Position numbers and translations under genes: made by a program
Shown: positions 1-36,395 of the stretch, piece by piece
Layout: the number at the start of each line of letters is the position of its first letter
Numbering within the stretch: the first letter of the stretch is position 1
The notes under the pieces: generated by a model
The model's database searches: none
Told to the model about the DNA's origin: nothing
What the model saw: only the letters and a program-made list of their open reading frames with translations
Origin: Myxococcota bacterium
Lineage (GTDB): Bacteria; Myxococcota_A; Polyangia; Polyangiales; Sandaracinaceae
Reading direction: 5' to 3'
Assembly: GCA_036149055.1 (NCBI GenBank)
Contig: JAYZQJ010000144.1
Span: 1-36,395, forward strand
DNA length: 36,395 nt

Positions 1-45
1 ACGGCGCCACTCGAGTCGTTCGATACCGCGGCAGCGGGCGGCCCC

Positions 46-200
46 CTCGCGCGCAGCGCGAGCGCGAGCCGCAGGGCCCCCAGCGCCCCGCGCTGGGGTC
101 GCGGGGCCAGCGCGCGCAGCGCGCGAGGCCCCGACGGAGTCGGGAGGGGGGCCCCATTGGCGCTTTGCCCAATGGGGGGAGGGTTTGCCCCAAACCCTCC
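46..200. repeat. Cluster of about six GC-rich hairpins (REP-like)
   Basis: CTCGCGC-GCA-GCGCGAG (46-62); CCCCAGCGC-CCC-GCGCTGGGG (78-98); GCGCGC-GCA-GCGCGC (110-124); CCCGAC-GGA-GTCGGG (130-144); CCCCATTGG..CCAATGGGG (152-177); GGAGGGTTTG-CCC-CAAACCCTCC (178-200). Confidence 0.6.
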
Positions 201-212
201 AAAAAACGCAGC

Positions 213-1238
213 TCAGAACGGAAGGATCCCCTGAGTCCACTGGGCGTCGATGCGGCCGTCGCGCACGATCACGCGGCCGTCCACGGAGACCGTGTGCTTG
301 CGGCCGTGGAAGGTGGACCAGACGCTCGCGCAGCGCGGCGCCTTCGTCTTCTTCGGGTCCGAGTAGCCGAGCATCAAGCGCAGGCCGGGCAGGAGCGCGT
401 CGTTGGCGAACACCTTCAGCTCGTTGCGGGTCAGGTAGTTCGTCGACATCGACACGAAGCCCACGTAGTCGGCGTCGGCGTCGTGCGCGAGGTGCGCCTT
501 CAGCTCCTCGACCAGCGCCGCGTCGTCGCTCTCGTAGCCGCGGAGCCGGCCGCCCGAGAGCGTCAGGCGGAGCGGGCGCCGGAAGAGCTCGGCGTTGGGC
601 CGCTCGACGTGCGTGCCGCTCACGATGCGATCGGCGACGAAGGTGCCGCTGACCGCTGGCGAGTGGAAGCTCACCGCGCCGGTCGGGACGCTGTCCCAGC
701 CGCCCTGTTCGGGCACGCCGCGGTACTGCACGATCGGGTAGCTGTGTCGGAGCTCGACCTCCAGGTCGGTCCCCTTGGGGCTCTTCACCGTCAGCAGGCG
801 GCCGGACTCGAGGTGCTCGGCGAGGCGCTCGTTGATGCGGGCGATCAGGGTCGGGTCCGCGCGCAGCGAGCCGCCGAGCATCCGGAGCGACGCGCCCGGC
901 ACGTGCAGGTGGCGCAGAGGCATGCCCTCGAGGCTCTGGATGAGGAGCTGGGCGCGCGGGAACATCGGCCCGCTCGAGGTGCTGACGTACATCGAGACGT
1001 CGGCGCCGGTGGCGCGCTGCTTCACGAGCTCGACGAACTCGCGCTCCGGCGACTCGCGGTGGCGCTCGAGCGGCACGTCGACCAGCTCGCCCCCGGCGTC
1101 GCGCAGGGCCTCGCGCAGCACCGGCAGGAGCGCGTCCGCGTCGACGTGGAAGAGGACGAGCCGCTCGCCCCTCTCGAGGCGGAGGTGATTCCCCACCAGG
1201 TTGTCGACCCCCTTGCGGGCCAGCTCGAGCTCGCTCAC
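213..1238 (-). CDS. M29 (aminopeptidase T / thermophilic metalloprotease)-like protein, metal ligands apparently degenerate
   Basis: M29-like segments 'LTVKSPKGTDLEV', 'VPTGAVS..PAVSGTFVAD', 'LRLTLSGGRL', 'TVSVDGRVIVRDG'. GTG start at 1238 chosen because the ORF extension overlaps the divergent lipoprotein gene and TATGCT lies 6 nt upstream. Confidence 0.7.
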   Translation of the reverse strand: MSELELARKGVDNLVGNHLRLERGERLVLFHVDADALLPVLREALRDAGGELVDVPLERHRESPEREFVELVKQRATGADVSMYVSTSSGPMFPRAQLLIQSLEGMPLRHLHVPGASLRMLGGSLRADPTLIARINERLAEHLESGRLLTVKSPKGTDLEVELRHSYPIVQYRGVPEQGGWDSVPTGAVSFHSPAVSGTFVADRIVSGTHVERPNAELFRRPLRLTLSGGRLRGYESDDAALVEELKAHLAHDADADYVGFVSMSTNYLTRNELKVFANDALLPGLRLMLGYSDPKKTKAPRCASVWSTFHGRKHTVSVDGRVIVRDGRIDAQWTQGILPF

Positions 1239-1289
1239 CCGTCGAGCATACACGGTGACGTCGGCGCCGCGGTCTGATACGTGGTCGAC

Positions 1290-1877
1290 ATGCGCTGGCT
1301 TCTCTGCATCGGGCTCCTGCTGACCGCCTGCGGCGACGGGGCCGGCTCCGGCTCGGCGGCCGCCGCCACCTGCGAGCGTCGCGACATGTGCGGCAACCTC
1401 GGGGAGCTCTCGGTCGACGAGTGCACCGCCATCGAGGAGGACTACCTCGCGACGCTCGGCGGACAGCGCGGCACCTGCGAGGCGGCCTGGGACGCCTGCC
1501 TCGAGGGCGAGGTGTGCGACGACTTCCGCGAGTGCCACGCGAACATCGGCCCCGAGACGTGCGGCTGCCCCGACGTGCGCGTCGCGATCCTCGATCCGGT
1601 GGACGGCCAGACGATCACGATGGAGGACGACGCCGACCCGTCCACCGGCGAGCTGCAGTACGACTTCGTGGTCGAGGCGAGCTGCCTCGCGGAGTTCGAG
1701 CAGGTGGAGCTCTTCCTGCTCGAGCCGGTCGAGTCGTCCTACGGCTTCGGCGCCCCCGACGCGCGCGGCCGCGCCACGATCCGCGTCCCGCTCATCCCGG
1801 GCTCGAACCGCTTCGTCGCCCGCGGCATGACCACCGACGTCAGCTCCGCCGAGGTCACCGTCACCGTGACCCCGTGA
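1290..1877 (+). CDS. Cys-rich lipoprotein with a C-terminal Ig-like beta domain
   Basis: Lipobox MRWLLCIGLLLTA-C; Cys-rich N-half; beta-rich C-half ending 'VTVTVTP'. Confidence 0.75.
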   Translation: MRWLLCIGLLLTACGDGAGSGSAAAATCERRDMCGNLGELSVDECTAIEEDYLATLGGQRGTCEAAWDACLEGEVCDDFRECHANIGPETCGCPDVRVAILDPVDGQTITMEDDADPSTGELQYDFVVEASCLAEFEQVELFLLEPVESSYGFGAPDARGRATIRVPLIPGSNRFVARGMTTDVSSAEVTVTVTP

Positions 1878-4800
1878 GCGGCGCCGCGTCGCCTCCCCAG
1901 CGGGCGAGGAGCGACGGCACCACGACCATGTTGAGCACGGTGGAGCTGGCGAGCCCGGTGAGGATCACCAGCGCCATCGGGGCCTGGATCTCGGTGCCCG
2001 GCTCGCCGAGCGCGAGGCCGAGCGGGAGCAGGCCGAGGGCGGCGGTCAGCGCGGTCATGGTGATCGGCGCGAGGCGCTCCAGGGCCGCGCGGCGCGCCGC
2101 CTCGTAGCGCTCGACGCCCTCGCCCTCGAGGTCGTGCATCCGGGTCGCGAGCAGGATCCCGTTGCGGGTCGCGATGCCGAAGAGGGTGATGAACCCGATC
2201 GTGGTCGCCACGCTCAGCGTGCCGCCCGAGAGCCAGACGCCGACCACGCCGCCGGTGAGGGCGAGGGGCAGGTTCGTCAGCACGATCGCGGTGCGCCGCC
2301 CGCTCCGGAGCGTCGCGCCGACCACCAGCACGATGCCGAGCAGCGCGACCAGGCCGAGCAGGAGCAGCCGCGCCTGCGCCCGCGCCTGCTCCTCCGCCCG
2401 GCCGGTCAGCTCCCAGGAGACGTCCCCGAGGTCCAGCGCACCGAGCGCCGCCCGGACCGACTCGGCCGCCGCGCCCACGTCCGCTCCGTCGGTGTTCGCG
2501 GTCACGAAGAGCCGGCGGCGCACGCCCTCGCGCATCACGTAGTTCGGGGCCGGCTCGACGCGCACGTCGGCGATCGCCTCGATCGGCACCGTCGCGCCCG
2601 ACGGAGTCGGCACCAGGGTGGAGCGCAGCGCGGCCGGATCCTCGCGGAGGCGATCGGAGAAGCGGACCATCACCTCGGTCGCGACGCCCTCCTCGAAGAT
2701 CGGCTCCGCGGTCTGGCCCCACAGCGCCAGGCCGACCACGCGGGCCGCCTCGCCGCGCGAGAGCCCGTAGCGGGCCGCGGCGTCCGCGTCGACGTCGACG
2801 GTCAGCTGCGGCACGTCGACCATCGGCTCCATCTCGACGTCGACCAGGCCGGGGAGCGCGCGCAGCGCCGACTCCACCCGCCGGCCGGCCGCGCGCAGCG
2901 CCCCGAGGTCGTCGTCGACCAGCTTCACCGCGAGCGCGGTGCGGTGCCCGGCGACCAGGTGATCGATGCGGTGCGAGATCGGCTGACCGAAGGTGAAGGT
3001 CGCGCCCGGCACCACCGAGACCCGGTGGCGGAGATCCTCGAGCAGCGCCTCGCGCGACCGCGGGTCGTCCGGATCGAGCTGCACCTCGAGCTCGTTCCGC
3101 TCCGGGCCCTGCACGTGCTCGTCGCGCTCCGCGCGGCCCACCCGCCGGGCCACCGAGGTGACCGCGGGATCCGCCATCAGCGCCTCCTCGGCGAGCCGCC
3201 CCAGCTGATCGCTCTCCGCGAGCGACGTGCCCGGCAGGGTCACCATGCCCACGTTGAGCGCGCCCTCCCGCAGCTCGGGCAGGAACGAGCGCCCGGCCAT
3301 CGTCAGCCCGACCACGCCCGCGGCCGCGAAGAGCGCCGCGCCGACGAGCAGGAGCCCCGGGCGACGCATCGAGGCGTCGAGCGCGGGGGTGAACGCGCGG
3401 AGCAGCCCGCGGACGAGCGGCGGCTCGCGCTCGTCGTGCCTCTTCAGCGGCAGGAGGTAGGACGCGAGCACCGGCGTGATGGTGATCGCGACCACCAGCG
3501 ACGCGCCGATCGCCACCAGGTAGGCCACCGCGAGCGGCGCGAGCAGCCGGCCCTCGAAGCCGCCGAGGAAGAGGATCGGCAGGAACACCAGGGCGAGCAC
3601 GAAGGTCGCGCTGACGATCGAGGTGCGGATCTCGCTCGACGCGCGGTAGACGGTCTCGAGGAGCGGTGGGCGCTCGGCCTCGGGGAGGGCGCCCCTCTCG
3701 CGCAGCCGCCGGGCGACGTTCTCGACGTCGACGATGGCGTCGTCGACCAGCTCGCCCACCGCGATGGCGAGCCCTCCGATCGTCATCACGTTGAGCCCGT
3801 AGCCGAGCGCGTCGAGCGCGAGCGTCGCGCCGAGCACCGAGAGCGGGATCGCGAGCACGCTGATGACGGTCGCGCCCGGGTGCCAGAGGAAGAAGACGAG
3901 GACCAGCGCCACCAGGATCGCGCCGTCACGGAGCACGGTCACCACGTTGTCGATCGAGGTCTCGATGAAGTCGACCTGACGGAAGAGGTCGCGGTGCACG
4001 GTGACCCCGCGGTGGCGCAGCGAGGGCTCGAGCCCGTCGAGCGCCTCGTCCACGCGCGCGGTGGTGGAGACGGTGTCGGCCGCCGGCTGCTTCACGACGC
4101 TCAGGATGATCGCGGGCCGGCCCTCGTAGCTCGCGTCGCCGCGACGCACGGCCGCGCCGAGGCGGACCTCGGCCACGTCGGCGACGGTGACCGGCACGCC
4201 GTCGCGCTCCGCCACCCGGATGCGCTCGAGGTCGTCCGCGCCGCGGGCTCGCCCGAGCACGCGCACGATCGACTCCTGCGGCCCCTCCACCACGTAGCCG
4301 CCCGGCGCGTTGGTGCTGCCGCGGCGCACCGCGTCGGCGACCTCGCCCGGCGTCATCGAGAAGCGCGCCAGCGCGGCCGGATCGAGGATCACCTGGTACT
4401 GCCGCTCCGCGCCGCCGATGACGACGACCCGCGAGATGCCGTCGACCGCGAGGAGGCGCCGCCGCACGTCGCGCTCGGCGATCCGGCGCAGCTCGAGCTC
4501 GCTCGCGGTGTCGCTCGTGAGGGCGACGAAGGCGATCTCTCCCATCACGCTCGACGACGGGGCCAGCAGCGGCGGCGTCGACTCCTCGGGCAGGGCGCCG
4601 GCGATCGACTGGAGCCGCTCGGTCACGCGCTGACGGGCGACGATCTCGTCGGTGTCCCAGTCGAAGTCGACGAAGACGATCGAGATGCCGGGGGCGGAGG
4701 CGGAGCGAACCGAGCGCGTCCCGGCCGCGCCGTTGACCGCGGTCTCGATCGGGAAGGTGATCAGCTGCTCGATCTCGACCGGCGCGAGCCCCGTGGCCTC

Positions 4801-4953
4801 GGTGACGATGACCACGCGCGGCGCGCTGACGTCGGGCAGCACGTCGACCGGCATCGCCTGCAGCTCGAAGACGCCGAACGCGGTCGTGACCGCCGCGACC
4901 GCGAGCACGATGACGCGGTGACGGAGCGAGAGGCGCAGGAGGAAGTCGACCAT
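1861..4953 (-). CDS. CusA/CzcA family heavy-metal efflux RND permease (~1030 aa)
   Basis: 'MPVDVLPDVSAPRV', 'EIEQLITFPIETAVNG', TM4 'GLAIAVGELVDDAIVDVEN', 'RLAPITMTALTAALGLLPL'. ATG at 4953 overlaps the upstream TGA. Confidence 0.95.
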   Translation of the reverse strand: MVDFLLRLSLRHRVIVLAVAAVTTAFGVFELQAMPVDVLPDVSAPRVVIVTEATGLAPVEIEQLITFPIETAVNGAAGTRSVRSASAPGISIVFVDFDWDTDEIVARQRVTERLQSIAGALPEESTPPLLAPSSSVMGEIAFVALTSDTASELELRRIAERDVRRRLLAVDGISRVVVIGGAERQYQVILDPAALARFSMTPGEVADAVRRGSTNAPGGYVVEGPQESIVRVLGRARGADDLERIRVAERDGVPVTVADVAEVRLGAAVRRGDASYEGRPAIILSVVKQPAADTVSTTARVDEALDGLEPSLRHRGVTVHRDLFRQVDFIETSIDNVVTVLRDGAILVALVLVFFLWHPGATVISVLAIPLSVLGATLALDALGYGLNVMTIGGLAIAVGELVDDAIVDVENVARRLRERGALPEAERPPLLETVYRASSEIRTSIVSATFVLALVFLPILFLGGFEGRLLAPLAVAYLVAIGASLVVAITITPVLASYLLPLKRHDEREPPLVRGLLRAFTPALDASMRRPGLLLVGAALFAAAGVVGLTMAGRSFLPELREGALNVGMVTLPGTSLAESDQLGRLAEEALMADPAVTSVARRVGRAERDEHVQGPERNELEVQLDPDDPRSREALLEDLRHRVSVVPGATFTFGQPISHRIDHLVAGHRTALAVKLVDDDLGALRAAGRRVESALRALPGLVDVEMEPMVDVPQLTVDVDADAAARYGLSRGEAARVVGLALWGQTAEPIFEEGVATEVMVRFSDRLREDPAALRSTLVPTPSGATVPIEAIADVRVEPAPNYVMREGVRRRLFVTANTDGADVGAAAESVRAALGALDLGDVSWELTGRAEEQARAQARLLLLGLVALLGIVLVVGATLRSGRRTAIVLTNLPLALTGGVVGVWLSGGTLSVATTIGFITLFGIATRNGILLATRMHDLEGEGVERYEAARRAALERLAPITMTALTAALGLLPLGLALGEPGTEIQAPMALVILTGLASSTVLNMVVVPSLLARWGGDAAPLTGSR

Positions 4954-6506
4954 CAGTGCACGTGCCCGTGAGGCGCCCCGCCCTCGGCGGCGCGGGACGC
5001 GAGGTGGACCAGGTAGGCGCCCACGGTGACCACCCGCTCGCCGGCCTCGAGGCCCTCGACCACCGCGCGGCCGCCGCCCCGGACCACCACCCGGACCGGG
5101 CGCTCCTCGAAGCGCTCGCCCTCGCGCTGGACGAAGACCACCGGGCGCCCGTCGACGTCGATGAGCGCGCGCTCGGGCACGGTGATCCCCTCGGCCTCGT
5201 CGCCGATCGGGATCGAGACCCGGATCGAGGCGCCGACCCGGAGCGCGTCCTCGGGCTCGCGCAGCGACCAGATCACGGCCACGGTCCGCGAGCGGGCGTC
5301 GACCGCGCTCGAGACGTTGACGATGTCGCCGTCGAGATCGCGCCAGCCCTCCTCGCCGAGGAGCTGGAAGCGCACGTGACCGCCAGGACGGATCCGGGCC
5401 GCCCAGCGCTCGGGGACCTCGGCCCGGAGCCACCGCTCGCCGGGCGCGAGCACGTGGAAGAGGAGCTCGTTCGCCTCGACCGCCTCGCCCGGGCTCACGC
5501 GCACGTCGTCGACCACGCCGGTGATGGGGGAGGTGATGCGCCAGCTGCCGCGACCCCGGCCGCGCTCGGCGGCGGCGTAGAGCGAGCGGGCCCGCCGCGC
5601 GGCGCCCAGCGAGGCCTCGGCCACCCGCACGCCCCGGCGCGCCTCCTCGAGGCGACGCTCGGGGATGGCGTCGTCGGCGCGCATCCGCTCGACCCGGGCC
5701 AGCTCGGCCCGCGCGTTCTCGAGGGCGGCCTCGGCGTCGACCACCGCGAGCTCGGCGCGCGTCGCGTCCTCGGGGGCGCCCGGCGTCGGCGCGAGGGTGG
5801 CGAGCTCCTGGTTCGCCTCGACCACCCGTCCCGGCGCGGGGAAGGCGCCGCGGCCGGCGGCGACGCGCCCCGCGACCGGCGCGTGCACGTGGGCGGCGCC
5901 GCCCGGCGGCGTGGTCAGCTCGCCGGGCGTCTCGACGGTGGGCGCGACGCTCCCCTGGGCCACCGCGGCGGTGCGGAAGGGCACGCGCCACTGCTGCTCC
6001 TTGAGCAGCGTGATCCCGCCCTCTTCGTCCTCGTCGTGCTCGTCGTCGTCGGGAGCAGCGGCGTGCACGATCACCTCGAAGCCGCCGACCGACAGCGCCG
6101 CGCCCACCACCTCGCCGCGCAGCACCTCGACGCGCCCGCGGTACGTGCCGGCCGAGGGCGCGTTGAGGCTGGGCTCGAAGATGCCCGGGCGTGCGTTGTC
6201 GACCTCGACGCTCACCGTCTCCGGCCCCTCCAGCACCAGTCGCACGCGCGCGTCGGACACCGCGCGGAAGTCCTCGAGGGTGGTCAGGTGGAGCAGGAAC
6301 GACGTCTCCTGGCCCGCGACCGGGGTGTCCCACTCGGCGAAGAGCTCGAGGGTGTCGCTCCACGCGGTCACGCTCTCGACGCCGCCGTGGTGGTGGTCGT
6401 GGTGGCCCTGCTCGTCCTCGTGGTCGTGCACGGTGTGCGGCTCGTCGTCGTGCGAGTGGCCGCAGCCGGTCGCGAGCGCCAGCAACATCCAGACGACGGC
6501 CCTCAT
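4953..6506 (-). CDS. RND periplasmic adaptor (MFP); lipoprotein with a His-rich N-terminus
   Basis: Lipobox LATG-C then 'GHSHDDEPHTVHDHEDEQGHHDHHH'; 'VHAPVAGRV', 'ITSPITGVV', 'VPERALI', 'GLEAGERVVTVGAY'; ends PHGHVH; ATGA overlap with tolC. Confidence 0.92.
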   Translation of the reverse strand: MRAVVWMLLALATGCGHSHDDEPHTVHDHEDEQGHHDHHHGGVESVTAWSDTLELFAEWDTPVAGQETSFLLHLTTLEDFRAVSDARVRLVLEGPETVSVEVDNARPGIFEPSLNAPSAGTYRGRVEVLRGEVVGAALSVGGFEVIVHAAAPDDDEHDEDEEGGITLLKEQQWRVPFRTAAVAQGSVAPTVETPGELTTPPGGAAHVHAPVAGRVAAGRGAFPAPGRVVEANQELATLAPTPGAPEDATRAELAVVDAEAALENARAELARVERMRADDAIPERRLEEARRGVRVAEASLGAARRARSLYAAAERGRGRGSWRITSPITGVVDDVRVSPGEAVEANELLFHVLAPGERWLRAEVPERWAARIRPGGHVRFQLLGEEGWRDLDGDIVNVSSAVDARSRTVAVIWSLREPEDALRVGASIRVSIPIGDEAEGITVPERALIDVDGRPVVFVQREGERFEERPVRVVVRGGGRAVVEGLEAGERVVTVGAYLVHLASRAAEGGAPHGHVH

Positions 6507-7726
6507 CGCGCGGCTCCGGCGGGGGCAGGCGTCTGGCGGGTGAGCGCGATCTCGGCGAGCCGCGCCGCGAGGGCGAGCGCGATCCGGCGCTCGGCGACGT
6601 CGGTGGCCGCGCGGCGGGCGTCGAGGAGCTCCACCACCGTGCGCTCGCCGCCTCGGTAGCCGCTCGTCGCCGCCCGCGCGAGGCGCTCGACCTGAGGCGC
6701 GGTCTCGGCCTCGAAGCGGGCGCGCTCGGCGAGGAGCGCCGTCAGCCTGGCGTGCGACATACCGATGAGCGAGTCGACCCGCGAGGTCGCCGTGTCGCGG
6801 AGCTCGGCGAGCGCCGCGCTCGCCTCGGCCGCCTGCCGCTCCGCCTGACCGTGGTCGAAGAGCGGGATCTCCGCGCTCGCGCCGAGGGCGTAGCCGTGGC
6901 CCACCACCGGGCCGTCTTGCCGGTTGTAGCCGCCCTCGATCGAGAGGCGCGGGATCCAGGCGTAGGCGGCGGAGGCGCGGGCGCGCTGCCCGGCCTCGTC
7001 GGCGCGGGCCAGGGCGCGGAGATCGGCGCGGGTCTCGGCCGCGCCCAGGAGCGCCGCGAGCGGCGGCGGCGGCGGCGGCGCGAGCTCGCCCTCGAGCGCG
7101 TCGGGCGGGTCGGCTCCGAAGAGCGCGGCCAGCCGGGCCCTCGCGGCGTCCGCCTCGACCCGGGCCTGCGCGGCCTGGCTGCGGGCCAGCTCGACCCCGA
7201 TCGAGAGCCGCGCCGTCTCGTAGCCCGACACCTCCCCGGCCGCGCGCCGGCTCTCCATCACCCGGAGCGCCTCGGCGAGCGCGTCGCGCTGCTCCTCGAA
7301 CACCGCGACCCGACGCTCGGCGGCGAGGGCCCGATGGAACGCGGCGCGCGCCGCGGCGACGGCGTCGAGGGCGACCGCCTCGGCCTCGGCCTCCGAGAGC
7401 CTCGCCTCCAGCTCCGCGAGCGCGCGCCGGGTCGCCGGCCGCCCCGAGAGCTCGAGCGGCACGACGAGGCGCACGATGTCCTGGGTCTGCGCGTTCGGCG
7501 CGAAGGCCTCCTGCCGCTCCCACTCGACCGAGGGGTTGGGGAGCAGGCCGGCGGTGCGGGCCTCCGCGTCGGCGCGGCGCGCCCGGACGGAGGCGGCGAG
7601 CACGTCGACGCTCCGCGCGCGGGCCAGCGCGGTCACGTCGCCTTCGGTCCAGGTCTGGGCCGAGGCCGGCGACGCGATCAGGAGGGTGATCCAGAAGATC
7701 CGATTCGGGGTCGGAGTTTTTCGCAT
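6503..7726 (-). CDS. TolC family outer-membrane efflux protein (CzcC-like)
   Basis: Signal peptide; 'LLPNPSV', 'IPRLSIEGGY', 'EIPLFDHGQ', 'YRGGERTVVELLDARR'; position in the RND operon. Confidence 0.92.
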   Translation of the reverse strand: MRKTPTPNRIFWITLLIASPASAQTWTEGDVTALARARSVDVLAASVRARRADAEARTAGLLPNPSVEWERQEAFAPNAQTQDIVRLVVPLELSGRPATRRALAELEARLSEAEAEAVALDAVAAARAAFHRALAAERRVAVFEEQRDALAEALRVMESRRAAGEVSGYETARLSIGVELARSQAAQARVEADAARARLAALFGADPPDALEGELAPPPPPPLAALLGAAETRADLRALARADEAGQRARASAAYAWIPRLSIEGGYNRQDGPVVGHGYALGASAEIPLFDHGQAERQAAEASAALAELRDTATSRVDSLIGMSHARLTALLAERARFEAETAPQVERLARAATSGYRGGERTVVELLDARRAATDVAERRIALALAARLAEIALTRQTPAPAGAAR

Positions 7727-7759
7727 GGGCGTGCCGGGGGCGGAGATCGTCGTGGCGCC

Positions 7760-8704
7760 TCAGGCGCCCAGGAGGTGGAGGGAGACCTCCACGCCGTGAT
7801 GGATGGAGGTGGTGAGCGCGCCGGTGAGCGCGGCGGTGACCAGGGAGAGCCCCGCGACGTGGGCGCGGGTCGGGCCGGTCAGGTAGGCCGGGGCGTCGAG
7901 CAGGACGCGGACCCGGTGATCGAGGTCGCCCTCGTCGAAGCGCGCCGCGAGGCCGTCGGTCGCGGGCGTGCCCTGGGCCGCGCGGGCCCAGGCGACGATC
8001 TGGCGGGCCACCTCCAGCCGATCCCCGAGGTCGTCCGCCGCGGCCTCGTCGGCGGCGAGCTCCTGCGCGGCGACGAGCCGCCGATCGAGGAGCGCGCCCA
8101 CGAGCGGCGCGTGCAGGGCGGCGCCGACCCGCACGACGAGGCGGATCAGCGGGTCACGGTGGATCGCGTGATCTCGCTCGTGGGCCATGACCGCGCGCCA
8201 CTCCGGCCGGGCCGCGGTCGACCGGGAGACGAAGATGCGCGGGCGGAGGAAGCCGGCGGTGAAGGCGAGGGGCGCGTCGAGCGGGAGCACGATGACGTCG
8301 CCCACCCGCTCCCCGCCGCCGAGCCGCCGCACGAGGCGCCCCGCGCGCACGCCGCGCAGGAGCTCGGGGGCCACCCGCCAGGCCGCGCGCAGACAGAAGA
8401 GCAGCGCGAACGCGGTCAGCCCGAGCGGCGGCGCGGGCATCCCGCAGCGCAAGCAGAGGTGCAGGTGCCCTCCGTCGATCAGGCAGTGATCGGGCAGGCC
8501 CAGCCAGGGGTGCGGGACGAAGACGGCGAGGGCGACCACGAGCCCGCCCAGCGCCGGGAGCACGGCGGCGACGGTCAGCACCCGGGCGCGGGGCCGCGGG
8601 TGGAGCCGGTCGAGGGGCGCGAGGCGCACCGCGGCGTGGATCGCGAGCGACAGGAGCACGCAGCTCCCGCCGAACACGCCGACGATCCACACCAGCTCGC
8701 TCAT
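7760..8704 (-). CDS. M56 (BlaR1/MecR1-type) membrane zinc metallopeptidase without a penicillin-binding domain
   Basis: 'AFTAGFLRPRIFVS', HExxH 'AHERDH..HRDPL', 'ELAADEAA'; several TM segments; ATGA overlap with the blaI-like gene. Confidence 0.88.
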   Translation of the reverse strand: MSELVWIVGVFGGSCVLLSLAIHAAVRLAPLDRLHPRPRARVLTVAAVLPALGGLVVALAVFVPHPWLGLPDHCLIDGGHLHLCLRCGMPAPPLGLTAFALLFCLRAAWRVAPELLRGVRAGRLVRRLGGGERVGDVIVLPLDAPLAFTAGFLRPRIFVSRSTAARPEWRAVMAHERDHAIHRDPLIRLVVRVGAALHAPLVGALLDRRLVAAQELAADEAAADDLGDRLEVARQIVAWARAAQGTPATDGLAARFDEGDLDHRVRVLLDAPAYLTGPTRAHVAGLSLVTAALTGALTTSIHHGVEVSLHLLGA

Positions 8705-9078
8705 GCGTCGCCCTTGCGGCGCCGGAGCGCCTCTTCGAGCCGGTCGAGGGTGGACGCGTCCGCCTCGGCGACGGCGTCGAGGAAGGCCGCGAGCAGCCCG
8801 GTGTCCGCGAGCGCCGAGGCCCCGCCGGCCGCCTCGACCATGCGCCGCGCGTGGAAGCTCTCCCGGTCGAGGGTCGCCCGGTAGCGGAAGGCGTGGCTGA
8901 CCTTCCAGCGCTCGACCAGCCCCTTGCGGTGCAGCCGCTCGAGGGCCGAGCCGACCGTGTTCAGCGTGATGTCCCGCGGCTTGCCGACCGCCGCGTGGGC
9001 CTCGGCCACGTCCGACTCGGACTCCACCCAGAGGTGCTCCAGCACCGCCAGCTCCAGCTCACCGAGCACGGGCAACAT
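8701..9078 (-). CDS. BlaI/MecI/CopY family transcriptional repressor
   Basis: 'LGELELAVLEHLW', 'TLNTVGSALERLHRKGLVER.KVSHAFRY'. Confidence 0.92.
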   Translation of the reverse strand: MLPVLGELELAVLEHLWVESESDVAEAHAAVGKPRDITLNTVGSALERLHRKGLVERWKVSHAFRYRATLDRESFHARRMVEAAGGASALADTGLLAAFLDAVAEADASTLDRLEEALRRRKGDA

Positions 9079-9085
9079 GCCCAGG

Positions 9086-9120
9086 ATCGTGCGCGCGAAT
9101 CTCCGATTGTCAATCGGAGA
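9086..9120 (-). promoter_or_regulatory. sigma70-type promoter overlapped by a perfect palindromic operator
   Basis: TCTCCGATTG-T-CAATCGGAGA (9100-9120) contains TTGACA (minus, 9113-9108); 16-nt spacer; CACGAT (9091-9086) 7 nt before the ATG. Confidence 0.75.
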
Positions 9121-9126
9121 CTCGCC

Positions 9127-11025
9127 TCAGGGCTCCTCGAACGCGTTCTCGAGGGCGTCGCGCTCGGCGTCGGCGGCGTCCACCGGGGGCGGGCGGCGGT
9201 GGAAGGTCCGGTAGATCGTCTCGGCCTGCCGCCGGTTCGCGCCGGCCGCGCAGAGCTCGTCCACCTCGGCCTGGGTGATGGCCTTGAGGGTGCCGAGCTT
9301 CTTCAGCAGAGCGGCGCGCGTCTTCGGTCCGACGCCGGGGATGTCGTCGAGGCCGCTCTTGAGCCGCCGCCGCTTGCCGACCTTCACCCGGAGCTGGTTG
9401 CTCCGCCGGTGCGCCTCGTCGCGGGCCAGGGTCAGCAGGTGCCGCGGCGCGCTGCGCTCGGGGAGCACGATCGCGTTCTTCTGGCCGGGCAGGAAGACGC
9501 GCTCGACCGCGGTGGTCTCGCCGCCCGCGCTCCGCTCTTTCGCCAGCCCCGCGAGGTTCAGGCCGGTGATGCCGAGGTCGCGCGCGGCCGCGAGGGCCAC
9601 GTTGAGCTGCCCCTTGCCGCCGTCGACCACGAAGAGGTCCGGCAGCTCCCAGCCCGCCTCCTCGTCGCGCCCGCGCTTGAACCGGCGCGCGAGCACCTCG
9701 TACATCGCCCCGTAGTCGTCGCCGCCCGACGCCTTCTTCACCCGGAAGGATCGGTAGCGGCTCTTGTCGAGCTCGCCGTCCGTGATCGCGGTGATGGCGG
9801 CCACCGTGTCGGTCCCGCCGATGTGGGAGACGTCCACGCACTCGATCCGCCGCGGCAGGATCGGCAACCGGAGCTTGCGCTGGAGCTGCCCGAGCCGCTC
9901 CTCGAGGTTCTCCTTCGCCCGCGCCTTCTCCCGGTAGGCGTGCTCGGCGTTCTCGTGGGCCATCTCGAGCAGGCGCACGCGCGCCCCGCGCTGGGGCACG
10001 AGCACCCGCATCTTCCGGCCGCGCTCCTCGGCGAGCCACGCCTCCATGCCCTCGGACGCCTCGACCTCGAGCGGCAGGAGCAGCTCGTCCGGGATCGACC
10101 CGCCGAGCCGGTAGTACTCGCTGACGAAGCTGGCGACGAGCTCGTCGTCGGGCAGCGTCATGCCCGTCAGGTCGAAGGTGCGCACCTGCTTGAGGTGGCC
10201 GTCGCGGACCTCGAGGAGCGCCACCTCGACCTGGTCGCCCGCGCGGTGGAAGCCGATCACGTCCTGATCGACCGCCTTCACCGTCGCGATGCGCTGGGTG
10301 GTGCGCACCCGCTCGACCGCGCGCAGCTGGTCGCGGTAGACGGCCGCCTGCTCGTAGTCCTGCGCCCCCGCCGCGCCGCGCATGCGCCGCTCGAGATCAT
10401 CGACGAGCTGGTCGTGCTTGCCCTCGAGGAAGAGCCCGGCGAGGTCCACCTGCGCGCCGTAGGCGTCGCGGTCCACGTCCTTCACGCAGGGCGCCGGGCA
10501 GCGCTTGATCTGGTACTGGAGGCAGGGCCGCACCCGGGCGCGGAAGTCGGTGTCGCGGCAGGTCCGCAGCTTGAAGAAGCGGTTGATCTGCCGGAGCGTC
10601 TGGCGGGCGCTCGTCGCCGAGTCGTAGGGGCCGTAGTAGCGCGCGCCGTCGGGCTTCGGCCGCCGCACGACGCTCAGGCGAGGCCACCGATCCTCGGGCT
10701 GGATGCGGATCGAGAGGAAGTCCTTGTCGTCCCGCAGCTTGACGTTGTAGCGGGGCTGGTGCTGCTTGATGAGCTCGTTCTCGAGCAGCGCCGCCTCCTT
10801 CTCGTTGCCGACCACGAAGGTCTCGAGGTCGCCGATCTCCCGCTCGAGGTGGGCGATGAAGAAGCGGTCGTCGCTGCTGCCGGGCTGGAAGTAGCTCCGC
10901 ACCCGGCTTCGCAGGCTCCGCGCCTTGCCGACGTAGAGCACCCCGCCCGCGCGGTCCTTGAACAGGTAGACGCCGGGCGCCACCGGGAGCCCATCGAGCT
11001 TCTGCCGTACGACCTCGGGGAGCAT
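9127..11025 (-). CDS. uvrC: Excinuclease ABC subunit C
   Basis: GIY-YIG 'PGVYLFKD..VLYVGKARSLRSRVRSYF'; UVR domain; 'RIECVDVSH', 'PDLFVVDGGKGQL', 'RDEAHR'; HhH 'LDDIPGVGPK'. Confidence 0.98.
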   Translation of the reverse strand: MLPEVVRQKLDGLPVAPGVYLFKDRAGGVLYVGKARSLRSRVRSYFQPGSSDDRFFIAHLEREIGDLETFVVGNEKEAALLENELIKQHQPRYNVKLRDDKDFLSIRIQPEDRWPRLSVVRRPKPDGARYYGPYDSATSARQTLRQINRFFKLRTCRDTDFRARVRPCLQYQIKRCPAPCVKDVDRDAYGAQVDLAGLFLEGKHDQLVDDLERRMRGAAGAQDYEQAAVYRDQLRAVERVRTTQRIATVKAVDQDVIGFHRAGDQVEVALLEVRDGHLKQVRTFDLTGMTLPDDELVASFVSEYYRLGGSIPDELLLPLEVEASEGMEAWLAEERGRKMRVLVPQRGARVRLLEMAHENAEHAYREKARAKENLEERLGQLQRKLRLPILPRRIECVDVSHIGGTDTVAAITAITDGELDKSRYRSFRVKKASGGDDYGAMYEVLARRFKRGRDEEAGWELPDLFVVDGGKGQLNVALAAARDLGITGLNLAGLAKERSAGGETTAVERVFLPGQKNAIVLPERSAPRHLLTLARDEAHRRSNQLRVKVGKRRRLKSGLDDIPGVGPKTRAALLKKLGTLKAITQAEVDELCAAGANRRQAETIYRTFHRRPPPVDAADAERDALENAFEEP

Positions 11026-11049
11026 GGTCCGCGGAGGGTAGCGCCGACG

Positions 11050-11083
11050 GAACGCGAACGCCCCCGACCGGAGCCGAGGGCGT
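11050..11083 (-). terminator. Probable intrinsic terminator after the sigma factor gene
   Basis: Minus-strand ACGCCCTCGGC-TCCG-GTCGGGGGCGT stem (G:U pairs) with a weak TCGCGTT tail. Confidence 0.55.
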
Positions 11084-11112
11084 CGAAGGGATTCGAGCGT
11101 TCGGTCAGGGGT

Positions 11113-11775
11113 TCAGGCCGCCTCCGCCAGGCGGCTGTTGAGGTGCTCCACCGCGCGCTTCTGCAGCTGGCAGACGCGCGACTCGCTGATGCCCATGCGG
11201 CGGCCGATCTCCTTGAGCGGCAGGCCCTGGAAGAGGCCCAGCTCGAGCGCCTGACGCTGGCGCTTCGGCAGGATGCCGAGGGCCTGGATGAGCTGCTCGC
11301 GCTGGTGGTTGGCGTGCGCCTGCTCGTCGGCGAGCATGTTGCGGTCGTCGACGAGGCGGGCCGAGAGCGGCTCCTCGTAGCTGGCGGCGGCGTCCATCGA
11401 CACCAGGCGACGCGCGGCGATCGCGCGGCCCTTCCGCTCCTCGTCGCCGGTGGTCTTGCCGGCGGCGTGCTTCACGACCAGCCGCATCTCGTCGCGGCTG
11501 CGGGGGTCCAGCCGGCGGATCGCGTCGATCATGCGCTGGCGGATGCGGGTGCGGACCCAGGTCTGCTCCTGGATCCCGTAGCCCTGGTAGCTCGAGAGCG
11601 CCTCGAGCACCGCGACGCGACCCTCGGCGTGGAGGTCCTCCTCGTCGAGCGCGCGGCCGGCCGAGGCCAGGGGTCGAAGACGGCGCGCCATCGCGCGGAC
11701 CAGGCCTTCGTACTTCTCGAGCGCCTCGCGGGCGTCGGCGTTCTTCCAGGAAACCTTCTTCTCTCGCTTCGCCAT
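11113..11775 (-). CDS. sigma70-family sigma factor, FliA/WhiG-like (compact)
   Basis: Region 2 'EDLHAEGRVAVLEA..RIRQRMIDAIRRLD'; region 4 'LKEIGRRMGISESRVCQL'; GGAGG SD before the ATG at 11775. Confidence 0.88.
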   Translation of the reverse strand: MAKREKKVSWKNADAREALEKYEGLVRAMARRLRPLASAGRALDEEDLHAEGRVAVLEALSSYQGYGIQEQTWVRTRIRQRMIDAIRRLDPRSRDEMRLVVKHAAGKTTGDEERKGRAIAARRLVSMDAAASYEEPLSARLVDDRNMLADEQAHANHQREQLIQALGILPKRQRQALELGLFQGLPLKEIGRRMGISESRVCQLQKRAVEHLNSRLAEAA

Positions 11776-11810
11776 GATGTCCTCCAAATCCCTTCGCGGT
11801 TCTTCCCTTC

Positions 11811-11826
11811 TTCAATCGACGTGCCA
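11811..11826 (-). promoter_or_regulatory. sigma54-type -24/-12 promoter of the sigma factor gene
   Basis: TGGCAC-GTCGA-TTGA versus consensus TGGCAC-N5-TTGC; correct GG-N10 spacing; about 35 nt upstream of the ATG. Confidence 0.7.
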
Positions 11827-11927
11827 GCGATGCGCAGGTCGGGGACAGTCAGAAAAATGACAGGTGATCCCGGGGGGTTGCGCCCCTACGGCCGAACCCG
11901 GCCAGTTTTGAACCCCTGTTCGAATGT

Positions 11928-12001
11928 GTGCGGTTCAGTGCGGTATCGATCGAGATCGCTTGAACGTGTCCGCGCGATAGCGCACGGTTTCGCACGGTTT
12001 C
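11928..12001. promoter_or_regulatory. Tandem 10-bp direct repeats, candidate enhancer (UAS) for a sigma54 activator
   Basis: GTGCGGTTCA/GTGCGGTATC (11928-11947) and GCACGGTTTC x2 (11982-12001), about 100-175 bp upstream of the -24 box. Confidence 0.5.
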
Positions 12002-12080
12002 GAGCGCATCGGATCGAGACCGAGGTGATCGCTCGTCTCTTTTCGGCGCAGGCCCTCCAGCCCCGGGCCCGGCGGCCGTT

Positions 12081-13568
12081 CTATCTCAGGCCGTACTTGC
12101 TGAGCCGGCGCAGGACCTGGTAGCGCGAGAGGCCCAGCTGGCGCGCGGCGGCCGAGACGTTCCCCCCGGTGGCCTCGAGTGCCTCGACCAGGCGGCGCTT
12201 CTCCTCGGCGGCGTGGGCCTCGCGGATCGCGGCGAGATCGGGCGGGGCCCCGGCGCGCGCCGGGCTCGGAGGCGCGCTCTCCGGAGGACGGTGCAGCGGC
12301 GCCGGTGGCTGGGGCGGCTGCGAGTCCCCCAGCTGCAGCCCGGGCGGCGGCGCGCTCTCCATCGGCGGGGCGAACACGCTCTTCGGGGGCTCCCAGCCGC
12401 TGGCCACCTTGGTCAGGACCGGGAAGGCCTCGAGGGTGATGGTGTCCCCCGGGCTGAGCAGCACCGCCTGCTCCACCATGTTCCGGAGCTCCCGCACGTT
12501 GCCCGGGAAGGGGTAGCGGGACATCGCCTCCAGCACCTCGGCGTCGAAGGCCGGCTCGTCCCGCCCGAGGGTCCGCGCCCGCTCCTGGGCGAAGTGGGTG
12601 GCGAGCAGGAAGATGTCGTCCCCGCGCTCGCGGAGCGGCGGCACCTCCACCACGAACACCTCGAGCCGGTAGCGCAGGTCGGCCCGGAAGCGGCCCTCGG
12701 CCACCGCGCGGGAGAGATCGCGGTTCGTCGCCGCGATGATGCGGGCCTCGAGCCGGCGCGGCTTGGTGCTGCCCACGCGGGTGAACTCGCGCTCCTCGAG
12801 CAGCCGCAGGAGCTTGGCCTGCATCGGCAGCTCCAGCTCGCCGATCTCGTCGAGGAAGAGGGTGCCCCGGGCCGCCGCCTCGACCCGGCCGGTCTTGCTG
12901 TGGGTCGCGCCGCTGAAGGCCCCCTTCTCGTGGCCGAACAGCTCGCTCTCGACCAGGGTGGCGGGGATCGTCGTGCAGTCGACCGCCACGAAGGGCTCGT
13001 AGGCCCGGCCGCTCTTGGCGTGGACCAGCCGCGCGATGACGCCCTTGCCGGTCCCCGTCTCGCCGACCACGAAGGCGGTCGTGTCGTCCGACTTGGCCAG
13101 GGCGTCGAGCCGGCTCCGGAGCCGCCGCATCGCCGCGCTCTCCCCGAGCATGCCGCCGTCGCCGCCGTCGGTGGCCCCCGCCTCCACCACCCGACGACGC
13201 AGCCGGGCGACGTCGACCGCCCGCTCCACCCGCATCGTCCACTCGGCGGGCTCGAGGTCCTTGGCCACGTAGTCGAACGCGCCGCGGCGGATGGCGTCGA
13301 CCGCGAGGCTGAGGTCCGGGTAGGCGGTGTTGAGCAGGAACACGGCCCCGGTCGCCTTGGGGCGCAGCTCCTCGAGCAGGTCGAGCCCGGTCGCGTCCGG
13401 GAGCTGGTAGTCGAGGATGACGACCTCGGGTGACGCGGCGTCGAAGCGCGCCCTGGCCTCGGTGGCCGAGCCGACCGTGGTCACCTCGTGGCCGCCTCGC
13501 TCCAGCGTCCGGCGCAGGGTGCGCGCGTAGACGGGATCGTCGTCGACCACCAGGAAGCGCGCGCTCAT
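12081..13568 (-). CDS. sigma54-dependent response regulator (REC-AAA+-Fis HTH, NtrC family)
   Basis: REC 'LVVDDD..ILDYQLPD'; 'GETGTGK', 'ESELFGHEKGAFSGA', 'GTLFLDEIGEL', 'FPGNVRELRN'; HTH 'GNVSAAARQLGLSR'; ATGA overlap with ygfA. Confidence 0.95.
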   Translation of the reverse strand: MSARFLVVDDDPVYARTLRRTLERGGHEVTTVGSATEARARFDAASPEVVILDYQLPDATGLDLLEELRPKATGAVFLLNTAYPDLSLAVDAIRRGAFDYVAKDLEPAEWTMRVERAVDVARLRRRVVEAGATDGGDGGMLGESAAMRRLRSRLDALAKSDDTTAFVVGETGTGKGVIARLVHAKSGRAYEPFVAVDCTTIPATLVESELFGHEKGAFSGATHSKTGRVEAAARGTLFLDEIGELELPMQAKLLRLLEEREFTRVGSTKPRRLEARIIAATNRDLSRAVAEGRFRADLRYRLEVFVVEVPPLRERGDDIFLLATHFAQERARTLGRDEPAFDAEVLEAMSRYPFPGNVRELRNMVEQAVLLSPGDTITLEAFPVLTKVASGWEPPKSVFAPPMESAPPPGLQLGDSQPPQPPAPLHRPPESAPPSPARAGAPPDLAAIREAHAAEEKRRLVEALEATGGNVSAAARQLGLSRYQVLRRLSKYGLR

Positions 13569-14164
13569 CCGATCCGCAGCACCTTCTGATCGGTCACGAT
13601 GGCGTGCACGGGCGCGTCGGTGTCGACGTTCGGGACCTCGGCGATCTGCTCGAAGTCGAACACGAGCGCGACCCGGAACGCGTTCTCCAGGCGCGGCAGC
13701 AGGCGATCGTAGAACCCCTTGCCGAACCCCACCCGGTGGCCGCGGTCGTCGACGGCGAGCGCCGGCACCAGCACCAGGTCCACCGCCGCGTCCTCGACGG
13801 TCGGCGCGTCCTGGGGCGGCTGGAGGAACATCATGCCGCTCTCCTCGAGCGCGGTCTCCGGCGTCCAGCGGGCCAGCTCGAGCGCGCCCCAGTCGGTGCG
13901 CGAGAGGCGGGTGGTCGCGACCTCCTTGCCGGCCGCCCAGGCCGCCTCGACCGCGGGCCGCGTCTGCACCTCGCGCGGCATCGACACGAACGCGAGCACG
14001 GTCCGCGCGCGCTCCCACTCGGGCAGACCGATCAGCCGCTCGCAGAGGGCGGCCGACCGGCGCTCGCGGGCGTCTCTGGGCAGGGCGCGTCGGGTGGCGA
14101 GGCGGCGGGTCCGGATCTCCGCCTTCACCTGCGCGCGGATCGAGGCCTCGTCGGGCGGCTCCAT
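13565..14164 (-). CDS. ygfA: 5-formyltetrahydrofolate cyclo-ligase
   Basis: 'DLVLVPALAVDDRGHRVGFGKGFYDRLL'; alternative ATG at 14176. Confidence 0.93.
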   Translation of the reverse strand: MEPPDEASIRAQVKAEIRTRRLATRRALPRDARERRSAALCERLIGLPEWERARTVLAFVSMPREVQTRPAVEAAWAAGKEVATTRLSRTDWGALELARWTPETALEESGMMFLQPPQDAPTVEDAAVDLVLVPALAVDDRGHRVGFGKGFYDRLLPRLENAFRVALVFDFEQIAEVPNVDTDAPVHAIVTDQKVLRIG

Positions 14165-14195
14165 GGCCGGGAGCATAACGCGCCCGATCCCGGGG

Positions 14196-14489
14196 TCACC
14201 GCTCGAGGCGCTCGTCGATCCGGTGGATCGCCTGCTCGACCGCGCGCCGGGTCACCTGCTCCACCTCGCGGCGGCGCACCTCGGCGCTGCGCAGGTCGTC
14301 GGCGAGGCCGAGGGCCACCACCGCGAGCAGCTGGGCCGGCGTGGCGGTGCGCGCGGCCTTGGGTCCGAGCGCGTCGATGCGCTCGTTGATCATCTCGGCG
14401 AGCGCGAGGAGGTGCTCCTCCTCCGCGTCGGAGGTCATCCGGTACTTCGCGCCGGCGATCTCGAGGGTGACGGTACGTTTCTCGGGCAC
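14196..14489 (-). CDS. zapA: Cell division protein ZapA
   Basis: 'VTLEIAGAKYRM..EEHLLALAEMINERI..LAVVALGLADDL' plus coiled coil; synteny with ygfA. Confidence 0.85.
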   Translation of the reverse strand: MPEKRTVTLEIAGAKYRMTSDAEEEHLLALAEMINERIDALGPKAARTATPAQLLAVVALGLADDLRSAEVRRREVEQVTRRAVEQAIHRIDERLER

Positions 14490-14501
14490 GGAGGCAGGCC
14501 G

Positions 14502-14531
14502 ACGGTAATCGTGTCGATCGCGACGCGTCAA
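14502..14531 (-). promoter_or_regulatory. Candidate sigma70 promoter for zapA
   Basis: TTGACG-N18-TACCGT on the minus strand, 12 nt before the GTG. Confidence 0.5.
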
Positions 14532-14614
14532 GCGGTGGGGCGTGTTACCCTCCTCGTCCCGAAGGGCAGCGGTCCACGGAGGCCGTCGCCGGCTCGAGAA
14601 CGACCGACTCACGC

Positions 14615-17600
14615 ATGCAAGTCGCCTGTCCCTCCTGCTCCGCCGAGTACCCCGTCGACGAGCGCCGGCTGCCCGCCAGCGGTCTGAAGATGCGGTGTCC
14701 CAAGTGCGGCGCCCGCTTCCACGTCCACCCGGACGGCCGCGTCGACGCGGCCGAGAGCGGCGCCGCGGCCGCCGGTCCCAAGAAGGGCAGCTTCCCGAAG
14801 CCGGGGGGCGCCGCGCCGCCGAAGCCGCCGTCGATCCCGAAGCCCGGCGCGCGCAAGCCGCCGAGCGGCGCGTTCGACGCGGATCTCCCGGCGCCGAAGG
14901 CGAAGACGCGGCCGCTCGCGCCCGACTTCGGGGCCGATCTCCCGGCGCCGAAGAAGAGGCCGCTCGCGCCCCCGGTCCCGGGCGCCAAGAAGCCGCTCGC
15001 GCCGCCGCCCGGCGGGCTGGACCTCGACCTCCCGGCGCCCCGCAGCGCTCGGCCGAAGCCGCCGGCCCCGGAGCTGGACCTCGATCTGCCCGCGCCCAAG
15101 TCGGCCCGGCCGAAGATCGCGCCGCCCGCGCCGGATCTCGACCTCGACCTGCCCGCGCCGAAGTCGGCCCGGCCCGCGAAGAAGGCGCCGATCGCGCCGC
15201 CGCTCGACGACCTCGACCTGCCTGCGCCCAGGGGAGCTGCGCCCAGGGGAGCCGCCCCCAGGGGAGCCGCGCCCAGGGGTGCCGCCGCCGAGGACGACGG
15301 GCTCGATCTCCCGGCCCCGCGCAAGGCGGCCGCGTTCGACGACGGGCTGGACCTGCCGGCGCCCCGCGGCGCCAAGCCGACCCCGGCCGCGACGCCGGCC
15401 GCGTCCGACGACTTCGAGCTCGATCTCCCGGCCCCGCGCGGCAAGACGCCGGCGCCGGACCTGGATCTGCCGGCGCCCCGCGCCGCGCGGTCCGCGGACC
15501 CGCTCGACGATCTCGACCTCCCGGCCCCGAAGGGGTCCGCGGCGGGCGGGGGCGCGTTCGGGGACCTGGACCTGCCGGCGCCCCGCAGCGAGCCCAAGCC
15601 CGCGCTCGCCGACGACTCGCGCACCCCCTTCGACGACCTGGACTTGCCGGCTCCGCGCTCCGGGGCTTCGAGCGACGGCGGCGTGGACCTCCCCGCGGCC
15701 AAGGGCTTCGGGGGCGTCGACCTCCCGCAGCCGAAGACGAAGTCGGTCATCGAGGAGGCGGACGAGGCGTTCGGCGACCTCGACCTCCCGATGCCCAAGT
15801 CGGTCCGCCCCGGCGCCGACGACGGCTTCGGGGACCTCGATCTGCCGACGCCGAAGGGCGCCTCGGATCTGCCGGCCCCGAAGGGGGGCGGCTTCGGGGA
15901 CCTGGACCTGCCGACGCCGAAGGGCGCCTCGGATCTGCCGGCGCCCAAGGACGACGGCTTCGGCGACCTCGACCTGCCCACGCCGCGCTCGGACCTCCCG
16001 ATGCCCAAGGGCGGCGCCGGCTTCGAGGACCTCGACCTGCCCGTGCCGCGGGGCGCGTCCGATCTGCCCGCGCCGGCCGATCAGGCCGATCTCCCGGTGG
16101 CCGCCGGGGCGAGCGATCTCCCCGCGCTCGGCGGCGACTTCGACGACCTCGCGCTCCCCGAGCCGCGCTCGCTCCCGCCCGGGCCCGCGCCCGAGGCGCT
16201 CGACGCGTCCGAGGAGGATCTCCGCGACGCCGCCGGGCGCTCGGGGCTCGGCGGGACCGCGTTCGGCGAGCTCGACCTCGGCGATGGCGGCGACGCCGAC
16301 GACATGGAGTTCGCCGACATCCCGCAGGAGGGCGCCTCGGCGCCGGCCGAGGGGCGGGACTCCCTCCCGCCCCCGCGGGTGGTCGCTCAGAAGAAGAAGG
16401 ACCTCAAGGGGCCGGCGAAGCCGAAGAAGAGCCGGGCGGTGCTCGTCGTCGCCGCGGTGCTGGGCCTGCTCGTCGCCGCCGGCGTCGGGCTCGGGTTCAC
16501 GCCGTACGGCTACTTCGGCGTCTACTTCTTCGACCAGTTCATGCCCGGCGCCGGCGACCCGGCCCAGGTCCGCAGCACCATCGCCTCGGCCGAAGAGCTC
16601 GCGGCGAGCGACCGCTGGGCCGACGTGCGTCGCTCGATGATCGCGCTCGGGCGGGCCCGCAACCAGGCCGGCCTGAACCGGGAGCTGCTCGCCCGCAGCC
16701 TCGTGCACGAGGCGCTCTTCCAGCTCCGCTTCGACGACGCCAGCGACAGCGGCCGCGCCTCGCAGATCATGCAGCGGCTCGAGGAGCGGGGCTCGATGGA
16801 GGACCCCGAGATGGCGCTCGCGCGGGCCGCCCACCTCGCGCGGACCCGGAACCCCGCCGCCGCCGCGCAGCTCGCCCGCGCCCGCGCCCACGCCCCGACC
16901 GATCCCTACGTCGACCTCATCGCCGGGGAGCTGGCCCTCGCGGGCGGCGACGCGGCGGGCGCGCTCGAGGCGTTCCAGGCCGCGGTCGAGAAGGGCGGCG
17001 CGACCCGAGCCCTCTGGGGCGTGGCCCGCGCGCGGCTGGCGATGGGCGACGAGGCGGCGCCGGAGGCGATCGCGGCCGTGCTCGAGGCGACGCCGACCCA
17101 CGGCGAGGCGATGGTGGTGCAGGCGACCCTGCGCCTCGAGGCGGGAGAGACCGAGGAGGCGACCCGCCTCGCCCTCCAGGTGACCGGCCGCGAGCCGGTG
17201 GGCGAGGAGCGGCTCTGGTCGTCTCCGGCCGCCCGCGCGCGCGCCTGGACCCTGCTCGGCCGGGTGCAGGAGCAGCGAGGGCGCGTCACCCAGGCGCTCG
17301 CGCACTACGATGACGCCCTCGCGGCCCGCGACGCGCACGTCCCGGCGCTCCTCGGGGCCGGCCGGGTGCTGCTCGGCGATCGGCCGGGCGACGCGCTCGT
17401 CCGCTTCGAGTCGGTGCTCCAGGCCGAAGGCGCGGCGGAGATGCAGGTCGCGAGCGGCCGCACGGCGCAGCACGAGGCCCAGCTCGGCGCGGCCCGGGCG
17501 ATGCTGGCCCTCGACCGCGTGCAGGAGGCCAAGGCCACCCTCGAGACCCTGGCGACCGCGCGCGAAGACGACGCCGAGGTCCTGCTCTGGCTCGGCCGGG

Positions 17601-18898
17601 CGGAGCAGTCCCTCGACCCGCCGAACCACGAGGCGGCCGAGCAGCACTACCGCGCGGCGATCCAGGCGTCCCCGGACACCTTCGAGCCCTACCTCGCGCT
17701 GGCCGAGCTCTTCCTCGACACCGAGCGCGGCTCGGATGCCGGCGCGGTGCTCGCCCAGGCCTCGTCCCGCGTGGAGGAGTCCGCCGACATGCGGCTCGCC
17801 CTCGGCCGGTTCGAGGTGCGCCGCAACAACCTGGACGCGGCCATCCGCGAGCTGCGCCGGGCGCTCCAGCTCGATCCCGACCTGCCGCCGGCGATGTTCT
17901 CCCTCGGCGTGGCCCACCGTCGGGCCGGCCACCTCGACCGCGCGGCCGAGACCTTCGAGCGCCTCGCCCGGATCGACGGCGCGCACCCGGGCCTGGCCCT
18001 CGAGCGAGGGCTGCTGTTCGAGGCGCGCGGCGAGTCGGAGCGCGCGGTGGCGGCCTACCGGGACGCCCTCGAGGAGGCGCCGAACGACATGGACCTCCTC
18101 CTCCGCCTCGGCGCGGCCCAGGTCGCCGCCGGGCAGACCGACGAGGCCGAGGACACCCTCGAGCGGGTCCGCCAGTCGCGGCCCAACTCGGCCGAGGCCA
18201 ACCACTTCATGGGCCGCGTCCAGTTCGCCCGCGGTCAGTACACCGAGGCGCTCGGGCCGCTGCGGCAGGCGGTCCGGCTCGACCCGTCGCGCGGGGAGTT
18301 CCACCTCTACGTCGGCTGGGCCGCCCTCGAGGCCGGCTCCCTCGGCGAGGCCCTCTCGAGCGTCGAGGAGGCGATCGAGCGCGACCCGAGCCTGGGCGAC
18401 GCCCACTGGATCCGCGGCGAGGTCCTGCTCCGCTCGGGGCGGCCGCGCGACGCCCTCGACGACCTGCGGCGCGCGCTCGAGCTGAAGCCGAGCCGCACCG
18501 AGATCCTCGCGGCGATGGGGCAGGCGCACAACGAGCTGCGCAACCTCTCGGAGGCCGAGGCGGCCTACGAGCAGGCGGTCCAGCGCGTCGACGACAACGG
18601 GGAGTGGTGGTACCGCCTCGGGCGCCTGCGCATGGACCGCGGCAACCGCGGCGAGGCCAAGCTGGCGCTCGCCCGGGCCACGCTCCTCGGCGACGCGATG
18701 ACCCCGCTCCCCGGCTGGCTCGCCGACGCCCACCGGCTCCAGGCCGAGGCGATCCGGCTCGGCGGCAACCGCGGCGAGCGCCGCGAGGCGGTCCAGCACT
18801 ACCGCCGCTACCTCGAGCTCGCCCCGGCCGGCGCCATCGACCGCGCCGACGTCCGCCGCACGCTGATGGACCTCGGCGAGGTCCCGCCCCCCGAGTGA
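14615..18898 (+). CDS. Zinc-ribbon (MJ0042-type) / DLP-repeat linker / TM / TPR membrane protein
   Basis: CPSC..CPKC N-terminus; low-complexity repeat linker; one TM ('VLVVAAVLGLLVAAGVGLGF'); long TPR array. Confidence 0.88.
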   Translation: MQVACPSCSAEYPVDERRLPASGLKMRCPKCGARFHVHPDGRVDAAESGAAAAGPKKGSFPKPGGAAPPKPPSIPKPGARKPPSGAFDADLPAPKAKTRPLAPDFGADLPAPKKRPLAPPVPGAKKPLAPPPGGLDLDLPAPRSARPKPPAPELDLDLPAPKSARPKIAPPAPDLDLDLPAPKSARPAKKAPIAPPLDDLDLPAPRGAAPRGAAPRGAAPRGAAAEDDGLDLPAPRKAAAFDDGLDLPAPRGAKPTPAATPAASDDFELDLPAPRGKTPAPDLDLPAPRAARSADPLDDLDLPAPKGSAAGGGAFGDLDLPAPRSEPKPALADDSRTPFDDLDLPAPRSGASSDGGVDLPAAKGFGGVDLPQPKTKSVIEEADEAFGDLDLPMPKSVRPGADDGFGDLDLPTPKGASDLPAPKGGGFGDLDLPTPKGASDLPAPKDDGFGDLDLPTPRSDLPMPKGGAGFEDLDLPVPRGASDLPAPADQADLPVAAGASDLPALGGDFDDLALPEPRSLPPGPAPEALDASEEDLRDAAGRSGLGGTAFGELDLGDGGDADDMEFADIPQEGASAPAEGRDSLPPPRVVAQKKKDLKGPAKPKKSRAVLVVAAVLGLLVAAGVGLGFTPYGYFGVYFFDQFMPGAGDPAQVRSTIASAEELAASDRWADVRRSMIALGRARNQAGLNRELLARSLVHEALFQLRFDDASDSGRASQIMQRLEERGSMEDPEMALARAAHLARTRNPAAAAQLARARAHAPTDPYVDLIAGELALAGGDAAGALEAFQAAVEKGGATRALWGVARARLAMGDEAAPEAIAAVLEATPTHGEAMVVQATLRLEAGETEEATRLALQVTGREPVGEERLWSSPAARARAWTLLGRVQEQRGRVTQALAHYDDALAARDAHVPALLGAGRVLLGDRPGDALVRFESVLQAEGAAEMQVASGRTAQHEAQLGAARAMLALDRVQEAKATLETLATAREDDAEVLLWLGRAEQSLDPPNHEAAEQHYRAAIQASPDTFEPYLALAELFLDTERGSDAGAVLAQASSRVEESADMRLALGRFEVRRNNLDAAIRELRRALQLDPDLPPAMFSLGVAHRRAGHLDRAAETFERLARIDGAHPGLALERGLLFEARGESERAVAAYRDALEEAPNDMDLLLRLGAAQVAAGQTDEAEDTLERVRQSRPNSAEANHFMGRVQFARGQYTEALGPLRQAVRLDPSRGEFHLYVGWAALEAGSLGEALSSVEEAIERDPSLGDAHWIRGEVLLRSGRPRDALDDLRRALELKPSRTEILAAMGQAHNELRNLSEAEAAYEQAVQRVDDNGEWWYRLGRLRMDRGNRGEAKLALARATLLGDAMTPLPGWLADAHRLQAEAIRLGGNRGERREAVQHYRRYLELAPAGAIDRADVRRTLMDLGEVPPPE
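14882..16131 (+). repeat. About 26 copies of a D-L-P-x-P-K/R-type peptide motif; includes a 15-bp x4 tandem repeat (15224-15283)
   Basis: Counted in the translation; GCGCCCAGGGGAGCC-like unit x4 encodes APRGA. Confidence 0.85.
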
Positions 18899-18950
18899 GG
18901 GAACTCTCGCTCGGGTTGGCTCACCCGCGCGGCCGCGGCAGCCTGCGCGC

Positions 18951-19502
18951 ATGACGACCCGCCTGACCATCCTCCTCGCGCTCCTCTCCCTCACCGCCTG
19001 CGGCGGCGGCGACGCCCACGACGAGGCCCCCCACGACGAGACGGCGGTGGCCGCCGGAGACGAGGCCCCGCACCACGAGGGCGCGGGCGAGGAGGAGGTC
19101 CAGAACCCCTCCGAGCCGATCGAGACCCGCGAGGACGGCTCGCGCCTCTACGGCAACGCGATGAGCGAGTCGGAGGTGACGCCCCTCGCCACCATCCTCG
19201 CCACGCCCGCCGACTACGCTGGCCAGGTGGTGAAGACCGAAGGCGAGATCACCCAGGTCTGCCAGCGCATGGGCTGCTGGATGGAGATCCGCGCCGAAGA
19301 GGGCAGCCCGGGCATCCGCGTCCCGATGGCCGGCCACTCCTTCTTCCTGCCCCGCGATCTCTCGGGCAGCCGCGCCACCGTCGAGGGCACCGTGATCGTC
19401 GAGGAGCTCGACGAGGACACCCGCGCCCACCTCGCCGAGGAGGGCGGCCAGGCCCTCGATCAGGATCTCAGCATCGAGGCCACCGCCGTCCTCGTGCATT
19501 GA
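18951..19502 (+). CDS. DUF4920-like lipoprotein (OB-fold-like)
   Basis: Lipobox LTA-C; His/acidic N-terminus; 'VKTEGEITQVCQRMGCWMEI', 'FFLPRDLSG'. Confidence 0.8.
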   Translation: MTTRLTILLALLSLTACGGGDAHDEAPHDETAVAAGDEAPHHEGAGEEEVQNPSEPIETREDGSRLYGNAMSESEVTPLATILATPADYAGQVVKTEGEITQVCQRMGCWMEIRAEEGSPGIRVPMAGHSFFLPRDLSGSRATVEGTVIVEELDEDTRAHLAEEGGQALDQDLSIEATAVLVH

Positions 19503-19503
19503 T

Positions 19504-19575
19504 CCTTCGCCGCCTTCCACTCGCGGGAAGCGAGGGAGGGCGGAAACGAGGGGCTGCGGCTTCGCCGCGTCTCCG
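19504..19575. repeat. Nested hairpins between convergent genes (REP-like or bidirectional terminator)
   Basis: CCGCCTTCC-a-CTCGC-gggaa-GCGAG-GGAGGGCGG (19510-19543); GCGGC-TTC-GCCGC (19556-19568, GAA loop on the minus strand). Confidence 0.45.
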
Positions 19576-19601
19576 GGGAGTCGGGGGCGCCGAGAGGCCA
19601 G

Positions 19602-20423
19602 CTACCAGGCCGGGCCGGGCGGCTTCTCGGTCTCCCAGACGAGGAGCAGGGAGAGCTGCCCGTGGCCGGGCTGCGCGAGGTCGGCGAAGCCGAGGAGCAC
19701 GAGCCCGGCCTGGCCGGCGCTGAGGCGCACGCCGAGCTCGGGGCCGCCGGAGAGGTCGAAGCGGTCGACGTCGTCGTAGCGGCGGCCGAGCACGCTCACG
19801 CCGAGCTCCACCATGTGGAAGCCGAGGCGGCCGCCGAGCCAGAGCTGCAGGACGTCGTCGATCTGCGGCTGGTAGGCGCCGACCATCCACACGCCGAGGA
19901 ACCAGCCGTCGGTGAGCACCGAGCCGTCCTCGAAGGCGCCGCCGTTCAGGGGGCGGGCGTCGGTCGCGAAGACCGAGCCGCTCTGGATCGCCAGGCCGAC
20001 CCGGCCCCGGCCGAAGAGGCCCCACATGCGGAAGTCGACGCCGACGTCCGGGAGGAGGCCGGCGGTGACGTCGCCGGAGACGCGGCTGGTGCGCAGGCCG
20101 TTGTGGTCGCTCTGGTAGAGCCCGCTGACCACGCCCAGGGAGATGCCGAGGCCGAAGCGGGAGTCGCCGGTGTAGCCGGCGCCGCAGTAGCCGTCCCAGC
20201 AAGGGTCGTAGCCGTAGCCCCGACGCCGGACCCGGGGGGAGCGGCCGCGGTCGCGCACCCGGGCCGAGCCGCGGGTCGAGCCGCGGGTCGAGCCGCGGCG
20301 CTCCTGGCGTCGCTCGCGCGGGGCGCGAACGGAGCCGGGGCGGTTGGCGCGGACCTGGGCGTCGGCCACCGAGGGCGGCGGCGCGACCGAGAGGAGGGCG
20401 AGGACGAGGAGTGCGCGGGTCAC
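19602..20423 (-). CDS. Secreted / outer-membrane beta-barrel-like hypothetical protein
   Basis: Signal peptide 'VTRALLVLALLSVAPPPSVADA-Q'; Arg-rich segment; alternating beta-strand patterns ('LQLWLGGRLGFH', 'GPELGVRL'). Confidence 0.6.
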   Translation of the reverse strand: MTRALLVLALLSVAPPPSVADAQVRANRPGSVRAPRERRQERRGSTRGSTRGSARVRDRGRSPRVRRRGYGYDPCWDGYCGAGYTGDSRFGLGISLGVVSGLYQSDHNGLRTSRVSGDVTAGLLPDVGVDFRMWGLFGRGRVGLAIQSGSVFATDARPLNGGAFEDGSVLTDGWFLGVWMVGAYQPQIDDVLQLWLGGRLGFHMVELGVSVLGRRYDDVDRFDLSGGPELGVRLSAGQAGLVLLGFADLAQPGHGQLSLLLVWETEKPPGPAW

Positions 20424-20495
20424 GGGCAGCTCATCGAGGCTCTCAGGGTGAAGTTTCCTCCGCAACCCGTCTCGCGCCGCTACGATGAGGTCGCC

Positions 20496-20891
20496 GTGAG
20501 AGCCTGGATCCTGCTCGGCCTCGTCACCCTCGCCGCCGGCTGCGAGGACGACGCCCTCTACACCCACTGCCAGCGCGCCGCCCACTGCGGCTCGCGCACC
20601 TACGACGAAGGCGACGACGAGGTCACCGTCTACCTCGACTGCGTCGACGTGGCGGTGGAGGTCGAGCCGACCCGCACCACCTCCGGCTCGTTCTGCACGC
20701 TGCCGTGCTTCTCGGATCGCGACTGCGACAGCCGGGTCGGCCTCGGCTGGGGCGCGTGCATCCAGTGGCCCGGCGACGCCGAGGCGTTCTGCTACCAGCG
20801 CTGCGAGGCGCTCGAGTGCTACCCGAGCAGCACCTGCGAGCGCGTCCTGCTCGACGGCGAACCGGTCGACGTCTGTCTCCCGGGCCGCTGA
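20496..20891 (+). CDS. Small Cys-rich lipoprotein
   Basis: Lipobox LAAG-C followed by 12 further Cys (FCTLPC..DC, FCYQRC..C). Confidence 0.7.
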   Translation: MRAWILLGLVTLAAGCEDDALYTHCQRAAHCGSRTYDEGDDEVTVYLDCVDVAVEVEPTRTTSGSFCTLPCFSDRDCDSRVGLGWGACIQWPGDAEAFCYQRCEALECYPSSTCERVLLDGEPVDVCLPGR

Positions 20892-20953
20892 AGCTGCGGC
20901 GAGACGGTCGGTCGGCCGGGAGGAGGCATGCCCCTCCGCAAGCCGAGGTGGCG

Positions 20954-23506
20954 TCACCGCCGCCGGCGGCGGACCAGGGCGAGCGCGGCGAGGGGGAGCA
21001 GCCACAGGCCGGAGGGGCCGCGGCTCGGGGAGGCGGCGCGGCAGGAGCACCCGCCGTCCATCTCCATCACCCCGCCCGCGTCGACGCCGCTCGTCCCGCC
21101 GTCGTCGCCCCCGTCGCTGTCGACGACGCCGCCGTCGGTCGCGCCGCCGTCGCTCGGGTCGCCCGCGTCCACCATGGGCATCACGCCGCCGTCCACGCCC
21201 GCGTCGGGCACGCCCGCGTCCTCGCAGCTCGGATCCGCCGCCCCCGCGCACAGGCCGGCGCCGTCGCACACGTCGTCCAGGGTGCACGCGTCGCCGTCGT
21301 CGCAGCTCGCGCCGGCCGGCACCGGATCGTTCGCGCAGCCCATGGTCGCGTCGCAGGAGTCGGCGGTGCACGGGTTCATGTCGTCGCAGCTGATCGCCGC
21401 GCCCGCGCACACGCCCGCGCCGTCGCAGGCGTCGGTCGCCGTGCACGCGTCGCCATCGTCGCAGCTCGCGCCGGCCGCGACCGGCGTGCTCGCGCAGCCG
21501 GTGGACGGGTCGCAGACGTCGGCGGTGCAGGGGTTCGCGTCGTCGCACGCGAGCGGGGTGCCCATCGCGCAGACGCCGGCTCCGTCGCAGACCTCGTCGC
21601 CGTTGCACACGTCGCCGTCGCCGCACGCGGTCCCGGCGGCGACCGGGGCGCTCGCGCAGCCGGTGGACGGGTCACAGAGGTCGGCCGTGCAGGGGTTCGT
21701 GTCGTCGCAGCTCACCGTCCCGCCACCCGCGCACGCGCCCGCGCCGTCGCAGGCGTCGCCCATCGTGCAGGCGTCGCCGTCGTCGCAGCTCGCGCCCATC
21801 GCGACCGGCGCGTTCACGCAGCCGGCGGACGGGTCGCAGGAGTCGGCGGTGCAGACGTTCATGTCGTCGCAGACGAGCGGGGTCCCCGCGCCACACACGC
21901 CGGCCCCGTCGCACAGCTCGTCGCCGTTGCAAGCGTCGCCGTCTCCGCAGGCGGTGCCCGCGGCGACCGGGGCGTGGGTGCAGCCGCCGGTCGGGTCGCA
22001 GGAGTCGGCGGTGCAGGGGTTCATGTCGTCGCAGCTCAGGCCGCCGCCCACGCACGCCCCGGTGGCGTCGCAGGCATCGGCGGTGGTGCAGGCGTCGCCG
22101 TCGTCGCAGCTGGCGCCCGGCGTCACCTCGCAGGCGAAGCGATCGCAGGCCTCGCAGCCGCCGCAGTCGGCCGTCGTCCCGCAGCTCGAGGGCGCGGTGG
22201 GGAAGTCGACCGCGTTGTCGTCCGTGTCCTGCGCGTCCGGCGAGCGGACCGCGACCTCGCCGCTGCCGGGCGTGCTCCGCGCGGTGACGCCCGCGTAGCC
22301 CGCGCCGCCGTAGGTCACGACGTCGACGATCGTGCGGCCCACGCCCAGCGCGAGGAGCTGATCGCCGCTTCCGGCGAGGGCCACGCCGCCGGTCGCCCAC
22401 ACCGCCAGGTCGGTCATGTCGGGCGTCATCGCGTCGCTCGTCCCCCACTCGGCGTCGGCGCGCACGCCGTACTCGGTGAAGAACGCCGCGCCGTCGCGCG
22501 CGACGACGAAGGTGCCGCCCGGCGCGAGCGAGGCGCTCGGGAACGTGGCCATGCCCTCGCCCGCGTCCGGCTCCTCCTCGTCGCCGAGCGCGAACGTCGC
22601 GAGGTCGAGGCTCACCCCGGTCTGGTTGCGGACCTCGACCATCTCGCCGTTGGTCGGCGCGTGCACGAAGCGGGTGATCTGGAGCGGCGCGTAGACGTCA
22701 CCGTCGGCCTCGAACCAGGCGTCGAAGTGGTAGTCCAGCCGGGTCTCGGTGCCGGTGCTCGTGGTGAACTCGGCGAAGGTGTTCGGGTACGAGGCGGTCC
22801 GCGGGTCGCCGTAGTCGCTCACCACGTCGAGCGCGTTCGAGATGCTCGGCCCGCCGACGTCGATGGTGTTGCCGGTCGAGATGTCCTCGCGAAAGGTCGC
22901 GACCGTGAAGCGCGCCGCCGGCGCCGGGCCCGCCGCCACCCCGAGCACGCTCCAGGGGATCGCGATCTCCACCGTCGAGCCGACCAGGGCGATCGTCCCG
23001 ACGCCGACCGTCGAGAAGCTCGTGTCGATGACGCGCACCGTGGGCGCGACGCCCATCGCCTGGGTCTGGACCAGGAGCTCCCAGCGCGCCGCGTCCGAGG
23101 TGACGGTGTCGGCGAACCCCGCGAAGAACTCCTGGCCGCTGCCCGCCACCCGGTCGAGGTCGATCGCGATCTGGACCTGCGGCGGGTTCGGGCTCGGCCC
23201 GATGATCGGCCCGGCCGCCTCGAGCCGGAAGTAGAGGCTCGTCGCGTCCGCGGTCACCGCCACCCGCACCAGGTCGGCGCCCTCCTCGGGCGTCGAGAGA
23301 TCGGTGCGCGCGTCGCCGGTCGCGTCCAGCCAGATCAGCTCGCCGGTGCTCATCGCGTCGCGGGCGACGATGCCGAGGTTGGCGTGGCTCGGCGCGCGAC
23401 TCGACCACTCCGACGTGGCGCCGTCGACCACCACCGGGTGCGCGAAGGCGGCGGGGGCGGCCAGCAGGGTGAGCGAGGAGAGGGCGAGGGCGGTGGTCCG
23501 GGTCAT
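20954..23506 (-). CDS. MYXO-CTERM surface protein: DOMON-like + lamin-tail-like domains + Cys-rich repeat stalk
   Basis: Signal peptide; 'DLVRVAVTADATSLYFRL..QIAIDLD'; 'EMVEVRNQTGVSLDL..SLAPGGTFVVA..LAGSGDQLL'; C-terminal 'GGCSC..LWLLPLAALALVRRRRR'. Confidence 0.85.
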   Translation of the reverse strand: MTRTTALALSSLTLLAAPAAFAHPVVVDGATSEWSSRAPSHANLGIVARDAMSTGELIWLDATGDARTDLSTPEEGADLVRVAVTADATSLYFRLEAAGPIIGPSPNPPQVQIAIDLDRVAGSGQEFFAGFADTVTSDAARWELLVQTQAMGVAPTVRVIDTSFSTVGVGTIALVGSTVEIAIPWSVLGVAAGPAPAARFTVATFREDISTGNTIDVGGPSISNALDVVSDYGDPRTASYPNTFAEFTTSTGTETRLDYHFDAWFEADGDVYAPLQITRFVHAPTNGEMVEVRNQTGVSLDLATFALGDEEEPDAGEGMATFPSASLAPGGTFVVARDGAAFFTEYGVRADAEWGTSDAMTPDMTDLAVWATGGVALAGSGDQLLALGVGRTIVDVVTYGGAGYAGVTARSTPGSGEVAVRSPDAQDTDDNAVDFPTAPSSCGTTADCGGCEACDRFACEVTPGASCDDGDACTTADACDATGACVGGGLSCDDMNPCTADSCDPTGGCTHAPVAAGTACGDGDACNGDELCDGAGVCGAGTPLVCDDMNVCTADSCDPSAGCVNAPVAMGASCDDGDACTMGDACDGAGACAGGGTVSCDDTNPCTADLCDPSTGCASAPVAAGTACGDGDVCNGDEVCDGAGVCAMGTPLACDDANPCTADVCDPSTGCASTPVAAGASCDDGDACTATDACDGAGVCAGAAISCDDMNPCTADSCDATMGCANDPVPAGASCDDGDACTLDDVCDGAGLCAGAADPSCEDAGVPDAGVDGGVMPMVDAGDPSDGGATDGGVVDSDGGDDGGTSGVDAGGVMEMDGGCSCRAASPSRGPSGLWLLPLAALALVRRRRR
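21232..22111 (-). repeat. Eleven 4-Cys repeats (CDDGDACT..D.C / CDDMNPCTADSC / CGDGD.CNGDE.C)
   Basis: Counted in the translation; order A-B-C-B-A-B-C-B-A-B-A. Confidence 0.85.
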
Positions 23507-23554
23507 CGCCGAAGAGGCTACCCGTGACTCACCCTCGCGTCACGTCGACCCGGA

Positions 23555-24895
23555 TCAGGTCAGCCCGGCGCGCGCCAGGACCTTCTTGCCCTCGCGGATG
23601 GCGTCCTTTCGGACGCGAGCCTCGTCGAGGGTCTGCACCTCGCCGCGCCGCACCACCCAGGCGCCGTCCACCAGGACCTCGCGCACGTCGCTCGCGGTGC
23701 AGGAGTAGACCAGCCGCGTGATCGGATCGCCGCCCGGCTGCGCGTGCAGGCCCTCGAGGTCGACCACCATCAGATCCGCCTTCTTGCCGACCTCGATCGA
23801 GCCGGTCTGGTCGTCGATGCCGAGGGCGCGCGCGCCGTCGATCGTCGCCATCGCCAGCGCGTCGACCGCGGAGAGGGCCGCGGCGTCGAGGCGCTTCACC
23901 TTCGCGAGCAGCGCCGCCTGACGCAGCTCCGTCCAGGCGTCCATGCGGTTGTTGCAGGGCGCGCCGTCCGCTCCCAGCCCGACCACGATGCCCGCGTCGC
24001 GCATGGCGACGACGTCGGCGATGCCGCTCGCGAGCTTCATGTTGGCGCTCGGGCAGTGCACGATCCGCGTGCCCGCCTTCGCGACCTTCTTCATCTGCGC
24101 CCGGGTGAGCTGCACGCCGTGGGCGAGCACCACGTGGGGGCCGGCGAAGCCCCACTCGGCGAGCGCGTCCACGTCGTCCATGCCGAGCGCGGCCCGGACC
24201 TCGGCCTTCTCCCCCGGGTGCTCGGCCACGTGGCTGTGCACGCGCAGGCCCCGCTTCTCGGCTTCTCTGGCCACGTCGCGCAGGAGCCGCTCGCTGCAGC
24301 TGAGGATGAAGCGCGGGCAGAAGCAGTAGCCCAGCCGTCCGCCGGCCGCGCCGTCCCACTTCTCGGCGAGGCGGAGGCTCTCCTTCAGGCTCGAGGTCCG
24401 GGACTCCTGCATGGACTTCGGGACGCCGAGCCCCGCGTCCATCATCGACTTGCCGGCGAAGCCGCGGATCCCGCTCTCCTTCATCGCCCGGAAGATCGCG
24501 TCCTGGTGGTGCACGCTGCCGAGGTCGAAGATCGTCGTCGTGCCGCCCTTGAGCATCTCGGCGAGGCCGAGCCGGGCGCTGGCGCGCATCGAGCGGGCGT
24601 CGTGGGCGCCCTCGAGCGGCCAGATGCGCTCGCGGAGCCAGCGGAGCAGCGGCAGCTCGTCGGCCATGCCGCGGAAGAGCGCCTGGCAGAGGTGCACGTG
24701 GGCCTGGACGAAGCCCGGGACCACCGCGCAGCCCGTCCCGTCGATCACGTGGGCGACCCCGCCGGAGGGCACGTCGCCCACCGCGGTGATCCGATCGCCC
24801 TCCACCCGCACGTCGCCCTTCAGGACCCGGCGCTCGGCGTCCATCGTCACCACGGACGCGCCGCGAATGATCACGGTGTCGGCCACCCCGGTCAC
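23555..24895 (-). CDS. Amidohydrolase, 5'-deoxyadenosine / MTA-SAH deaminase family
   Basis: 'PGFVQAHVHLCQ', 'HSHVAE', 'HCPSANMKLASG', 'GLGADGAPCNN', 'GSIEVGKKADL'; GTGA overlap with cdd. Confidence 0.88.
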   Translation of the reverse strand: MTGVADTVIIRGASVVTMDAERRVLKGDVRVEGDRITAVGDVPSGGVAHVIDGTGCAVVPGFVQAHVHLCQALFRGMADELPLLRWLRERIWPLEGAHDARSMRASARLGLAEMLKGGTTTIFDLGSVHHQDAIFRAMKESGIRGFAGKSMMDAGLGVPKSMQESRTSSLKESLRLAEKWDGAAGGRLGYCFCPRFILSCSERLLRDVAREAEKRGLRVHSHVAEHPGEKAEVRAALGMDDVDALAEWGFAGPHVVLAHGVQLTRAQMKKVAKAGTRIVHCPSANMKLASGIADVVAMRDAGIVVGLGADGAPCNNRMDAWTELRQAALLAKVKRLDAAALSAVDALAMATIDGARALGIDDQTGSIEVGKKADLMVVDLEGLHAQPGGDPITRLVYSCTASDVREVLVDGAWVVRRGEVQTLDEARVRKDAIREGKKVLARAGLT

Positions 24896-25293
24896 TCGAG
24901 GTACCCCGGCCCGAAGGCGTGCGGCAGCAGCGCCTCGACGCTCGTCTCGATCCGGTCGCCGTCCACGCTGACGCAGAGCACGGGGAAGGGCGGCGGCAGC
25001 TCCGCGAGGACCTGCCGGCACATGCCGCAGGGCGCGGCCGCCTTCTCGCCGCCGGTGACGACCACGAGGGCCGCGAACGCGCGCTCGCCGTCCGCCACCG
25101 CGCGGCTCACCGCGCCCCGCTCGGCGCAGAGCGAGAGCCCGTAGCTGGCGTTCTCCACGTTGGTCCCCGTGTAGACCGCGCCGCTCTCGCCCAGCAGCGC
25201 CGCGCCGACGCGGTAGCCGCTGTACGGGGCGTAGGCCCGCTCCCGGACCTCGCGCGCCGCCGCCTCGAGGGCGCCCCAGTCCACGTCGGTCAC
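24892..25293 (-). CDS. cdd: Cytidine deaminase (homotetrameric type)
   Basis: 'AYAPYSGYRVGAAL', 'NVENASYGLSLCAER', 'PCGMCRQVL', 'LLPHAF'. Confidence 0.96.
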   Translation of the reverse strand: MTDVDWGALEAAAREVRERAYAPYSGYRVGAALLGESGAVYTGTNVENASYGLSLCAERGAVSRAVADGERAFAALVVVTGGEKAAAPCGMCRQVLAELPPPFPVLCVSVDGDRIETSVEALLPHAFGPGYLE

Positions 25294-26126
25294 GCGGACA
25301 TCTTCTCCAGCACGCCGCCGATCAGCCCCTGGAAGCGAGCGCGCACGCGGGTCGCCGTCTCGGTGACCTCGTCGTGGCTCAGCGGCTCCTTCGAGATGCC
25401 GGCGGCGAGGTTCGTGATGCAGGAGACGCCGAGCACGCGCATGCCCATGTGGCGGGCCGCGATCACCTCGAGCACGGTGCTCATGCCGATCGCGTCGGCG
25501 CCGAGGCCCTTCAGCATGCGCACCTCCGCCGGCGTCTCGTAGGTCGGGCCGAGCAGGCCCGCGTACACGCCGCGCTGGAGCGAGAAGCCCATGCCCCCGG
25601 CCACGCCCTCCGCGAGCTCGCCGAGCGCCGGATCGTAGGCCTGGCTCATGTCGGGGAAGCGCGGCCCGAAGGCCTCCTCGTTCGGGCCGAGCAGCGCGTT
25701 GGTCCCGGTCAGGTTCAGGTGGTCGGTGATGCGCATCAGGTCGCCGGCCTCGAAGCCGTCGCCGCAGCCGCCGGCCGCGTTCGTGATGATCATCGCCTCG
25801 GCGCCGAGGTGCTTCATCAGGCGCACCCCGAACACGATGTCCTCGACCGGGTGCCCCTCGTAGAGATGCACGCGACCCTGCATGGCCACCACCGGGGTCC
25901 CGGACGCGCGGCCGAGCACGAGGTTGCCGGCGTGCCCCACGATCTTCGAGACCGGCATCGAGGGGATCTCGCCGTACGGCACGACGTCGCGGTCGTCGAG
26001 CGTGTCCGCGAAGCCCCCGAGGCCGGAGCCGAGGACGAGGGCGACGCGCGGGGTGAGGGAGCTCTTCGCGCGGACGGCGGCCGCGGCGGCTTCCACGCGC
26101 GGCATCTGCGGGGTGTGATCGGACAT
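25290..26126 (-). CDS. punA: Purine-nucleoside phosphorylase (trimeric type)
   Basis: 'LVLGSGLG', 'MQGRVHLYEG', 'TNAAGG', 'GPTYETPAE', 'GMSTVLE', 'TNLAAG', 'LSHDEV'. Confidence 0.95.
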   Translation of the reverse strand: MSDHTPQMPRVEAAAAAVRAKSSLTPRVALVLGSGLGGFADTLDDRDVVPYGEIPSMPVSKIVGHAGNLVLGRASGTPVVAMQGRVHLYEGHPVEDIVFGVRLMKHLGAEAMIITNAAGGCGDGFEAGDLMRITDHLNLTGTNALLGPNEEAFGPRFPDMSQAYDPALGELAEGVAGGMGFSLQRGVYAGLLGPTYETPAEVRMLKGLGADAIGMSTVLEVIAARHMGMRVLGVSCITNLAAGISKEPLSHDEVTETATRVRARFQGLIGGVLEKMSA

Positions 26127-26250
26127 GGAAGGCATGTTCTGGCATGAGTCCCCGTCGAGTCCAGAACGAGGAACTCCCGGCCCCCCGAGGTGTCCGATGT
26201 CTGGTCATCCGTCCCGGGGGACCCATGTTGAGGGCGAGGAGCACGGCTCG

Positions 26251-27414
26251 ATGTTCGGTGATAGGCTGCGGAGCGAGATGGAGCCGGTGGAGCGAGCCTT
26301 TCGGCTCCTCCCGTCCGAGCGCGTGCTCTGGGAGGGGAGGCCGCAGCGGGGGGTGTCGCGAGGCGCCCGGTGGCGCTGGATCCCCGCGCTCGTCGCCGTC
26401 ATCTCCGTGATCGCCGGCATCTTCGCCGGCCTGCTCACCATGGTGGAGCTGCCCGGGGCGACCCAGGTCGCGTCCATCTCGCTGTATCTGCTGCTGACCG
26501 CGGTGGCGGTGTGGGTGGCGCCGACCTTCCTGCTCGATCCCTGCCACTTCGTGGTGACCGACCGGCGCGTGCTCTGGAAGCGCGGCCGGCTGCGGCGTTC
26601 GATCGACCGGCACGCGATCACCTTCGCGCGCATCGCCTGGCACCCGGGCCAGCCCACGGTGGGCGATCTCGAGCTGGTGCGCGCCGTCCCCTTCGGCCCG
26701 CTCTCGCGCAAGCAGCGCCTGGTCTTTCACGACGTGCACGCGCCGGACGAGGTGCTCGCCGTGGTGCGCGGCGTCGAGCCGAGCCCCCACGCCGGCGACG
26801 GAAAGACCCCCCTGACCGACCGCCTCGACCCGGGCGAGGAGGTGCTCTGGGGCGGCGCCCCCGAGGGGATCGGGATCGACTGGCGGCACATCGGGACCAG
26901 CCTCTTCGGCCTGGGCGTGCTCTTCATCGGCCTGCCGACCGGGCTCCGTTCCGCGGTGGTGCTGGCCCAGCTCGAGGAGCGCGGGCTGCCCCTGACCTCC
27001 GGCACCTGGATCCTGCTCTTCATCGCGATGGCGCTCACCGCGACCCTGATCCTCGCGGTCGGCGGCGGTCTCGCCTGGCACGGCATCCTGCGCGCCCGGG
27101 CCATGGGCTTCGACACCGAGTACCTCCTGACCGATCGCCGCGTGATCATCCGCCGCGGCCGGACCGAGCTGTCCCTGGATCGGAAGCGCATCGTCGACGT
27201 GGCCGAGACGCCGGGCTGGCGCGGCTCGACCAACCTCTACCTCGTCCTCGACGGGCCGGAGGCGCGGGCCCTGGCGGACAGCGGCGCGCTCGGGGTCATC
27301 GCCCCGTCCCGGGACTCCGTGCCCCCGGTGCTCTACGAGCTCCGCGACGCGGCCGGCCTGCGCACCCTGCTCTTCGGGCGCCCCTCCCGGCCGTCGTTTC
27401 CGCACGCGGCGTGA
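26251..27414 (+). CDS. Membrane protein with two bacterial PH (bPH)-like repeats
   Basis: Internal duplication 'LLPSERVLWEGRP..FVVTDRRVL' / 'LDPGEEVLWGGAP..YLLTDRRVII', each with two TMs; start could be 26278. Confidence 0.75.
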   Translation: MFGDRLRSEMEPVERAFRLLPSERVLWEGRPQRGVSRGARWRWIPALVAVISVIAGIFAGLLTMVELPGATQVASISLYLLLTAVAVWVAPTFLLDPCHFVVTDRRVLWKRGRLRRSIDRHAITFARIAWHPGQPTVGDLELVRAVPFGPLSRKQRLVFHDVHAPDEVLAVVRGVEPSPHAGDGKTPLTDRLDPGEEVLWGGAPEGIGIDWRHIGTSLFGLGVLFIGLPTGLRSAVVLAQLEERGLPLTSGTWILLFIAMALTATLILAVGGGLAWHGILRARAMGFDTEYLLTDRRVIIRRGRTELSLDRKRIVDVAETPGWRGSTNLYLVLDGPEARALADSGALGVIAPSRDSVPPVLYELRDAAGLRTLLFGRPSRPSFPHAA

Positions 27415-27458
27415 ATCCTCGGAGGCCCCCTGCGTCGGAGGGCCTGGAAACGTCTGCG

Positions 27459-27488
27459 TTGACTCCGCTCGCGGACGCCTCCTACGAT
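27459..27488 (+). promoter_or_regulatory. Candidate sigma70 promoter
   Basis: TTGACT-N18-TACGAT; AGGAG SD before the ATG at 27529. Confidence 0.55.
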
Positions 27489-27528
27489 CGCCCCGCCCGT
27501 GGGGAGCGGGCCCCTACCAGGAGCGAAG

Positions 27529-28182
27529 ATGAAGCGAACCGTCTTTTTGGCCCTGTCCGCCCTCGTGGTGCTGTCCACGGTCGTCATCAGCGGGTGCCGC
27601 GTGCGCGTCCGCCGTCCGCGGGCCGCGGTCACCGTGCAGGCGCAGACGCCGCCGCCGCCCGCCGCCACCGCCACCATCAGCGTGAACACGCCGGCGGCCG
27701 CGGCCGGGGTCACGGTGGTCGACAGCTACTGCAACCCGAACCAGCCGGAGGTCTGCAACGGCCTCGACGACAACTGCAACGGCGTCATCGACGAGGGCTG
27801 CGGCTTCTCGAGCGGCAACATCCAGATCACCCTCGCCTGGAACACGGGGGCCGACCTCGACCTCTACGTGACCGACCCGATGGGCTACACGCTCAGCTAC
27901 CAGAACCGCCGCAGCCCGAGCGGCGGCGAGCTCGATCACGACGCCCGCGGGGCCTGCAACCGTCGCCAGGCCGGCAACACGATCGAGAACGTGTACTGGG
28001 ACTCGCCCCAGCCGCCCTCCGGTCAGTACGTCATCGACGTGCACTACTGGGGCAACTGCGGGGTCGCGGGCACCACCCAGGCCACGATGTCGATCGCGGT
28101 CGGGGGCCAGGTCATCGGCGCCTACAACGTGGTGCTGAACCCGCGCGACCGGCAGCGGGTGGCCAGCTTCATGATGCCCTAG
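27529..28182 (+). CDS. Lipoprotein with a MopE-like Cys repeat and a YfaP/DUF2135-like domain
   Basis: Lipobox ISG-C; 'EVCNGLDDNCNGVIDEG'; 'ITLAWNTGADLDLYVTDP..GGELDHD..ENVYW..SGQY'. Confidence 0.85.
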   Translation: MKRTVFLALSALVVLSTVVISGCRVRVRRPRAAVTVQAQTPPPPAATATISVNTPAAAAGVTVVDSYCNPNQPEVCNGLDDNCNGVIDEGCGFSSGNIQITLAWNTGADLDLYVTDPMGYTLSYQNRRSPSGGELDHDARGACNRRQAGNTIENVYWDSPQPPSGQYVIDVHYWGNCGVAGTTQATMSIAVGGQVIGAYNVVLNPRDRQRVASFMMP

Positions 28183-28206
28183 CGCACCGCCCGTCCGCGC
28201 GAACCC

Positions 28207-28240
28207 GGGAGCCTCGGTCTCGCTCGAGATCGAGGCTCTC
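28207..28240 (+). terminator. 15-bp stem hairpin after the lipoprotein gene
   Basis: GGGAGCCTCGGTCTC-GCTC-GAGATCGAGGCTCTC; no clear U-tract. Confidence 0.45.
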
Positions 28241-28374
28241 TCGCGTCCGGGGGATCTTCGCGACCGCGCCGCGTATTCACCCCCGTGCAGCCCCAGATCA
28301 CCCGTCCCTCGATTGACCGGTCCCGAGCGGGCGACATACCCTCGAAGGCCCGCGTAACACCGTTAGATTGGGAC

Positions 28375-31305
28375 ATGCTCGTCTGCCCGCTCTGTCGCCT
28401 CGTGCTCGGCGACGACGAAACCACCTGTCCTCGGGACGGGACCGAAGGCGCCTCCGCCGAGCCGGTCGGCGTGCCCGACGCGGTGCAGGAGCGCTTCGGC
28501 ATCGTGCAGCCGTTCGCGCACGGAGGCGGCGGCGACCTCTACCTGGCCGACGATCGTCAGACCGGCCGGCGGGGCATCCTCAAGATCCTGCGCCGGCCCG
28601 AGACGTCCACGCCGGCCGAGCGCGCGCGGCTGAAGCGCGAGCTGGTCAAGCAGGCCACGCTCACCCACGACGTGCTCTCGGTGCCGCTGGCGACCGGCGA
28701 CGCCGACGACCGCCCGTGGATCTTCCGGGAGTGGCACGAGGGCGTCTCGCTCGAGGTCCGCCTCGCCCGCGGGGGCGCGCTCCCGCAGCAGGAGGCCTTC
28801 GCCATCGCCGCGCAGATGGCGTCGGCGCTCGACGAGCTGCACCGGGCGGGGCTGCTGCACCGCGACCTGAAGCCGGGGCACGTGCTCCTGATGCCGCAGC
28901 CCTCGGGCCTGCCCCGGGTGGCGGTGATCGACGCGGGGATCGCGGCCCGCATCCAGACCCGCGCCGCCTTCGAGGTCACCGGCACGCCCGGGTACTGCTC
29001 GCCGGAGCAGGCGCGGGGTAAGCTCGTCAGCTTCCGGAGCGACCTCTACGCGCTGGGCTGCGTGCTGCACCAGATGCTCACCGGTGAGCCGCCCTTCACG
29101 GGCGACACCGAGGCCCTGCTCGAGGCCCACGCGAGCCAGCCGGCCCCGGCGCCCCCGGTGTCGCTGCCGACCGGCGTCTCGACGCTCCTGACCCAGCTGC
29201 TGGCCAAGGAGGCGCGCGACCGCCCGTTCTCGGCCCAGCAGGTGAAGCGCGCGCTCGCGCCGTTCCTGCCGGAGGACGCGAGCAGCCAGCGGGAGGCGAC
29301 CCAGACCTTCGAGAAGCTCCAGAAGGCGACGCCGCGCCGGCCGCCCAGCTCGGGCTCGGGCACGCTGCGCCCGCCTCGCTCGATCAAGAAGACGACCCTC
29401 GGGATCGCCGCCGCGCCGAGCACGAAGACCAGCGTGCCGCCGCCCCCTCCGACGGCGAAGCGGTCCAAGACCAGCGTGCCGCCGCCCCCGCCCACCGGGA
29501 AGGCGCGGCCGAAGACCAGCGCCCCGCCGCCGCCGCCGGGCGCCCGCAAGTTCGCCAAGGAGCCGACCGAGGAGCTGTCGGCGATGGACCTCGCGCAGGC
29601 GGAGGCGGTGATCGCGTCCGTGCAGAAGCCGCGCCCCGACCGGACGGAAGAGCTGTCGGCGCTGGATCTGGCGACCGCCGAGGCCCTCACCGCGCCGGCC
29701 CCGAAGAAGCCGGCCCGCACGATCCTGGGCATGCCGGCCCAGGCGCAGGAGCCTCCGGCCCCGAGCGTCACGAGCACCAAGCCCGGCTTCCCGGTCGACG
29801 AGGCCCCGACGGATCTCTCGGCGCCGCCTGCGTCCACGACGCCCACCGAGCCCGGCTTCGCGACCGACGAGGCGCCGACCGAGAAGAGCGCGAGCCCGGA
29901 CGCCGACGTCACCACCAAGCGGCCGGCGCTCTCTTCGGCGCCGCCTCCTCCGCCGCCGATCTCGGCGACGGGGCCGACGATGGCGGGGCCGCTGGAGCCG
30001 CCGGTGTCGGGGACCGGGCCGACGATGGCGGGGCCGCTGGAGCCGCCGGTGTCGGGCACCGCGCCGACCCAGGCCGGGACGCCTCCGCAGACCACCCAGC
30101 CGACCGCGTCCGTGCCGTGGGCCGACGCCAGCCCGGCCGCCAGCACCCCGGCTGCCAGCGCCCCGGCCGCCAGCAGCCCGCCCGACGACGGCGGCGGCCT
30201 CGACTACGACGATCTGGCCGAGACCCAGGCGTTCGACCGCGACACCGAGAAGGCGCCGGCGGGGTTGCTCGGGAAGCTCGAGGACTACGAGGCCCGCCCC
30301 GACGCGAGCCCCGCCGCGTCGAGCGCGCCCGCCGCCACCGCCCCAGCGAGCGCTCCGCCGCCCTCGGTGGCGGTCGAGACGCCGGCCGCGGCGCCGACCT
30401 ACGCCGCCGCTCCCACCACCGAAGCGGAGCCGGTGAAGATCCCCGGGCAGCGCGCGCTCCCGATCGTCGCGGTGGCCGCGGTGGCGGGTATCTGCCTGCT
30501 CGGCTCGGTCGCGACCGGGCTCGCGGTCTGGCTCGGCTCGGAGGAGGACACGCCGGTCGCGATGGACGCGCCGGCGCCGCCCTCGGCCCAGCCCGCGCCG
30601 CCGCCGGTCCCCGAGCCCGCGCCGGTCGCGGCCGCGGAGCCGGCGGCGCAGCCCGAGCCGCGCGTCGAAGAAGGCGCGGCGGAGGCGGCGGCGGCGGCCG
30701 AAGCGGAAGCGACGGCAGCAGCCGAAGCGGAGGCCGCGGCGGAAGCGGAGGCGGCGGCCGAGGCGGAAGCGGCGGCCGAAGCGGAGGCCGCGGCGGAAGC
30801 GGAGGCGGCCGAAGCCCGGGCCGCGGAGGCGAGGGCGGCCGAGGAGCGAGAGGCGCCCCGTCGCGTCGCGCGCGCCGAGCGGGAGCCCCGCCGCGCGCCG
30901 CGTCGCGCCCAGCGTCAGGAGCGGACCGCGCCGACGGCGCCCTCGGGCGGCAACCGGATGCAGCAGTTCCAGGCGGCACGGGAAGAGGGGCGCAACCAGT
31001 TCCGCGCCCGGAACTACCCGGCCGCGGCCGCCGCCTACCAGCGCGCCACCCAGCTCAACCCGCGTCACGCCGGGAGCTTCGCCGGCCTCGGCGCGGCGTG
31101 GGTCGCGGCCCGACAGCCGCAGCGGGCGATCGCCGCCTACCAGCGCGCGGTCAGCCTCCAGCCCCGGAACGCCGCGTTCCACGCCGCGCTCGGCTCGGCC
31201 TATCAGCAGGCCGGCGATCGGACCCGCGCGCGCGCCGCCTACCAGCGCGCGCTGGCCATCGACCCCAGCAACGCCGGCGCTCGGCGCGGTCTGGCGTCGC
31301 TCTGA
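28375..31305 (+). CDS. Hanks-type Ser/Thr protein kinase (Zn-ribbon, atypical kinase domain, Pro-rich linker, TM, TPR)
   Basis: 'CPLC..CPRDG'; 'HRDLKPGH', 'IDAGIA', 'GTPGYCSPEQ', 'SDLYALGC'; one TM; AEAEAA repeats; C-terminal TPRs. Confidence 0.9.
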   Translation: MLVCPLCRLVLGDDETTCPRDGTEGASAEPVGVPDAVQERFGIVQPFAHGGGGDLYLADDRQTGRRGILKILRRPETSTPAERARLKRELVKQATLTHDVLSVPLATGDADDRPWIFREWHEGVSLEVRLARGGALPQQEAFAIAAQMASALDELHRAGLLHRDLKPGHVLLMPQPSGLPRVAVIDAGIAARIQTRAAFEVTGTPGYCSPEQARGKLVSFRSDLYALGCVLHQMLTGEPPFTGDTEALLEAHASQPAPAPPVSLPTGVSTLLTQLLAKEARDRPFSAQQVKRALAPFLPEDASSQREATQTFEKLQKATPRRPPSSGSGTLRPPRSIKKTTLGIAAAPSTKTSVPPPPPTAKRSKTSVPPPPPTGKARPKTSAPPPPPGARKFAKEPTEELSAMDLAQAEAVIASVQKPRPDRTEELSALDLATAEALTAPAPKKPARTILGMPAQAQEPPAPSVTSTKPGFPVDEAPTDLSAPPASTTPTEPGFATDEAPTEKSASPDADVTTKRPALSSAPPPPPPISATGPTMAGPLEPPVSGTGPTMAGPLEPPVSGTAPTQAGTPPQTTQPTASVPWADASPAASTPAASAPAASSPPDDGGGLDYDDLAETQAFDRDTEKAPAGLLGKLEDYEARPDASPAASSAPAATAPASAPPPSVAVETPAAAPTYAAAPTTEAEPVKIPGQRALPIVAVAAVAGICLLGSVATGLAVWLGSEEDTPVAMDAPAPPSAQPAPPPVPEPAPVAAAEPAAQPEPRVEEGAAEAAAAAEAEATAAAEAEAAAEAEAAAEAEAAAEAEAAAEAEAAEARAAEARAAEEREAPRRVARAEREPRRAPRRAQRQERTAPTAPSGGNRMQQFQAAREEGRNQFRARNYPAAAAAYQRATQLNPRHAGSFAGLGAAWVAARQPQRAIAAYQRAVSLQPRNAAFHAALGSAYQQAGDRTRARAAYQRALAIDPSNAGARRGLASL

Positions 31306-31311
31306 CCTCGG

Positions 31312-32016
31312 TCAGTCGCCGTCCATCTCGCGCTCGATGAGGCGGCTCAGCCGCGGCACCCCCTTGGGGCGGTCGACGACCGTCTCGGGGGCCTCCTGTC
31401 GATCGCGGGCGAGCGGCGCCGAGCGGCGGCCCATGGAGGCGAGGGCCTCGCTCGCCTGAGCGGTGGGGACTCGCACCACGAACTCCTCGCCGACCAGGCG
31501 GACGGCGGCGCCGAAGCCGCAGGCCTCGATGAGGCCGGCCTCGGCGCGGACCCAGGCCGCCACCAGCTCGTCGCTCGCGGGCTCGGCGCTGCCGACCACG
31601 GTGGCGCCTTCGTCGCGCAGGGCCACCGCCTCCTCGGGCGTGAGCGCGAGCACGTTCTCCGCGTAGACCTCCCAGCCGACCACGCTGTGACCCCGCCAGA
31701 TGCGGAGCCGCGCGGCCTCGGCGAGCTCGACCGCGAGCGTCGCGCGATCGTCCTCCGCCTTCGCGGTCTCGCTCCGCTTCAGCCGGGCCTCGTAGACGGT
31801 CCGGGCGTCGCGGTTGGCGACGCCGGGGATGAGCACGACAGGCCGGGGATCGTTGAGCTTTCGGCTCGCCGGACGGCGCCAGAGCGCGTCGTCGTCGCCG
31901 CTGGCGAAGGCCTCCAGATCCTTGGGCATCTGCTTGCGGTCTTTGGCCGACCGACGCACCACTCGGGGGGCGGACGGCTCGCCGCGCTTGCCCTTCTTTC
32001 GACCGCGTTCGCTCAT
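31312..32016 (-). CDS. Hypothetical protein (basic N-terminus, helical)
   Basis: Normal coding composition; fills the gap between the kinase and rplU; TATCCT 5 nt upstream. Confidence 0.7.
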   Translation of the reverse strand: MSERGRKKGKRGEPSAPRVVRRSAKDRKQMPKDLEAFASGDDDALWRRPASRKLNDPRPVVLIPGVANRDARTVYEARLKRSETAKAEDDRATLAVELAEAARLRIWRGHSVVGWEVYAENVLALTPEEAVALRDEGATVVGSAEPASDELVAAWVRAEAGLIEACGFGAAVRLVGEEFVVRVPTAQASEALASMGRRSAPLARDRQEAPETVVDRPKGVPRLSRLIEREMDGD

Positions 32017-32066
32017 CCGCCAGGATATAGCAGGGCGGCGCCGACCCGCGACCCCTCAAAAACCGC

Positions 32067-32094
32067 TTGCGGCCGCCTCGCCCCCGCGTAATCT
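32067..32094 (+). promoter_or_regulatory. Candidate sigma70 promoter of rplU-rpmA
   Basis: A-tract, TTGCGG-N16-TAATCT, then a GC-rich discriminator. Confidence 0.5.
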
Positions 32095-32157
32095 TCCCGG
32101 CCCCCCACGGCGCTCTCGTCCCGAGCGGCGTCCGTTCGACAAGAGGGAAGGTTTCCA

Positions 32158-32466
32158 ATGTACGCAGTGATCAAGACCGGCGGTAAGCAGTACCGCGTCT
32201 CCGAAGGCGACCGCATCCGGGTCGAGAAGCTCGACGGCGACGTCGGCACCGAGCTCACCTTCGACGAAGTGCTCATGGTCGGCGGAGACAAGGTCTCCGT
32301 GGGCACGCCGCTCGTCGGCGGCGCGAGCGTGAAGGCGAAGATCGTCGCGCAGGACCGCGCGAAGAAGATCATCGTCTTCAAGTACAAGCGCCGCAAGAAC
32401 TACCGCAAGAAGTACGGTCATCGGCAGCCCTTCACCGAGATCGAGATCACCGGCGTGAGCGCCTGA
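32158..32466 (+). CDS. rplU: 50S ribosomal protein L21
   Basis: '[33 protein letters not shown]'. Confidence 0.99.
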
Positions 32467-32476
32467 GGAGAACGCG

Positions 32477-32749
32477 ATGGCTCACAAAAAGGGACAGGGC
32501 TCGTCTCGGAACGGGCGCGACAGCAACCCCCAGTACCGCGGCGTCAAGGTCTTCGGTGGCCAGGAGGTCTCGGCCGGCAGCATTCTCGTGCGCCAGGTCG
32601 GTTCCACCTTCCACGCCGGACCGAACGTCGGCCAGGGCAAGGACTACACGCTCTGGGCGCGCATCGACGGCGTCGTGAAGTTCGAGCGCCAGGGTCGGGA
32701 CCGCAAGCGCATCGCGGTCTACCCGAAGGCCGAAGAAGCGCAGGCCTGA
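32477..32749 (+). CDS. rpmA: 50S ribosomal protein L27
   Basis: '[29 protein letters not shown]'. Confidence 0.99.
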
Positions 32750-32772
32750 AGGCCGCACCTTCGCGCTGACGA

Positions 32773-32806
32773 GGCCGGCTCCCGGTGGGGGCCGGCCATT
32801 GTCGTT
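32773..32806 (+). terminator. Intrinsic terminator after rpmA
   Basis: GGCCGGCTCCC-GGT-GGGGGCCGGCC followed by ATTGTCGTT. Confidence 0.6.
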
Positions 32807-32855
32807 CCGTCCGTGTGACGGTGGGGTAGCGTGTTATCTTGAAGCGCCGAGCTTC

Positions 32856-34337
32856 ATGCAGCTTCCCCTGCCCATCACGGATCTGCCGCCCGACCAGGCG
32901 CCCACCGAAGTCCCCCGGCGTAGCCGGGTCTACGTGAACCGGAACCTGCGGTTCGACCTCGTCTCGGTCGTCGGCTTCGACATGGACTACACGCTCGCGA
33001 TCTACCGCCAGGAGGCGATGGATCGGCTGAGCATCGACGCCACCGCGCGCAAGCTCGTCGAGGACCTCGGGTATCCCGAGTGCCTCCGCACCGCGCCGTA
33101 CCGGACCGACTTCGCGATCCGCGGCCTCCTGATCGACCGCGAGCTCGGCAACGTCCTCAAGATGGACCGCTACCGGTACGTGAAGAAGGCGTACCACGGG
33201 CTGCGCGAGCTCTCGCGCGAGGAGCGGCACCGGCTCTATCACAGCCGCCCGATCCGGGTGGGCGCCGGGCGCTATCACTGGGTCGACACCCTCTACGGCC
33301 TCAGCGAGGTCTCGGTCTTCGCCGGGGCGATCGAGGCGCTCGACGAGGCGGGCGAGGAGGTCGATCGGGGCAAGCTCTTCGACGACATCCGGCGCAGCAT
33401 CGACCTCGCGCACCAGGACGGCTCGATCATCGACACCATCGCGGCGAACCCGGAGCGGTTCCTGCGCCGCGATCCCGATCTGCCGGCGACCTTCCACAAG
33501 CTGCGGAGCGCGGGCAAGCGCCTCTTCCTGCTGACGAACAGCCACGCCGGCTACACCGACCGGATCATGACGTGGCTCTTCGAGGATCTCCTCGACGGCT
33601 ACTCCTCGTGGCGCAGCTTCTTCGACCTCATCGTGACCGCGGCCAAGAAGCCGCGCTTCTTCATGGAGGAGAGCATCGCGTTCGAGCCGGCGGAGGAGGG
33701 CCTTGCGGTGCCGACCCGGAGCTTCGAGCGTGGGCGGCTCTACCAGGGCGGTTGCCTGAGCGAGCTGCGCCGCCTCTTCGAGGCGAGCGGCGATCGCGTG
33801 CTCTACGTCGGCGACCACATCTACGGCGACGTGCTCCGCGCCAAGAAGGACAGCGCGTGGCGCACCGCGATGATCATCCAGGAGATGGAGCGTGAGCTCG
33901 ACGTGCAGGAGGAGATCCTGCCGCTGCTCGACCGCATGGACGAGCTCGAGGCGGTGCGGGACCTGCTGCACGAGGAGCTGCGATCGCGGCAGGCCAGCGT
34001 TCGCCGCATGTCACGCGCGCTCGAGGACGCGCGAGGGGGCGGTAAGTCCACCACCGAGCTCGGCGCCACCCGGGCCCACCACAAGAAGCTCGTCGATCGC
34101 ATCAAGGCGCGGCTGAAGGACCTCGACCACGAGCTCGAGGAGCTCGAGGACCGGGTCGACCGCGCCTATCACCCCTTCTGGGGCTCGGTGTTCAAGGCCG
34201 GGCCCGAGGTGAGCCTCTTCGGCGACCAGGTCGAGCAGTACGCCTGCGTCTACACCGACCGCGTCAGCAACCTCCTCTACTACAGCCCCCTGCACTACTT
34301 CCGCAGCCCGCGCGACCGCATGCCCCACGAGGTCTGA
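32856..34337 (+). CDS. HAD-IG family 5'-nucleotidase (cN-II / NT5C2-like)
   Basis: 'VYVNRNL..GFDMDYTL', 'LFLLTNS', 'AAKKPRFF', 'YVGDHIYGDV', 'YACVYT..SNL'. Confidence 0.93.
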   Translation: MQLPLPITDLPPDQAPTEVPRRSRVYVNRNLRFDLVSVVGFDMDYTLAIYRQEAMDRLSIDATARKLVEDLGYPECLRTAPYRTDFAIRGLLIDRELGNVLKMDRYRYVKKAYHGLRELSREERHRLYHSRPIRVGAGRYHWVDTLYGLSEVSVFAGAIEALDEAGEEVDRGKLFDDIRRSIDLAHQDGSIIDTIAANPERFLRRDPDLPATFHKLRSAGKRLFLLTNSHAGYTDRIMTWLFEDLLDGYSSWRSFFDLIVTAAKKPRFFMEESIAFEPAEEGLAVPTRSFERGRLYQGGCLSELRRLFEASGDRVLYVGDHIYGDVLRAKKDSAWRTAMIIQEMERELDVQEEILPLLDRMDELEAVRDLLHEELRSRQASVRRMSRALEDARGGGKSTTELGATRAHHKKLVDRIKARLKDLDHELEELEDRVDRAYHPFWGSVFKAGPEVSLFGDQVEQYACVYTDRVSNLLYYSPLHYFRSPRDRMPHEV

Positions 34338-34354
34338 GCTGCGGCCACGCGAGG

Positions 34355-34696
34355 TCAGCCGAGCGCGGCGAGGAAGCGCTGCAGCTGCTGACGCTGGGCG
34401 GGGGTCAGCGCGCCGAACCGGACGCCGGCCATGTGGGTTCCGTCGTCGCTCGGCGCCGTCCAGGCGACGGTGGCCTGGGCCTCGAAGGGCTCCTCGTCGG
34501 GATCCTCGATGCCGTCCTGGGTGAGGAAGAGCGTGAGCTGGAAGACGGCGCCGTCCTCGAGCGGGCGCGAGAGGGACAGGCCGACGCCGCCTTCGCTGAC
34601 GTTCTGCGTCGCGGCCGCGACCGTGTGATGTCCGAGGGTGAGCTCGGCGGCGACCTCGACACGAAATCGCGGGTGTTGGCGCAGATCGGTGCTCAT
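34355..34696 (-). CDS. Stand-alone PilZ domain protein
   Basis: RxxxR 'RQHPR'; (D/N)xSxxG 'NVSEGG'; 'AGVRF'. Confidence 0.88.
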   Translation of the reverse strand: MSTDLRQHPRFRVEVAAELTLGHHTVAAATQNVSEGGVGLSLSRPLEDGAVFQLTLFLTQDGIEDPDEEPFEAQATVAWTAPSDDGTHMAGVRFGALTPAQRQQLQRFLAALG

Positions 34697-35313
34697 TCGG
34701 CGTCTCGCTCCCGGCCGCCCATCATGCGTGTGAAGCCCCCGTCCGTAAAGGCGTTCAGCAGCGCCTCGATCTCCAGCACCCGGAGCGCGCGGGCCACATC
34801 CACCCGCCCGGCCAGGTCGCGCTCGAGCTGGATGCGGCGTCGCTCGAAGTAGAGGTGCGCGATGGCCCGGGCGAGGTCGGCCTGCTCGCGCTCGACCGAG
34901 CGGAGCTCACGCAGCATCGGCACCTCCTCGTTCGCGAAGACGATGCGATCGAAGCGGAAGGTCAGGGCCGCCTCGAAGGTGAGCGCGTCGTCGGTGGACA
35001 CGTTGGTGACCGCGTCTCCGCCGGTCAGTCCGCGGAGATCCACCGTCTGGCCGCGGCGCAGCGAGGCCCGGGCCGTCGGGAGCCAGCCGGTCGCCCGCGC
35101 GCGGTCCATCGCGTCCCTCACCCGCCCGGGGGACGCGGTCCGTGCGCGCAGCGCCGCGTCGATGACCCGGGCCACGCTCGGCTCGCGCCGATAGCGGTAG
35201 AGCGCTCGCTCGATGCGCTCCGGGGTGACGGCGGCGGTGGGCTCGCTCGCGGCCTGCGCGTGCGCGGTCAGCGGCGCGAGCGAGAGGAGCAAGAAGAGGA
35301 GGGTCTTGTTCAT
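34693..35313 (-). CDS. Secreted protein resembling a single outer-membrane-efflux (TolC half) repeat
   Basis: Signal peptide; 'ARATGWLPTARAS', 'AALTFRFDRIVF', 'LARAIAHLYFERRRIQLE'; ATGA overlaps on both sides. Confidence 0.65.
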   Translation of the reverse strand: MNKTLLFLLLSLAPLTAHAQAASEPTAAVTPERIERALYRYRREPSVARVIDAALRARTASPGRVRDAMDRARATGWLPTARASLRRGQTVDLRGLTGGDAVTNVSTDDALTFEAALTFRFDRIVFANEEVPMLRELRSVEREQADLARAIAHLYFERRRIQLERDLAGRVDVARALRVLEIEALLNAFTDGGFTRMMGGRERDAE

Positions 35314-35636
35314 GGTTCTTCCGTTTCGATTCGGGCGCCCTCGAGCGCACGCCACCGGGCGCGGCGCTCCCAGGCGCAGAGAGGCGCGGTCACGCAGGGC
35401 ACCGGAGACGTGATCGAGGGCGGCTCGTCCGGTGGCGTGCGCTCGAGCGTGGCCGGGCGCGGCGGAGACAGCCTCCATCGCAGACCGCCTTCCACTCGCC
35501 ACCCGGCAGACGCGTCGTCGTCTCCGCGCGCCTCGGTCACCGCGCCGCGCACCACGAGACGAGGTACCCAGGCGCTGCCCTGCGCGGCGGTGCACCCACC
35601 GAGGAGCGCGCAGACGACGACGAGGTGGCGGCCCAT
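35310..35636 (-). CDS. Small putative lipoprotein
   Basis: 'MGRHLVVVCALLGG-C'; stop codon overlaps the next ATG. Confidence 0.6.
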   Translation of the reverse strand: MGRHLVVVCALLGGCTAAQGSAWVPRLVVRGAVTEARGDDDASAGWRVEGGLRWRLSPPRPATLERTPPDEPPSITSPVPCVTAPLCAWERRARWRALEGARIETEEP

Positions 35637-35649
35637 GCGCCGCACCACG

Positions 35650-35664
35650 TCAAGCCACGTGCCA
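35650..35664 (-). promoter_or_regulatory. sigma54-type promoter of the lipoprotein/TolC-like/PilZ operon
   Basis: TGGCAC-GTGGC-TTGA, ending 13 nt before the ATG at 35636. Confidence 0.65.
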
Positions 35665-35674
35665 GGGTGCGCTC

Positions 35675-36021
35675 ACCTGATTTCGCACACTTACGGGCGC
35701 GGATCGGCGGAGGTGGCGGAGGATCGGGTGGCGGCCGCCGCTCGGGGGTGGGGTCCGAGCGCGAACGAGAGCGATGAACCGCTTGCCTCCAGTCGCCTGC
35801 CGTCCCCTGCGTTCCTGGGCGGCGTTGCTTCTTTCGGTCACGTGCTGAAAGCACGCTCCCTCGTCGCGCCTTGCCCAGAGAACGCAGGAAACGACAAGCT
35901 CGGTCCGGCTGGCAGTGCATCGCTCCCAGACCCGCGCTCGGACCCCCCTCGCGGCCGGCGTCCGCCACCCCTCGGCCCGCCACCCCCGCCAATTCGCCGC
36001 CGCAAGTGCCCGAGATCACGT
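35675..36021. repeat. ~345-bp imperfect palindrome centred at 35848
   Basis: 35678-35763 pairs ungapped with 36018-35933 (about 65 of 86 Watson-Crick by hand count); inner stems GAGCGATG/CATCGCTC, CCTGCGTTC/GAACGCAGG, CTGGGC/GCCCAG; apex CGTGCT-GAA-AGCACG. Confidence 0.85.
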
Positions 36022-36031
36022 CGCGGCGGGT

Positions 36032-36046
36032 CGGTACGGCGGGTGC
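36032..36046 (+). promoter_or_regulatory. Candidate sigma54-type promoter of the transposase
   Basis: CGGTAC-GGCGG-GTGC (GG-N10-GC) at the exact mirror position of the 35664-35650 promoter. Confidence 0.45.
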
Positions 36047-36060
36047 GGTGGGTGGACGGC

Positions 36061-36395
36061 GTGCCCACGCCTCCCCGCTACATCGAGCCGAAGTCCGTCT
36101 ACTTCGTCACCCGCCGCGTCGAAGGGCGGCGCTTCCTGCTGCGGCCGGACGACCGGCTGAGCTCGCTGATGAAGTACATGCTCGCGCACTACGCGAAGAA
36201 GCACGGCGTACAGGTCCACGTCTTCGTGGTGATGAGCACGCACTTCCATCTGGTGGTGAGCGTCGAGGACGGCAACGTGAGTGACTTCATGCACGACCTC
36301 GACCTGCTGCTGTCGAAGGAGGTGAAGGCGTTGCGGTCGGCGGCGCGGGGCGTGACGTGGGAGCCGGGCGAGCTGTCGGTCGTGCAGCTGCTGGA
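36061..36395 (+). CDS. HUH Y1 transposase, IS200/RAYT (REP-associated tyrosine transposase)-like; runs off the window end
   Basis: Hand translation MPTPPRYIEPKSVYFVTRRVEGRRFLLRP..KKHGVQVHVFVVMSTHFHLVV..SDFMHDL..: N-terminal 'YFVTRR' strand and HUH motif 'MSTHFH'; absent from the ORF track because there is no stop. Confidence 0.88.
   Translation, partial: MPTPPRYIEPKSVYFVTRRVEGRRFLLRPDDRLSSLMKYMLAHYAKKHGVQVHVFVVMSTHFHLVVSVEDGNVSDFMHDLDLLLSKEVKALRSAARGVTWEPGELSVVQLL

Follow-up and report, generated by a model that had tools for sequence, protein, structure and literature searches.

The large palindrome in front of the transposase gene is a real but composite symmetry, in which the ancestral promoter of the left operon and that of an inserted Y1/HUH gene flank a decayed MITE-like hairpin. 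We consider it probable that the cassette forming its arms is a predicted sigma54 promoter of the host DNA-uptake genes, that the transposase is made during competence, and that the palindrome is such a three-part composite. The evidence comprises the anatomy of the locus, an empty site in a congener, the occurrence throughout the order of the cassette before comEA, comEC, comM, radC and long Y1 genes, and a matching switch of promoter type in the comM and Y1 genes of one family (f23). The best reading of these sequences is a predicted sigma54 competence regulon of this myxobacterial order, which mobile HUH elements would have joined. The window, that is, the whole stretch of 36,395 nucleotides analysed, is the entire contig C144 of a genome (G000) of 9.9 Mb and 73% GC; the nearest named homologs of one of its proteins are from Sandaracinaceae. 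The following features were assigned in the window:

34355..34696, minus: PilZ-domain gene (PF07238, E 2.8e-18), overlapping the end of P2 by 4 nt and possibly the third gene of the left operon
34693..35313, minus: second gene of the left operon (P2), 206 aa, with a signal-peptide-like start
35310..35636, minus: first gene of the left operon (P1), 108 aa, lipoprotein-like, no family match
35634..35763, minus: left promoter cassette, ancestral to the host operon (E 6.6e-14, radC/comM-trained model)
35665-35650, minus: its sigma54-type box, GG-N10-GA, with the ATG 14 nt past the box
35693-35678, minus: its IHF-like box
35739-35706, minus: its dyad block
35750-35763 / 35933-35946 (35750..35946), no strand: 14-bp perfect inverted repeat where the cassettes meet head to head
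35767..35929, no strand: central MITE-like hairpin with decayed termini, apex at 35848
35818-35828 and 35862-35873: hairpin core blocks common to a 165-nt MITE family
35933..36063, plus: right promoter cassette, also forming the left end of the HUH element (E 1.5e-09, radC/comM-trained model)
35957-35990, plus: its dyad block
36003-36018, plus: its IHF-like box
36031-36046, plus: its sigma54-type box, GG-N10-GC, with the GTG 14 nt past the box
36061..36395, plus: 5′ part of a long Y1/HUH transposase gene, cut by the contig end

The preliminary description of this locus had read the intergenic gap as one giant palindrome with mirror-image sigma54 promoters, and the signals that it quoted were found in place. 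The IHF-like box TAAGTGTGCGAAATCA (minus, 35693-35678) mirrors CAAGTGCCCGAGATCA (36003-36018) with a position sum of 71696 (axis 35848), the -24 GG pairs are mirrored at 35663-62 on the left and 36033-34 on the right, the apex CGTGCT-GAA-AGCACG is present with 6/6 pairs, and the start codons at 35636 and 36061 mirror to within 1 nt (sum 71697). The locus does carry two outward-facing, predicted sigma54-type promoter cassettes, one preceding the transposase gene, and that gene is a Y1/HUH transposase (PF01797, 26 bits; cut-off 23). In the shuffle comparison that had been proposed, the fold of the 437-nt region was better than that of dinucleotide shuffles (z -4.3, 0/100). However, the gapless pairing asserted for the outer arms was observed for 35675-35763 (67/89 pairs) but not for 35636-35674 (17/39; flank background 26/76), while the inner arms made only 15/77 ungapped pairs and needed bulges to pair (gapped score 41; 0/500 shuffles that high). 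Likewise, GG is present on both sides, but the -12 dinucleotides, taken for exact mirror images, are GA on the left and GC on the right. Within 34500-36395, no Rfam family came close to its gathering score, and hence neither a known RNA nor a riboswitch was recognized.

The empty site that the preliminary description had asked for was found in the congener G001, in which a membrane-protein gene ends 17 nt ahead of the left cassette. The G000 counterpart of this gene lies on contig C22, whose first 127 nt are the last 127 nt of the window; the join of C144 to C22 rests on synteny, because C22 overlaps contig C191 equally well. Taken with this synteny, the empty site indicates that about 1.45 kb in G000, composed of the hairpin, the second cassette, the Y1 gene (299 aa if joined) and a tail, is probably an insertion. 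Orthologs of the left operon were found in 5/5 relatives searched, and the cassette preceded 4/4 of those with visible upstream DNA. Since the left cassette also precedes the orthologous operon in the uninserted congener and is ancestral to the host operon, a single REPIN/MITE palindrome that carries both promoters and plugs host genes into a sigma54 regulon is not supported. The direction looks reversed, that is, the transposase element appears to carry the promoter of its host.

Nor did the palindrome behave as one unit, as only 1/19 cassette matches in the genome has an inverted partner and the centre hairpin is found elsewhere without cassettes. The identity of the left and right arms was 66%, compared with a median of 70% for cassette pairs in the genome (128/153 pairs at least as alike). 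A local inverted duplication as the origin of the arms was ruled out, because this identity falls below the family median. The centre is MITE-like, as had been suggested: 13/14 pattern matches were members of the 165-nt MITE family (control 1), its fold had a z of -2.85, its alignment to the MITE was matched in 0/500 shuffles, and its core is common to a family of at least 13 copies, while the subfamily itself is single-copy in G000. A contig of RNA run X2 matched 35768-35925 alone; this copy is 92% identical, differs in its flanks and has a CTAG junction. The RNA runs (X1-X4) were viewed as assembled contigs and not used as expression evidence; their contigs span the nucleotidase and ribosomal protein genes, with a gap at 35108-35763 that carries no weight. 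On the right side, RNA-run contigs begin or end at 35934-35937, and a 98.5% identical copy on C191 starts at 35937 with a different flank. The palindrome has a common axis because the MITE sits in the loop of the 14-bp repeat formed by the cassette ends; we infer the order of events from this arrangement, with the cassettes head to head and the MITE in the repeat loop.

The 165-nt palindromic MITE has TAGTGC ends and CTAG-like targets, with 13 strong matches in G000 (contigs including C4, C97, C106, C54, C153, C44 and C288) and 9 pattern matches in G001. A sister family has three matches in G010, and the MITE was not found in the 78 other genomes searched. Very abundant clustered intergenic repeats of other kinds were seen at C106 4800-5470 and on dozens of further contigs of G000.

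Both arms belong to one 130-nt cassette family with GGCG/CGCC dyads, an IHF-like box and a sigma54 -24/-12 box. The order of its parts is GGCG/CGCC dyads, an A/T-containing box, GG-N10-GC and a start codon 13-14 nt on, with the dyads conserved about 60-100 nt ahead of the start; the middle box of AT-richer relatives resembles the IHF consensus. BLAST and a profile built from the copies gave 19 matches in G000 at E<1e-11 (reversed-genome best 0.27), so the proposed copy-number check found a cassette that is multicopy and associated with HUH genes. An independent profile, trained on 39 radC and comM upstream regions of relatives with no G000 or transposase sequence among them, recovered the same 19 at E<=7e-4 (reversed-genome best E 2.1). 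The genes behind these matches were comM, radC, comEA, the left operon, a lipoprotein, three of the four Rpn genes and 11 long Y1/HUH starts, many of the latter at contig ends, where one collapsed copy may be counted twice. The comM gene scored over the TIGR00368 cut-off and is followed by recA. Weaker variants precede three further Y1 genes and comEC, where the match does not reach significance by itself (E 0.88), and no cassette lies directly upstream of dprA or comF in G000. The sequence GGTGGCGGCCGCCACC is a perfect palindrome at 6 sites. The lipoprotein (170 aa) belongs to no known family, and its gene carries the cassette in G000 (C58 44122-43613) as well as in the congener G001 (L017).

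Across the order, the same signal was found before the DNA-uptake genes of relatives. With the textbook sigma54 consensus at >=16/19 positions, leaving out paralogs and loci cut by contig ends, boxes were detected before 18/26 radC (controls 2/104) and 15/24 comM in the order (controls 9/96), and before 18/28 comM in a sample of the phylum (controls 4/112). The profile scored >=12 bits directly before 11/26 comEA and at the operon start for 8 of the other 15 (total 19/26; controls 0), and before 9/24 comEC (controls 0; two loci skipped). One signal is therefore common to comEA, comEC, comM and radC, and in front of the single-copy genes radC and comM its architecture is kept throughout the order. 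The Rpn genes of relatives carried the cassette in only 4/29 loci, and the cassette was present in G007, G016 and G027, genomes where no Y1 homolog was found. G000 encodes rpoN and 65 enhancer-binding proteins, which are candidate activators; no activator gene was seen adjoining comM, radC, comEA or comEC in the stretches listed. These patterns suggest that the cassette is a working sigma54 promoter giving nearly leaderless transcripts, and that the regulon is likely the DNA-uptake gene set, a point that the preliminary description had missed.

Further observations concern the surroundings of these genes. In the phylum sample (L104-L128), comM keeps a sigma54-type box in many lineages with differing upstream repeats (e.g. 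CCGGAC/GTCCGG), suggesting a possible drift of activator specificity. In several relatives (L499, L500, L501, L502, L504, L510), a small conserved protein with the motif RIGxAFxNxDGS is encoded between cassette and comEA; it is a candidate uptake or ssDNA-binding factor. At 11116-14018 on the minus strand of the window, a gene for an NtrC-type activator precedes a sigma-70-family gene with a sigma54-type box at 11827-11812, a pair that may form a regulatory cascade.

The second gene of the left operon, P2, belongs to an unnamed conserved family. It is a candidate DNA-uptake component, because its distant homologs (L300, L277, L307, L271, L293, L287) carry a ComEA-type helix-hairpin-helix domain, with PF12836 in 76-100% of the members of the Atlas clusters concerned. 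Within the family, 6/80 loci had a helix-hairpin-helix match just upstream in the same orientation. The predicted structure of P2 (pLDDT 86) gave no PDB match at E<=0.001, the best being TolC at E 0.42, and one Atlas look-alike cluster had an outer-membrane efflux domain in 22% of its members. Among 69 P2 loci from a named collection, some of which may duplicate genomes of the main relatives' set, 7 scored >=12 bits with the cassette profile, all from close relatives, and 62 scored below (controls 0). Two other family members adjoin comM (L303, L273).

The transposase has HFH at residue 61, and contig C22, through the 127-nt overlap, holds Y-x3-NP (YSIVNP) and the stop; the gene thus bears the TnpA-Y1 class 2 signature (HUH and Y-x3-NP), and subclass 2.3 would fit its length, its copy number and the absence of REPs. 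The RAYT model NF047646 gave 39 bits for the cut 111-aa fragment and 18-34 for the paralogs, against a cut-off of 80. As to IS200/IS605 features, PF01797 was just over its cut-off and a hairpin follows the stop on C22; no further element gene was found between this stop and the host gene on C22. The subfamily of the window transposase has at least 4 starts in G000, two of them 98.5% identical in different flanks, and the left boundaries of the elements coincide with the 5′ edge of the cassette. The genome-wide inverted doublets expected of a REPIN-RAYT system were absent, as among the 19 cassette matches only this locus is paired, and the transposase is not the single-copy, non-duplicating gene of such systems, since it has multiple copies and an empty site in G001.

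Of 13 long-Y1 copies examined, 10 have ACCWGG(G/T) motifs at the right end, often as tandem duplicates (against a background of 0.19 per stretch; C74, C128, C7, C1, C22, C136, C165, C176 and C117 in G000). The left ends of the Y1 elements of relatives (L150, L162, L154 and L160) show the reverse form of this motif and tandem duplications, and the motifs are candidate cleavage or end sites. One long-Y1 copy (C17 66400-68700) is interrupted by about 1.8 kb including a third recA-like gene.

To quantify the association of the cassette with Y1 genes, upstream regions of homologs were scored. The profile reached >=12 bits before 36/52 Y1 upstream regions (controls 0/52; 7 loci skipped); after dropping 6 duplicates, the cassette preceded 31/46 distinct homologs in 22/31 genomes, and 15/46 scored under 12 bits. 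The unpublished genome G023 contributed five cassette examples, two of the Y1 regions scored and one Rpn locus; without it the Y1 count is 30/44, and the conclusions are independent of its data. Y1 promoters best matched the radC/comM promoter of their own genus in 18/37 cases among 20 genera (chance 1.85), a match that may come partly from shared descent or base composition, related genomes being non-independent.

In family f23, the comM genes lack a sigma54 box and have GCAA-N15-19-CGATAA instead (4/5 genomes, read by eye), a motif that we take to be sigma28-like. All 12 f23 Y1 homologs with upstream DNA carried this motif (control 0), and it preceded 7/13 f23 comEC with a relaxed pattern (controls 0) and 3/13 with the strict one. 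The strict motif had 14 matches in G058 (control 1), which are 7 Y1 genes, comM, comF and 5 others. In G029, the sigma28-like motif had 38 matches (control 2); the 30 retrieved included dprA and 4 Y1 starts, besides many genes that are secretion-like or unknown. The Y1 genes of this genome have that motif, although the sigma54 cassette stands before its radC, comEC and comEA. In G060, no box was found before comM, and a cassette-bearing Y1 gene is almost identical to one in G028. The patterns of G029 and G060 count against the main reading, as do the dprA and comF genes of G000 without a cassette, its weak comEC variant, the 15 low-scoring Y1 homologs, the few Rpn loci with a cassette and the GA of the left box.

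In the mechanism that we propose, an enhancer-binding protein would bind the GGCG/CGCC dyads, IHF would bend the cassette DNA, and sigma54 would start nearly leaderless transcripts, with the start codon 13-14 nt past the -12 box. A Y1 element with the same promoter at its left end would be expressed together with the uptake genes; it would likely be switched on at the uptake of foreign DNA, because its promoter also precedes the DNA-uptake genes. It is established that Y1 enzymes act on single-stranded DNA (PMC6006769), and transformation supplies such DNA. Since Y1 transposases need such DNA, expression during uptake would supply a substrate or a target; a route between cells, or resistance to cure by transformation, would be further options. 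A more ambitious version, which we offer tentatively and would not yet favour, is that a family of HUH transposons has long been hard-wired to competence, each with the host's uptake promoter at its left end, re-tuned to the local regulator or, after a change of regulator in the host, swapped from the sigma54 to the sigma28-like type, and jumping into or out of transforming ssDNA, with a first sigma54 competence regulon and P1 and P2 as new uptake genes.

It is unlikely, though conceivable, that the regulon is the same but the Y1 proteins are domesticated nucleases that cut or process incoming ssDNA, and not selfish elements. A quick tree, whose promoter labels followed a loose, uncontrolled rule and were used only for this point, placed the sigma54 cassette in both deep Y1 clades (the sigma28-like motif appeared in at least two groups), a point in favour of domestication. 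Bertels et al. suggest such a role for E. coli yafM (in part of 10.1101/119735), and SsnA modulates Neisseria transformation by cutting ssDNA (in part of PMC11893778). However, Y1 copies 98.5-99% alike lie in different flanks, the congener has an empty site, homologs are patchily distributed (30/61 genomes), and the near-identical copies of G028 and G060 come from different orders. This copy pattern favours mobility; the benefit may be selfish spread or host gatekeeping.

We give a still lower probability to a DNA-damage or developmental sigma54 regulon marked by the cassette, in which the transposase exploits stress-generated ssDNA. The genes comM, radC and recA also serve repair, E. coli comM is UV-induced (stated in part of PMC1635313), and dprA and comF of G000 go without the cassette, but throughout the order it is found before comEA and comEC, which serve uptake, and the other recA (on C14) has a different promoter motif, common to a different RAYT family.

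That family is a second, shorter RAYT-like one in G000, with 6 genes and its own flanking repeat. Its members have an ATCTTT..CGTCAGTC motif in common with a gene that resembles imuA by eye and with the other recA (8 matches on C4, C29, C116, C132, C143, C192, C14 and C280, control 0), and the CGTCAGTC block was also seen at some Rpn genes in relatives. Here, HUH elements may have been coupled, in parallel, to a DNA-damage promoter.

The model of the preliminary description, in which a transposase-moved, REPIN/MITE-like palindrome carries both promoters and recruits host genes to a sigma54 regulon, is now very improbable. The significant fold, the MITE-like centre and a multicopy cassette at Y1 left ends agree with it, and elements could have donated the cassette to a few genes, e.g. 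the Rpn copies. Nevertheless, it is largely refuted by the empty site, where the ancestral left cassette is present; in addition, the arms are less alike than typical family pairs, 1/19 matches is paired, the Y1 copies on C191, C185 and C135 have no hairpin upstream, and the architecture is conserved before single-copy radC and comM. Least credible of all is the idea that the motif has no promoter role and is the recognition end of a transposase, dispersed in front of some host genes: although element boundaries at the 5′ cassette edge and the GGTGGCGGCCGCCACC palindrome at 6 sites would suit it, the GG-N10-GC spacing and the distance to the start codon are fixed, the cassette occurs in G007, G016 and G027 where no Y1 homolog was found, and a different promoter-like motif replaces it in f23.

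The predicted sigma54 competence regulon supplies, for myxobacteria, a concrete predicted promoter, a list of genes and new candidates for uptake proteins, which makes reporters and activator pull-downs possible; if true, it offers a way to find myxobacterial competence conditions. It also bears on the means by which HUH elements spread when no transfer route is known for them. If an element keeps the host competence promoter and changes it alongside the host, this would be a case of direct exploitation or of domestication as an ssDNA gatekeeper. Within the literature covered, which was incomplete for subscription journals and supplements, neither a sigma54 competence regulon nor a competence-promoter-bearing transposon was found, nor, with the same incomplete coverage, any account of competence-gene regulation in myxobacteria; PMC3479197 offered nothing of relevance.

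Competence regulons with the same gene set are already known under other regulators. The Sxy/CRP-S regulon of gamma-proteobacteria (part of PMC1635313) and the Legionella set of comEA, comEC, comM and radC together with comF (part of PMC12378983) likewise place the same core genes under one upstream signal, as recognized by similar phylogenetic footprinting. In contrast, the signal described here is a predicted sigma54-type box with dyads and an IHF-like site, known from sequence alone, and dprA and comF are outside the cassette set in G000. Mobile elements active during competence, as predicted here, have a likeness in competence-triggered prophages and RcGTA co-regulation, which act via SOS/RecA or CtrA (part of PMC12378983). 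That review treats transformation and mobile elements mostly as opponents, and its sections 17 and 26 list no transposase that itself carries a competence promoter.

REPINs are inverted doublets of REP type. The present locus resembles them in an inverted doublet adjoining a RAYT-like gene (definition as in part of 10.1101/119735), but here it occurs only once in the genome, with ordinary copies of the promoter as arms. Also comparable are TnpA-Y1 subclass 2.3 or 2.1/TIRYT of class 2, which have in common with these genes HUH and Y-x3-NP, a long C-terminal tail, several copies per genome and no identifiable REP structure; subclass 2.3 prevails in Chromatiales and Alteromonadales, and no mention of promoters or competence was found in the passages searched (PMC6006769). 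The E. coli RAYT yafM is reported to be raised in competence-induced cells (Sinha 2009, as cited in part of 10.1101/119735), and the likeness is a Y1/HUH gene linked to competence control, here by a predicted promoter. While yafM is domesticated, REP-flanked and of a typically single-copy class, the Y1 genes described here are multicopy, encode about 300-420 aa and lack REP doublets; their promoter lies within the mobile unit, and its type changes with the host.
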